A stretch of DNA of 64,000 bases from Octopus sinensis (lineage: Eukaryota): contig NC_043007.1 in NCBI RefSeq assembly GCF_006345805.1, positions 52,762,001 to 52,826,000 on the forward strand, in the 5' to 3' direction. Shown piece after piece: positions 1-64,000 of this stretch. The translations under genes were made by a program, and so were the position numbers. The notes under the pieces were generated by a model. The model made no database searches and had not been told where the DNA came from. It saw nothing but the letters and a program-made list of their open reading frames with translations. How positions within the stretch are numbered: the stretch's first letter is position 1; every line of letters starts with the position of its first letter.

Positions 1-2029
1 TATCTCCAGTATTTTGTTCAGTGCTGTTTTTTTCGCAGTGTATTATTAATGCCCAAGATGCTGCCCAAATACCCTACAGGCTTCTGGCAGTGAACCTAAG
101 TGCCAGAAAAAGGTTATGATGCCCCATAAGAAAGTACAACTGCTGGATATGTTCCAGGAAGGTAAAAGTTATGCTGCAGTTGGTCACTATTATGTTGTCA
201 ACGAAAGCACCATACGCTACATAAAGGAGAACGAGGTGGCGGGCAGGACTATCTTGGCAGTAAGTTTCTGTGAAAGTGCCAAAAAGATAATGATAATGAG
301 AAATAAGCACTTTGTCTAGATGGAATCTGCCTTGGCATTGTGGATCAGTGACTGCAAGAAGAAAAACATCCCCTAGAGCGGTAACATCATCTGCGAGAAA
401 GTGTGGAAATTATATCAGCAGTTCAACAGAGGAGACAGAGCAGAAGGCACCGAAGAACCACAACCAAGACCATTGACAACACCGGAACCTGAAGATTTTC
501 AAACCAGCAAAGGATGGTTTGACCATTTCCAGAACTGACTTAAAAGAAAGTGTGTTTCCCTGCATGGAAAGACAGCATCAGCCAAGAAAAATGCCACTGG
601 GAAGTACCTCGAGACCTCCAGGTAGATCATCAAAGATAAGGGATACAAACCAAAACAGGTTTTCAGTATGGATGAGACTGGCTTGCTCTGGAAGAAGATC
701 CCTTCCAGAATGTACATCATGAAGGACGAAACCAGAGCCCCAGTGTTTAAGGCACAGAAGGACAGAGTGATGCTGGCTCTTCATGATGAAACCAAGACTT
801 ATCTACAAGTTCATGAATCTAAGGGCCTTCAAAAATAAGAATAAAAACTACTGATCATCCACTGAATGCACAACCCCAAGGCCTGGATTACCAAAAGTTT
901 AACTTTGAATTGATTCCACCAATGCTTCATCCCTCAAGCCAAGGAATACTCCCAAAATGTTTACATAGAATTCAAGGTGTTGCTTGTTATGGATAATGCT
1001 GGTGATCACTTTGGATTTGAATCATGAGGGAATTCAAGTTCTTCCCTGCCAACACCACCTCCCTCATCCATCCTGTAGATCAAGGTGTGATCCATGCCTT
1101 CAAAGCACTTCACACTCAGAACTCTCTCCAAGGACACAATAGATTTGGATGAGAATTTCAAGTTAAAGGAGTACTGGCATATCTTCATGATCACAACGTG
1201 CCTGTCAGACATCCACGCTGCACTTAAAGACATGAAAAAACAAACCCTCATCGTATGCAGGAAGAAGGTGTGGCTAGAGTGTGTCCAGGATTACGAAGGT
1301 TTCTCACCTGAAGATATTCAGCACGGAGCTGTCAACAATGCAGTGAAACTGGCAAGGGTACTTGGTGACGAAGGTTTTGATGATATCACACAAAATGAGG
1401 TCAATGACCTCATTGATGCCCACTCTGAAACCCTGACAGATGAAGTCTACCAGTGAAGAGGAGGAGGAAGCACCAGATCCAGAGGAAGAAAAGGATGAGG
1501 TGAGCCTGGCAACTGGACATCTGTCTGACCATTTAAGGGCAGCAAAGGAATTGCAAGGGAAGGCGGAAGCATGGGAACCCTATATAGTTTGGTCTCTCCA
1601 ACTTAAAAATGTTGTTAATGCTGCCATGCAGACATATAAAACTCTCTTCACCATTATGAAGAAAAAACGACAACAACTTCCCATCACAATGTTCCTCAAG
1701 CCCACCAACAAAGCCTTGCACAAAGATACAACACCCGCTAAAACATCTGAGAAAGAGGCATCATATGAAGAGCTTGAAATCTTCTTTGCTGTGCAGTCAT
1801 TACCTTCATTTCTTTCATCATCATCGTCTTACATCAATATCATTCATTATTTGTGAGCACCAGTACATTTTATCTTATTTTTTATTAAATTATTGTTAAA
1901 TATTATATATATATATATTTATAATATTTTATAATATATTTTGACATTTATAGGCATTTTTATGGACTACATCCAATATTCGTGGGTGCTCAAGGAATGT
2001 AATCCCCTGCGAATACCGGGGGACTACTG
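1..2029 (+). mobile_element. Tigger/pogo-family (Tc1/mariner) DNA transposon, decayed; left end outside the window
   Basis: CENP-B-like HTH fragment (116..319), SKGWFDHF motif and DDE_1 fragments (1094..1856) broken by stops and frameshifts. The right TIR (reverse complement CAGTAGTCCCCCGGTATTCGCAGGGG, 2004-2029) is followed by TA. Confidence 0.88.
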
Positions 2030-2559
2030 TATATACCTCTAATAGTATTAATAACTGAGATATTATAGAATTGTTTTATGAAGTCCATATAATAATTAGT
2101 GCACTGCAACAGATTCTTGTAGAGTTTAAAGGCAGCTCACATCTTTCTAATCCACTTTTCCATCTTTGATTGAAACATACCTGAATTTTCTTACCTGTCA
2201 TTTCATTATGCAACCCCATTTCCTCTTTCTTTATGTATAAATATATGTGTAGTCCCTCCTGGCACCACATATATGTATGTATGCATACTTGGGTATGTGA
2301 GTTGTATACATGTAGGCATACATGAGTGTATATCTATGGGTAATGTATATAATATGTATATCATTATGTATATAGATATTTAAGCCTTGCTATGTATCCA
2401 TCATCTCTTCTGGCTGACATGAAACCCCTTTCCCCCTCACCTTGTTGATGCTCTAGATGGAGTATGAGATTGAAGAAATTGTAATTTATGGAGTAAATAA
2501 ACTATGTACAAGTGCTCTCTGCCAGCTGGAAAGTGTTCACAAAGATATTTTTCTTTTCA

Positions 2560-4130
2560 GTTACTAAACTGTCTTCTCACTCTTCCTTCCAAGTTCACTA
2601 CCAATGTTGGCACAATGAAAGGAAAGGCTAATGAGATAATTGAAATGACAGAGAGGCAGCATATAGACATGTGCTGTGTGCAAGAGGTTAGATGGAAGGG
2701 AGCTTTCACCAGATTCCTCATGGGTAAGAAACAGAGGTTCAAATTCTTTTGGGTAAGCAGCAGTGACAGGGTAGGTAGTGTAGGCATACTTTTGGCAGAA
2801 AAATAAGGAAATAAGGTAATTAAGGGAGTTACAATGTGTGATGGGATAGTTAAGCTGAAATTAGTCTTAGCTAAATCAACAATTTACATTTATCTTGACT
2901 TATGCTCTACAATCTGGGATGGCAGAAGATCAGAAAGATCAATTTTATGAGACACCTTTTGCAGACTACATTGATGACAAATGACAGAGACTTGATTATT
3001 GTGGCTGGTGACTTCAACAAACTTGTTGGACAACATTCCAAAGGATTTCATGGTGTGCATGGGAGATTAGGCTTTGTTTCTACAAAGGAGCTAACAAAGT
3101 TGCTGGAGTTCTAAATGCAAATTATCTGATGATTTGCAACATTAGCTTCAGGAAACCAGCCAATCTGTCAATTTAGGAGACACACAAGTCAGATTGACTA
3201 CATTCTCACAAGAAAACAAGATAGACAGACGCTTGTAAGTGCAATGTTGCTCCTAGGCAAAGAATGTACCACCAAACATAAGTTAGTGGTTACTTACTTA
3301 CAACTTAAAGCTAGAAGAGCAGAGAGAAGCAAACCAGTCTGAAAAAGGGAAGATATAGAAGCTCAAAGACCTGGCAGAGAGATTTTAGAGAAATTCTGGT
3401 TGAAGCAGTTGACAAAATGTAGGAGGAAACATATAACTTAGAGAACGCTGGAAGTTCCTAAAGGACAATCTACTGAGGGCTGCACACCAAATCTGTGGCT
3501 GGTGCAAAGTCTTGGACAGCCAAAAGGTGACATGCTAGTGGAACTGAGGTAAGCAGAGCTTTAAAAGACAAGCCTAGAAAAAAAAAGTTGACAGGGAGCC
3601 AGAAAGGAAACTAAGAAACAGGTTTACTTAGTAAAAGCAGAAGCAGAAAGTAAGAAATTTGCCAATGTTTTACCATGTGAGAATCAGAAATGTGAGGAAT
3701 TCCAGATTGCAAGACAAATATATCAGAGAGAATTGAAATGTTGTGGGTGAGAAGTGTGAGTAAATGGACAATGGTATACTTGTACTTCGTGATTCTAAAA
3801 AGAAAGTAGCATGGAAATGTTACCATGCAAGTATATTAAACACAGAGAATGCACAAGGGAAAGGATGTCTTCCCAATGTGATCCCAACAGAAGGACTAGC
3901 TATTCTAGTAGATAGCAGTATCATAGATAAAACAATGATGGATATAAAGACAAAGAAAGCCCCTGATCAATTACAAATTACCACTGAGATGCTTGAAATA
4001 TCTGGCAATGTAGGATATGGACTAGTCACCCATAGAGTTAATCATGTTTACTGAAAAGTAGGTCTTGTACCCAATAACTGATGTAGCAACATTATAGTCA
4101 GCTGTTACGAGGATAAAGAAGATGCCTTAG
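2560..4130 (+). mobile_element. RTE-clade LINE remnant, AP-endonuclease to pre-RT region
   Basis: TTNVGTMKGK...DMCCVQEVRWKG and VAGDFN endonuclease motifs; many stops. Confidence 0.85.
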
Positions 4131-4404
4131 ATGTACGCATGTGTGTGTGAATGTCTCTTTCCACATGTCTTCCTACTGACACTGAGCAGGTAACTGTGAA
4201 GTTGTTTACAGCTCCTGTAGATAATATATCATGTAGTTTAGCAGATTTGTGAGGTGAGCTGTAAAATAGAAATATTTTACTTTTATAACAAGATTTAGTA
4301 ACAGAAAGGGTATCTTGTAGAATAATAAGTCACTCCTAGCTTGGAGAAAGCAAATGAATGAGTATAAATATATGGTACTGTGTAAATTATTAAATGTAAC
4401 ATAC

Positions 4405-4512
4405 CTTTACTTGGTGTTCAGGTAAGACGTCTATTGTAACTTCATAGAACTTTGTCATTTGTTTACAAATATTCCTAAAATGCTGAGATGGCATTGGAGG
4501 CTTAGCATCCCA
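4405..4512 (-). CDS. VPS54: VPS54 coding exon, 108 nt: WDAKPPMPSQHFRNICKQMTKFYEVTIDVLPEHQVK
   Basis: Acceptor atttttcag and donor gtatgt. Matches YEVKAPVPSACFRNICKQMTKMHEAIFDLLPEEQTQ. The remaining 3' exons were not found and probably lie left of base 1. Confidence 0.96.
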
Positions 4513-5454
4513 CTGAAAAATATTATAAAATGGTGAGAATTTATTTTGATGATTGATAATTTTCATAACTCTTCTATGACCATCTGTTAATATAACTGGT
4601 AGTGGTTCTTTCTGCATTCATCTCCCAAGAGAAGATAACCCTGATTCTATTAAAATTATCTCCTTATGGCCTTATTTACAGATTAGAATGTTACCTGTCA
4701 TAAGACAGTTGATGTTGGGAACATCTTTGTTAATGCTGGCAATATCAGGTAATGTTCTGCATAAGAAATTTGTAAAAGTGTGAAATAGGAAGCAACAGAT
4801 GATTTGATTATGTTATTAACAATCAAACATTAAACGATTAGTTCAAGGCTGTGGAGCTGGTACATAAAACTTACTTTGAGCCTTCTGTTTGTAATTAGAC
4901 TAATTACATATTTCTTATATTGATTGAAAACACACAACATACATGCACAATTTGAGCACCCTAATCTATTAAAGTTTGGGTTTAAAGGCTTTACTTATGT
5001 CATTATGGCTGTTTTTATAAATCATTGAAGAAATTATAAAGGTAGTAAGCTAACAAAAAAATTAGAGCTGAAAAAATTGCTTTGTGCTATGTCTTCTGGC
5101 ACTTTACATTCTGAATTCAAATCCTTGTGATGGCATTGCTTTCCTCCCTCAGGGGCTGATAAAATAATGTATCAGTCTAGTACTGAGGTTGATGCAATCA
5201 ACTAATCCCCTTTCTTGTAACATTATTTAAGAAGTTACAAAGATAACACAAAACATACAAAATTTAAAAAAGAAGCTGTTTTTATCAAAACATTATAAAG
5301 TAAAACAATGTAAAGGAAATAAAGAATGACACTTATAAAACTATGGTAGCCACTAATACTAACTACTATGCCTTACATTAAATAATATAGTCTTAGATAA
5401 ACTATGGCTAAATTAGTAATGATTTAAAAGTATAAAAAAACTGGTAAAACTAAC

Positions 5455-5535
5455 CTTCAAAATATAAGATTCTGTTGATACATCCATAATTGCAACTAAT
5501 TTATTTGATATTTCATCTATGTGGTCTGTGTAATC
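5455..5535 (-). CDS. VPS54: VPS54 coding exon, 81 nt: DYTDHIDEISNKLVAIMDVSTESYILK
   Basis: Acceptor ttttttttaaag and donor gttagt. Matches DYHDHIAEISAKLVAIMD; phase 0-0. Confidence 0.95.
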
Positions 5536-6349
5536 CTTTAAAAAAAAAGCACAAAAGAATTATTAGAAGCTTAAAATTCAGTTCTAAAGGGTGTTAAACA
5601 TTTTGAGCTTTACAATAAACCTTTCAAAGTGTTTATATATACACACGTGTGTCCACAATTGTCCTCTTACCACCAGATAAGAAAGGACTTTCATTTCCTT
5701 AGTAGTGAGTCAATTCTGCAGAATTCTTAATTCTTGAGATTATCTCTCCTCATTATCTTCACTTCAAGAGAAGGTTAACAAATTGCCTAGTGGCAATTGT
5801 CACCAGGTATTTGTATACCCTATCTCAAAAGTAAAGATAAGTTTGACAAATCAAGAATTTATCTTGTATGGTATTTCATACACCATAATACTTGGCTAAT
5901 TTTTGTTTATATAGGTGCATACATGGTTGTATGGTTCAGAAAGAAGTTTGTTTCAGATTTAGTCTCACAGTGTGGCACCTAGTGCAACTATCTCCTACTG
6001 TAGCCCTTGACCATCCAGTGCATGCATGTGTACAAAACAAAAATAGCTAAGAGAAATAACTCAAGGAGACAACTAGCAAGAATTTGGACAACAAAGGCAA
6101 ATAAAGATATAATGAATACCATGTAAAATAAATTGTTGAATAAGGCGCACAGCTGTAGACCAAACTCTGGATTTGGAAAATGGGACATATGCTGTTGTTC
6201 CTTCTTTTTCTGTCTATGAGCATATTGTGTATATTGACAGAATGTGTGCATTAATAACATTGTTAGCTAAACATCTATAGATATGTTCTTATAGTACATA
6301 ATAGTAAAATGTGCACACACACACGCTGCAGGCTTCTTACAGTTTCTGT

Positions 6350-7240
6350 TTACCCAGGATTACTACACATCTTTAGGTCAGTCAAGAGGCCATTATATCT
6401 AGCATTCATTCACCTAAAAAGGGCCTTTCACATGATTCCCTACAGTGTAATTTTGGGATCACTATGGAAACTAGGATTAGATGAAATAACATGTATGTAA
6501 GTATAAAGGTGTTGTTAATAAAGTGAGTTAGCAATGAGCTCAACAATGAATTTAGTGTTCAAATAGGGGTTTATCAGTCTATCCTCAGCTTTCTTCTGGC
6601 CATTCTAGTTGTCTAGATTATAACCAAGGAGTTAATGACCAGATGTCTATGGGAACTCATATAAACTGATGGTATAGCTCTTATAGCTGAATCAGCAGTG
6701 GAGCCAGATAAAAAAGTCCAGATGTGGAAGCAAAACCTAGAACTGAGAGAACTCAAAGTTAACTTAGTGAAGATTAAAGTATTAGTAAATAGGAGATAAG
6801 ATAGTACCCTGCTACCATCTAAGAACTGGTCATTTCAGTATGCAGAAAAGGAGTAGGTAGGAATTCCACATGGTGTACCCAGTATAAACTATGAACACAC
6901 TAGAGATGCAGTGGTGTCACAGGCAGATTAATGAAGAAGGTAAACTTCATATGCTACAGGTACACAGGGACAATTAGCAATAAGAACTAATGGGAAACAA
7001 ATGACTGGAAAGCTCTTTAGATAATTTCTACTATTTAGATGATCTAATTAGATGGATAGTCTCAAAGTATAATAGCCACAGAAAGAATGGGCAGGGAACT
7101 ATTACCTCATATAAGAGACAACAATCATGCTGACTGGTAATACAGAGTATTGGAGAAGACTTGACCACAGAGGACATATCCAGTTGTTCCACCATGATGA
7201 ATTGAAAATCACAAGAATGGTGGCAGTGATGCAGACAGAT
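6350..7240 (+). mobile_element. RTE-clade LINE remnant, RT region
   Basis: LYLAFIHLKRAF motif (AFVDLEKAFD-like). Homologous to other RTE pieces in the window. Confidence 0.75.
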
Positions 7241-7309
7241 GTATAATATATTTATATATATGTGCAGGCATAGGAGTGTGGGTGTATGTATCTACAAAAT
7301 AGTGGCTGT

Positions 7310-7630
7310 GTGACTAGAAGGTTGGAATTCTTGTGCGTGAGGAACATGCATTTTTAATCTGGGCTGTGACGCAAGACACAAAGAAGAATAAAAGGGAATG
7401 TTGTATGGCTTTCAATTTGGATATGGTTCTGTACAACACAAACTGTTGAAAGCAATGGACTTCTTTTATATACCAGAAAAGATTAAAGATCTGATGAGAA
7501 GCTACTATAACAATTTCAAAATGAGGTTCACAATAGACTGGTATTGTCAAGAAACTGAAATTGCTGCAGATTGCACAATATCGGTCATTTGGTTTGTGCT
7601 TGTTATGAAGATGCTCCTTAGATTAGCAGA
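7310..7630 (+). mobile_element. Fragment of an RLE-type non-LTR RT (HERO/NeSL-like)
   Basis: YGSVQHKLLKAMDFFYIPEKIKDLMRSYYNNFKMRFT...IAADCTISVIWFVLVM resembles RT motifs 3-4 of R2/NeSL/HERO-type elements. Clade assignment is by recall. Confidence 0.55.
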
Positions 7631-7690
7631 CTGCTCAAATCAGCTATATATGTGTATATACACACACACATATATATTTGTTTGTATATA

Positions 7691-7721
<31 letters not shown>

Positions 7722-7839
7722 GCTGTTGTGTCTGGGGAGAGTCATTCTCTTTTGGTGTCTTATAATTTAACACACTCACAAGTAAAGTTTCCACTCATTT
7801 ACTTATTTATTTTTCTAAAATTGAAGTGCCAATCTCTAC

Positions 7840-8422
7840 CAGTGGAAAGAAGCTGAGGAAGAGGTAGACCCAGGAAGACATGGAATGAGGTGGTGAAGCA
7901 TGATCATCAAACATTGGGCCTCACAGAGGCAATGACTAGTGACCGAGCCCTTTGGTGATATGCTGTGCTTGAGAAGACCCATCAAGCCAAGTGAAAGTAT
8001 TGTCATGGCCAATGCTGGAGTCACATAACTGACACATAAAAAACACCTTTTGAGTGTTGGGCCTCATCGAGGCAAAGTGGCTGATGCTGATGGCACATGA
8101 AAAGCTCCTTTCTGGGCCTCAGAGAGGCAATGTCAAATGACCAAGACCCTGGCAATATGTCGTGCTTGAGAAGAAGACCCATCAAGCCAAGTAAAATTAC
8201 AGTCATGGTAGATATTGGTGTCACACAAATGGCACCCATGCTGGTGACATGTAAAAAGCACCCATTACACTCTCAGAGTGGTTAGCGTTAGGAAGGGCAT
8301 CCAGCCATAGAAACAATACCAAATCAGGCTGGAGTCTGGTGCAGCCTTCCAGCTTGCCAGGCCTGGTCAAACCATCCAACCCATGCCAGCATGGATAACA
8401 GACATTAAATGATGATGATGAT
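7840..8422 (+). mobile_element. RTE LINE 3' end with (ATG)n tail
   Basis: ORF C-terminus, duplicated 3' module, shared tail motif ttaggaagggcatccagc...ccaacccatgccagcatgga and atgatgatgatga. The same tail recurs near 14460-14535, 23520-23680, 38160-38410, 43990-44295, 45130-45263, 46790-46985 (minus) and 63080-63150. Confidence 0.85.
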
Positions 8423-9842
8423 TATATATATATATGTAGCGAATCTTGCATGCATGAAGTGGATTTGATCCACCATAGCCAAATTTAAATCAACACTGTT
8501 ACAGAACTTTTCCCATGGTGGAACAATGGTTTTTCTCTGACAGCAGTTTTACATTTTCCAGATGCCATTAGCTAGGCCGAAATAATGTCTTCACCACTTG
8601 ACCCTTTCTAACCTCTTCTACTTCACCAAAAGCTAGAATAGATAACAAGACCACCAACTAAATCTATTGTTCTCAATGGTACATTTATCCTTCTGGATCT
8701 TTATATAAGCAAGCACACCCAAGCAAAAATCAGTCAGTCACATCGTGATGACTCAACGTGGTCTGGTTGACCAACCTTGGTCAGAGGGAGAAATGAAGTT
8801 TACTGTCAGACAACACTTCTCTCTAGCTCTAATTCGGTTCTCTTACAACATCATTCTATCTGTCTCCACAATTACTACTAAACAATGAAGAGAACCCAAC
8901 TCAAACATTCTACCGCATCTAACTTTTGCATGCTTTTGGATAATAATATTTACCAATCAATTTAAAACTGTTACATATATATATCAAGCATGTGCCATCA
9001 GTAATTACTCAGGGTAGGCAGTTGGCGAATTAGTGAACAACAAATAAGTGAAACACAGGCATGTGACCGAGTTGAAGGCAGATCTATTTCTACCTTAATA
9101 GCATGTAATGAAAACGGTGTTGTAGAAATGTACACAGCACGTGTACTACAGCAGTACTATGCATAGCTTAAAAACTGAGATTGAAAATCATGCACAAATT
9201 ATACCTACCTAATCTACAAAAAAAATAAAGCATTTAACATTCTATGTACAGTAATCAGACTAACCTTCATAATTTTATAGAATTAGGTGCTTATTTTGCC
9301 ATGACAGGAAACTTGCTATCGCTCAATTTTATTCATGGTAGGCACTGCCTACCTAGGCAGCATGTCCCTGATATATATATATATACATATGTAAATGTTG
9401 AATGACAAAAATGAGTGCTCAACACTGCTTTGGTGGATTTATTTGTGAATTAAGGTTACTATAGGTTTCATGTTGAGAAAAGTAGGAGGGAGGGTAATAG
9501 AAAAATGAGAAATAGAGGGGGTAAGTCAAAAAGTGAAAAGATACATTAGATCCTATAATCTTAGATAAACTATGTCTTAACAAAAAGGAGGTGGTTGTAG
9601 CAGAAACGTCTGTGATTATTTGTCTAAAGGGTCAAGCCTGGCCTGGAGCTAAACAACAACTGCAGCCACTTATACATCAGATAATATACATTATTTAACA
9701 TATACTCCTAGATACATGATGCCTGAATAAATGATGGGATGGTTACTGTTGGAACATTTTTGATCAAAAGTTTGCCAGATCAGGACTCATTTGGGGTTAA
9801 ACAGCATCAAGGAAGAACACATTAAGTAATGTAGTCCTAGAT

Positions 9843-10512
9843 CAGTGGTCCTTAACCATTCTTTGTTTTTTGCAAAGCCCCTTTTTAAGTAATTGTTATA
9901 CCTAGTACCAACCTAAGTGGTGAATGATATCTCATGACTAAACTATCTTAACATGGATGTTAATTTATAAATTTCACACAAAAATGGATTGCATAAGCTT
10001 TTAACAGCGAAATGATAAAAAAACTAATAAAGACAAAAGTTTACTTTATACATAGCAAGTAAATGACTTCCCTGTGCCAGATGAAATCTAGCTAAATTTT
10101 CTATATTAGATTCAATGTTAATCAAAAGAGGTCATAAGTCTCCTCTTTGACTTATTGCAAATTTATTTTGTTGCTTAGTCAGTGAATCCTTTCTCTATTA
10201 AATATGAAGAAGGAAAAGCAATGAACAACAATTTAATTTCTTGCCAAAGTTGAGAATACTTGCTTTGCATTTTGGGCTAGAATGATTCATAACCGAACTG
10301 TTGAAAATATATTAGACTTTGAAATTATTTTTTAAGTCAATAGTTTCTTTGAGCAGAAGTGACATCAGAAAGAAATGGATTTATGAACCAATCAGGTGCT
10401 TTAAGATCAGTAAAATTTAGTAAGTTAATTATGTAACCTTACCACCCCCTCACTGTCCTCTAAAGCCTAACATCCTCTTTAAGATGTCCAGCACCCACTT
10501 TGAGAACCTCTG
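9843..10512. mobile_element. Old hAT/Charlie-type MITE
   Basis: Ends CAGTGGTCCTTAACC and GAGAACCTCTG. The 8-bp flanks tcctagat and ttgtagat match 6/8 with a central TA. Confidence 0.55.
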
Positions 10513-11229
10513 TTGTAGATAAACTATATCTGAATAAATGATAGATGGTCACAGAAAGAACATCCTTGATCATAGATCAGTTGGATCAATGATGACTTTG
10601 GACAAAATAGTAACAAGTAAAGATATATTATATACATGCAGAAGGACCCTGTTTCACTTGGGTTATAAACTCATAGCCTTAACACAGTTCTCTTTGTTTG
10701 TTGTGTAATTTGACACCTTCCTTCTAGGCACAATCAAGTAAATATTTCGTAAAGGACCTGTTCATACTGCAGTGTGAAATAATATTTCGCCACAAATTTT
10801 TTTGAATGCATTCAATGTATCTTACCTTTAAACCCACCACAAGCCACCTTTTCTGGAAAAGAAAGGCACCAATGGAGCTTTGTTTTGTGTGTTTTTGTTT
10901 TTCTTTTCCAGATTATTTCACAGACTTTTAATGAATGTGACATCGAAATCATGCGTGAATGGCTCCTTTCCCCAGGAAAGGAAAGATTTAGCTGCTATTT
11001 CTAGTATGCCTAACTATCATGGAGCAGCTATTTGTGATAAAGGACCCTCCAATATTTTGCTGTGAAATAATTTTTTGACCCTTCCCTCACTTTCTTTTCC
11101 AGAAAAAAGTGGCTTGCAGCAGGTTTGGAGGTCAGATATATTGAATGCACTCACAAAAACCTGTGTAAAAAAACTATTTTACACCAAGGTACAAACAGGT
11201 CTTTTACAAAATATTTACCCATTGTTATT

Positions 11230-11490
11230 TACTGATACACAAATACACCTATACAGAAGATTGCAAATAATGAAAGTAGCTGTAATAATTTTTTTGGCAC
11301 CACAAATCATTTCAACATGGTTATTTACTGACACACAAATACACCAGTACAGCGTTTTTGTTTGACCTTTCAGCCTTTCTAATATTTTGTTTTTGTGTTA
11401 GTGTACACAAATACATCGGTACAGAAGATTGTAAACAATGAAAGTAGCTGTAATATTTTTTTTGATACCAGACATTGTTACAATGGTAAA
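11230..11490. repeat. Degenerate tandem repeat, about three partial units of about 90 bp
   Basis: Recurring cacaaatacac...tacagaagattg.aaa.aatgaaagtagctgtaat; units are contiguous with no unique spacers. Confidence 0.6.
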
Positions 11491-12024
11491 CACTAGATAG
11501 AATGGAAGACAGAATGAAGAGAGAATGATAGAGATGTGATATCATTGTGGTATAAAATGTCCTTTAATATCTTATACATAACAAAAGCACAAACACACAC
11601 ACACTCAAAGACACATACACACTAATATACAAAATGTGACTTTGCCATCATTGTCATCATAGTATAAAATGTCTGTCACTGTAGTTGACTATAGAAAGAT
11701 TATTTTCAAGAAAATGTGATATTGTTTCAATCCAAATGAAAATAAAAATTACATATTGACATTCACAGGGTGTAATACTATTACCTCGTAAAATTTGATT
11801 TGATTTGGAGCTGTTAGAGAATGCACAGGGAATAGACAGACCAAGAATTTTATATATAGAGAGATATTATAGTCTGGAATACACGATATCTGAATAAAAG
11901 ACAGGATGGTTACAGCTGGAACATGCTTGATCATATATTTGCTGAAACAAGAGCGATCTAAGGCTAAATAACAACACATTTGCACATATTTTTAAGTAAA
12001 AATCTTGCAACTATATTTTCTTAC

Positions 12025-12143
12025 CTTTGTTATCTGATCCAAGTGCTTTAACATATGTTTTTTATCATATAATCTTGTTTTAAAATGGTTTTTAACAAAT
12101 GGTACATAAAAGACAACAAGTTGCAGACAGCGAGATGCAAGAG
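12025..12143 (-). CDS. VPS54: VPS54 coding exon, 119 nt: LASRCLQLVVFYVPFVKNHFKTRLYDKKHMLKHLDQITK
   Basis: Acceptor ttttaatttcag and donor gtaaga. Matches LSSRCLQLIVHYIP...MLRHFDHITK. Confidence 0.95.
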
Positions 12144-13379
12144 CTGAAATTAAAATATAATAATAATAATAATAATAATCATAATAATAATAATGATGAT
12201 GATGATGATGATGATAAGAAAAAAAAGACGAAGAAGAGAAGGAGTCACAAGAGTTATCTTTTTATAAAATAAAGCTGTGTACATTTATATTTAACACATT
12301 TGTGCATACTTAAATGTGGAAAGACCTTTGCAGTGGTAACTATTCTCAGAAGAAAAATTCTTTTTATAGATCATGTATGGGAAAACACCGAGTTGGACTA
12401 TGACATCATTAATGACCATCTTTAACTCTCAACATTCTCATACACATTTTCTGACATTAGGGTAGAAATCACAATATTGTGATGTGATATGTTAGGACAT
12501 CATTCAGAATATAATTAAGCCATCAGCAACTAAATTGGTTACCTCACTGGGCATGCTTGTGAGACTGGTGTTTTTGGTAACTGGACATCCTGCAGGGCAA
12601 AGGGCAAAACCTAGCAGAGGCCAGATGGATTCAGGAGAGTCAATGGCCATCCAGTTATGACCTATGTTATTACTAATGCTACATGGTAGTTCAAGGTTGG
12701 TAATGATAATAACAATAATTACCTTGAAACCAGAAGGATCTTGTTGGCTCCTGCCAGGGTTGCACCTCTCACATAGGGAAGAAGGCCCTGTTAGTCTTGG
12801 TTGGCACTTCTGTACTCCTGTTAGACATGGTATCTCAATAAAATATTGGTGGTGGTATCACCTTACAACTTACACTGAGACCACAAATACTGAGTTGGCC
12901 TCCAGCAGGGTCAAGTCTGATACATGAAGAGGCAGACTCTCTTTAGCTTTGGTTGGTTAGCAATCCTCAGACATGGTGTCTCAATAAAATCACCAATATT
13001 AGTGTCACCTTAAAACACTAACCTCATTACAGATAACCTCAAAACTGGAATTGGAGGTTGTAGGACTGAAGCTATCAGGAGTGGCAGGCAGGTGATGCAG
13101 GGTCAATCCATATCAATCTTCCTCTTAATATTATAAAAAAGACCCCTAGTTTAGGTAAAAAAAAAATATATCAAAAATGTGCACCAGATCTAACTGAAAG
13201 AAGCCAGATAAAACCACCTGAATGAAAGAAGTGAACAAATCTGTAATGAAATATTGCTTTATGAATGAACCAAATGAAAGAAAGGATTATAGGTGAAGTA
13301 TTAAATAGGTGTATTTCTAGGGAAAAGCAGAAACTTGAAGATCATGTTTTTATCACATTGTCCCAAGTCTACGTCAACC

Positions 13380-14110
13380 ACAGGTTCCCTCCACAGTTAG
13401 AGATTGGTGCTTTTTTACACAGCTGTCCTCATCTATACACATCACATGACCAAGCCAGCGCAGTCATTTTTCTTGCACACCACATCTGATGCTTCTTTTG
13501 TTCAACTTTTCTCTCAAGATGCTTACACTCTGTCATGCATGCACACTGACATTGCACATCCAGTGAAAAATATTAGCTTCATTTCTTTCAAGCCTACGCT
13601 TGTCCTCGGATGTCACAGTCCATGTTTCACTGCCAAGTAGCATAGCTTTTTGCACACAGGCATCATACAATCTACCTTTCACTCTGAGGGAGAGACCCTT
13701 TGTTGTCAGCAGAGGTAGGAGCTCTCTGAACTTTGCCCAGCTTATTCTTATTTTCACAGCTCTGCTCTTGGAGCATCCACCTCCACAACTAACTTGGTCA
13801 CCTAGATAACAGAAGCTATTTACTACCTCTAGCTTACCCACATGGCAGTTGATGGGGTCTATATTCCATAAATTTTCGGTGGTTATTGTACCTGTGCACC
13901 TTTCACACACAAAACTATTTTCCCAATTAACCTTCCTCTGATATTGCAGCACCTCTTATGTGTCCATAGCTTATACCGGGTACATCTTATGGAGTTTCTA
14001 CCAATGCCTTTCCTACAGATTGAGCAGGCCCATCTACCTGAAGGGATTTATGATTTGTCTGCCTCCTACTTACTAAGACTTACTAAAAAGAAAATCCACT
14101 GCAGGTGGTG
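13380..14110 (-). mobile_element. RTE LINE remnant, C-terminal region
   Basis: ORF 13533..13952 contains LEVVNSFCYLGD...WAKFRELLPLL...KGRLYDACV. Similar pieces at about 16260-17410 (+), 22340-22700 (+), 40540-43280 (-), 45270-46020 (+) and 59470-60480 (+). Confidence 0.85.
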
Positions 14111-15199
14111 TGTTTTCTATTTATTGTTTAAGTGAAAAATATAGAGACAGAGAAAATGATAAACTATCACTGAAGAAAGTGCTGAGTTGCATAGCAAGGA
14201 AATAAAGTTGAGAATGTGGCAAGATGGCTGCAGTGACAAGGAGATGAAATTAATGACAATATAACAACCAACTTCAATGAAATAATGACACAAACACACC
14301 AACACTGGTTGTTAAGTGGTGGTGAGGGAAATGCACACACACACACATGATGGGCTTTTTTCAGTTTCTGTCTACCAAATCCATCCACTGGGCTTTGGTT
14401 GGCCAAGACTAAAGTAGAAGACACTTGCCCAAGGTGAAACCATGCCAAAACAGACATAACAGCCTGAGCTCCAGCTATCAAACCATCCAACCCATGCCAG
14501 CATGGAAAAGATGTTAAATGATGATGATGATGATGACCTATCTGGGTTTAAAATAATTGTATCTGATATATCTCCCTCATATTTGCTATATTCCAGAGTA
14601 CTTTCACTGTTATATGTGCTATTATTATTATTATTGAGTGAGAGCAGTGCATGCCATCAAAGTGACACTGAGGCAAAATACACAAAGCCCAGTATACCCA
14701 TCATGACTACCTGTCTGATAAGGGTACAGCAGGCACATGCATCACAACCATATGTATGTGACATGGTGATCTCATATCAATATAAACAGTGCATGACCTT
14801 GTAGGTGGGGCCAAGTTAGAATTTCTTCAGGTCAAGTAGCCCATCCCACCCAAAAGGTCCCTGAATGAGGGTTGTTTAAGGATGTTGAACGAAATACCCA
14901 TGTTTCCAAAGGTAAATTAATCAAACCCTAAAGAATTCCTCTCAACACACGGCTATGATGATCCCCCACTACTTCTGCTCATGATCAGAAATGCACATAT
15001 CGTCAGCCACCAAGGGACATGCAGAACTGGTTAAAATCAAACAACTGACAAGCAACTCTCTGATATTGAGCAGATTATTTGCTGTAGCCCATCTTTTATA
15101 CCAAGACAAAACATGTGAATGATAACACTTCCAATCAGTTAAGATCAGAAGCCATGAAAGCCAGTGCCAAGTACTGCATCAGGTTGTCGTCGTCATCAC

Positions 15200-15600
15200 C
15201 ATTATTATTACTATTATTATTATTATTATTATTATTATTCATGATGTGCACAAATGTCTTATATTTGGAATCAGTGTCCTTGATACCAGGTCACAACCAG
15301 TTTTCTTAGATATGGAGGATCTTCCTTACAATCCTTGCTGTACCTAATAGAGCAGATTTCTGAATTAATGCAACTCTCATAGTTGCATCAATCTCAATAA
15401 GAAAACTGCTGAGTCTGTTGATGACGGTAACGAAGGTGCCTATAACAACTGGGATTACTATTGTAGAATCCCACCCACCAGCCTTAGTATTTTCCAAGCC
15501 AAATCCTGGTAATTTCTTATTTTCTCTTGTTCTTTGATCACTGCATTCATATCTGAGATATAGCTACATCTATGAAGACACTTTTTTTACCTCTTGTCCA
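15200..15600 (-). mobile_element. R4/Dong-like LINE 3' end with (AAT)n tail
   Basis: ORF end IPVVIGTF...IQKSALLGTARIVRKIL, short UTR, then an AAT microsatellite. Confidence 0.75.
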
Positions 15601-17703
15601 GAACAATAATATTTGGTCACCTTGCATGAAGTTTGTGATCAGTCTGTACATTAAAATCTCATAAGACTGGTCATTTGCTATTACACTTTCTAGTTGATGT
15701 TCATACCAGTTTCATCCTACTTTAAATTCTCTTTGCTGTAATATGTCCCAATGTAGTGCCTTGGCCACACAACCGTGTCTGTGTTTATACTCCTTCAATG
15801 CCAAAGGACTACAGTAAATTATGTACATTATAGATTCCTCTTTCTCATTACATTACTTTTATTACTTCATGAAAACTCTAAGTTTATATTGCTGGGTTTG
15901 ATGGAAAGTGTCAGCTGCCCAAACCCAGCAGATGAGGGCGACACTTTTTTATTGATCACGTTTCAGAAGCCCTGTGGTTCTTGAACTAGCAACCACTAGC
16001 CATTGTGTGGTGGCAGGAGGCCTAGATTTCAGAGTGGAGGATAAGATACAAGATAAAATCTACTTGGCAATTTCTAGCTGTGTGTAGGTTGGTCAATGCA
16101 ATGTCTGTATGGAAGAAAGAGTTAGGTTAGGAAGAGCGGGGAAGATATAAAAGGAATAAGAGAAAATAGAAGTATAAGGTTATAAATCAACTGGCTATAA
16201 TGGAATTCAGACTTTAGCAGTTTGAGGGCAATGAGTGTGCTTTAGATGCATTGAGAGGCCCTGCATGATATGTAGAAAAGAAGTAAGTAGAAATTCCATA
16301 AGGTGTACCCAGTGCAAGCTATGAACACATAAGAGGTGCAGTAGTATCAAAGGAAGGTTAACAGAGAAAGTAGTCTTTGTGTATGGCAGATGTGCATGTA
16401 CAATAAATACTAGGAATGTACATTCATCAAATGCTTGGGGGATTCTTAGAAGTAGCAAACAGTTTCATTACTATGTGACCAAGTCAGCAGTGGAAGAGGA
16501 TGCTCTTAGAGCATAGTTGCTAGAGTAAAACAGGCTGGGCAAGGTTCAGAGAACTTCTACTTTTGTTGAGAACAAAGGGGTTATGATGCTTGTGTATGAA
16601 CAGCTCTGTTGCATGGCAGTGAAACATGAGCTGTGACTGCAGAGGACATTTGAAGGTTTGAAAGAAATGAAGTTAGCATGCTTTGCTGGATATGCAATGT
16701 TACAATGTTAGTATGCATGTATGATAGAGTGTAAGTGTCTTAAAAGAAAAATAGGGTATAAGAGACATCAGATGTAGCATGCTAGAGAGAAAACTGTGCT
16801 GGTATGGTCATGTGATGTGTATGGATGGGGACAGCAGCATAAAGAAGTACTAATCTCTAAATGTTAAACGAACCTGTGAAAGAGGTAGATCCAGAAAGAC
16901 ATGAGATGGGATGGTGAAATGTAATCTTCAGATGTTGAATCTCACAGAGGCAATGGCAAGAGACTGGGACTTCAGCCGAATTGCTGTGCCTGAGAAGACA
17001 TGTCAAGCCAAGTGAAAGTGTGATCATGACAAGTGCTGGTGACACGTGAATGGCACTGGTGCCTCATAAATGGCACTTGTGCTGATCCTATGTAAATGGC
17101 TAGTGACATGTAAAATGCACTCGTATTGGTAACACATAAGGAGCACCCATACTGGTGACTAATTAGGTAGTTAGACTAGATAAGATGCCAGGAATAAGCA
17201 CTACTGATGCTATCTTCCTGGCGAGGCAACTGAAGGAGAAGTATTGAGCCAAAAATGAACTTCTGTACTTAGCTTTTGTTGACAAGGAGAAGGCTTTTGA
17301 TAGAGTACCCCACCCCCTTATCTGATGGGCAATGTGGAAACAAGAAAAAGACGAGTGGTTGGTGAGAGCTGTACATGCCATGTACAGGGATGCTGTCAGT
17401 AAGGTGAAACAGCTACTCTTGCCTTTATCTCGTCACCCAACCTTATCGTTCTCTACCTCTACTATTTCTAAACACTGCCCTACTGACTTCACCCTTAAAT
17501 ATCCCTATCTTCCAATCACCTGTTCTGGCACTTCTGTTGTCTTGATCCCTCTTTCTCTCTGATCCATCCAGAGACACCTGAGCAAATGTAAAGAACCTAG
17601 TCTATTGAGTATGTTCTATACTTACACTTCTATCCCCACCAATACTCTCAACTATTTATTTCTGACCTTTCTGTTATCATTGTTCCATCTCCTATTCCCA
17701 TTA

Positions 17704-19904
17704 TCTCTATATTATAATTCTGAAATGCAAAAAGTTTGTTTTTCTGGTTTTGGGCATTGAGAACAAGTTAAAGGCCACTATATCCCGTCGGATTGACTCC
17801 AAAATTTACAGGGACATGTAAAATGAGGTGAGGATGTGAGTGGGCTAGGTTAGAAATCCCCATTTTAAAAGGTGTCATTGCTAGGGTCAAAAACGCATAC
17901 TTTGACAAGTCTACTCTCATTCTTTTATGTGTCTGTCTTTCTCCATCTCTCACTCTCTTCCCTTCCTTTCACCTTCTCTCTATAACGTCGTTTCACAACA
18001 TCTATTATCTTTCCCCCGCCGCCATCGGTTTCTATTATCTGCCTGGCTTCCTCCATCTCTCTCTTTCCTCCCTTCCTTTCACATTCTCTCTATAATGTCG
18101 TTTCACAGCGTCTATTATCTTTCCCTCGCCACCATCGGTTTCTATTATCTGCCTGGCTTCCTCCATCTCTCGCTTTCCTCCCTTCCTTTCACTTTCTCTC
18201 TATAATGTCGTTTGATAGCGTCTACTATCTTTCCTCTGCCACCTTCGCCAGCGCTGTCACTCTCTCTCTCTCTACGTCTGTCTGCATTCATAGAGAGAAT
18301 TATCATCGCCACCACCACCACAAAATCATGAGAATCTTTCTCTTAAAACAAATCATCTTTAGGTTTCAAAATATTTCATTTTTCAGTCCTCTTTCATATA
18401 TCATCTTTTCTTCCTCGATTTCTCTCTTTTCCCCCTTTCCTCCACATTCTCTCTCTATAACGACATTTGACACCTCCGCCATCTCTCTTTCTTCTCCAAC
18501 ACGTCTCTCAATGTATTTCTGTTTGTATCTATAAAGACGAAACGTGACAGCCGCAAAAGTTTAAATATTCCCACCACAGGTTTTCAGAAAGGTGATTTAT
18601 TATCTCCCACTACCACCGCACAATTATAACAGATATTATTTATCAGAAGATATGTTATTATTTTGTGTGGATACAAGATTTGCTGTGCTAAGAAACATTA
18701 TACCCTTTTAAAGAATTTATTTGTATGCTCAAGGCGAACGTCGTTAACAATAATTTGTCAGTAAATTTGAAAAATTTTCCAGTTTTGAAATATTTACTTC
18801 TTAACTATTTCATTCATTTTCTCATTGTAAACAAAATCATTTTTAGGGTTCAAAATATTTTATTTTTCAGTCTTCTCTTTCATATATCACCTTTTCTTCC
18901 TCGATCTCTCTGTTTTCCACCTTCCCTCCATTTTCTCTCTAGATAACGACGTTTGACACCTCCGCCGTCTCTCTGTTACTCTTTCTTCCAAAATTTACAG
19001 GGACATGTAAAATGAGGTGAGGATGTGAGTGGGCTAGCTTAGAAATCCCTATCTTAAAAGGTGTGGTTACTAGGGCAAAAATCGCACACTTCTTTCTTTC
19101 ATATATGACCTTTTCTTCCTCACCTCTCTGTCTCTTTCCTCCCTTCCTTTCACATTCTCTCTATAACGTCGTTTGATAGCGTCTGTTACTCTTTCTTCAA
19201 CCAACCCTCTCACTGTATGATTGTCGTTTCTTCTGCATGTCTTATCTCTTCATTCTTGAAAATAAAGACATTAAAAAGAACATGGTTCATAAAGAAGATT
19301 GGATTAAAATGTTTGCAAACATTTGATCCAACTCATTTGTCTCTTTATTCCTCATTTTCCGATTCCTTCTACGTCTCCATTGAACGGTGTTGTCAAGTTA
19401 TTGTTTCTTCGCCAACATAAGACATTCATAAAGTGAATGAGTTGTTAATTACATTTTATACACTGTTCCATTGTTTAGGTGGTGTCGAAAGGACTGGCAT
19501 ATGCCACCATATAACCTCATCAGTCAAACTCCCAACTCATGCGTTCACGTCATGATATTCTTTCTACAAACTGAGCTGGGTGTGAATTCTAATTTCATAC
19601 ACTATTGCAGATGTGAGTTTACAGTCTGCCTTTTTTGGTTTAAACTATCTTCCTGCAGGTTAAAAACCTTTATTTTTTAGAGTCCTCAACAATATACGCC
19701 ACCGAAATTCCATTTTTCAATTTTATGATTATACCCAGAGTGCTCTAATTGAATATGAACTGTCTTCCCATTGGCGGACGTTGTCTTTTTTTTTTTTTTA
19801 GAAATAAACGCATTGCCTCTTTTGTTTTAAAACAATGCTACATTAATACATTGGTCCAACAACCAAAACATGACCCGCGCGTAGAGCAGGTCACCTTAAG
19901 CTAG
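17704..19904 (+). mobile_element. Non-autonomous Helitron A1
   Basis: 5' A|TCTCTATATTATAATTCTG; 3' GC hairpin gacccgcgcgtagagcaggtc (19872-19892) followed by CTAG (19901-19904). Degenerate RepHel-like peptides TGICHH..SVKLP and LNNIRHRNSIFQ at about 19490-19740. Internal duplications. Confidence 0.85.
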
Positions 19905-21544
<1,640 letters not shown>

Positions 21545-21763
21545 TCAGCACTCTAGTGTTGGTGCCAATACATTCCGCAAAGTTGACAATAAAAAATGCA
21601 TCCAATCATAGAAACCAAACCAAACAATAAATTTGAGCTCCCAATAAGAATGACTTGGACTGTGATGACCTGTATGATATGATATCTAGGTTTTCTACCT
21701 ATGACAGCTTGGAAAGTGAATGTAAAATGATGACAGCATTACACACACACACACATTACTCAC

Positions 21764-21851
21764 CTAAATTCTTTGTAGAAATTGTTTTTAGACCAACTAA
21801 CTGAAGGGCTCCAGCACCAAGAACCAACTGGCAGGTACGGGAATTGAAAGT
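21764..21851 (-). CDS. VPS54: VPS54 coding exon, 88 nt: TFNSRTCQLVLGAGALQLVGLKTISTKNL(A)
   Basis: Acceptor cattcttcag and donor gtgagt. Near-identical to the conserved Vps54-domain motif FNSRSCQLVLGAGALQVVGLKTITTKNL. Confidence 0.97.
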
Positions 21852-23046
21852 CTGAAGAATGCAAGAAAATTATGTGGATCAATTTATTATGTTGGATGTC
21901 AATAAATAATAATAATAATAATAATGATGATATCTTTATTAACCACATGGTCTTGAAAAACTACAACAAAAATACAAAGATATTCATAGCTGTAACAGGT
22001 TATTTAATACATAGTACTTACTGATCATTTAGAACTAGATGTTGTTGCTTTGTCTTTGTTAGGTGTGGCTGAGGCACGGGTTTAAGGGTCTCATGATATA
22101 TTCCTGATAATGAAGATGGGGTAGCTTTACTTACCGATACACGAGTTGTGTCTGGTTTTGTTTTAAGACCAACAATCTCCATGATTTGTTCATGATGTTG
22201 CTTTTACGTCATGTGAAAAGTTGACGAGAGCACATGCTTTTTATAGATCCTGGTTTCATAGATAGTTGATATGTCTCTATCTTGGGACCTGAGGTCATCG
22301 AACAATTGACTTTGAACCAAGCTGACCCCAGGTCACATACATAAATACAAGAGAGAGGAATGAAGCTAGTATGCTTTCCTGGATGTGCAATGTCAGAGTG
22401 TAAGTGCAACAGAGCACTACAGTATTGAGAGAAAAGTTAGGCATGAGAGGAATTAGATGCAGTGTGCAAGAGAGAAAACTGCACTGGTTTGATCATGTGA
22501 TGTATATGGATGAGAATAGTTGCATAAACAAGTGCTGATCACTTAAAATGAATGGAACTTGTAAAAGTGGGAGACCCAGGAAGATATGTGATGAAGTATT
22601 GAAGGCTAGTCTCAAGACACTGAGCCTTAGGAAGGAGATGACAAAGGACTGAGATATCTGGCACCTTGCTGTGCTAAAGAAAACCAACCCACCACAGAAT
22701 TGAAATCCTAAAACCACCTTGGTAATGCTTGTCTGTGAAGGGTTCTGCCTCAATCACACATCCTCTCTGCCTCCCCCCATACATCCCCTAACACCCATCA
22801 CTTCTCTATCACCTGAGAGCAGAATAGGCACATACTACATTCCCCTGGCTTTCTCAGTTACCTTTCTTCCTCATCCTAAACTGCTTCCTTTTTTCATTGT
22901 TTTTCTCCACCTAATCAACTCCTTTTTGCACTTTCTCCCCACTGTGCTGTTCTCCACTATAAACAACTTGCTTATCTATTTTTATTTTCAATGCCCTCTT
23001 ATATTTACTGCAATCCCCTGCCTTCAAGCCTCTCCTCGGTTTCTCT

Positions 23047-23381
23047 CAGAGATAGGTGTCTTGCTGTACATATATGGATATCATAGTTGGAAAGGAGGAG
23101 TTAGAGAGTAGGATAAGGAGAGTGATAGTGAGAAAGATGATAGTGGAGATGTGTTGGGACATACCCCCAAGGGACATTGTGGGTGGTGAGAATAGAGTGA
23201 ACTCTATCCTGCTCACTCACCCAATTCAAACATTTGTATCACTTCACCTATTCTCACCACCCACAATGTCCCTTGAGGGTATGTCCCAACACATCTCCAC
23301 TATCACTCTCCTTATCCTACTCTCTAACTCTTCCTTTCCAACTATGATGTCCATATATGTACAGCAAGGCACCTATCTCTG
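23047..23381. repeat. Long inverted repeat (arms about 140-155 bp, loop about 40 nt)
   Basis: 23047-23202 is the reverse complement of 23243-23381, apart from a few substitutions and a short extra block in the left arm. Confidence 0.9.
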
Positions 23382-24084
23382 TCCCTTTATACTTTTAATC
23401 TCTCAACTGGCAAAAGTGTCTCCTGCCATACTACTCCCCACTCCCAGTTGAAGGGTTTTTGCTCTTTTCATCTTGCAAGGAACTTGGTGACTCTGTCAAT
23501 GATAGTGCCACATAAAAAAGCACCTAGTACACTCTGTAAAGTGGTTGGCATTAGGAAAGACATCCAGCTGTAGGAGCCATACTAAAACAGACAATGGAGC
23601 CTGCTATGGCTTCTATCCTAGCCAGCTCCTGTCAAACTATTCAACCCATGTAAGTATGGAAAACAGGTGTTAACTGATGATGATAAACTCACTTTCAGCG
23701 TAACCATGTCTGTTAGAAAAGTATATGGAGAGGTTACCCAACTTGGTCTTTGCGAAGGGCTAGTGGTCCTGTCCTCTCACTGGTTTAGGAAGAATTTGTG
23801 AAAGGCCATCTTCAGGTTTAACCTAAAAAGCTCAATGTTCACAGGGAATTTTTTTAGGAGTGATATTTGTGTCAAATTGAAGTAATAGTTCATCTTAAGG
23901 AGTCTTCAACAAGAATTTGTTGAAATCAATCCCAATTTATGAGAATGTTTTTGTTTTCCATGATTTCCTGCATTAAATTGCTGTTGCTTATTTGAATAAC
24001 CTGTAAAGATGATGAGGGTTCAGCCTGTGTACTTGATTGTATGTTTAGCTGTTGCTGTTGAGTTTGTATTTTCTTTTCCTTTAA

Positions 24085-25191
24085 CCCTTTCGTTACTATA
24101 TTTCTGACCAAAATACACCCCTCATGAGTTTCAATTAAATTCTAAAATAATCATGAATCTAGGCTTGTTTCATTAAATAACTGTAACTTTTTTACTTATC
24201 AACATATTAATGTGATATTTGGAACATAATTAAAGAAAGGGTTCTTAATCAATTCTATTGCATAACTTTTGTCTCAAAGTGACTTTAATTACAGGTAAAT
24301 CCAGGTAAATTGAGCAAAAGGTAAAAATATTAAAATTTTAAATTGAGCAAAAGGTAAAAATATTAAAATTTTGTTTAAACATCACCATAGAAAATGAATC
24401 ACCAGCTAATATTCAAATGGGTATGCAACAAAATTTTGATAAAGAAGAATTGTGCACATCACTATATCATCAGTTGAATTTAATGCACAACAGGTGTACC
24501 ATAAAGGTGGAATAAACTGAAATACTGGAATCCACCGTAAGTTTGACCGAACTAAAGAAATCGGTCAAAAAATAATATACGGCCCTGGTTATGGTATGGA
24601 AGTGATAAATTCCAGACCACATCGTTCCCTAGGCCATGCTGACTAACATTATTTCCCCTGTATAAAAACTAAATCCACGCAGTACCCAGTATTTGCTTCA
24701 CAAATTTTCCGAAATTTGAACCCCCATTTTGTGTTTGTTTACATTCTGTGTCAGTTTGTTTCCGCATTGATCGCTTCAAACAATAACTTCCAGACCACAT
24801 CATACCCTAAGCCATGCTGACTAACATTAGTTTCCTTGTATAAAAACTGAATCCACAACAGTACCCAGTATTTGTTTCACAAATTTTCCAATTCGGAATC
24901 AATGCTTGATAACATGAAACCCCTATCCATTTTCAAAGTTGAAGAAAAATCGATGCCGAAAAAAATGTGGAAAAAAATCTCCCAAAATTCAGGGAATTAA
25001 AATTACACATCGATCGTTGTACAAAACTGTAGATGAACTGTTTACGAAGCATAATCACGTGTTTTCACGAATGTACTAAAGAGATTTGCTCTGATATTCT
25101 CATTTAAATATGAATAGGTAAATTCGGGCGGCTTGGTCACATTAACCAAAATTTTTTTCAGGCGGCTTTGGGCGGTTTGGTAACGAAAGGG
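24085..25191. mobile_element. Non-autonomous piggyBac-type element, copy 1
   Basis: TTAA on both sides, 12-bp TIR CCCTTTCGTTAC, and two internal direct repeats (about 24610-24720 and 24786-24890). Confidence 0.9.
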
Positions 25192-26399
25192 TTAAGTGCT
25201 TTTGTTTTTTGTAGTTGTGGTCATTGGTTATGCTGTTGTTGGAGTTTTGGTGTTGATGTTGTTGGATGGTTTTAAGACAGTTTTTGTGTTTCTTGCTTTT
25301 TGAGTTGTTCTTTGCTGCAATACTTGCTTTTCGCAATGGTCTCATCTTGTTCGCATTAGAGTATAATACTTCTATATCTACTAAATTTGTATTAGGAAGA
25401 GATGGATATGCATGTGTGCGTGATTGTTTCTCTGTATTGGTCGACCAGTGGATAAAAAGACCTCCCATGCTTGTATGAGTAGCTGTTGTAGAATTACTGA
25501 TTTCTGGTCTCCACAATTGCAGTTGCTTTTCTTGTTGGAGCTGCTGGGGATGTTGCTGTTCTTGTTGGTGTAGTTGTTGCTGTAGCTATGATGTTGGCTG
25601 CAGCATAGAACTTCTTGCATTTCCACTTTGTTGTTGAGGGCCTTAAAGTGTGTGCTGCTCTTGCATGTATGATATCTAGGTTTTCCACCTTTCACTATGA
25701 TCAGCAATTCAATAAATTTGGAAATCTCATCCAGGGGTTCTTCCTTTAACTGGATCAAAATATCCAACCCAGTCATAGACCAATTTTTTACAATATTTTT
25801 TGATATTATAGACCAATTTTTTTACAATATTTTTTAATATCAAGCAAGATTACAAGACCATGCCATTTCCCTATAAATATCTGATACTGCATTTGATATT
25901 TTAACTTTTACCAACCAAGACATTGTGAGAAAGAGCAAAAAGTCTTTGTATTTACATTGGATGACAGAAAGTTTCTGAGGTAAGGTTTTGGTGTGTAATC
26001 TTCTGTACAGTCTTTGTAACTCAAGTTATTACCTGGTTCAAGTTACAAAATCTACATCACCCCATATTTCCCTTACACCATCAGTTTTTAATAGACACAC
26101 CCCACTATATAACCATTTTTCTGGCAGTTATTTTCATCAATTGTGAAGGGACTGCAAGCTGAACTCTCCTGTTCCCTCTGCTCAGGAGTTTTTCAGGCTC
26201 CTATATTTGTCTTTTATGAAAACTTGCTCATACAACCTCATCATTTCAGCAGAGGAGCCTGCTTTTATAGCTGCTGTGGTGGAAATGATTGCATTATCGT
26301 TAGCGTTTTAGTTGTTATTGATGGTGGTTGTGAATTTTCCAGGGGCTACAGTGAATATGGTAGTGGCAATGTCTGTGCTGGTAGAACTTTCAGATAAAC

Positions 26400-29300
26400 T
26401 GGAAACCTTATACAATCATATTGGGAATTATCTAAATGAATGTGTAACACAAAGTGTACTGGAATGGATGGTTGAGGGGCGAACAACTTCGATAATGAAT
26501 GTTCCAATGAAAGGAAAAGCGGTAGGAAATTATTGACCAGTCACTGCTTCAGTCTGCTGTGGAAGTTACAGACAGGCAAATACAATCATTTGATGCGCAA
26601 TAAATTATTACCTACTGAACAGGAATAGTGCAGGAAATACTCAAAAGGTATCAAGGACCATCTAATCACTAACAAAATGGTAGCAAAGAACTGCAAGCAA
26701 AGACAGACTATGCTATGCATGAAATGGATCAATTTCAGAAAAGCTTAAATATGGTGCATCATTTTTAAATTGTGGAGTCACTTAGAATATTTGGCACAGC
26801 TGGAAAGATGGTCCTCAATGCTAGCATGACACAATGGAAAATAAACTTGATGGTGAACATGAAATCATTGAGAAGTGTAGCCATTAAAAGAGACCCTTTC
26901 ACTTCTTTGTTATTTGTTACTATACTAATTCCCATCTGAATGACACTTAAGAAAAGCCAACATGGGTGAGAAATTAGGAAGAAATGCATTGTCCCTAAAT
27001 CATCAAGTCTTCATGAATGACTTAAAGATACTTGCAATGTTTGAAAAAGGTAAATTCACTTGTTAATATACGTTAATACAGTCAAGGTATATTGCAGAGA
27101 TATTGGAATAGTATTTAGTATATCAAAATGCACCCATTTTAACAAGATAGACTATCAGAAGGATGTTTTAACCTGATGACAATCTGTTGTGGCGAAAGTA
27201 TGACACCCTCTGACAAGAATAGAAAATTGAAAAAGATGTTTCCTCAAGTACTATTGGAGGACTTAGGTCTATGCAAAAAGACTGAAGCTTACTTTCAAGT
27301 AAATGAAAATGCTGTGCCTGTATTTAAATCTAAGAGAAACGTACCATTCACAGCAATTGAAATCGTAAATGGACTGACTGGAAAAGAGTGGAATCATCAA
27401 AAAGGTGGATTACTCTAAGTGGGCAGTGCCCACAGTATGCATTAAAAAGAAAAATAATAAGATTAGGCTGTGTGCTGATTTCTCTACAGGATTAAATGAC
27501 TGTTTAAAGACGTGCCACCATCCACTTCCAACTCCAGAGAACATTTTCACAAAATTAAATGGTGGAAAATTTTTCTCCAAATTGGATCTGTCTGATGCTT
27601 ATTTACAGATTAAAGTAGATGACAAATGCTCAAGTATCTGACAATAAATGCACACAGACGATTGTACAGATATACCCAGTTACCTTTTGGATTAAAGATT
27701 GCACCGGTAATATTTCAGCAAATCATGAACACTATGTTATCTGATTGTGAATTTGCAATCCTTTATTTGGGTGATGTATTAAGAATAATTCATGTGAACA
27801 GCATATGGAGCATATAAAAGCTGTATTCAAGAAAATTAAAGAGTATGGATTCACTTTGAGTGAAGAAAAATGCAAATTCTTTTTGTCTCAAATTAAGTAC
27901 TTAGGGCAAATAATTGATAAAAATGGTAGACAGCCTGACCCATTGAGGGCAGACGCAATAAAGAATATACCTACTCCGACAAATATACCAACATTACAAG
28001 TGTTTCTTGGGCTGGCAAACTACTATGCAAACTACATTCCTAACATGCACAAATTAAGAGCTCAAACTGGAATTGGTTGGTTAAATGCCAAAATGTTGTT
28101 TGAAGAAGTTGTTTGAAGAAGATTCTAATCACCTATTTGTCTCTTGTGCATTTCGATCTTGAAATGAATATTGTTGTGGTGTCTGATGCTCCGGAGTACT
28201 GAATAGGAGCAGTTATGCTACACAAGTATAAAGATGAAAGTATGAAACTAGTAATTCATGTATCATGGTCGCTGATAGTGGCAGAGAAAAATTACAGTCA
28301 GAAAAAGCCTTATTGATTATCTTTGCTGCGAAAAAATGTTATAGGTTTCTACGTAGTAGAAGATTTCTGTTACAAACAGATCAGTAAACATTGCTATCAA
28401 TTTATGGGTCAAAGAAAATGTTACCTACCCATACAGCAAACCGACTACAATGTTAGGGTATAATGTTACAAAATTACAATTTCAAAATGCAGTATATTCC
28501 ATCTAAAAAATTGGTCATGCAGACTGTCTATTGAAACTAATTCCCAAAAATATGGAACCACTAGAAAATACCATGATAGCCACAGTGCAGGCAGAAAATG
28601 AAACAAGAAGTATTATGACTAATGTTATCCAAGAACTGCTACTGGCTACACAGCATATAAGAATGAAATTTGTAGGCGATGAGTATATTACAAAAATGTA
28701 AGAAGCTTTAAAAAATAAGCAGAATAAAAATACAAATTCAAGTACTTTCTCAATATATGACAATATTACGATGTATGTGTAAAGAGTTGCTGCACCAACT
28801 ATATTACAAAAACGTGTATTGCAGCAATTCCACAGTGCATACCCAGGAATGTTGAAGATGAAAGCTCTGATGAGAAACTACATCTATTGGCTGACTATTG
28901 ACCAGGATATTGAAAATTTGGTGAGAAGTTACTGCCGGTAAAATATCAATCATGGCCTGAGACTGAGAAGCTATGGTCTAGGTTACATATCAACTGTGCC
29001 AAACTGGTAAACGACACTTACTATCTAATCGTGGTAGACAGCTGTGCAAAGTAGCCAGAGATATGCAGGTGCAATAAACCAACCGCTAAGACAACTATAA
29101 AGTTCCGATATGAACTGTTTACATGATACAGTGTTCCAGACATGTTAGTTTCTGATAATGGAATGCAATTCTTAGGGTATGATTTCAAGAACTTCTGTAA
29201 AATGTATGTGATAAAGCATATTTTCATTTCACCCTACCATTCAAGATCAAATGGGCAGGTAGAAAGATTCATGGACACATTCAAAAGAGCATTAAGAATT

Positions 29301-30380
29301 AAATAACAAATTAAGTAATGACAAAGCACTAACAAAATTCTTAAGGGTATAGAGAGCAATCTCCAATCCAAGTACAATTTCAGGAAAGTCACCCACAGTG
29401 TTGATGTTCGCGAGAAGAACAAATCGATTTTTGATAAGTTATTGCCAGAGAAAAAAAGATGTAAACGAAACATGAAAGATGCAATGAAATATTTCAAAGT
29501 AGGAGAAAAAGTGCATTTTAAAACCTACAAAAATGGTAAAGAAGGCTGGGAGGATGGCCTTGTTAAAAAAAAAAAAAGGAACTATGATGTATCAAATTAA
29601 AAGACCATGCTAGGAACATAGGAGACACATAAATCAGCTAAAGAAGAGACATACTGAAGAATGGAGAGAAATTCCTATGGAAGTATTTTTTGATGTATTC
29701 GATGTACCAGCACCAAAAGTAATGGAGTCCCATAGAACCAGCATGAGAAAACTGAAGCAGACCAAACACTTTGAGATAAGACCCGAGTGAAAAAGATACT
29801 AAAAATAATAATAATAAATAAAATTTCTTTATTCCTTTGGAACTCAAAATCTCAAAAGGAGATATGTTGTGGCAAGAGTATGACACCCTATAAATACTAG
29901 TGGTCTGACGTAGACAACTTTCATAGTTTGGTGTTTGAAATCCAGGTACAGTTGACAGTCCAAGTTACTGTGTTGGAAATATTGATTGTTGGTCTGTTGC
30001 ATACTTGTTACTGCCATTGTTTCTATTTTGTTTTGGTATTACACTGTTACAGTGTATTCTTTATCTATTGTTGACAGTATCAACTGTACTATAATATTGG
30101 AGGCATAAGGATATAACACTATCAATACAAGTATTTAGACATACCGGAACTTGATATTATGCATGAGGAAATGAAGGAAAAAGCAAAAACACTATACTTG
30201 AACAGATTAAAGCTAATAATGAAGTCTGGATTTAATTGAAGGAATTGTGAGCAAGGGTATTTATTCCATTGATTCAATGAATAAGTGCTGCATATGAATC
30301 AGTAAGAGGAAAATATTGATTCTCTTCTGGCAGACTGCAAAATCTTAGCTAAAAAAGAACATGACATCAAGGTTTCTACT
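26400..30380 (+). mobile_element. R4-like LINE remnant split by the Gypsy insertion (about 26400-27184 and 30119-30380)
   Basis: EWMVEGRTT...GKAVGNY, KDHLITNKMV and QVFMNDLK on the left; YKYLDIPELDIMHEEMKEKAK on the right. Confidence 0.75.
27185..30118 (+). mobile_element. Ty3/Gypsy LTR retrotransposon, decayed; most of the 5' LTR plus gag and protease deleted
   Basis: RT (WAVPTV...IRLCADFSTGLN, FSKLDLSDAYLQ, YLGDV), RNase H and integrase fragments. Polypurine tract aaaaggagata 29854-29864; 3' LTR TGTTG...TAACA 29865-30118; 24-bp 5' LTR stub at 27185-27208; flanks caatc and ctatc. Confidence 0.92.
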
Positions 30381-30899
30381 GTCCCAGTTTACAGTAAGGG
30401 CAGAAAATACACAATAACGTAAGACATATAGACTGAGGAGGAGAGTAGGAGTGTGATGACAGCATAAAGGCCAGAAACGGTTGGGGAAGGGGAAGAGTGT
30501 AAATGTAGGGAGTACTCAATCACCTCAGGTACGTACATTTGTTCAGGTGACTAAGAAGAGAGAGTGAGGAGATCAGAAGGATCAAAATGGATGGATGAAA
30601 AGAAGTATGATTGAAAAGTATGATCAGGAAAGAGTGACTGGTAGTAGTGAACAAAGGCAAGAGTAGATGGTAGGGTGTATAGAAAAAGATGATGAAAATA
30701 CACTAATGCAGTCTGTAATGCTTAGTGAAGTGTAAGGAAATCATAGTGATGAAGATTATGCACAGGTGATGGGAAGATGACAAATGAAGAGTTATGAGTG
30801 AAAGGATGGGTGAACAATAGATAGAGGGGGGGGGATAAAAGTGAGAAGGCAGCATATACAGGCTTGACAAGAGACAAAATATCTTTCAGCTTCTAAAAT

Positions 30900-33800
30900 C
30901 CTTGTGTCAGAGTATGTTTTGCCCTGGGTGGTGATGTCTTCTGCAATACCACATATCATTAATCAGTATGATCCTTCATTATCTCCTCCATGAGAAATAG
31001 CATATTCAAGTCAGTTTTCACCTAAGTCTTCTTTGGCTTCCCTCTTGCACAGGTTCCACTAAGAGTGCTCAGTACTTCTTTATGCAGCATTCATCTTCCA
31101 TATTCATCACATACCCATACCAGTGCAGTATTCTTTCATGTAATTACACCTGATTCTTTTTGCAATTTTCTCTTTCATATGTAGTTTTTCTCTTGACTGT
31201 CAGACTATGCTCGTCTGATTTCTTTCAAGTCTTCTACATTCCAGGTCCACATTTCACTAGCATGCAACATTGGAGTTCTAACACACGCATCATACATATG
31301 TCCTTGACTTTGAGGAAGAAGGTCTTTGCTGCCAGCAAAAGCTCCCAGAAAATTTTTGCAGCTTGTTCTTACCCTTGATCCTATGCCTTTTCAACAGCCA
31401 TCTCCTTTGGTAATTATGTCACTTAGGTAATTGAAGCTATCAACTATTTCTAGCTGGGCATTTTAGAAAGTCTATCAGCATGCTCTTAGTATGTATTACT
31501 CCAGTGCATCTCCTACATACAAAGCTTGCCTTCTCTGTTAGCCTGCCTGCTACTCCACTATACCTTGTATGTCCATAACTTATACTGCATAAAGAGTCCC
31601 TATCTACACCTTCCTACATATTAAGTAAGGCCATTTCCCAGAAGATACCAGGGCCTTTCTTCTTTACTTATTAACACATTAATCTATACTAAGTTTACTT
31701 TGAGATCTCTCAATTCTAGATTTTGCTTCCATACTCACAATTTCTCCAATTCCACTATAGATTCAACAATAAGAACTAGATCATCAGCATATAGGATTTT
31801 CCATGGACAGCCAGTGTTAAACTTTTCTATGATGGCCTATAGGACTATGACAAATAGGAGAGGACTGAGAACTGAGATTTGAAGGACCCTTGCCTTCACT
31901 CTTAATTTTTAGCTGGACTCATTGTTGATCCTCACCTTGTACATAACTTGTAGAGCCCATCAAGACATTCATCTACATCTAGTTCCCTTAGTGACCATAG
32001 AGCATGGCACCCTATCAAAGGCCTTTTCCAAGTCAACAAATGCCAGGTAAAATGGATTAGGTAAGTATTTCTCCAGAAGTTGTCTCACTAGGAAGATGGC
32101 AGCTGTGTTACCTCCTCTAGGCATAAAGCCAAACTCCTTTTCATCTAAGCTAATTGTGTTCCAGTTAATTGTACAACTCTCTGCATAACCTAGTCCACAT
32201 TGATGCCTCAATGATTTCTTTGGATCTTTACCTTTTGACCGACAGATTTAAAAAATAATTTTTTGAAACTAAACACTTTCAAACTTCGGACACTGGTAGA
32301 ATGTGTCATATAAAACATCTTTTACTCTTAGCGTTTTTGAAAAAATGCTTATATTTAGGAAGTTATTTCATGTTAAAGTAGTTGTATTTCGGTAATTTCA
32401 ACCAAATCAATGACATGTATTCAGCTGAATAAAATTACTGCCATTGTTTGTCAACAACAACAATCGGCGGTGTATTTTTCATTTGTCACTGTTATTTATG
32501 ACATTGTTCGCATGTTTGTACTGGTTTTAGCTTTAAGGTTTTAGGGTTAGGGTTTTAGAGTTAGGGTGTTAGGGTTAGGATTAAGGTTTTAGAGTTAGGG
32601 TTGTCATAAATAACAGTGACAAACAAAATATACACCGCCGGAAGTTCTTGTTGACAAACAACAGCAGTAATTTTATTCAGCTGAATACACGTCATTGACT
32701 GGTTGAAATTACCGAAATACTTCAACTTTAATGTGAAATAACTTCTTAAATATAAGCTTTTCTCAAAAATTCTAAGAGTAAAAGATGTTTTATATGACAC
32801 ATGCTACAAGTATCCGAAGTTTGAAAGTGTTTAGTTTCAAAAAATTATTTTTTAAATCAGTCGGTCAAAAGGTAAAGATCCATTTCTTCTAAAGGATTTC
32901 CTTTAAACTTGTAGCAGTCAATATTTTGATCATCTCAGCTATTATCTCAAATGGGCCAGCAGCTTTCCCTGCCTTCATATCCTTAATACTTTGCCTATCA
33001 CATAGATGTCAACTTGAACTGCTGGTTCCTCTGTAGGTTCAGCATGTAGTAACCCCTCTTTATCCTATGCACTCTCCACATTCAACAACCTCTCATACTA
33101 CTACTTTCATACCTCTTGTCATCAGTAGTAACAGCAGGTGTACTTTTACGTAATTTCAAATACATTTCTTCCCAATGACATTTTACTTCTTTCTGATATA
33201 CTGTCTTGCAATCCTAGACACCTTAAGTGTCTTACATGACTTATATGGTTCTCATCAGCCTTTCATCCACTAGTTTCCACAGCAACCACCAGATCACAGA
33301 GTGAGGAACACTGTTAAAGGCGTTCTTCAGGTCAATAAATGCCAAGTACAATGGTTTACTCTTCGCTAAATACTTCTCTAGCAGTTGCTGTACTATAAAG
33401 AGAGCATCAATAGAATTTCTTGAAACCAAACTCCATCTCATCTAGGCTAACTTTCTCCCTAATTAATTGAGCTATAATTCTTTCAGTGATTTTCATGACC
33501 CAATCTAACCTCTGTGATTACTTCTCTCTAGGGCGTCTCCTTTACTTTTGTAACAGTTATCTATGCTGCTGCTACGCTAGTCATTGGGCATGATACCCAC
33601 CTGGACAATCTCATTTACTTCACATGTAACTAGGCTATATCTCATTCCAACAGATAATTTAAGCATCACAGTGTTAACTCCTGATGTACTAGGGGCTTTC
33701 CCAGTCTTCATATCATTAATTGCATTGTCTATCTCACTGCTGTCAACAAAAATGGCTGTTACTTCCACTCGATTCACATTAGGAAAACTCATTCTCCTAT

Positions 33801-34460
33801 TCATTTTCCACATTTAGTAGCCTGTCATAGTAGTACTTCCATGCCTCTTTCTTTTCAGAACCACTAAGTGCAAGTGTACCATTATCCTTCTGTACACACA
33901 TTTCTCCCACCTCTTGAATTTCTCTGATATACTGTCTTGCAATCTGAAATACATGCCTTTGGTCCTTATCTTGTAGAACACTGGCAAAGTTCTTCCTTTT
34001 TTTATCCTTTTCTTACTAAATACACCAGTTTCCTAGTTCATCTTCTAGCTACTTGGTATAGTTCTCTACTACTTCACTGTTCTTTCACCATATAACCCTT
34101 GGCCAGGTTGGAACTTTGCACCAGCCATAAATTTGGTCTTTAGACCTCAGTAAGTTGTCTCATAAAAAATTTCCAATTGTTCTTTATGCCAAATTCTTCA
34201 ATTAGAACATCTCTCAACCTCTGACTGTTTGAAGGATACTTAAGCTTCCATATCTTTCTTTACCAAATTGGTTTGAGTCTCTAAGTTCTTCTTAGCACTA
34301 AGTCTAAAGACACTAACTACTAGCCTTTGTTGGATAGTACATTTTTCATCAGGAAAGGACTTTACATTACCAATGAGAATACAGTCCATTTGCATTATGT
34401 ATCCACTAGATTGTTTGGTAAGTTTCTGAAAAGATGTTTGCCAACACCAGCTAGGAGATA
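30900..34460 (-). mobile_element. Long RTE LINE remnant interrupted by a MITE
   Basis: FGFMPRGGNTAAIFLVRQLLEKY...LAFVDLEKAFDRVP and a second similar RT block at 33241..33441; endonuclease remnants near 34240-34460. Confidence 0.8.
32222..32881. mobile_element. MITE with about 280-bp TIRs and a telomere-like core
   Basis: Arms 32222-32503 and 32602-32881 (GGATCTTTACC...GGTAAAGATCC). The 8-bp flanks atttcttt and atttcttc match 7/8. TTAGGG-like repeats at 32526-32601. Superfamily undetermined. Confidence 0.9.
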
Positions 34461-34675
34461 GTGAATCAGTGAAACAAGTATTTATTGCTCCATGAAATAT
34501 ACTTTCCTTCAATCCTGCTAAATATTATTGCCTTGTCATTTATTCTATTTCTGTCTGATTGATTGATTGATTGATTGGTTGATAGATAGATAGATAGATA
34601 GATAGAGAGTGAGAGAGATAGACAGACAGACAGATAGATAGATGGATGGACAGACAGTATATATATATGTATAAA

Positions 34676-35471
34676 AAAATACAAACTGGGACAAGAACGC
34701 AAAACATTTTGATGACGACACAAAAAACACGGATGGGACATTCGAAGCCTTCAATCTTCAGTCAAGAACCGGATCATCCTCGCAATTTCAGCTGACTAAT
34801 CTTAAGATTGCTCCAATCTACCCTCTCTCTTATATGTAATTACACATTTCTCTAAACTTGGTATGACTCAACACTGTCTCTCCCCCCCTCTCCTACATTT
34901 CTTTGCACTTCACTTTGTCTCTGTCCCTTTTTCTCACTCTCTCTTGTCCTCCTCCTTAATTCCTTGTTCCTCTTTTTCTCTCTCTTCTCCCCTTCCTTGA
35001 TTCCTCTCTCTTCTCTTCACACGTGACTGACTGACCGGCTGCTGGCCTTTTGAGTCTAGGAGCCGTCGTGGTAACACCAACATTTTTTTTCTCTGCCCCA
35101 AGGTACATTCCTAACCCACCAGCTAAGCTTAATTCGTCCTAGTCGAAAGACGCCTGTTCGTGATGTCCTGTTATTGTTATTAATATTATTATTATTGTTT
35201 TTACGTATTATTTTTGTATTCATATTCATGTAACATCGTCAGTTTTTCTGTCCTTGTTTTGTATGCATTCGAAGCTTTCTTCCAAGGAATCTAATGTGCT
35301 TATCTTAGTTTTTCCTTGGAGCTGGCCAGATTGGAGCAATCTCAAGATTAATCAGCCGAAATTGCGAGGATGATCTGGTTCTTGACTGAAGATTGAAGGC
35401 TTCGAATGTCCCGTCTGTGTTTTTTGTGTCGTCATCAAAATGTTTTGCGTTCTTGTCCCAGTTTGTATTTT
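34676..35471. mobile_element. Foldback/MITE with about 143-bp TIRs embedded in (TA)n
   Basis: 34676-34818 is the reverse complement of 35329-35471; TA repeats on both sides. Confidence 0.85.
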
Positions 35472-36199
35472 TTATACATATATATATATATATATATAGC
35501 GGCGTATGTACCCTCTCTCTTATATATATATAAAATGTTGAACTGTTAGTCCCTACACATTTTTTTCTCTCTGCTTTTTATCATTCTCTCTCCATTTTTT
35601 TCATCTTAATCCTTTCTGTCAAAGAATATAGGCTCAAAACATCAAAAAACTTTTCCATTCTTCTTGAGCATTAAACTAATACAGCCACTTGTTGATCTCT
35701 CACCTGTCTTCATATTTTGTTTTCTGTAAATTTGAACTACATGTATGTGTGTGTGTGTATACACACACACATCAAATAATAAAAGAGTGTAACTCTTTTC
35801 CTGAAATAACATGGAAGGGCTCAATATATTGAGCAAATATCAAAGTTCAAGGATGGAGAGAAGACAGATTAATTTATTATCCTCCTAGTCTGGCCAATAC
35901 ATATTCAAATTGGGAATACAATCAAATATATACATACATATACATAATAATCATGCACACATGTATAATCTGGCCCTTATGAATAGTGGCTTTAACATGA
36001 AAATAATATACATAAAAAAATACTGTATTTAGAATTAAACTGGCTAGAATGATCCCAAATTTGGGAATATAGATATAGATATCCCATCTAATATTGACCC
36101 TCTTGAACTAGGACAACAATGTAGATATATGAAAAATAAGAATTTAAATTGTAATAATGGAACAGAATATTAATGTAAATAGGAAATTCTTTAAAAAAA

Positions 36200-39100
36200 A
36201 ACAGGATATTATTTGGTTTACCCACTGTTTTCCTTACAGGTTAAAAACCTCCCCCAGTTATTCTTTAAATTAACTGAGAATAATTTTCCTTTAACTCATA
36301 CGCACCACTCTATTTTTAACAAATTGATTCTGAAACTTCCTTACTCCACAACATCGAACCTCGGATCAATTATTGCCACAAATAATAGGCTTAAAATATG
36401 AAATTTGACAAATACTAATAGTAACAAAGGAAATAATAATAAAGAACTGGGTGGTCCTGTAGGAAAAAGTCGCAATTGTCCCTCCCAAAATAATTGTGCA
36501 CTAGATGGTCAGTGTCTATGCAACAATGTAGTATATAAATGTGAAGTGAATACTTTAAACGAAGTTAATAGAGTATACATTGGAAGCACTACAAATTTCA
36601 AGATTAGATATAGGGCACATATGAATTTGTTTGTTAAGAAGAATACGAAAAATTCAACTGGTTTGGTCATATACAGAAATAAATTAACCCTTTTGTTACT
36701 AATCTGGCTGTAGCCAGGCGAAAAATTTTTTGGTTCATAATACCAACCCGGCTGAGAGAACCTATTGTTATTTAAATGTAAATTTGAACCCAAATCTCGG
36801 TACATTCGTTAAAACACGTGATTTCACTTTGTAAATAGTTGGGTTATAGTATCCGACATTGCTTGATGTGATATCTCAACTCAGTGAATTTTGGGAGATT
36901 TTTTTCAGCATCGATTTTTCTTCAACTGTGAAAATGGATAGAAGTTTCATGCTATCAAGCATTGATTCCGAATTTAAAGCTTTTTCAATGGAAAATAGGG
37001 AGATATCGAGAGAAAAAATGAATGAGGTACAGAAGCACGTGGTGTACAATAATGAATAGGATATTTCTTTCTCCGAAAGCAGTGATTCCGAAGAAACAAA
37101 GCAGCGATAACGACAGCAAAGACGATTTTACATCGAAATGAAGTAAAAACTTTAAAAATGCTTTTATTAGCAATTTTTCTGAGGAGATAGATAGAGTTTA
37201 TCTATAGTCTTTCTTAGGAAGCGAAACCATTAGACTTTTATTTTTTTCAGTATGCTTGTTTGAAGCGATCACTTCGGAAACAAACTGTTTCGCAGAATGT
37301 AAACAAACACGAAATGGGGGATCAAAGTTTGGAAAATTTGTGAAGCAAAATACTGGATACTGCTGTGGATTTAGTTTTTACACAGGGAAAATAGTATTAG
37401 TCAGCATGGCTTAGGGTACGATGTGGTTTGAAAGTTATTGATTGAAATGATCATTGCGGAAACAAATTTACACAGAATGTAAACAAACACAAAATGGGGG
37501 ATCAAAGTTCGGAAAATTTGTGAAGCAAATACTGGGTACTGCTGTGGATTTAGTTTTTATACAGGGAAAATAATGTTAGTCAGCATGGCCTCGGGAACGA
37601 TGTGGTCTGGAATTTATCCATTTCTCCTCTCGACTATAATCCGCCATCTTGAAGCCTGTTCCTTTAATACACTTCCGCCTTGTCCAAAAATTCCTCTTCC
37701 GGACAATTTTTACTTAAAAAGGCAGCTCTCTCATTTATTCATCTAGCACCCGAGCGCAGATAAGTTTGAATGCTTATTTATTTTCACTTCTCGATCGATC
37801 ATACATGCTTTCTTATCTATCTAAATATTTTTATCTAATTTTTCTATCTATCTAATTATTTAACTAATTTATCCATTTCTCCTCTCGACTATAATCAACC
37901 ATCGTGTATTCGCGGTGCACCCGCCCTGCCCACCCCCACCACCAATACCGGATATCTCTATATTTTTGCTCCATCTATACCGGATGTCGCTTCTCCCACC
38001 ACCATTATAGGTGTCTACTCTTCGAACCCCTCTTCAATACGCTATTTCCCCATGCATTACCCCTCTCTTGATATCCTACGTTCTACTTGCCTAGAACCTG
38101 CCATCATTTCTCTGAACCACCCCTCCCCACTGGTGCTCCCCTATATTTCTGCACCCCCCCCCCACATAAAAAGCACCATCCGAACGTGGCCGATGCCAGA
38201 CCCCTCTGGCACCTGTGCAGGTGGCACGTAAAAAACACCCACTACACTTGCGGAGTGGTTGGCGTTAGGAAGGGCATCCAGCTGTAGAAACACTGCCAGA
38301 CTAGACTGGAGCCTGGGGCAGTCCCTAGCTCCCCAGACCCCGGTCGAAACCGTCCAACCCGTGCTAGCGCGGAAAACGGACGTTAAACGATGATGATGAT
38401 GATGATGATGATACCATAACCAGGGCCGTATATTATTTTTTGACCGATTTCCTTGGTTCGGTCAAACTTGCGGTGGATTTAGGTGGATTCCAGTGTTTCA
38501 GTTTATTCCACCTTTATGGTACACCTGTTCTGTTGTGCATTAAATTCAACTGATGATATAGTGATGTGCACAATTCTTCTTTATCAAAATTTTGTTGCAT
38601 ACCCAATTGAATATTAGCTGATGATTCATTTTCTATGGTGATGTTTAAACAAAATTTTAATATTTTTACCTTTTGCTCAATTTACCTGTAATTAAAGTCA
38701 CTTTGACACAAAAGTTATGCAATAGAATTGATTAAGAACCCTTTCTTTAATTATGTTCCAAATATCACGTTAATATGTTGATAAGTAAAAAAGTTAGTTA
38801 TTTAATGAAACAAGCCTAAATTCATGATTATTTTAGAATTTAATTGAAACTCACTATTTTGGTCAGAAATATAGTAATGAAAGGGTTAAAAACTAGTAAC
38901 AGAATATACTCCCTAAAATGGTCTATAACGATGGGGTGGGGGGTGCACCATATAAAAACCTGTAGCCTTTGTTTGAAAGAAGCCATAAATATATGAAGAA
39001 CAGATAAAAAATTATTGTTGAATAAGATATCCAAGGTTTTGACCTCATGTTGGCACAAGTTGCTATCAACTTCCAAAAGTTTAGAAAAAAAAGAAAAGAA

Positions 39101-39450
39101 AAAAGCTTCTTAAAATGCTAACTGAGTTTCTCAATATAGATCACTCATCCTTATTTAGGTATATAATTTAGTATAGGTATAAATATAATCTTGTATTTCT
39201 AGTAATCATAAGACATGAAAATTTATTTTATACACACCGGACTGCTTGGAATTTTCATTTTTATTTTTTCCTTTATACTCATTTACAACTTTCTCGCCAT
39301 TTCTATATTTATTACCTAGATCACACAGTTGTGTGATAAACTCTTTTTTAAAAAAAGAAACTTTTAAAACAAAACCTAAACTTTAAAATTTTTTATCTCT
39401 GATGAAGGAAATGTGGCTACCAAAGTTTTTGCTTGAAACGATAAGATATC
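36200..39450 (+). mobile_element. Penelope-like element 3' part (GIY-YIG), split by piggyBac copy 2
   Basis: CALDGQCLCNNVVYKCEV...VYIGSTTNFKIRYRAH (36405..36684). Resumes after TTAA at 38890 with YSLKWSI...CSLCLKEAIN...LLNK...SCWHK. Hammerhead-like motif at 39394-39448. Confidence 0.85.
36688..38885. mobile_element. Non-autonomous piggyBac-type element, copy 2, opposite orientation to copy 1
   Basis: TTAA at 36684-36687 and 38886-38889; TIRs CCCTTTTGTTAC and GTAATGAAAGGG. Colinear with the reverse complement of 24085-25191, with about three internal repeats and a later insertion at about 37619-38410. Confidence 0.88.
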
Positions 39451-39845
39451 TCGCTTCATTATATTTTTATTTCATTCATGAACTACTTTATTTTTATTTC
39501 ATTTGAAGACAGTTTAAAACTACCTTGCTCTATTTAATTTTACTTCATTTGAGGACTATTGTAAATCTTTTAAACATCTCACCTGCTCATGATTTTAATT
39601 CAATTTCTTTTATCTGATGTAATTTTCTGTATATATATCGTGATTGCCCAACCTTGGGATTATAATAAAAAATATATATGTATATATTTGATTGTATTCC
39701 CAATATGTATTGGCTGGACGAGGAGGATGATAAACTAATCTGTCTTCTCACCCTCCTTGAACTTTACACATGCACACACACACACATATATATATAAACA
39801 CAGAAATAAGTTAAATATGAATTTATTGAAAATATATGTATATAC

Positions 39846-39951
39846 CTTGAGCAAGTCAATCAATCTTGTGACAATGTCTTGTGCAGCAGCTGGGATATCT
39901 TTAACACATTCACAGTACTCAACCATCATTTTCAATAACATCAAGACAGTA
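39846..39951 (-). CDS. VPS54: VPS54 coding exon, 106 nt: TVLMLLKMMVEYCECVKDIPAAAQDIVTRLIDLLK
   Basis: AG/GT boundaries. Lies inside ORF 39735..40052 and matches VPS54 TVLLLIRIILEYCQCVDNIP...LTRLSDLLK. Confidence 0.95.
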
Positions 39952-42900
39952 CTAATATTTAAAAAAATTAAATACAAATTATAGAAAGAGTAAAAAACCC
40001 ACATAATACAATAAATTATAGAACTAGCTAAATTTGAATACAAAGCTAGCACATACTTATTAGGTAGTAGTTAACATTTTGCAATTTGCTCTCTCAAAGG
40101 TGTTAGAGGAAATGAATTAATACCTATCTTCCATTTTCAGTATATCTTGAGAAAGATATTAAATTACTTCTGTGTTAATAGTGCCCCATTTTATTGCTGT
40201 AATCTACAACAAAATATATCCATAGAATTTCTAGTCAACACTTAATGTAACAACAAAGGTAAACATTATATCTATATTATATCTTGAGGCATATTCAAAC
40301 CTGTAAGAAAGTCATTTACTGTGTTTTGTTATAGAGAAAATTTCTCACTATAGACAAATGAATGTAAATACACCAAATCAGCTCACAGCAGCACCTGACC
40401 AAACTGGGATGTATGTATTTTGGAGTGGTTATCTTCTCTTCAACCACAGAAACCAGACAGAGAGGTACTGTGAGCTGGCACAAGATACAGTCTCCCTCTC
40501 TCATATCATCATTCAATGACTGGTTGTGCTATTCATCTACCTGTCCAGTGGAACATGTTGGCTTCATTTCTTTCAAGTTTTTGCATGACCTCTGCAGTCA
40601 CAACCCATGTTTCACTACCATGTAGCATAGTTGTCCATACACAGGCATCATAAAGGTTGCTTTTCACTGAGAGAGAGAGAGAGACCCTTTTGTAACTAAT
40701 AAAGGTAATAGTTCTCTGAACTTGGCCCAGATGATTCTTATTCTAAAAACTATGCTTTCAAAGCATCCTCCTCCATTGCTAATTTGGTTGCTTAGGTAAT
40801 GAAAGCTATCCCCTACTTCTAAGGACCTCCTACCCAAACATTTGAAGAAGTCTATTTCCTTATATTCATTCTTAGTGTTTATTGTACATGCCACATACAA
40901 AGACTACAATTTTTGTTAACCTTCGTATGATACTGCTGCACCTCTTATGTATATATAATTTGCATTGCATACACTATATGGAATTGAGAAGGGTCATCTC
41001 CCAAAAGGGATTAGTAATGTTTCTGCTTTCCTACTTACTAGGCCCTTTGACTCTAGTCCTTTCTTCCACACCTGAAATTTCTTTTCTAATTCTTGTAGAG
41101 ATTCAGCTCTAAGAACAAGGTCATCATCATAGAGAAGCTCCCAAGACCAAAATTCTTCTGTTATAGCCTGAAGAAGTAGGACAAAGAGGAGGGGACTGTG
41201 AACTGATCCTTAGTGAACTTCTATCTGCACATTAAATTCATTGTATTACTCATTGCTAACTTTCACCTTACTGACAGCATCCTTGTACATAGCTTGGATG
41301 GCTCTCATGAACTATTCATCTACCTCCAGATGAGGGCTTTCTCCATGTTGATAAAAGACATGTACAGAGGTTTATTTTTTGCTCAATACTTCTCCTGCAG
41401 TTACCTTACAAGGAAAATAACATCAGTAGTGCTTCTCCTTGGCACAGAACCAAACTACATCTCATCCAGGCTAACTCTCTTCCTAATTAGCTGAGCCATG
41501 ACCCACTTTGAAACCATGCCTATCATTTAGCTTTGGAAGATGGGAACAAGGAAGAAGCCTGTTGTATGTATTGTCATCATCATTTAATGTCTGTTTTTCA
41601 TGCTGGTATAAGTTGTATGGTTTGACAGAATCTTGTGAGCCATAAGACTGCATCTAGCTTCAATATCAGCTCCAGTATGCTTTCTATACCTTTCCTGATG
41701 CCAACCACATATTTTGACATATGAATAAAGGCAGTATAAGTTTGTTGGCATGAATTTACATTCTTGATATTGTTAGGTCTGCTTTAAATGTTATAAATTA
41801 GAGATCTATTTCTCAACAAGGTTTCAGGAAGCAAGTAGCATTTTTGGTTGCAAATACACTACTTAACACTGGCAACTCAGTTGAGAGATAAATTACTCTT
41901 TATATTAAAAAAAAAGGACATCAAAAGGGACTGGTCTTAACACTTCTGCTGTAGAGTATAGGTCTTCTTGAGTACAGCAAGGTGCCAGGCATCTCAGTCC
42001 TTTGTCATCTCATCTGAAAGGTTCAGCATCCTGAGGTTGTTCTTCAGTACTTCATCCCATGTCTTCCACTTTCATGTGTTCCATCTATTTTGAGAGATTG
42101 GCACTTCTTTATGGAGTTGTCAGCATCCATCCACATCACATAACCAAACCAGTGCAGTCTTCTCTCTTGCACACAGCAACTAATTCCTCTTATGCTTAAC
42201 TTATCTCTCAAAACACTAGCACTGTTGAACATGTACACTTATATTACACATCTAGCAGAGCATACTAGTCTCATTGTTTTCTAACCTTTGCATGCCCTCT
42301 GCATTTAGAGCCCAAGTCTCACTACCATGTAGAATTGCTGTCAGTAAATATGCATCATACAATCTTCATTTTACTCAGAAAGAGAAACCTTTTGCAGCTA
42401 ACAGCTCTCTTCTCTGAATTTCCTCCATCCTATTCTTATTCTAGCCATTACACTCTATGTGTATCCTCTCCCACTACTGATTTGGTTTCCTAGGTAGTAG
42501 AAATTATGTACTACCTCTAATGAGCCACCAGGGAATTTGAGAGAATCAATTTCTTGAGTCTCTAAAGTTTTTATGGATCCTGTGCATCTTCCACATACAA
42601 AATGTAGCTGCTCTGATAAACCTCCTATTAATCCACTGCACCTCTTGTGCATCCACAGCTTTCACTTGCTACATTGTATGGAGTTTCTGCCTACATCTTT
42701 CCTACAAATTGAACAGGGCCACCTACCTGAGTGGAGTATGTTTCCATCAGTTTTCTTGTTTACTAAGGCCATAGTCTTTGCTAAGTTAACCTTAAGGCTT
42801 TTGGATTCCAGGTTTTTTTTCCATGCCTGGACTATCTCACCTAACTCTGATATGGAATCCACTATGGGGGCAAGATCATCAGCATATAATAGTTCCCAGG

Positions 42901-44419
42901 GGCTGCTGTTCTTGAATTCCTCTGGAAGATGATGAAAAGGAGGGGACTAAGAACTGAGCCTTTTATGAACCCCTACCTGTACACCAAATTATTTGCTGTA
43001 CTTGTGATTAACTCTTACCTTACAGACAGCATCTCTGTGCATAGCCTGTAAAACTTTCACCAGCCACTCATCTATCCCTAGCTTTGTCAGAGCCCACCAT
43101 ATCACACAGTGGGGCACTCTATTAAAGGCTTTCTCTAGATCAATGCATGCCATGTATAATTGTTTATTCTTAGCTAAGTACTTCTCTGATACTTTAAAAA
43201 TAATCATGCTTTCTATATGCACATTCATCTGGTTATCTCTAGTTTCTTTGGACATTAAATGGATAAGAAGAATGCACAACCAAAAAGATAAGCCAGTTCA
43301 TTGCAGTGAAAAGGACTGAATTTAGCACTGCATGTTAACAAATTATGTTCATTTTACAGAGCAGATCCTGCATATATTAATGAACAAAACAACTTATGAA
43401 AAAGCAAAAAACATTAGATAACATTCCTTCGCTATATATTTAAAAAATTTCTTACTACCAAGTCATTCTTGATTATGGGTAACAGCTAAAAAGAACATTT
43501 ACATGTATTTAAGTTTTAGGTAAATGCTTCCAGATTAGCAGCTTGTTTTTTTTTTAATATAATGATGAAATTAGTATTTTGTTAAAAATCTACCATGAAA
43601 TTTTGAAATATGCTTATAAAACTGATCCTAACCTCGGCTCCTAACAATAACACTAAGATTTTAGCCCAGCATGTTGAAATTTTAATTTCACTAAAAAATC
43701 ATGTTGGTGTATTGTGTATTTTAGTTTTAGGTAAATGCCTAAGTAAATAAGGACATTGTATGTAGCAGATGTCCTTGAGCAACTGGTAATCAGAACAGTA
43801 GTAAAATAAATTCTCTTCATTGCTTGGAATGCTCTATATTAGTAGTTGGTAGTTTTTGTTACCACACAGTCATGCCTGCACCTCCTATGTCTTGAAATTT
43901 CAAAATAAACTTAGAAAATTAAATCAAAATCAAAATCAAAATCGATCAACATCAATGGAAATTGTAGCTGGGATACCAGTGCCAGTGGCACATAAGAGAA
44001 CCATCCGAACGTGGCCGTTGCCAGCGCCGCCCCAACTGGCTTCCATGTCGGAGGCATGTAAAAAGCACCATCCAATCGTGGCCATTGCCAGCCTCGTCTG
44101 GCACCTGTGCCGGCGGCACGTAAAAAGCACCCACTACACTCATGGAGTGTTTGGCGTTAGGAAGGGCATCCAGCCGTAGAAACATTGCCAGATCAGACTG
44201 GGCCTGGTGCAGCCTTCTGGCTTCCCAGACCCCAGTTGAACCGTCCAATCCATGCTAGCATGGAAAGCGGACTCTAAACAATGATGATGATGATGAAACT
44301 GTAAGGCTTAATAGATAAGTTGCTTAATAGATACAGTAGCATGTACAATCAATATAAATAACATTTAACAAAAGCCCAATAAAATAATATGCAATAAATT
44401 AAAAGAATTCTTCACCTAC

Positions 44420-44474
44420 CCAACAACTGCATATTTTTCTTTATTCACAATAATAAATTCTCCAGGCTTCTTAC
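44420..44474 (-). CDS. VPS54: VPS54 coding exon, 55 nt: KKPGEFIIVNKEKYAVV(G)
   Basis: Acceptor ttttgctttttatctag and donor gtaggt. Matches VPS54 RKPAEVLIVEGQQYAVVG; phases 1 and 2 fit the neighbouring exons. Confidence 0.9.
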
Positions 44475-47432
44475 CTAGATAAAAAGCAAAAAGAAAATTC
44501 CTCTTAACACTGCAAATTAAACATCACCCACTTTTCTATTCTCACTCTCCAAGTTGAGAGCACTCTGTAGTCTTGAAACATACAAGATGACCTCATGATA
44601 CCATGATAACTTGAGCCTAATACACATTGTAAAGTGACTGGTATATCAGTTCAGACAGTGTAAGGTGGAATATCTCTAGTCTTTTTGAGGATATGATAAA
44701 TTTGTGAGAATGGTTAATGTTAGGAAGGACATCCAGCCATAGAAACTGTGCTAAAACCTAGATAGCCAAGTAAGATGTGGTTCTCTGACCCATCTATGAG
44801 AGTAGTAACTCTGAATAAGAACTTGGCTCAGATAATAATGAACTGTACACTCCATGCCGGTATAGAAACTGGATGTAAAATGATAATGTTGATGAAAATG
44901 ATATACACTAAATTGTAGTAGTTTGGCAGAGTTGTTACAGTGCTAGATAAAATACTTTCTGGTATTTGTTCTGAATGTCTGTGCTCTGTGTGCAAATCCC
45001 ACTATGCCTTTATTCCTTTAGGGCTTGATAAACTAGAGCACTAGTCCAAGACAGTGGGCTGAAGGAACAATTGGAGCCCATTACAAACTTTTCGCATTTT
45101 CCTTTTCTTTTCACTTGATGAATATGCATCAAGGAAGGGCATCCAGCTGTAGAAACACTGCCTGATCAGACTGGAGCCTAGTGCAGCCATTGGCTTACCA
45201 GACCCCGGTCGAACCTTCCAACCCGTGCTAGCGCGGAAAACGGACGTTAAACAATGATGATGAACAGTTGGGCATGGTATTTACAGGTCCACCTAAATCA
45301 ATGAAATTGATGCTATTAATGTTTCTCTTGAACCTTTATGCATGCATGCACACATACACAAATTCCATATGGTGTATCCAGTGCAGGTTAAAGACATACA
45401 AGAAGTGCAATGGAGTGACAGAAAGGTTAATGGAGAAAGGCTGGTATGTAGAAGATACAAAGGAGCCATAAAGACTAAAGATACACAAGAAATATATTTT
45501 CTCAAATATTATTACATAACAAAAGCTCTCTCCTTCTCTCTCTCTCTCTCTATCTATCTATCTAGGAAGATTGTTTGATGCTTGTGTACAGACAGCAATG
45601 CTACATGGTTGTGAGGTACGGGCCCTGAATAGAAAGAACATACAAAGACTAGAGAGGAATGATGCTAGTGTGCTTCACTAGATGTGCAATGTCAGTGTGA
45701 ATTTATGGCAAAGTGCTAATGTATTGAGAGAAAAATTAGGAATAAGAAGAAACAGCTGTAGTGTGCAAGAGAGAAAACTGCACTGGTTTGGTCATGTAAT
45801 GCATATGGATGAGGACAACTGAAGAAAGAAGAACTAGTTGCTTAAAGTTGATGGAACTTGTGGAACAGGGAAATCCAGGATGATATGGGACAAGGTATTG
45901 AAAGCTGATCTCAAGATGTCAAACCTTGTGGAGAAGATGACAAAGGATCAAGATGACCTGCAATTTGCTGTGCTTGAGAAGATGCATCCATTACACAAGA
46001 AATGGTATCCTAAAACCACTTTAGTTATCTTTGTACATGTGGAGCCTTGCCCATCTCCTAACCCACTCTGCCATGTCAAGCATTCCCTCCATTTTCCCTA
46101 CATCTTATCCCCTAACAGCCTTCACCTCTCTACCTATGGAACCCCACAGCTACTGTAATCACCTTTTACAGTAGGTACATATTATACATTCCCTTCTTTC
46201 CAGTTCCCTTCCTCCTTCTCTCTCCACCTGGAACCACTTCCATTTCTCATTATCATCCTTACCCACATTATTTCCATCAATCATCTCTCTCTCTCTTCTG
46301 CTATATTCCATTCTTAGCACATCTTTTATCTGCCCTTACATATCTATTATTATGCCCCATTTACTATAGGCATCACTCACCACACTTCCCTCACCATCAT
46401 ATATATTCCCCTCAACCCCCATCTCTAACCATTTCCCCTCACATGCTTATCAAACTGCTCCCTCTACCCTCTCCATCCATTGTCTGCATCCTCTTTCGTA
46501 TCCACATTGAGATGCTCTGGCATCCCACCACAGCCATTTTTATCATCTTTCCAGCTATTTCTATTCTTGTATAATGTTGGGTTGTCATGTATCTCTATAG
46601 CAAGATACCTGAGCTTGTCCTTCCATCACACTCTAGCCTCTGAACACTTGGAATAGAATCACTTCTCCTCCTTTCCCTTTCAAATACTACCGACCCCCAC
46701 TGCCATTTAGCCAAGGAGGCTTTTCCTTCTTTGTATTCTTTCTGTTTTACAAGTTACTAGGTAACCTCACCAGTGCTGGTTGTACAAAAAAATGCACCCA
46801 GTAAACTCTGTAGAGTGGTTGATATTAGGAAGGGCATACGACTGTAAAAATAATGCAAAAGGTGACATTGGATCTTGATGTAGCCCAATGGCTTGCTAGA
46901 TCCTGTCAAGCAGTTCAACACATGCCAGCATAGAAAATGGACATTAACGGTGATGATGATATACATATATATCATCATCACCATTTAATGATCATTTTCT
47001 ATGCTGAACTGCTTGACAGGACACACACACACACATATATATATATGAGCAAAACTCTCCCCACCCTGTCCAATGGACGGTGCTGAGTTGTCAAACATTT
47101 TAAACCAAATTTTCTCAAAACAACTTGTCTGACCGTCTCATAGGCCACCCTTTTGAGAAACACTGATTTAACCTAAATTTGAGACACCGTGCATTTTTCT
47201 CGCATACTCGTAGTATCGATTGCAACAGCTGATGTACTTGCACATAAAAATGCACGTTCCCATGGCTTTATTGATTGCATTCTCACCTGGAATTGATTTC
47301 TGTAATTTTTTCAAGACTTATACACGCCCTGATACCGTCGGTATCTACATATCAAATTTGAGCGCAATCGGATGGAGGATGTCCAAGATCCTAGAAGACA
47401 GAATAGCTTTTATATAATATATATATATATAA

Positions 47433-47806
47433 TATTCCTTTACTTGTTTCAGTCATTTGACTGTAGCCATGCTGGAGCACCACCATTAGTTGAACAAATC
47501 GACCCCAGGACTTATTCTTTGTAAGCCTAGTACTTATTCTATTAGACTCTTTTGTTGAATCGCTAAGTTATGGGGACATAAACACACCAACATTGGTTGT
47601 CAAGCAATGGTGGGGGCACAAACACACAAATACATATATATATATTTGACGGGCTTCTTTCAGTTTTTTCTACCAAATTCACTCACAAGGCTTTGGTTGG
47701 CCCAAGGCTATAGTAGGAGATACTCGCCCAAGGTGCCACAGTGGGACTGAACCTAGAATCATGTGGTTGGGAAGCAAACTTCTTACCACACAGCCACTCC
47801 TGTGCC
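47433..47806 (-). mobile_element. tRNA-derived SINE, near full length
   Basis: Head ggcacaggagtggctgtgtggtaag (A-box-like) and ggttcagtccc (B-box-like), conserved body, 3' ggtgctccagcatgg...tgactgaaacaagtaaag. Partial copies at about 14300-14448 (-) and 49190-49250 (+). Confidence 0.8.
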
Positions 47807-48051
47807 TATATATATACACACGTCCAGACCCCTCATACGCACTTATACTCTCTCATACACACACACACACACTTATACATACTAATACGTACTAATACAT
47901 ACTAATACATACTAATACATACACCAACCCCATACATACGCCTGTCCAGAACTATCCTAGGGTCATTCAACCCTATTATCAACCCTATTATCTCCCCTTA
48001 TTTCGCTCTCGCATCTCATGTTTGATCTTTGACCTCTGGCCGAAATCAGAT

Positions 48052-48262
48052 CGCCATGTTGATTCGTTAGTTACTGCACGCATTTTTTTTTCTCTCCTTC
48101 TTTCTGTGTTTTTTTTCTCTCTGTGTATCTTTCTGTTGAAGAGCGTAGGCTCGAAACGTTAAAGACTTGTTTTATTTATATTTCCTGAGCGCCATACTAA
48201 TACAATTGTTTGTTTGTTTTCCACCTGCCTTCGTCTTTTGTCTATTTTCATAAAGCTTCCCG

Positions 48263-48293
<31 letters not shown>

Positions 48294-48518
48294 CGCCATG
48301 ATAGCTCGTTAGCCATTACACACATTTTTTTCTCTCCTTGCTTCTTCTGTGTCCTTTTCTGTAGAAGAGCATAGGCTCGAAATGTAAAAGACTTTTTCTA
48401 TTCCTGAGCGTTATACTAATACATCTATTTGTTTTTGTACACCACCTGTCTTCGTCTTTTGTTTTTTTTTTGTAAACTCTCCCTATATATATATATATAT
48501 ATATATACATATATATAT
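48052..48518 (+). repeat. Tandem dimer of an about 240-bp repeat, each unit carrying a minimal hammerhead-like motif and a (TA)n tail
   Basis: Units start cgccatg at 48052 and 48294; motifs at 48128-48165 and 48355-48392. A third, more decayed copy lies at about 35530-35760. Confidence 0.75.
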
Positions 48519-48687
48519 AAAATACAAAATAGGACAAGAACGCAAAACATCCGGACAACTAGGTGATACAAAAAGGGACATCAAAACATCCAGATAGACG
48601 ATACAAAGAAAACAGGATGTTTTGTTGTCCCTTTTTGTATCACCTAGTTGTCCGGATGTTTTGCGTTCTTGTCCCATTTTGTATTTT
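48519..48687. mobile_element. Short foldback element in (TA)n, same termini as 34676-35471
   Basis: 73-bp arms 48519-48591 and 48615-48687 with 2 mismatches and a 23-nt loop. Terminal aaaatacaaa.tgggacaagaacgcaaaacat is shared. Confidence 0.88.
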
Positions 48688-48715
48688 ATATATATATATA
48701 TACTTTGTTCTCTTA

Positions 48716-48746
<31 letters not shown>

Positions 48747-51099
48747 CAGTTTCAAAAATTAAACAGGAGCACATCAAAGGAATAAACAAAAGATTTACAC
48801 ACAAGACATAGAACCACTGCTCCTCCTCTCCCTCTCAAATACTAACCCCATCCCACCATTTAGTCTTTTTATCCTTCCTGTTCTTCTTGGCAACCTCACT
48901 AGTGCTGGTGGTACAAAAGGGCAACCAGTAAACTCTATAGAGTGGTTCCTGGGTTACTGTATGCTGATGATCTTGCTCTCATAGTGGAATCTTTAACAAG
49001 ATTAGCATTCAAAAAATCATTACAATTTCATGCCTGTAACAATAAAATTGTTCATTTTTTGGTAGTGTCAAAAGTAACCAGCTGCTGGGAATAGTGAGCA
49101 AATGTTAAAAACAGTGATAAAAACAAACACAATACAGGTAGTGGGTGCAAATATAAATGTAAATATACAAAAAAAAAAAAAATAAATAATGGCGGTGCCC
49201 CAGCATGGCCACAGCTCATAAGCTGAAACTAGAATCAATCAATCAATCAATGAGCAGAAGAAAAAACAGCCATGTGATCTGAGACAAGACAATGTATGTA
49301 GAAGTAATGCAATGCAAAATGTCTGAAAGAACTGGAAATGGGATATCAGGAATGTTGACCAACAGAGGGATCTGTTATCCTAGTTGACAGCAGCATTATA
49401 GATAAGGCAATTAAGGATATGAAGACAGAGAAGGGTCCTGATCAAGTCGCCTGTATAGCTAATCAGGTTATATAAGATGTCATAGTGACTGGTGCAGAAG
49501 CATTATAGTCAACTGTTTACAAAGGCAAAAGGGATACTTTAGATAGACGTAATTATGAAGGTATCAAATTACTGAAACAGGTTATGGAAGTTATAGCCCA
49601 ATTAATTAAAAACACATTTAAACTAGATCTTGGTTTCATGCTGGAAAGTACAACTGACATATTCTTAGACAACTACAGAAGTATTTAGATGTGTAAACCT
49701 TTGTATTTAGCATTTGTTGACATGGAGAAAGCCTTCAACAGAGTCCCTTGCTCTGTGTTATGGTGGTCTCTGAGGAAGCTAGGAGTAGACAAATAGCTTG
49801 TAAAAGCCATACAAGGCATATACAGGGGTTCAGCTAGTAAGATAAGAGTTAGCTATAAGTTCAGTGATAAATTTTATACAGTGTACAAAGTGCAAGCTAT
49901 GGACACACAAGAGATGTAGTGGAATCAAAGGAAGGCTTACAGAGAAAATAGCCTTTGTATGTGGAAAATGTGCAGAAACAACAAACACTACGAAAATATG
50001 GAAAATAGATTTTCTGAAATGCTCTATTTTGTTTGTGGACCCCTTGAGAGCAATCTTATCATCTGTGGACCCCATATATACACATGCAAATTTTTGAAAT
50101 AAAATATTTGTTTGTAGGTTAGTAAAAACTAACAATGAAACAATTTCATTATATTTATAACACTAGCTGAAGGTGAGTGTGTGGTTATTACTTTCAGTTG
50201 CTTCCTTTCTATTTCTTATCACCACATTCTCCCTCTTGTTTGTCTCTCCTTTCTCAATTTCCACTCTCTTACTCTTCCTTTCTCTTGGACTCTTCTTCGC
50301 TTTCTCTTACTCTCTATCTTTCACTATCTATCTCTCGCCCATTTATAAAGAACAAAAGATCTTAAGTAAGTTGAGAAAGGAAATATTTTGAAAGATCAAT
50401 CATAAATATCAGGCAGTGACAACAGAAAGGTCTGTTTCAAGGTGGACAGCAAAACACTAACATTTAAAAGGGACAGACGAACTTGCGAGCTGAATAAAAC
50501 TTTAAAAAATATTGGAAACCAAAGTTTGAAGGGATAGAATCTGAGGATAATAGACTTGCCATGGCTGGCATTTCTTAACGATGGACAGCAACGTATTGAC
50601 AGTTTAACGGCTGGCTGAACTTTATGTAAAAGAAAATTCCTAAACACCAAGTTTTGAAGTGATTCTTTCTCACAACAGTAGACTCACAATGGCAGGCATT
50701 CAAAACTTCTTCATGACGGACGGCAACACATTGACAATTTGAAGGCTGGCGCAAATTTTTTAGCTTGATGTAACAGAGAATTCCTAAACACCCGCTCCTT
50801 TCAATTTTAATCCCCTTCCAGCCCCATTTAGACCCCTTTTCACATTTTGGTTAATATAACCCGATTTCATTTGGGTCTACTTGGGCCATATTTTAAAAGA
50901 TGAGGTATTTTGTCCTTAAGGAAAGAAAGAAGGAGAATTCAACGTTTCAAGTGGAGCTCTTCGTCAGAAATATAGGAAAAGGAAAGATTCAAGGAAGGGA
51001 AGACGGAGGAAAAAAATCGCCAACAGTACACACGCGGTCACATTTTGAATGACCGGAAAGGAATGGGTGAAGAAAAAGTGCTTTCAAAGACGGGAGAGT

Positions 51100-51983
51100 G
51101 CAAGAGAAGGAGGTATGTGTGTGTGTATGTGTGTAATGATAGCACGTGTGTGTGTGTGTGTGGTTGTGGCTGTTAATCTGTGTGTGGTTCTTGTGTCTAC
51201 CTACCCATGTGCGTAGAAGAATGGTCAGTGGAAGGTACTGGTAGTTTGAAGTATGTGCGTGTATGCATATGTATTGTGTGTGTGTTTTGTTTGTAGTGTG
51301 TGTGTGTGTATGTATGTGTTTGTGTGTGTATGCATAAAGGTTGTGTGTGTGGGGAATAATTGTGCTTTACTTTATGTATGTGTGCGTGTGTGCTTGTATG
51401 TGCGTATACATGTATGTATGAGTGTGTACTGTGTGTATAGGAGGTATGTGTGGGTTCATTTGTGTGAGTCTGTATGTGCGTATTGTGTGTATGTGTGTAT
51501 GCGTATGTGGCTGTATATACGTGTATCTGTGGGGTTGTGTGTTATTCGTGTGCGCATGTTTGTGTGCGTCTGTGTCTGTGTCTATATGTGTATACGTGTG
51601 TGTGCGCGTGTAAGCATATATTGTGTGTGTATGTATATGTGTGTATGTGAATTTGTGTATGTGTGTGTGTGTGCGGGTTGTGTGTGTGAGGGTTTGTGTA
51701 GGCGTAATGTGCATGCGTGTGCTTGTGTGTGTGTGCGTGTGTGTTTGTGCCCATGTGAGTATAATTGTGTGCGTGTCTGTATGTGTATTGTTTGTTGTAG
51801 GTATATGTGCGAACCTGTGCTAGTGTGTGTATGTATGTGTGTATATGTGTGTGTGCGAGTATTATGTGCATATGTATGTGCATGTGTGTATGTGCTTGCG
51901 TGTGTATATGTGCTTGCGTGTGTATATGTGCTTGCGTGTGTATATGTGTGTGTGAACGTGGAGATGTGTGTCAGGTTGTGTGC

Positions 51984-52021
<38 letters not shown>

Positions 52022-52084
52022 TACATACACGCTTTATATGTGTGTGTACGCATTGTATATACAAATTATATATATATAATATAT

Positions 52085-52140
<56 letters not shown>
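51100..52140. repeat. TG/TA-rich compound microsatellite
   Basis: Degenerate (TG)n followed by (TA)n. Other microsatellites: (TA)n at 20520-20665, (AAT)/(GAT)n at 12158-12215, (GATT)/(GATA)n at 34555-34655. Confidence 0.95.
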
Positions 52141-52141
<1 letters not shown>

Positions 52142-52454
52142 TACAGATATATACACTTTGTATATATACATTATATATACATATTTATATATAGACTAGC
52201 ATTAAAGACCCGTCGTTGCTGGGTCATAGTGCTAGTGCATATATATATGTGTATATATATGTGTAGATATTACATGTACATTTATATATATACATCTACA
52301 CATAAAATGCAAAATACAAAGTTATATCTTGATATCGCTAGTGATAACAATTCTCAAAATATATAACAAAATATATTGTTAGCCCATCTCTTGTAATTTT
52401 GCTCAATTGTATCTTGTCCTCTCTTTTGTATAGAAGTGTGGCCTACCTCATTTA

Positions 52455-52654
52455 AAATTTTTTTCCGGGACATCCTACGTCCCAGATATAATGGTAAAAA
52501 TAAAATATTTCCACTTTGCAAGTTTGAGTCGAGTACTCCCTTGCACGCTCCGTTGATTCGAACCTTGCTTCTATTGTGGCGAATTTACCGCCTCTGATTA
52601 GATATCTTTCATAAGTCGCACCAAGACACTTTTCGAGGGTGCTTTCCTCCATGT
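52455..52654 (-). pseudogene. Right half of a split, more distant ORF1 fragment (left half at about 56347-56412)
   Basis: MEESTLEKCLG...RGGKFATIEARF then, after a frameshift, LPLYLGRRMSR. Homologous to IEKCLG...RGKKYGTVEVR...WPSYKGRRGVR of the two inserted copies. Confidence 0.8.
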
Positions 52655-54563
52655 TGTTTTATTATTACCCACAAGGGGCGAACATAGATGGGACAATACA
52701 ATCGGGAAAATGAATAATGAATTATGAAGTTTGTACAATGTGGTGTAATGCCCACTCGATCCCCGAAATCGAGCGGTTACATTTCGTCATTTGTTTTTTA
52801 TTCGTCAACAATATTTTCCAAATAAAACATTTTATACATTTTCAACATACATTTCAAAAATTTTACAAAGTTCAACATTTTTTTTTTTCCAGAATTTAAA
52901 GTTCTTTTTATCATTTCCAAATTAAAGTTTTCACAATACCTTTTCTTTTATATATACTCCATTATCTCTACCAAATCTGAGTAAACTTCCATCGTTCGTG
53001 GCCACCTTGTAAGTCGGCATTTCATGTTTTGACACGTTCTTGCCAGCTGTCTCGATGAACGCCTCGGCGTCGTTCTCGTGGACGAGTGCACCTGTTTCTT
53101 TCCATTCGGTGCCCATCCTGACCCACGTATATCCGTTTGTTACGTTTATTAAATCTTCCATCTCCTCACAGTGCCTGTGATGGATCAACGTTCCATAGTA
53201 TTTGAATTTTCTATTCGTACCTACGTTTTCTCTAGTTTTTCTCTTAGGACTTACTTCCTCTTTTTTCTCCTCCCTCGGTTTCTCTTTCTCTCTTTTTGCT
53301 TTCTCTTCTTTCTTTTTCCTTCTCTTGTCTTTTTGGCTCTTTGTCTGCCGTCTCTCTACCCTGTGCCTTGAGTTCCTTTCCTGTTGTTTCTTTTCCTTTT
53401 TGCATACCATCTTTTCCTTTCTCTTGGTTCTGTTCCTTCTCTTGTTCTTTTCCTGCTTTTTCTCTTTCCTTTAATGTACTTTCCTTTTCTTTCTCTTGCT
53501 TCTGCCTTGGCTCCTTCTCCACTACTTCTGCACCCTGTGAATTTTGCTCCTTTTCTACTATCTTCTTCCCTTTGTTTTCATTTTCCTTCAGTGCGCTGTT
53601 ACTTCCCTTCTCTTGTTGTTTCTCCGTTATTTCCTTTTCCTTGTTTTCGCTGTTCTTTCCTTCGTGTTCGTTTTCCTTCTCTCCACTTTGTGTCTCTTTT
53701 TGCTCCGCTGTGAATTCATAGGGCGGACATTCCTTTTTTATGTGCCCTCTTGATCCGCACAGGTAGCAATTCGGTTTTCTGCCTTCCACTATTACACTAA
53801 TTGTTTTCTCGTTTTCTATTTCTATTTGGAAGGGAAATCTTTCGATGTCTTCCATTGTGGCCATCAGCCACAACTCTACTCCGAATCCCTTCCAATTTAC
53901 AACGTTGGTCTCCTTGATTGACCCTATTTCTACTTCCTCTTTTGTTGCCCCAATAATGGCTGTTACCAGCATTTCTGTTTTAATATCTGGGGGCACCTTT
54001 GGGACTCTTACCCGTACCCCTCGTCTTCCTTTATACGTCAGCCACATGGTGAAATTTTCCGCTTTCAGGACAGTGGAAGCCAATGAGGCCGCCACTTCCT
54101 TTGTTGCGCATCTCACCTCCACCGTACCATATTTCTTTCCTCTGTCTACAAAAGTCGCTTTTTTCATGATGTCCCCCAGACATTTCTCTATTTCTTCAAT
54201 CGTCACTCTCACCAGTTTTCTCGTGGTTCTATCTTGCGTTCTATACGTTATCGTCTTGTTATTTCTCTCTTCTATTGTTTCCACAGGCGGGACCAGCTTC
54301 ACGCTGTCACCCTCCCTTTTGACGAACTTCTCGTATTCCTTCAATTGTTCTTTTCTAAAGAACACTTCTCTTATTCTAAGAGACTCGTCACTTTTTGTTG
54401 TGGCGACCCCCGCGTAAGTCTCCATTACTTGAGGGTTGACACACCTTCTATAAAAGGTTCAAACATGCAGCGGCAAACGCCTCGCGTGATTCAATTTTTT
54501 GACAATTTTTAACAGTTTTTTTCCAATTTTCACATACAAAATAACTCACAACACACGTGGATA
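52655..54563 (-). mobile_element. ORF1-only L1/Tx1-like retroelement, copy 2
   Basis: Frame 54425-52931 with one frameshift (393-aa ORF plus the C-terminal part of ORF 52931..53410), CCHC knuckle CYLCGSRGHIKKEC, same 3' terminal motif as copy 1, and 14-bp direct repeats. Confidence 0.8.
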
Positions 54564-54577
54564 GATTTCCTCCATGT

Positions 54578-56346
54578 GATTTTATTACTACTCACAAGGG
54601 GCGAACATAGATGGGACAATACAATCGGGGAACTTAAAATAAGAAAGCGAATGACAAGAAAAGGAAAAAATAAAAGTAAAAATGACATATGAAAGAATAT
54701 TTACAATGAGATGTAAATGTCCACTCGATCCCCGGAATCGAGAGGTTACATTTTCGTCACATATATTTCACAAAATTTTCTTTTTTCTCTTTTTATTTTT
54801 TTTCTTCTCACAATTCTATACATACTCTATAATTGTTTCCACTTCGCTGAAGTCTAACACTGAGCCCTCAGGCAGCCGCTCTCTCACTCGAACCTTCGTG
54901 TAAAATATTACACTCTCTCCGGCAGCTCTGAGGAACTCAGCGGCTCTTTCTTCGGGGGATTAGAGCAGTCTCCTGCCACCGGTCGGTCATCCTGTTGACC
55001 CATATATGTCCCTCCGTTTCACTTGTCAAGTCTTTCATTATAGGGCAGAAATGGAAGGTTACTAACTTGTAGTAATAGTAATCTTGTTTCCGTCCTACGT
55101 TTTCCTTCATTTTCCTTTTCGGGCTTATTTCTTCCTTGTTCCCCTCTCTTTGTTTCTCTCTTTCTCTCTTTTTGCCTTCTTTTCTTTCTCCTTCCTTCTC
55201 TTGTCTTTTTGGTTCTTTGTCTGTTCTCTCTTTCTCGCGTGTTTTATGTTCCTTTTCTTTTTCCTTTTGTGTGCCGTCTTTTCTTTTCGTTTGATTCTGA
55301 TCCCTCTCTTGTTTTTTTCCTATTGTTTCTTTTTCCTTTTTTTTTTCCTGACTCTGTTTTGGTTCTATTTCTTTCTTTTCTTTTATTTCTTTTTCCTTCA
55401 TTGACTTATTATTTCCTTTCTCTTGTTGTTTTGTTTCCTTTTCTATGTTTTCTTTCTCATTTACAGTATTCTTCTTTTCTTCAAGTTCCTGCTTGCCCTC
55501 TGCTACGAATTCATATAACAGGCACTCTTTTTTAATGTGCCCCCTTGTCCCACACAAGTAACAGTTTGGTTTTCTCCCCTCTACAATTACGCTGAGGGTT
55601 TTTTCCTCTTCAATTTCAATTCTGTAGGGAAACCTTTCAATATCCTCTTTTGTGGTCATCAACCACAATTCTACCCCATATCCTCTCCAGTTTACCGCGT
55701 TGGACTCCTTAATTGATTCCACCTCCACTTCCTCTTCTGCTGCTCCTAGAATAGCTGTTGCCAGCCATTCTGTTTTCACTTCTGGGGGTATATTCGGGAT
55801 TTTAACCCGGACCCCTCTTCTTCCCTTGTATGAGGGCCACATTGTGAATTTTTCGGCTCTTAGTACGGTGGTAGCCAGAGGGGCCGCAATTTCTTCCGTT
55901 GCACATCTCACCTCCACTGTACCAAATTTCTTGCCTCTACTCACGTAGGTTATTTTCCCCATTATGTCTCCCAGACATTTTTCAATTTCGTCTATCTCCA
56001 CTCTTGCCAGTTTCTTCGTATATTTTTGTCTTGGGTTCTGTATGTCACCGTCTTGCTTTCTTTATCCTCTTTTGCTTTCGCGGGGGGGATTAGCTTCACG
56101 CTATCACCCTCCCTTTTGAAGAGCTTTTCATATTCTTTGAGTTTCTCTTTCTCAAAGAAAACCTCCTTTATGACTATCGACGAATCGTTATTTTTCCCGG
56201 TGACCCCCGCGTAAGTCGCCATGACTAGAGGGTCAATTCACCTTCTTCGGAAGGTTTCCACACGTGGAGGCAAACGCCTCGCGCGATATCAAATCAATTT
56301 ACACAGAAAAAATATCACCGTCTAGTCACAGATAACAACACACATA
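54578..56346 (-). mobile_element. ORF1-only L1/Tx1-like retroelement, copy 1
   Basis: One ORF1-like frame 56222-54816 with two frameshifts, CCHC knuckle CYLCGTRGHIKKEC, short 3' UTR with AATAAA, and 14-bp direct repeats on both sides. No endonuclease or RT sequence. Confidence 0.8.
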
Positions 56347-59275
56347 GCTTTCCTCCATGTGTTCAAATCTTTTTTCTCTACATTGTATACTTTATAGACA
56401 ATAGTCTTTTCTTTAATTTAATTTTTTATTATACATCTGGACTATTCCATTTCTGCACGCTAATTTTATTTTTAATTTATTTCCATTCATGTGAAACCAC
56501 TTATTCAAGTTCAAATCATAGATGCAAATTTATACCAATTGCTATTTTTACTTTTGTTATGTTACGATTATATTATACTTTAGTTTGATTTTAATTATTA
56601 CTTACTACATATAATTCAATTGTTATTATTATTTTTATTGTTAAAGTGAAAGCATCTGACATAAAATAGAGAAACGTTTTTGTTTCACTTTTAACACGTA
56701 ATACTGAAATAGTGGAGAAGATATGATATTGCTATGGGCTCGCTCTAGGCAAGAAGTTGAACATTTTTTTTGCCTATGAAACTACATGGACCCTAAGTAA
56801 GACATGTGTAAAATTTGAATGAAATTGGTTGTGTAGTTCTCAAGTTTTAGGGAAACACACAGACAGATAGACACACATTCTCAGTTTTATATATATAAAG
56901 ATACACACACACATATATAAATTAACCCAATAAATATCTGATTCATAATATTTGTTCTCATGATTGTGTGGTGGTGGTGGTGGCGATAATAATTTTCTCT
57001 ATGAATGCAGACAGACATACAGAGAAAGAGAGGGAGAGAAAGAGTGACAGAGCTGGCGAAGGTGGCGGGAGAAAGAGAGTGGAAGTTGTCAAACGTTGTT
57101 ATAGATCGAAAGTGAAGGGAAGAAAGTGAGAGAGATGGAGGAAGAGGGGCAGGTGTGCGAAAGAGAAACGGCAATTCATAATATTTGTTCTCATGATTGT
57201 GTGGTGGTGGTGGCAATAATTATTCTCTCTATGAATGCAGACAGATGTAGAGAGAGAGAGACAGACAGACAGATTATGTGGGAGAAAGAGTGACAGCACT
57301 GACAAAAGCGGCGGGGAAAAGATAGTAGTAGCTGTCAAATGTCGTTATAGAGAGAAAGAGAAGGGAAGGGAGGAAAGAGAGAGAGAGAGACGGCTGAAAA
57401 CAGGCAGATAAGAGAAAGAGAGAAACGACAAACACTTGTCAAAGTGTGGGTTTTTTTGGCCTAGTAACCACAGCTTTTGAGATAGGGATTTCTATCCTAG
57501 TCCACTCACATCCTCACCTCTTTTTACATGTCCCTGTAAATTTTGGAGCGTATCCCACAGGATCTAGTGCCCTTTCACCCGTTCCAATGCCAAAACCAGA
57601 CAAACAAACAAACTTTTCGCATTTCAGATTTATAATATAGAGAATAAATTCCAAATACAAATCTTGAAAATTTCAATAAATACAGGTACCTCCCCTAGTA
57701 AACAAAATTTATATATGGACCCACAAATTACAATTTTTTACTCGTGGTCCACCTTAAAGCTTCTGTGGACCCCTGGCGGTCTATGTGGGCCTCAGTTGAG
57801 AAACTCTGCTCCAGAGGCTCCCTGATGGTGGTAGATAGTTTCTGCTACCTGGTGGTGGTAGATAGTTTCTGCTACCTGGTGGTGAAGGATTATCCAAAAG
57901 AACAGTTGCTAGAATAAGAACAGGATGGAGAAAATTCAGAGAGCTATTACTCCATCTAGCAACAAAAGTTGCAGGGTGAACGTCAGCCAGTATGATGCTT
58001 GAATATGAACTTCAATGCTACATAGTAGTGAGATATGGTAGTGAGTGCAGAGGACAAATAAAGACTAGAGAGGAATGAAGCTCGTATGCTGCATTGAATG
58101 TGCCATATTGGTGTGAATATATGCTGAAGTGCTAATGCACTGAGCGGAAAAATTATGCATAAGTGGTATCAGATGTAGTTTACAAGAGAGAAAACTGCAC
58201 TGCTTTGGTCATGTGATGCATATGGATGAGAACAGCTGCATAAAAAAGTGTTAGTTGCTTAAACTGGATGATAAGAGGAGACCCAGAAAGACATGGAATG
58301 AAGTAGTGAGGGCTCGAGATATTGAACCGCATGGAGGAAATGATAGAGGATCAAGATGATTGGCAATTTGCTGTGCTTGAGATGACCTACACATAACAGA
58401 AAATATGTCCTAAAAGCATTTTTCTATGCTTGGATAACATGATGGACGGTGTCCCTACACCCTATCAAGCATTTGTCACATCTCATCTCTCTACCAACCC
58501 TCTTCCATACAAGCTGAGCACAAGTATTTCCCACACCATCTACCAGCCCACTCATGTTGGGTTTAGTAATTCCCACATTTCTTTTTCCTATCTATTACCC
58601 TTACCCATGTTCTGGGCACTGTCCCTACACCTATATTGCTCTGTCAAGCACATCCCACATCCCAACTCCCTACCCACTCCTCCTATAACAATTGTCCCCC
58701 TTGACACATATTATATCCACTAACACCTTGTCAAATCAATTTTGAATTTGGATCTTTTGATTTAACATTCTTCAGTGTAAGGGATAAATTTTTCATAATT
58801 TTACAACACAATATTTCATTTAATGTACACTTTCATAATATATCCACTTAAATTTTTGTATTCAAACAATGCTTTCATCGCAAAAGAGGTTATATATCTA
58901 ATTAAGTTTATTGGTAAACAAAAATATTTCTGATTTTCTTTTGAACCATTTCACTTTTAAAGCCTTTTGATAAAAACAACATTTAAAAAATTTTTTTGAA
59001 GCATTACCTTATGCTTAACTGTTTGTAACTTATCTAATAAATAATGTGAAATAAAAGCTACAATGTCATAGCTATAACCTGTAAACTCAAACCTAAACAG
59101 GACAGGGGTGTGTGCTAAAAAGTAACCTAAAAAGTTCACATTGGCTATGTATGTTGTGTTCTCAGCTGATATAAGAAATAAGTCTAATTGCAAATAGAAG
59201 AGTTGGAGTCAGAGTCGATTGTAACATAAATAGAGGGGTCAGAATGTAAAAATGAAAGGAAAAAACCCAACTTAC

Positions 59276-59311
59276 TTAAGTCAATTCTTTTTTCTGGGAG
59301 TTGCATTTTTC
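59276..59311 (-). CDS. VPS54: VPS54 coding exon, 36 nt, phase 1-1: (G)KMQLPEKRIDL(S)
   Basis: Acceptor ttttcactttcag and donor gtaagt. The peptide aligns with the recalled vertebrate VPS54 segment GKIALPEKK and joins the next exon in frame. Confidence 0.8.
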   Translation of the reverse strand, partial: EKCNSQKKELT

Positions 59312-62300
59312 CTGAAAGTGAAAAAATCAAAATAAATATATTCTAATTAAAATATATTTGACATACAGATAATCCACAGTTACAACTTTTACAAGTAACA
59401 AAAAGGAAAATTTTCCTGCATACTGTATAAGAGATTTCTCATTGCCATATAAAATTCAGGAGCAATGAATTTCCTGGTGGTCTCTAAGGAAGCTAAGAGT
59501 AGAGGAGTGGCTTGTTACAGCCGTACAAGCCATGTACAGTGACGCTGTCAGTAAGGTGAGAGTCGAACTTGAATACAGTGATGAATTTAGCAAACAAGTT
59601 GGAGTTCACCAGGGATCAGTTCTTAGTCACTCCTATTCATCATAGTTCTCCAGGCCATGACTGAGAAATTCTAAACTGGATGCCCATGGGAACTGCTATA
59701 TGCAGATGACCTCACTCTTATTGCAGAATCTGAAGCAGAATTGGAGAAGTTTGGAAGCAAAACCTGGAATCAAAGGGCCTTAAAGTTAACTTAGCAAAGG
59801 CTAAAGTTGTTGTTAGCAAGAAAGCAGATAAGACTCTCTTTCCATCAGGAAAATGGCCCTGCTCAATATGTAGGAAAGGGGTGGTAAGTAATTCTATTTG
59901 CTGCACCAAGTGTAAACTATAGACACATAAGAGATGCAGTGGAAGTGTAGGTAAGTTAACAGATAAGGTTGCTTTCGTGTGTGGCAGACGTGCAGGAACA
60001 ATAAGCACTAAGAGCTCACAGGGCTTAGACTTTCTCAACTGCCCAGGAGGCCCTCTTGAGGTAGTAGATAGTTTCTGCTACTTAGGTGATCAAATTAGTA
60101 ATGGTGGTGGATGAGAATAGGATGGAGGAAGTTCAGAGAGCTACTATCTCAGTTGGCAACAACAGGACTCTCAGAGTGAAAGATAGATTGTATGATGTTT
60201 GTGTGTGAAAGGCTATACTCCATTGTAGTGAGACATGGGCTCTGAATGTGGAGGACATGCATAGACTGGAGAGGAATGACGGTAATACTCTGTTGGATTT
60301 GCAACATTAATGTGCATGACTGACAAAGCGCAACTGTGGAGTGGTTAGAAAGGGCATTCAACTATAAAAACCCTGCCAAAACAGACACAGTAGCCTGGGG
60401 TAGTCTTCTACCTGACTGGCTCCCATCAACCATCCTACCCATGCATGGAAGACAAATGATAAATGATGACAATGACATCATGTTTTGTTTTTTCTTGGCA
60501 TCATTAATACTTCAGCAGTTAGAATGGGGCAACTGGAAGCAACTGTTTGAATGCCAAACATCTGGAACAGCTGTAAGATGCTAAACCTATTTCAGTTATG
60601 ATTTTTATGGCAATGAACTATTTGATGCTGAAGATAAGTACATACACATGAAAACATACAAAGCAAGGAAAGAGAGAAACATAAAAATGTTATATAAACA
60701 AAACCTCAGACAGAGAGAGTGGGGAGAAAAACATTAATATGTCACATCATCTTTGCTTTAACATTTACATTTCCATGCTAGCATAGGTCAAATGAGAGTT
60801 ATGTTAGGACAAAGTTTTATGGCTCAATGTCCTTCTAATTACTAGCCTATGTTGTTTCTAATTGAGGTTATAATATTCTAATTGAAGTTATATATTCTAA
60901 TTGAGGTTATAATATCTATTGAGCAACAAACACCCAGGCCATATTTATGCAGAGAACTGGAAACGAACAACAATGGATGAGGTTTTTCATTAAAAAGATT
61001 GTACAACATATCAAGACATGCCAAGAAGTCCAGACATGCATTCACAGTGGAATGCAAGCAAGCAACAGTCAGCAAAGCCCATTGCTTACAACAGGTGAAC
61101 ATACATGACAACAAGGAAAATATGAACTAACACAAAAACACACACATATTTTAAGATTTTGTTTAGGTATAGTGATACTAATAACTTTCTTTTAGAACTC
61201 AATATACATAGGCTCTAGAATAAAGCATTAGGCAAGTACAGAGAGTAATATGAAATTAAAGAAATGACAAAGGAACAGCTGTTTCTGCTATAGGATGAAG
61301 TGCACTCAGAGATAAAAGCTTGTGCATCATCTTATAGATTCCTGGGAGCCTCTAGAATTAAGTGAATGTTTATTTGAAAAACATTTAAAAACATGGAAAA
61401 GACTACCATTAGCAAAGATAAAAATACACAAGAAATAAGGTATAGAGTTTGAGGAATAGAAGCAACTCTTAGAAATATGTAGATTTAAATAATTATATGT
61501 ATAAACACAGGTGCATAATGAACCTGTATATAAATAACTAATCATATGCATACAAAAATATACAGAAATTATGTATGTTAATACACATTTAAACAGGTAC
61601 ATATGAGTGACCAGCAGAAACCAAACAGGGGGAAAAAAACCCATGGAGACGGAAAGTGAGAGAATCTAAAATCTAGAGATAAAAAATATTGTTATAGACT
61701 TAAAGAGATAAAGAAATTGTGTGGTAAGGTGATAAATTTATCAACAAATCAATGGCCATGTGTGTCTAGCTAGACTGATGATAAACAGGCAAGTACAATA
61801 TATGATAAACAGGTAAGTACAATATAACCCACCCACACCCTTGGAGACCCATCCTTCCCCTGCAAACAGCGATTCCACCCAGCTTTATAAGGTGAATTCT
61901 ATAATAAAGATGTCATTTTCTCAATACATATTTTTTGTTGTCAAATACTCTGAATTTCTCAAAATTCTTCTAAAGGATATTTGGATCTATTTGTCAAACA
62001 TGAGGGTTTACCTTGGATGTGTATTCTACTTATATTTACTGATGTCTGATTGTTGGATATTATGAACCAAATTATTTTAAAACTAAGTGCTTTATTGTAA
62101 TATTATTGATAGAGGGGTTACATATTAATTTATCTTTAAAGCCACTATAGACTAGGGCACTGTTGTAGTTTGGGGGTTACCTTCTTGAAAATTTCTTTAG
62201 AGGAAGATAATTTAAGATACTCTGTAACTAATAATAGGAATAATAATAAACCTAAAAAATAGACGAAGGAAAATAATTTGGTTCCCCACCTTCTCTTAAT

Positions 62301-62339
62301 GTAAAAACCAATGTAAGTAAAAGATTCTTGTCTCTCCTA

Positions 62340-62790
62340 GACAAACCTTTTCCAGAAAATCACAGGTACAGGTAAATATTTAACAGGTGCTCAGTGAAAT
62401 TATTATATACCTGCTGCCCCAATATGAAAAGCATCATTACACATGAACAACACCACTCCCAGTTGTAACTGTTGAGACTCAGGAACCTGTCCACTTAACA
62501 AGAAATGTACGATTAAATCTGTCATATATGAGGCAGAAGTTACAACAAGGCTAGATGATAATGCAATCAATAAGAAGAGCTATATTGAACTATGTGAAGG
62601 TGACTTCAAAAATTACTATGGTAATTATATATCTTCCTTCTGACACAAGGATAAAAGTAAAGCTACTAAGTTGGCTGGCCACATATGGAGTTTGAAGTTG
62701 AATACCATACCACAAACGATAAAGTGGAAAATAGTTCACACTATATGTTAACAGATAAAAAAAGATACAAGCTATGCATAGTTGAAAGAA
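62340..62790 (+). mobile_element. Second Penelope-like GIY-YIG fragment
   Basis: CNC.DSGTCPLNKKCTIKSVIYEAEV...KSYIELCEGDFK...ATKLAGHIWSLK...IKWKIV. Confidence 0.8.
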
Positions 62791-62979
62791 CTCAGATCCT
62801 TTTCAGATCTAAGAACTCTAAACACACTGCTGAATTTTAGATCCAAAATTTTCAGTGGTTGTAAGCATATAGCAAAGTTCCTGTTGATGAATTGGAAAGT
62901 ACCATCCTCTCCAGATTGAACAGCTGAACTGCAGAGATGAGGCCACTATCTTTTCAGCCTTATATTTTATGATCTAAGG

Positions 62980-64000
62980 CAAGGGTGTCCAACCTTTTTT
63001 CTAGTGGGCCAAATAAAAAATTTATGTATATTCACCGGGGTTCAAAGGTACTTAAATATAAACTTTTAAAAAGTTGGCTTCCCAGACCCTGGTCAAACCG
63101 TCCAACCCATGCTAGCATGGAAAACGGACATTAAACGATGATGATGATGAAATATAAAGACAAAATAATGTGCTATTGACAGTAAAAATGAAATTGCACT
63201 TATACAAAATAAATTCAATGTGATTTTTGGCATTCCTTTCCTGTTATGATATTCTTAGTATCTGCTTTTATGGTATTATTCTTTACTCTAAGAATGTTAG
63301 TTAAATGGCAATCACCCAGCCTATTTCTTTCAGTAGTTTTGATGTTTTTCATACATGCAAAGAATTGTTCACAGCAGTATGTACTACCCCACATGCATGA
63401 TAGTTTTCTAGCTAAATTGGTAATTTGATCAAATTCATTGAAAGAATGCAATTTCTTGTAAAAGTCAAGAAGGGCATGTTCTCTATGATAAGTTTTCAAA
63501 GATTCTCTACTGTGAATCTAGCTAGTATTTGGCTGGTACTTCCACATAAACAAATGAAAATGGATCACTCAACAATTTTAGTTCATAGAAATATCACATT
63601 TCTAAATTTCTCAGAGATTTATACAGTAGCAGCACGATAAAGTGATGGTATGTTGCCAACTTAATGTGGCAGCCCCATGAAAGGGAAGAATGCTACAGCT
63701 ATTTAGCCCTAGGAAACACCATTTTCAGTTGGCCATGACACATTTTCTGTGTCCTTACACTTATCTCCCCCCTTTGAAAACATAAAGACAGAAAATGTGT
63801 CATGGCCAACTGTAAACAGTATTTCCTAGAGCTAAATAAAAGTATCATTCTTCCCTTTCATGGGGCTGCCATATTAAGTTGGCAATATAGCATCACTTAA
63901 ATTTTAGTTCAGTTTCTATCTTTCTGAATTTGGTTGTAAAAGCTTCACATAATTTAGTGTATTTTTCAAAGTTGACAGGAAATTCTTGTCTTTTAGATAA
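62980..64000 (-). mobile_element. hAT (Charlie/GTF2IRD2-like) transposon 3' end, decayed
   Basis: TIR CAAGGGTGTCCAACC at 62980. ORF 63215..63499 contains WGSTYCCEQFFACMKNIKTTERNRL, the hAT C-terminal dimerisation region. Confidence 0.85.
63641..63897. mobile_element. Foldback MITE inserted in the hAT transposase
   Basis: Arms of about 110 bp (agtgatggtatgttgccaacttaat and attaagttggcaatatagcatcact). TAA on both sides, although a TTAA target is also possible. Confidence 0.85.

Follow-up and report, generated by a model that had tools for sequence, protein, structure and literature searches.

Among LINEs that insert at specific sites are R1 and R2, found in 28S rDNA, and TRAS and SART, found in telomeric repeats; the R2 endonuclease is restriction-like, and those of R1 and TRAS are of the APE type. 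Target-specific LINEs of the Tx1 clade include Tx1L, which resides in Tx1D in Xenopus, and Tx1-Mar, which resides, together with SINEU, in Mariner-N4_AMi in crocodilians (Kojima 2015, PMC4494074). The mammalian HAL1 ("half-L1") elements, as summarised in the part of PMC5753468 that cites Bao & Jurka 2010, encode ORF1p only, need the ORF2p of an autonomous LINE and arose more than once. We analysed a stretch of 64,000 nucleotides from Octopus sinensis (contig NC_043007.1, positions 52,762,001 to 52,826,000; hereafter, the window), and conclude that its tandem elements belong to a known type of target-specific LINE system with some new details. The closest precedent is Tx1L/Tx1D or Tx1-Mar, combined with HAL1-like partners.

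Like Tx1L and Tx1-Mar, the octopus system comprises an APE-type LINE with a CCHC ORF1 and a defined position in another multicopy transposon, non-autonomous partners at the same target, tandem insertions that sandwich a target-site duplication, two preferred positions per target element without obvious sequence similarity, and, on some elements, target-derived 5' heads. In place of a DNA transposon, its target is the ORF1-derived part of what is probably the relic of a related LINE; further differences are that the partners are protein-coding, ORF1-only elements of 1.8-1.9 kb rather than the SINEs that accompany Tx1-Mar, and that the arrays reach seven or more members. As with HAL1, the partners are non-autonomous, putative LINE derivatives that code for ORF1p only and would depend on an autonomous ORF2p, but they have only the last ~50 nt in common with the LINE, their ORF1 is ~35% identical to that of the LINE, they carry an extra C-terminal domain of ~100 aa, and they form several diverged families and are target-specific. 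With R1/R2 and TRAS/SART the octopus system has in common that the target is a multicopy safe harbour, that the 3' junction is precise, and that target transcription and target-derived ends are used or depended on, whereas its target is a retroelement relic and not a host gene or telomere; its endonuclease is of the APE type, as in R1 and TRAS and unlike that of R2. The few LINEs that home to another transposon thereby gain a mollusc representative.

Two ORF1-only units, A and B, are bracketed by three copies of a target motif in the window (Table 1; a slash within a sequence marks a junction). The sequence CACATGGAGGAAA, allowing at most one mismatch, occurred four times in the window versus 0.14 times expected (0 of 100 shuffles reached four), and three of the four occurrences fell exactly on unit boundaries. 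A target duplication of 10-13 bp is sandwiched between the units; 3' junctions were precise, while 5' junctions were variable. The first-pass annotation restored the empty site by removing both units and one repeat copy; since three copies exist, restoration requires that two copies go together with the two units. Tandem retroelements that bear ribozymes (retrozymes, Penelope-like pseudo-LTRs, and R2 with its 5' HDV-like ribozyme) were considered and rejected, because no Rfam ribozyme lies at the unit boundaries; in a search for hammerhead or HDV-like ribozymes, no Rfam family reached its gathering score anywhere in the window.

Table 1. Features of the tandem array and of the repeat that surrounds it (positions in the window)
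Feature	Position	Strand	Description
Host repeat copy	52195-56902	minus	member of a dispersed repeat of ~1.07 kb, usually (TA)n-bounded
Upflank (5' part of host repeat, ~540 bp)	56359-56902	minus	91-97% identity to array-upstream sequence of L001, L002, L004, L007, L009 and L010
Upstream ORF1 relic	56359-56415	minus	last ~60 nt of upflank; ..KTIVYKVYNVEKK, A-run frameshift, FEH; ends TTTGAACAC at the insertion point
Target motif ATGGAGGAAA(G/T)C	56347-56358, 54564-54575, 52641-52652	minus	three copies bracketing units A and B
Target copy 1, ATGGAGGAAAGC	56347-56358	minus	target-site duplication upstream of unit B
Unit B	54576-56346	minus	ORF1-only non-autonomous element, 1771 nt
Unit B ORF	55992-56222 and 54937-56001	minus	follows 5' UTR; split by a frameshift; CCHC knuckle, K/E-rich tract, C-terminal domain
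Unit B 3' UTR	54713-54750; 54576-54629	minus	hairpin; shared tail
Target copy 2, ATGGAGGAAATC	54564-54575	minus	between unit B tail and unit A 5' end
Unit A	52653-54563	minus	ORF1-only non-autonomous element, 1911 nt
Unit A ORF	53244-54425	minus	393 aa, CCHC knuckle
Unit A C-terminal domain	52931-53410	minus	in shifted frame
Unit A 3' end	52744-52781; 52653-52706	minus	hairpin; shared tail
Target copy 3, ATGGAGGAAAGC	52641-52652	minus	native copy; runs into downstream ORF1 relic (codons M-E-E-S)
Piece X	52369-52640	minus	downstream ORF1 relic (TLEKCLG...STQTCK, frameshift, SGNILFLPLYLGRRMSR, to ~52430) plus ~60 nt; 83-84% identity to L005 16114-16421 and L009 16302-16609
Piece X terminus, GGGCTAACAATATATTT			corresponds, in degenerate form, to the second insertion site (GCTAACAAT/TCCAGTCT)
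Dnflank (3' part of host repeat)	52195-52368	minus	ends ...GGGTCTTTAATGCTAGT, then TA-rich simple sequence

Units A and B lie head to tail; each has a single gag-like reading frame, and they align end to end, with ~70% body identity by BLASTN and 80% column identity by MAFFT; their 54-nt 3' ends are near-identical. The ORF1-like protein of each unit is predicted to contain an RRM-like region, a CCHC knuckle, a K/E-rich tract and a C-terminal domain. The CCHC profile PF00098 scored above its curated cut-off of 20.8 bits in unit A (23.4 bits) and in P0009 (22.8 bits); in unit B and the LINE ORF1s the motif CX2CX4HX4C is present, with sub-cut-off scores. No ORF2 similarity was found in units A and B or nearby within the window. 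The dN/dS ratio was 0.08-0.15 between A and B and 0.16-0.32 within families across the whole ORF, and judging by these sequence comparisons the unit ORF is kept by purifying selection. Unit B is 97% identical to units 2-3 of L007 and 90-93% identical to other B units, and unit A is 98.4% identical to the copy in L003 and 95-96% identical to copies in L002, L004 and L010. A qualification to selection on the ORF is that many B1 copies have a frameshift in common, in a run of C residues. At least four or five diverged ORF1-only families (A, B, C, D, E) coexist. Gene models that lie in tandem in octopus assemblies under the label "uncharacterized protein" are explained by the tandem elements described here.

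The sequence surrounding the array is identified by similarity as one copy of a dispersed host repeat, which was found at eight further O. vulgaris loci; hits closest to the window came from O. vulgaris. In most copies, upflank homology extends no further than a boundary that is TA-rich or (TA)n. The dnflank is 89-95% identical (BLASTN) to L002 12232-12440, L004 14343-14571, L005 16429-16613 and L009 16617-16825, and (AT)n lies directly past its boundary in L002, L004 and L009. Piece X is missing from the host copies in L002, L004 and L010, the upflanks of which do not group together, a point against the explanation favoured below. The peptide obtained by rejoining the flanks matched P0007, an independent, full-length LINE ORF1 of O. 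sinensis, colinearly through the insertion point (E = 2e-19, 43% over 80 aa), and matched units A and B with E = 8e-7 and E = 2e-7, respectively. The proposal that the flanks belong to one ORF1 known from elsewhere was therefore borne out; the end of homology, placed earlier at about 52460, lies after a second frameshift at about 52430 (SGNILFLPLYLGRRMSR versus AGNLVLLPLYKGRRTSK). With its two frameshifts, the relic spans only ~80-100 codons (about residues 89-187 of P0007), and over the remainder of the 1.07-kb repeat no similarity to the family was detectable, be it to ORF1, to ORF2 or in the DNA. The earlier view that insertion disrupts a relative's ORF1 finds no support, since the host is a frameshifted relic and nothing functional is broken. 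That inserted copies do not carry the target was confirmed: the 18-mer CACATGGAGGAAAGCACC (at most three mismatches) was found only at junctions, in the window and eight loci, and never inside units or LINE bodies. However, the ORF1 proteins of the units are 28-36% identical to the relic, and absence of the 14-mer is therefore expected from divergence alone, which removes the argument for avoidance of self-insertion. The suggestion of a multicopy safe harbour fits, since the repeat that serves as target is dispersed in many copies and insertion into it is site-specific.

Neither the partner endonuclease nor an autonomous LINE is present in the window. At other loci, a 5-kb autonomous LINE was found, with an ORF1 and an ORF2 that contains APE endonuclease, RT and zf-RVT domains (PF03372, PF00078 and PF13966 on the LINE ORFs of L002). 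An intact 1133-aa ORF2 is present in L006, and relatives have the same domains. Over their last 45-50 nt, units A and B match the LINEs of L002-L010 at 88-100% identity, and every LINE copy, whichever of the two sites it occupies, has an APE domain with 91-94% identity to that of the intact O. sinensis copy. Unit ORF1 is 35-40% identical to LINE ORF1, which lacks the C-terminal domain of the units. L006 also contains a direct ORF2-deleted derivative of 3.57 kb. The best named relatives of the LINE are teleost and plant L1-like proteins, at identities (21-32%) that cannot separate L1 from Tx1. The apparently intact autonomous copy of O. sinensis (L006) and the coding ORF1-only partner families under apparent purifying selection provide experimental handles.

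All comparison loci were retrieved via proteins of these elements; occupancy is thus ensured by ascertainment, and no empty host copy is among them. The host copies that keep the ORF1 piece (five, including the window) are all filled at the same nucleotide (site a), by B units, A units or the 5-kb APE and RT LINE, with a 50-nt 3' tail common to all three. Among these occupied copies, insertion into the target family is site-specific and not scattered, as the first-pass annotation had it. The three host copies without the ORF1 piece (L002, L004 and L010) are filled at a second site, GCTAACAAT/TCCAGTCT (site b), which loss of X joins to the end of the same upflank by deletion; in L005 and L009, which keep X, the second site lies downstream of it and is unoccupied. 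Despite ~19% divergence between their 5' halves, the LINEs at site b share a 14-bp duplication, TCCAG(T/C)CTGTTATA. The 3' junction (tail/ATGGAGGAAAGCACC) was verified in the window, L005 and L009; the form seen at target copy 3 (AACAAC/ATGGAGGAAAGCACC) follows the 5-kb LINE in L005 and L009. The 5' junction (TTTGAACAC/12-mer) was verified in the window, L001, L007 and L009.

The order upflank, ORF1-only units, LINE, X, dnflank recurs on chromosome records OX597814, -816, -820, -821 and -833. The LINE is the 3'-most member wherever it is present (array order (E) B, A, LINE), and the arrays, which reach at least seven members, combine different subfamilies; in L005, neighbouring units have unlike junction fillers. 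B1 units are 98.4-99.8% identical between loci, while their host flanks differ by 4-5%. Since units 98-100% identical lie in host copies 4-5% apart, the insertions were independent, and we conclude that B1 insertions are younger than the divergence of the host copies. Arrays with identical junctions (L001, L006) probably grew by local duplication, not by repeated insertion. Family members also occur outside the host repeat: one site is part of a LINE of 69% identity, within the C-terminal region of its ORF2 (L003), and others are in unrelated O. sinensis sequence (L006) and in another context (L008), and the specificity is therefore a strong preference rather than absolute.

The explanation that we favour, and consider probable as a whole, is that the host repeat is what decay and internal deletion have left of a relative of an L1/Tx1-type LINE, and that A and B, which belong to different families, were mobilised by the 5-kb LINE and inserted successively at a fixed nucleotide of this relic. 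That nucleotide would be ..TTTGAACAC/ATGGAGGAAAGC.., with unit A most likely inserted first and unit B second. Presumably, the shared tail is the feature by which the LINE machinery recognises the units, which it would copy in trans through target-primed reverse transcription. It may be that the endonuclease nicks after AACAY at a fixed distance from the upflank's conserved end, and that the element RNA pairs through its 3' end (..AAAACAA or ..AAAATCA) with AACA at the nick. Entry at the 5'-most target copy would extend arrays towards the upflank, leaving (E) B, A and LINE in that order. Transcription of the elements may begin a few nucleotides upstream, within the host repeat; in L003, host sequence was carried by 5' transduction. 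In further support, the last base of the tail tracks the site, the tails ending in ..AAC or ..CAC at site a and in ..AAT or ..ATT at site b. Against simple target-primed reverse transcription with non-templated filler, the 7-8 nt that separate the duplicated target from the element body are set by site type and not by element family.

The 12-14-mer (AC)ATGGAGGAAAGC could itself be the recognition sequence of the endonuclease, the elements breaking a relative's ORF1 and escaping self-insertion through ORF1 divergence at those codons. Conservation of the native, X-adjacent 12-mer, which remains ATGGAGGAAAGC in the window, L005 and L009, agrees with this, as do the lack of the motif in units and LINE bodies and the position of the site within ORF1-derived sequence. 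Yet the arrays contain locus-specific 12-mer variants (ATGGCTCCAAGC, GTGTCGGAAATC and ATCGAGGAAATT; the upstream copies are ATGGCTCCAAGC twice in L009, GTGTCGGAAATC seven times in L001, and TGTCTGAAATC in L007), and these divergent 12-mers were still used for further insertions. Host copies without X use the wholly different sequence TCCAGTCT.., a member of the same unit family (98.4% identical) lies at ATTAAGGGAGACCC in L003, and a short frameshifted relic leaves no relative to disable. Recognition of the 12-14-mer is thus unlikely. Because 12-mer variants are tolerated, and the newest insertions always adjoin the upflank at the 5'-most 12-mer copy, the recognition determinant is probably upstream of the nick, and the 12-14-mer is probably not the determinant. 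Such natural target variants (the 12-mer variants and the deletion that creates the second site) split upstream from downstream contributions around the nick; together with the intact LINE copy and the coding partner families, they make the rules of target choice of an APE-type LINE testable, a question relevant to the origin of specificity in LINE endonucleases and to the design of site-directed retrotransposon vectors. Homing might instead be guided by RNA, if transcripts start in or read into the host repeat, a host-derived leader or trailer pairs with other host copies, and lineages inherit the parental site. This would accommodate the host-derived 5' leaders of L003, which moved to other places, the grouping of second-site A copies in a sublineage (96-97% identical among themselves versus 95-96% to site-a or site-c copies), and the presence of a 5' filler specific to site type across families alongside one APE type for both sites. 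We regard it as quite unlikely, because the identity of 98.4% between window unit A (site a) and the L003 copy (a different site) implies fast site switching, no 3' read-through sequence was seen past the tail, and the locus-specific 12-mer variants that different families share within an array suggest that copies were duplicated in place.

Two further possibilities concern the origin of the arrays. On reaching the 5' end of one template RNA, reverse transcriptase could jump to the 3' tail of another and so build head-to-tail concatemers in a single event, the LINE RNA being used first by cis-preference. The invariably 3'-most LINE, the tail common to all members, which RT could recognise, and the direct tail-to-5'-end junctions of L006, which lack an intervening target copy, are compatible with such jumping. 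It is nevertheless highly unlikely, given that a target 12-mer, with its locus-specific variants, is found at every array junction in the host repeat, that array members are of unequal age (between loci, B1 units are 98-100% identical and B2 units ~97%), and that the window array has no LINE. The least probable origin, in our judgement, is a composite of host repeat and array that formed once and spread whole by segmental duplication or retrotransposition, with loci differing through later unequal crossing-over. The constant order of members would follow from it, and the LINEs of L005 and L009 are 95.8% identical, near the 93.6% of the host; likewise, the odd junction TCCAGTCTTCATTGAG is common to the three X-less host copies, and in L001 identical junctions recur along stretches of near-identical units. 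Against a common composite, homology ends at the host-repeat boundaries, B1 units are closer between loci than are the host flanks, neighbouring fillers are unlike in L005, the site-b LINEs of L002 and L004 have diverged in their 5' halves, and the 12-mer variants are specific to their loci.

A more far-reaching reading, in which the relic repeat is more than a passive safe harbour, is held only tentatively, and we think it unlikely. The relic repeat would act as a landing pad, in which the upflank directs the nick (the 12-mer being dispensable) and supplies or positions the transcription start; LINEs and ORF1-only families would compete for the flank-adjacent position, and arrays would log the order of arrival.

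Units A and B, the two ORF1-only elements of the window, could be aligned end to end, with 80% column identity in a MAFFT alignment and ca. 70% identity over the body by BLASTN, and their final 54 nt are almost the same (CCCGATTGTATTGTCCCATCTATGTTCGCCCCTTGTG(G/A)GTA(A/G)TAATAAAA(CA/TC)AC). Each contains one gag-like reading frame coding for a zinc knuckle of the CCHC type (PF00098), a long tract rich in K and E, and a ca. 100-aa C-terminal domain. In unit A the ORF spans 393 aa and the K/E tract contains a frameshift, while unit B is frameshifted at about codon 75. The dN/dS values of the unit ORF (0.08-0.15 for A versus B and, for the whole ORF, 0.16-0.32 within families) indicate purifying selection. 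All protein relatives of the unit ORF came from Octopus vulgaris or O. sinensis, and the window is octopus DNA. The conserved C-terminal domain is present in the ORF1-only units and at the C-terminus of P0009, a CCHC ORF1-like protein; the ORF1 of the partner LINE is without it. A Pfam search with this domain gave no match, and an AlphaFold2 model from a 6-row alignment (mean pLDDT 56.8) was too poor for a fold search. Thermodynamic analysis of 3' tail structure gave no significant z-scores (0.09, -1.05 and -0.52); a single hairpin was the sole local structure to stand out in the thermodynamic test. An Rfam scan matched no ribozyme or other RNA anywhere in the window, unit ends included; exact look-ups of window ORFs (393 and 66 aa) for an orthologous or allelic locus returned no record, and no ORF2 of the unit/LINE family was found in the window.

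Positions of features in the window (unless another locus is named) and composition of element arrays
Feature	Position	Strand	Description
Unit B	54576-56346	-	1771 nt, head-to-tail with A
Unit A	52653-54563	-	1911 nt, head-to-tail with B
12-mer ATGGAGGAAA(G/T)C	56347-56358	-	before B
12-mer ATGGAGGAAA(G/T)C	54564-54575	-	between B and A
12-mer ATGGAGGAAA(G/T)C	52641-52652	-	after A
13-mer near-match CGCATGGAGGAAA	58328-58340	+	opposite strand, away from any unit
C-terminal domain	52931-53251	-	ca. 100 aa
Hairpin	52744-52781		
B1 frameshift	55992-56010		C run after ..KLIPP
Upstream host flank	56359-56902		
Downstream host flank	52195-52368		
Repeat tract	51100-52190		long (TG)n-like, then (TA)n-rich
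Tandem duplication	56941-57400		imperfect, ca. 235 bp
Reverse transcriptase fragment	31738-32193	-	unrelated
Reverse transcriptase fragment	48942-49094	+	unrelated
Host-derived leader, LINE	L003 4219-3900	-	TTGAACACATGGAGGAAATCAATTTTTT
Host-derived leader, unit A	L003 8390-8420		AGAAATCTACCCAC
Array, window			B, A, X; host-1
Array, L001	OX597814.1		at least 7 B; host-1, upstream flank
Array, L005			at least 6 B, LINE, X; host-1
Array, L007	OX597814.1		B, B, B, LINE; host-1, upstream flank
Array, L009	OX597816.1		B, LINE, X; host-1, upstream flank
Array, L002	OX597820.1		A, A, LINE; host-2, upstream flank
Array, L004	OX597821.1		A, LINE; host-2, upstream flank
Array, L010	OX597833.1		E, B, A, LINE; host-2, upstream flank
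Array, L006	CM016867.1, 4508-21353		LINE and derivatives
Fourth ORF1-only family, L008	OX597818.1, 9200-14800		

Copies of a 12-mer adjoin the units (X-proximal context, GCTAACAATTCCAGTCT), and the 13-mer CACATGGAGGAAA occurs, with at most one mismatch, four times in the window versus 0.14 expected. When the units are taken out, the flanks read ..KTIVYKVYNVEKK(R)FEH MEES TLEKCLGATYERYLIRGGKFATIEARFESTERAREYSTQTCK.. The rejoined peptide matched the units' own ORF1 modestly (E=8e-7 and 2e-7, 28-36% identity). Its match to P0007, the ORF1 of a full-length O. sinensis LINE, had E=2e-19 with 43% identity over 80 aa and was colinear through the insertion point, with two frameshifts conceptually mended, one in an A run, recognized in the first-pass annotation, and a second after STQTCK. 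Past the second frameshift, the match runs on via LPLYLGRRMSR, and homology extends to ca. 52430. We therefore conclude that the target lies within ORF1-derived sequence of a related element, as had been proposed from the sequence. The companion proposal, that inserted copies are without the target, also held, since an 18-mer around the site, allowing up to three mismatches, was found at junctions only and was absent inside units and LINEs. At the DNA level, comparison of the sequence around the units with units and LINEs gave chance-level matches only; the kinship is visible in protein only.

Ten comparison octopus loci (L001-L010) were fetched via proteins of the unit/LINE family. At six of them the upstream flank of the window lies directly upstream of arrays, with 91-96% identity to the window copy (BLASTN) and 91-97% between pairs of copies in their final 260-480 nt, and the downstream flank recurs 3' of arrays at L002, L004, L005 and L009. 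Homology stops at the same two boundaries, mostly abutting (TA)n or TA-rich sequence (the exceptions are the 5' side of L007 and the 3' side of L005). Thus, the host of the insertions is a discrete repeat of ca. 1.07 kb, consisting of the upstream flank, an ORF1 piece (X) and the downstream flank. The ORF1 relic lies ca. 540 nt from the host 5' end, which fits the combined length of the 5' UTR and ORF1 N-terminus of the LINE at L006, and we infer that the host is a decayed, internally deleted relative ending in or targeting (TA)n. The (TA)n sequence bounding most host copies suggests that the host element targeted TA microsatellites. In the window, a (TG)n-like and (TA)n-rich tract follows directly past the host 3' end, and a tandem duplication, whose segments share 76-100% identity, is found immediately beyond the 5' boundary. 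The host occurs in two forms: host-1 keeps X, and in host-2 ca. 300 bp, from ..AAAAAAGA to ..GAGATGG, are missing. All loci were ascertained via element proteins, so empty host copies could not turn up; no candidate emerged when 5.8 billion proteins were searched with the flank peptide of 66 aa.

The order of elements in the arrays is constant, with ORF1-only units followed by a 5-kb LINE and then by X and/or the downstream flank. In the LINE, ORF1 contains a CCHC knuckle and ORF2 contains the APE endonuclease, RT and zf-RVT domains. One copy, at O. sinensis locus L006, appears intact and has an ORF2 of 1133 aa; its relatives have the same domains. The last ca. 50 nt, at 88-100% identity, are the only sequence that LINE and units share, which argues that the units are non-autonomous partners that keep an ORF1 of their own. 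A PDB sequence search with LINE ORF1 returned zinc-knuckle matches only. LINE copies at L002-L010 appeared mosaic when compared with the O. sinensis copy (68-78% identity in the ORF1 core, 91-98% in the APE, RT and C-terminal parts), and by this comparison ORF1 seems to be a module that evolves fast or has been exchanged.

Junctions recur precisely in either form of the host. In host-1, the 3' junction, a tail ending in AAC followed by ATGGAGGAAAGCACC, was found at three loci (unit A of the window and the LINEs of L005 and L009), and the 5' junction, TTTGAACAC followed by the 12-mer, in the window, L001, L007 and L009. In host-2, the junction is AACAT followed by TCCAGTCT at three of three loci, and the LINEs carry a 14-bp duplication, TCCAG(T/C)CTGTTATA. 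The LINEs of L002 and L004 are ca. 19% divergent in their 5' halves and therefore represent separate insertions. Independence of the insertions from duplication of the host shows most clearly in subfamily B1 of unit B, whose members are 98.4-99.8% identical across L001, L005 and L007, where the host flanks differ by 4-5%. Filler sequences differ at each neighbouring junction of L005. Many near-identical B1 copies at these loci share a C-run frameshift that divides the ORF into pieces of ca. 50 and 380 aa; the frameshifted form has itself spread among loci.

Nine of the eleven element-bearing places looked at, the window counted, lie in the one host repeat, and the rejoined flanks match a single ORF1. 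Insertion is thus site-specific rather than scattered, in agreement with the idea, put forward in the first-pass annotation, that a repeat serves as a multicopy safe harbour. The other reading offered there, parasitism by disruption of a relative's ORF1, finds no support, the site being in an ORF1 relic, and self-avoidance by the inserted elements is likewise unsupported. The specificity is not absolute. At L003, a copy of unit A (98.4% identity to that of the window) occupies ATTAAGGGAGACCC, within the part of a 69%-identical LINE that codes for the ORF2 C-terminus, with a third ORF1-only family ca. 20 nt off. A resemblance of this third site to site (a), the insertion point in hosts that keep X, was considered and rejected: a 75-nt context scan of four LINE copies placed the best matches elsewhere. 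The arrays of L006 and L008 are also in other contexts.

A 14-mer had been proposed earlier as the endonuclease target. The upstream junction copies in arrays are locus-specific variants, common even to different families (ATGGCTCCAAGC ahead of B and again ahead of the LINE at L009, GTGTCGGAAATC seven times at L001, (G/A)TGTCTGAAATC at L007), as predicted by successive duplication of the flank-proximal copy; altered 12-mers are thus still targeted. The copy adjoining X stays ATGGAGGAAAGC, and the youngest units, B1, adjoin the upstream flank. The second insertion point, site (b) (GCTAACAATTCCAGTCTGT(T/A)ATA), persists intact 3' of X at L005 and L009 but holds no insertion there; it is occupied in host-2, where the deletion leaves 11 nt between it and the end of the upstream flank. 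The idea of two endonuclease types serving the two host sites was rejected, since the APE domain of all LINE copies, at either site, is 91-94% identical to that of the intact O. sinensis copy, the divergent module being ORF1. Given the varied 12-mers, the flank-proximal B1 units, the switch to site (b) and the single APE type, the 12-14-mer is probably not the main determinant. AACAY directly precedes the nick at both sites, and the final tail base varies with the site, being C at (a) but T at (b), consistent with base-pairing between the nicked target and the RNA 3' end (..AAAACAA). We give about even chances to a model in which the site would be set by recognition of the upstream flank together with AACA microhomology at the nick.

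Host sequence was also found at element 5' ends. The L003 LINE, located outside the host repeat, carries TTGAACACATGGAGGAAATC, in which 8 nt of the host flank are joined to the 12-mer, and the L003 unit A copy has a host-derived leader as well. Such leaders indicate that transcription can begin in the host flank, ahead of the element. Between the duplicated target and the conserved 5' body lie 7-8 nt that read TCAT(T/C)G(A/C)G at site (b) in families A, B and E (a further ORF1-only family) and TAYCCAC or TATGC at site (a), as judged from junctions of L002, L004 and L010 versus those of the window, L001, L005, L007 and L009. This filler, being shared across families at each site, is specific to the site type and not to the family.

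The closest match to the octopus system, by mode of insertion rather than phylogeny, is found in target-specific LINEs of the Tx1 clade. Tx1L targets the DNA transposon Tx1D, and further Tx1 families have Harbinger elements or LTR retrotransposons as targets; for Tx1-Mar and its SINEU partners the target is Mariner-N4_AMi, where they favour two regions without recognizable similarity, and their tandem insertions sandwich a target-site duplication, some having target-derived heads (PMC4494074). In contrast to these systems, the octopus target is an ORF1-derived part of a related LINE's relic, the partners fall into several diverged families of protein-coding ORF1-only elements, and the arrays are long and ordered. 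As non-autonomous partners with their own ORF1, the octopus units are in the same situation as HAL1 (PMC5753468), but have an added domain. The interest of the system is mainly that natural target variants make the rules of target choice testable.

Further elements were observed. The two reverse transcriptase fragments of the window are not unit partners; one matches LINE ORF2 at 26%, and the second is an ORF with a YADD motif. After the intact-looking LINE at L006 come at least three tandem derivatives of 3.57 kb, all without APE and the 5' part of RT; all junctions are identical, with the tail AATAAAACA followed directly by the head GATTATTTGATG and no target copy in between. The fourth ORF1-only family, at L008, is ca. 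69% identical to A and B and has different junction sequences; two haemocyanin genes flank it and the partial fragments of the host repeat that accompany it.

What the first reader, a model, noticed from the sequence alone, without database searches (positions are those of the whole stretch)
52641..56360. Two diverged ORF1-only retroelements inserted in tandem at the same 14-bp site: candidate target-specific non-autonomous family
Seen: the 14-mer ACATGGAGGAAAGC (minus strand) occurs at 56347-56360, 54564-54577 (one mismatch) and 52641-52654. It brackets two units of 1769 and 1909 bp. Each unit has a short leader, one ORF1-like CCHC protein, a 240-280 bp UTR and AATAAA, and no ORF2. The two proteins differ at many residues, unlike a recent tandem duplication. 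Established: L1-derived ORF1-only HAL1 elements exist, Tx1-clade elements are often target-specific, and repeated insertion at one site gives the pattern TSD-element-TSD-element-TSD. Inference: a site-specific HAL1-like family mobilised in trans by a Tx1-type partner. I do not know of one described in cephalopods.
Basis: partly seen in the sequence, partly recalled or inferred. Interest (0 to 1): 0.88.

Follow-up and report, generated by a model that had tools for sequence, protein, structure and literature searches.

The report
Site-specific ORF1-only retroelements in octopus
Two dead copies of "gag-only" jumping genes sit head to tail at one exact spot inside an octopus Helitron-like repeat, and sister loci show that they, their relatives and a full endonuclease/reverse-transcriptase element with the same 50-base tail repeatedly insert at this spot, which is a new example of a known kind of targeted retrotransposition.

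Summary
On the minus strand, ACATGGAGGAAAGC (one copy ...ATC) brackets units of 1769 bp (A) and 1909 bp (B). They are about 70% identical, but their last 53 nt are 94% identical. Each unit carries one CCHC ORF and no ORF2. Both ORFs are frameshifted here.

Eight related Octopus vulgaris loci show A, B and a third type, F, stacked at the same place. That place lies 6-7 bp past a conserved about 530-bp block of a repeat with Helitron-like ends. Six stacks end in a about 5-kb APE-RT-zf-RVT element, C, which has an ORF1 homolog and the same about 50-nt 3' tail.

A and B occur at two sites, and their junction repeat is always the local one: the 14-mer, or ATTCCAGTCT(GTTATA). The second sequence is single-copy in three unoccupied sites, so these repeats are target-site duplications. 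One unit is 99.7% identical between two stacks whose flanks differ by 5%. Intact 467-493-aa ORFs exist, with dN/dS about 0.2.

The closest precedent is crocodilian Tx1-Mar/SINEU-3 in a Mariner transposon. Not shown: an empty 14-mer site, genome-wide occupancy, the RT clade, and mobilisation in trans.

The parts
52196..56901 (-). Host repeat T, a non-autonomous Helitron-like element, with everything inserted in it
   Evidence: The 5' end TCTTTATATATATAAAACTGAG follows an A in 6 of 6 loci, with unrelated outer flanks. The 3' end is the hairpin GACCC(A/G)GCAACGACGGGTC, then TTTAATGCTAG, followed by T, in the window, L002, L006 and L010. There are no terminal inverted repeats.
56368..56901 (-). 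UP, the conserved upstream block of T, ending ...GTAGAGAAAAAAGA. It is the proposed recognition side of the target.
   Evidence: UP is 93-96% identical and lies directly upstream of the stack in L001, L002, L003, L004, L006, L008 and L010.
56361..56367 (-). TTTGAAC, the 7 nt between UP and the inferred first-strand nick (...AAC|A)
   Evidence: The same 7 nt occur in L001, L004, L006 and L010. At site 2 the spacer after ...AAGAAGA is GCTAAC.
56347..56360 (-). Junction 1, 14-mer ACATGGAGGAAAGC: the upstream target-site duplication of unit A
54578..56346 (-). Unit A, an ORF1-only non-autonomous retroelement (dead copy). ATG at 56222, frameshift near 56013-56025, CCHC at 55522-55563, 3' UTR hairpin at 54724-54742, shared 3' tail at about 54578-54626.
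   Evidence: A is 96-97% identical to L004 units 1-2 and 95% to L008 unit 1. The frames are shown. An intact 467-aa relative is L001_u4.
54564..54577 (-). Junction 2, 14-mer ACATGGAGGAAATC, between A and B
   Evidence: The ...AAATC variant also occurs at the A|C junctions of L005 and L010.
52655..54563 (-). Unit B, an ORF1-only non-autonomous retroelement of a second lineage (dead copy). ATG at 54425, CCHC at 53727-53768, frameshift near 53244, C-terminal domain in another frame to about 52931, hairpin at 52755-52773, shared 3' tail at about 52655-52703.
   Evidence: B is 93-95% identical to the B units of L002 and L008. An intact 493-aa relative is L008_u2.
52641..52654 (-). Junction 3, 14-mer ACATGGAGGAAAGC: the downstream copy, continuous with the host's D fragment
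   Evidence: The same 14-mer followed by ACC(C/T)TCGAAAAGTGTCTTGG follows the 3' end of element C in L006 and L010.
52386..52640 (-). D fragment, a decayed piece of an ORF1-like gene (…LEKCLG…GGKFATIEARF…) that is part of this variant of T
   Evidence: Reading. It is present downstream of the stack in L006 and L010 and absent from the T variant of L002, L003 and L008.
52362..52377 (-). Unoccupied, mutated site 2 (AATATATTTTGTTATA between GGGCTAAC and TATTTTGAG)
   Evidence: It aligns with the single-copy AATTCCAGTCTGTTATA of L006 and L010 and with the duplicated copies of L002.
52196..52361 (-). DOWN, the downstream block of T, with terminal hairpin and CTAG (52196-52225)
   Evidence: DOWN is 94-95% identical to the sequence after element C in L002 and after the D fragment in L006 and L010.

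Best explanation
Units A and B are decayed copies of two old lineages of ORF1-only non-LTR retrotransposons. This is functionally the HAL1 arrangement.

Shown:
- A and B keep a gene homologous to ORF1 of an autonomous APE-endonuclease/reverse-transcriptase element, C. The predicted protein has tandem RRM-like folds and one CCHC knuckle.
- They have no ORF2.
- They share with C only a short homologous leader motif and the last about 50 nt.

Inferred mechanism:
- C's ORF2 protein recognises this shared tail on C, A, B and F RNAs.
- It nicks one strand of the Helitron-like repeat T 6-7 bp past the end of the conserved UP block (...AAC|A).
- It reverse-transcribes from that nick. A second nick 10-17 bp downstream produces the target-site duplication.
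- Recognition lies on the UP side, so each insertion regenerates the site. The next element lands immediately upstream of the previous one and duplicates whatever now lies there.
- This gives TSD-A-TSD-B-TSD in the window and stacks of up to at least 8 units elsewhere, usually with C at the bottom.
- Homogeneous runs inside some stacks were probably also enlarged by unequal crossing-over.
For: - Anatomy of the window units.
- ORF homology: B versus C ORF1 is 38% identical over 151 aa, E 1e-36. A versus a 450-aa C-type ORF1 is 35% identical over 231 aa, E 2e-42.
- Fold: the model (pLDDT 73.5) matches tandem-RRM proteins.
- Partner element: C in L006 has an intact 1129-aa ORF2 with Exo_endo_phos, RVT_1 and zf-RVT.
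- Shared tail: the 3' tail motif is present at the end of every A, B, F and C copy.
- Same place in nine loci: the window, L001-L006, L008 and L010. UP sits directly upstream wherever the start of the stack was within the fetched DNA.
- The junction repeat follows the site, not the element. A and B carry the 14-mer at site 1 (window) and ATTCCAGTCT... at site 2 (L002, L003, L008).
- Site 2 is single-copy when empty, in L006, L010 and (mutated) the window.
- In L002, element C is flanked by a 16-bp duplication of that sequence.
- The 14-mer is continuous with the host D fragment after C in L006 and L010, exactly as after B in the window.
- Independent and recent insertion: L004 unit 0 versus L001 unit 2 gives 1772 matches, 4 mismatches and 1 gap, while the adjacent UP blocks differ at 14 of 268 positions.
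- Stack composition differs in every locus. The 5' junctions vary by a few nt within stacks (L005, L010), as expected for separate integrations.
- Function is maintained: intact ORFs of 467, 493 and 473 aa exist for A, B and F, with dN/dS 0.19-0.22 at dS 0.9-1.5.
- Precedent for sequential insertions sandwiching a TSD in a DNA transposon by Tx1-mobilised elements: PMC4494074.
Against: - No T copy with an unoccupied 14-mer site was seen. All loci were found through annotated ORFs, so occupancy and specificity are not measured genome-wide.
- C lies at the DOWN-proximal end in every stack whose end was seen except the window. This could also mean that a T+C composite was copied first, by Helitron transposition or duplication, and filled later.
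- Some junction variants (...AAATC, ACGTGTCGGAAATC) recur in different loci together with particular units. Part of the upstream repeat may therefore arrive on the RNA rather than being copied from the target.
- The shared tail shows no significant fold or covariation, so what is recognised is unknown.
- Related elements also form stacks outside T (L007, L009), so the T specificity belongs to some lineages only.
- Runs such as L001 units 4-6 (99-100% identical, with identical junctions) fit unequal crossing-over as well as repeated insertion.
Confidence: 0.8

Rival explanations
1. The block is a tandemly duplicated gene family carried, or captured, by the Helitron and expanded only by unequal crossing-over. 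On this view the 14-mer is simply the edge of the duplicated segment.
For: The arrays are regular, with a period of about 1.78 kb. Runs of 99-100% identical units with identical junctions occur in L001. Every sampled A/B/F copy lies inside T.
Against: - A and B are 70% identical, yet the 14-mers around them are 13-14 of 14 identical.
- The same A and B lineages occur at a second site with a different bracketing repeat, which is single-copy in empty sites.
- One unit is 99.7% identical between loci whose flanks differ by 5%.
- The units share their 3' tail with an EN-RT element.
- The 5' junctions vary between units.
Confidence: 0.07
2. The 14-mer is the 5' end of each element's RNA, a co-transcribed leader, and not a target-site duplication. 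Its presence after B is a coincidence of the host sequence.
For: Junction variants travel with units. ACGTGTCGGAAATC precedes the near-identical units in L001 and L004, while the next junction in L004 differs by 1 nt. The ...AAATC variant recurs at internal junctions of several loci, whereas the copy before the D fragment is always ...AAAGC.
Against: - A and B at site 2 lack the 14-mer altogether and carry the site-2 repeat instead.
- The 14-mer is in frame and continuous with the ORF1-like D fragment of the host.
- A mixed model remains open and is compatible with the main explanation. In it, the RNA starts in the upstream copy and the 5' junction is resolved by homology, as reported for rDNA-specific elements and cited in PMC4494074.
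Confidence: 0.08
3. A-B arrived in the window as one piece, by retrotransposition of a read-through dimer transcript or by duplication of a pre-formed stack.
For: A is followed by B in L008 as well.
Against: The internal A|B junction is of the local type in each case: the 14-mer in the window and ATTCCAGTCTTCATTGA in L008. A copied dimer would keep the donor's junction.
Confidence: 0.04
4. The ORF is a host-domesticated multicopy gene, and the purifying selection reflects a cellular function.
For: dN/dS is about 0.2 across three lineages. Public annotations list the ORFs as 'uncharacterized protein LOC...' genes.
Against: - Most copies are broken.
- The copies behave as insertions with TSDs and a LINE 3' tail.
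- The selection signature is what is expected for a protein that an active retroelement lineage needs.
- No expression or orthology data were available.
Confidence: 0.03

Closest known systems
Crocodilian Tx1-Mar LINE families and SINEU-3 inserted in the DNA transposon Mariner-N4_AMi (Kojima 2015, PMC4494074)
   Same: An APE-type LINE and its non-autonomous partner prefer one position in a DNA transposon family. There is a defined TSD of about 16 bp. The paper states that tandem copies 'sandwiching a TSD' arise by sequential insertion.
   Different: - The non-autonomous partner here is a 1.8-1.9-kb element that encodes a selected ORF1-type protein, not a SINE with an snRNA head.
- The target is a Helitron-like repeat.
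- Stacks reach at least 8 units and mix several lineages with the autonomous element.
- The host is a cephalopod.
Tx1L in Tx1D of Xenopus laevis, and other target-specific Tx1-clade families such as Keno, Kibi, Koshi, Mutsu and Dewa (own knowledge; the clade's target specificity is cited in PMC4494074)
   Same: The element has ORF1 with a CCHC knuckle and ORF2 with APE, RT and a C-terminal Cys/His motif. It inserts at a fixed position of another repeated element.
   Different: Clade membership of element C was not tested by phylogeny. The best named hit is only 31% identical. ORF1-only partners are not part of the descriptions I know.
HAL1 ('half-L1') of mammals (PMC5753468)
   Same: It is a non-autonomous LINE derivative that encodes only the ORF1 protein and presumably borrows ORF2p.
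   Different: - HAL1 derives from mammalian L1, whose ORF1p has a coiled coil, an RRM and a CTD, and it inserts without site specificity.
- Here ORF1p has tandem RRM-like folds, a CCHC knuckle, a Lys/Glu-rich stretch and a private C-terminal domain.
- The element shares only about 50 nt of tail with its helper, and insertion is targeted.
R1/R2 in rDNA and HeT-A/TART at Drosophila telomeres (own knowledge)
   Same: R1 and R2 reuse one site, and co-transcribed target sequence may guide the 5' junction. HeT-A is a Gag-only element that forms head-to-tail arrays together with RT-encoding partners.
   Different: The target here is a mobile Helitron-like repeat, not rDNA or a chromosome end. TSDs separate the units. 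The arrays are internal to chromosomes, at 12-157 Mb on the records.

Membership tests
Non-LTR (LINE-dependent) retroelement | Units are flanked by target-site duplications that are single-copy in unoccupied sites | tested here: met
   Site 2 is duplicated around B, A, F and C and single-copy in L006, L010 and the window. For the 14-mer (site 1) no empty site was seen. Support there comes from its continuity with the host D fragment.
Non-LTR (LINE-dependent) retroelement | The 3' end is shared with an autonomous element that encodes EN and RT | tested here: met
   The last about 50 nt are 90-100% identical between A/B/F and C. C's ORF2 carries Exo_endo_phos, RVT_1 and zf-RVT.
Non-LTR (LINE-dependent) retroelement | Mobilised in trans by the partner's ORF2 protein | not testable with these tools
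   This is inferred from the shared tail and shared sites. It needs a retrotransposition assay.
HAL1-like (ORF1-only LINE derivative) | Encodes a homolog of the partner's ORF1 protein and lacks ORF2 | tested here: met
   BLASTP E values are 1e-36 and 2e-42 against C-type ORF1. No EN or RT coding occurs in any of about 40 units. Intact ORFs and dN/dS of about 0.2 are shown.
HAL1 proper (mammalian L1 derivative) | Derived from the mammalian L1 lineage, with a coiled-coil/RRM/CTD ORF1p | tested here: not met
   The ORF has tandem RRM-like folds plus a CCHC knuckle and comes from an octopus element. The likeness to HAL1 is functional only.
Tx1 clade of non-LTR retrotransposons | The RT groups with Tx1 references in a phylogeny | not tested
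   No reference set was available. The best named hit is an automatically named 'Transposon TX1 149 kDa protein' at 31% identity. Other hits are plant-type L1 elements. A 2026 O. vulgaris repeat survey lists 'L1-Tx1' families without detail.
Tx1 clade of non-LTR retrotransposons | Architecture: ORF1 with a CCHC knuckle, and ORF2 with APE, RT and a C-terminal Cys/His motif | tested here: met
   This architecture is shared with other L1-superfamily lineages, so it is not decisive.
Target-specific retrotransposon | Copies lie at the same position of the same target sequence, at independent genomic loci | tested here: met
   9 of 9 loci carrying A, B or F lie in T, 6-7 bp past ...AAGA(AGA), on at least 6 chromosomes and with different outer flanks. 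The sample is small and was found through annotated ORFs.
Target-specific retrotransposon | Few or no copies outside the target, with the occupied fraction of targets measured genome-wide | not testable with these tools
   No octopus genome could be searched by DNA. The related lineages E (L007) and a C-type array (L009) lie outside T.
Helitron (host repeat T) | 5'-TC and 3'-CTAG termini, a hairpin about 11 nt before the 3' end, insertion between A and T, and no TIR or TSD | tested here: met
   The flanks are mostly (TA)n, which weakens the A|T criterion.
Helitron (host repeat T) | Termini shared with an autonomous Rep/Hel-encoding element | not tested
   No autonomous partner was sought.

The most novel reading that the evidence does not exclude
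The integration machinery reads the Helitron's upstream block and cuts at a fixed offset whatever lies downstream. Each Helitron copy then acts as a self-renewing landing pad that records insertions in order, newest next to UP. Their upstream junction may be guided by target sequence carried on the RNA.
Probability: 0.35. Interest if true: 0.7.

Novelty: new variant of a known kind. Interest (0 to 1): 0.55.

Why it matters
- It adds a cephalopod case to the short list of APE-type LINEs that target another transposon.
- As far as my literature searches reached, it is the first case in which the dependent partner is an ORF1-encoding (HAL1-like) element rather than a SINE.
- The stacks give a natural, ordered record of competition between an autonomous element and several protein-coding parasites at one address.
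- The apparent recognition of an upstream block, with cleavage at a fixed offset, is of practical interest for work on site-specific retrotransposon insertion.
- Public octopus annotations list these ORFs as ordinary genes (for example 'uncharacterized protein LOC118764671' and 'EPM2A-interacting 1-like'). These should be treated as repeats.

Tried and rejected
- Tandem Repeats Finder on L001 gave nothing, because its longest period is 500 bp. BLAST was used instead.
- The exact 14-mer is absent from L001. This first suggested that it was not a TSD. The cause turned out to be a diverged local variant.
- Pfam recognises only the CCHC knuckle in A and B, and nothing in their C-terminal domain.
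- ORF2 of C has no close annotated relatives (best 58% identity), so further C copies could not be found through proteins.
- The window's own 393-aa ORF is not on record, so the window's source assembly was not identified.
- Rfam gave only sub-threshold microsatellite look-alikes.
- The shared 3' tail shows no significant fold or covariation. The upstream UTR hairpin CTCGAT...ATCGAG is stable (z -2.1 and -3.1) but is absent from C, so it cannot be the shared recognition signal.
- The collections that can be searched by DNA hold no octopus genome, so no genome-wide census and no search for empty sites were possible.
- Considered and rejected: telomeric HeT-A-like arrays (the loci are internal and TSDs are present), a Penelope-like partial tandem (no Penelope RT/GIY-YIG, and the partner is APE type), and a single dimer insertion (the junctions are of the local type).


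Full report
**Observation.** On the minus strand the 14-mer ACATGGAGGAAAGC lies at 56347-56360 and 52641-52654, and ACATGGAGGAAATC lies at 54564-54577. At up to 2 mismatches the window has one other, unrelated match. The expected count is 0.48, and none of 100 shuffles reaches 4. The 14-mers bracket 1769 bp (unit A, 54578-56346) and 1909 bp (unit B, 52655-54563). A and B are 70.4% identical over 1312 nt, but 94.3% identical over their last 53 nt. Each unit has one ORF with a zf-CCHC hit, AATAAA a few nt from its end, and no EN or RT coding. Both ORFs are broken. A has a frameshift near 56013-56025. B has one near 53244, after which a conserved C-terminal region continues in another frame.

**Source and relatives.** Protein search finds only Octopus proteins, in 9 clusters. 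I fetched ten loci around these and later hits: L001-L008 and L010 from O. vulgaris GCA_951406725.2, and L009 from O. sinensis.

**Stacks at one address.** In eight O. vulgaris loci on six chromosomes, units of type A, type B or a third type F form head-to-tail stacks. F is about 72% identical to both A and B. The stacks are:

| Locus | Stack, from UP to DOWN |
|---|---|
| Window | A, B |
| L001 | A, at least 8 units |
| L002 | B, B, C |
| L003 | B, C |
| L004 | A, A, A, C |
| L005 | A (at least 8 units), C |
| L006 | A, C |
| L008 | F, A, B, C |
| L010 | A, A, A, A, C |

Wherever the upstream end lies within the fetched DNA, the stack is preceded by the same about 530-bp block, UP, which is 93-96% identical to window 56368-56901. 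Wherever the downstream end lies within it, the stack is followed by the same about 165-bp block, DOWN (window 52196-52361).

**The host repeat.** UP begins TCTTTATATATATAAAACTGAG after an A in 6 of 6 loci, and the sequence beyond it is unrelated between loci. DOWN ends with the hairpin GACCCGGCAACGACGGGTC, then TTTAATGCTAG, followed by T. UP plus DOWN is therefore a mobile repeat, T, with Helitron-type ends. The flanks are often (TA)n, so the A|T criterion is weak, and no Rep/Hel partner was sought.

**The autonomous partner.** Element C is about 5 kb. In L006 it has an intact ORF2 of 1129 aa with Exo_endo_phos, RVT_1 and zf-RVT domains, preceded by an ORF1. The window's B ORF is 38% identical to that ORF1 over 151 aa (E 1e-36). 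An intact A ORF is 35% identical over 231 aa to a 450-aa C-type ORF1 (E 2e-42). A model of the B N-terminal 244 aa (pLDDT 73.5) matches tandem-RRM proteins. C ends with the same about 50 nt as A, B and F (GATTGTAnTGTCCCnTCTATGTT...AATAAAAYM), and the sequence upstream of that tail is unrelated. The nearest named ORF2 relative is an automatically named 'Transposon TX1' protein at 31% identity. No phylogeny was made.

**Is the 14-mer a target-site duplication?** The host T comes in two variants.
- Variant 1 occurs in the window, L001, L004, L005, L006 and L010. Here UP...AAGA(AGA)TTTGAAC is followed by the stack. Every junction carries a form of the 14-mer. After the last element comes ACATGGAGGAAAGC, joined to a about 265-290-bp decayed ORF1-like piece, the D fragment, and then DOWN.
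- Variant 2 occurs in L002, L003 and L008 and lacks the D fragment. Here UP...AAGAAGAGCTAAC is followed by the stack, and every junction carries ATTCCAGTCT. In L002, C is flanked by the 16-bp ATTCCAGTCTGTTATA.

A and B occur in both variants and always carry the local repeat. In L008 the A|B junction is ATTCCAGTCTTCATTGA, whereas in the window it is the 14-mer. The site-2 sequence is present once, between GCTAA(C/A) and TATTTTGAG, in the unoccupied site 2 of L006 and L010. A mutated form lies at window 52362-52377. Site 2 therefore has the full signature of a TSD. For the 14-mer the evidence is indirect. It is continuous and in frame with the host's D fragment (…MEES|TLEKCLG…). The same 14-mer plus D fragment follows C in L006 and L010, just as it follows B in the window. 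No unoccupied site 1 was seen.

**Independent insertions rather than one copied block.**
- Stack composition differs in every locus.
- L004's UP-proximal unit differs from L001 unit 2 at 4 substitutions and 1 gap in 1777 aligned positions, while the neighbouring UP blocks differ at 14 of 268.
- In L005 and L010 the few nt at each 5' junction differ from unit to unit.
- A and B are too diverged (70%) for an in-place duplication around 14-mers that still match at 13-14 of 14 positions.
- Runs of 99-100% identical units with identical junctions (L001 units 4-6) show that unequal crossing-over probably also enlarges stacks.

**Where the cut falls.** In both host variants the first duplicated base lies 6-7 nt after ...AAGAAGA. 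In three loci this is ...AAGA, where AGA is missing. The cut follows ...AAC (CCTGCC in L003). In variant 1, site 2 keeps its own immediate context but now lies about 290 bp from UP, and it is empty in 3 of 3 cases. This suggests, but does not prove, that recognition lies in UP and that whatever follows the nick is duplicated (10, 14, 16 or 17 bp). That would explain why the site is reusable and why new units pile up next to UP. Under this reading the window's A is younger than B.

**A function maintained.** Intact ORFs of 467 aa (A, L001_u4), 493 aa (B, L008_u2) and 473 aa (F, L008_u0) exist among about 20 units examined. Pairwise dN/dS is 0.19-0.22 at dS 0.9-1.5. The last about 100 aa and the Lys/Glu-rich linker have no counterpart in C's ORF1.

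**Open points.**
- C sits at the DOWN-proximal end of six stacks. The exceptions are the window, and L001 and L003, whose ends were not reached. A T+C composite may therefore have been multiplied before A/B/F arrived.
- Junction variants shared between loci (...AAATC, and ACGTGTCGGAAATC with the near-identical L001 and L004 units) hint that part of the upstream repeat is carried on the RNA. The 5' junction would then be resolved by homology, as discussed for co-transcribed site-specific elements in PMC4494074.
- The shared tail has no significant predicted fold.
- Related lineages stack outside T. In L007 an E-type unit (76% identical to A) lies behind a 130-bp 3' fragment, both followed by AGAAACGTYAGCACGCCG, in a different repeat. 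In L009 (O. sinensis) one full C-type element is followed by at least 3 internally deleted copies with a 3.57-kb period, with no UP upstream.

**Comparison with what is known.** Kojima 2015 (PMC4494074) describes crocodilian Tx1 families and SINEU-3 that prefer one position in Mariner-N4_AMi. That paper reports tandem copies 'sandwiching a TSD' and attributes them to sequential insertion. It is the same behaviour. HAL1 is defined as a non-autonomous L1 derivative that encodes only ORF1p (PMC5753468). The octopus units work like HAL1 but are not members of that mammalian family. A 2026 repeat survey of O. vulgaris lists 13 'L1-Tx1' families and mentions neither site specificity nor ORF1-only partners (PMC13282606). 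My searches found no description of this system.

**Verdict.** This is a new variant of a known kind: a target-specific APE-type LINE whose dependent partners are protein-coding ORF1-only elements, aimed at a Helitron-like repeat. The window copies themselves are dead. Interest is moderate (0.55).

Noticed in passing
L009 4510-21353 (O. sinensis CM016867.1): A head-to-tail array of one near-full C-type element followed by at least 3 internally deleted copies (ORF1 joined to the 3' half of ORF2), with a 3.57-kb period. All junctions read ...AATAAAACA|GATTATTTGATG. No UP block lies upstream.
   Followed up: partly
L007 10130-12310 (O. vulgaris OX597815.1): A fourth ORF1-only lineage, E, lies outside the Helitron-like repeat. 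A 130-bp 3' fragment and a full unit are each followed by AGAAACGT(C/T)AGCACGCCG. From memory, the downstream flank (GGCGAAATGCTTAGCGG...) looks like an abundant octopus SINE. The public gene model P0003 splices an upstream exon onto this ORF.
   Followed up: partly
window 52386-52640 (-): The D fragment is a decayed piece of an ORF1-like gene built into one variant of the Helitron-like repeat. It is bounded by AAGA(A)GA-like sequence on both sides, so it may be an older insertion a few bp from the present hot spot.
   Followed up: partly
L004 9295-11078 versus L001 3829-5604: Two A units about 50 Mb apart on one chromosome are 99.7% identical. Together with the intact ORF2 of the L006 C element, this suggests recent, possibly ongoing, activity.
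   Followed up: partly
L002 6644-7329, L004 8602-9301, L006 8640-9290: In these three loci the UP block carries an internal partial duplication of about 150-200 bp, which the window and L008 lack.
   Followed up: no
window 51140-52140: A long imperfect CA/TG- and TA-rich microsatellite tract lies next to the 3' end of the Helitron-like repeat. It yields spurious ORFs of up to 295 aa and sub-threshold Rfam microRNA look-alikes.
   Followed up: no
window 56941-57431 (also 17704-20375): Just outside the 5' end of the Helitron-like repeat lie two about 230-bp direct repeats that are 74% identical. They are related to several copies elsewhere in the window. They are unclassified.
   Followed up: no
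proteins P0001-P0009 and P0049-P0054: Public annotations name these retroelement ORFs as ordinary genes, for example 'uncharacterized protein LOC118764671', 'LOC115215450' and 'EPM2A-interacting 1-like'. Several models start at internal Met codons of broken copies.
   Followed up: no
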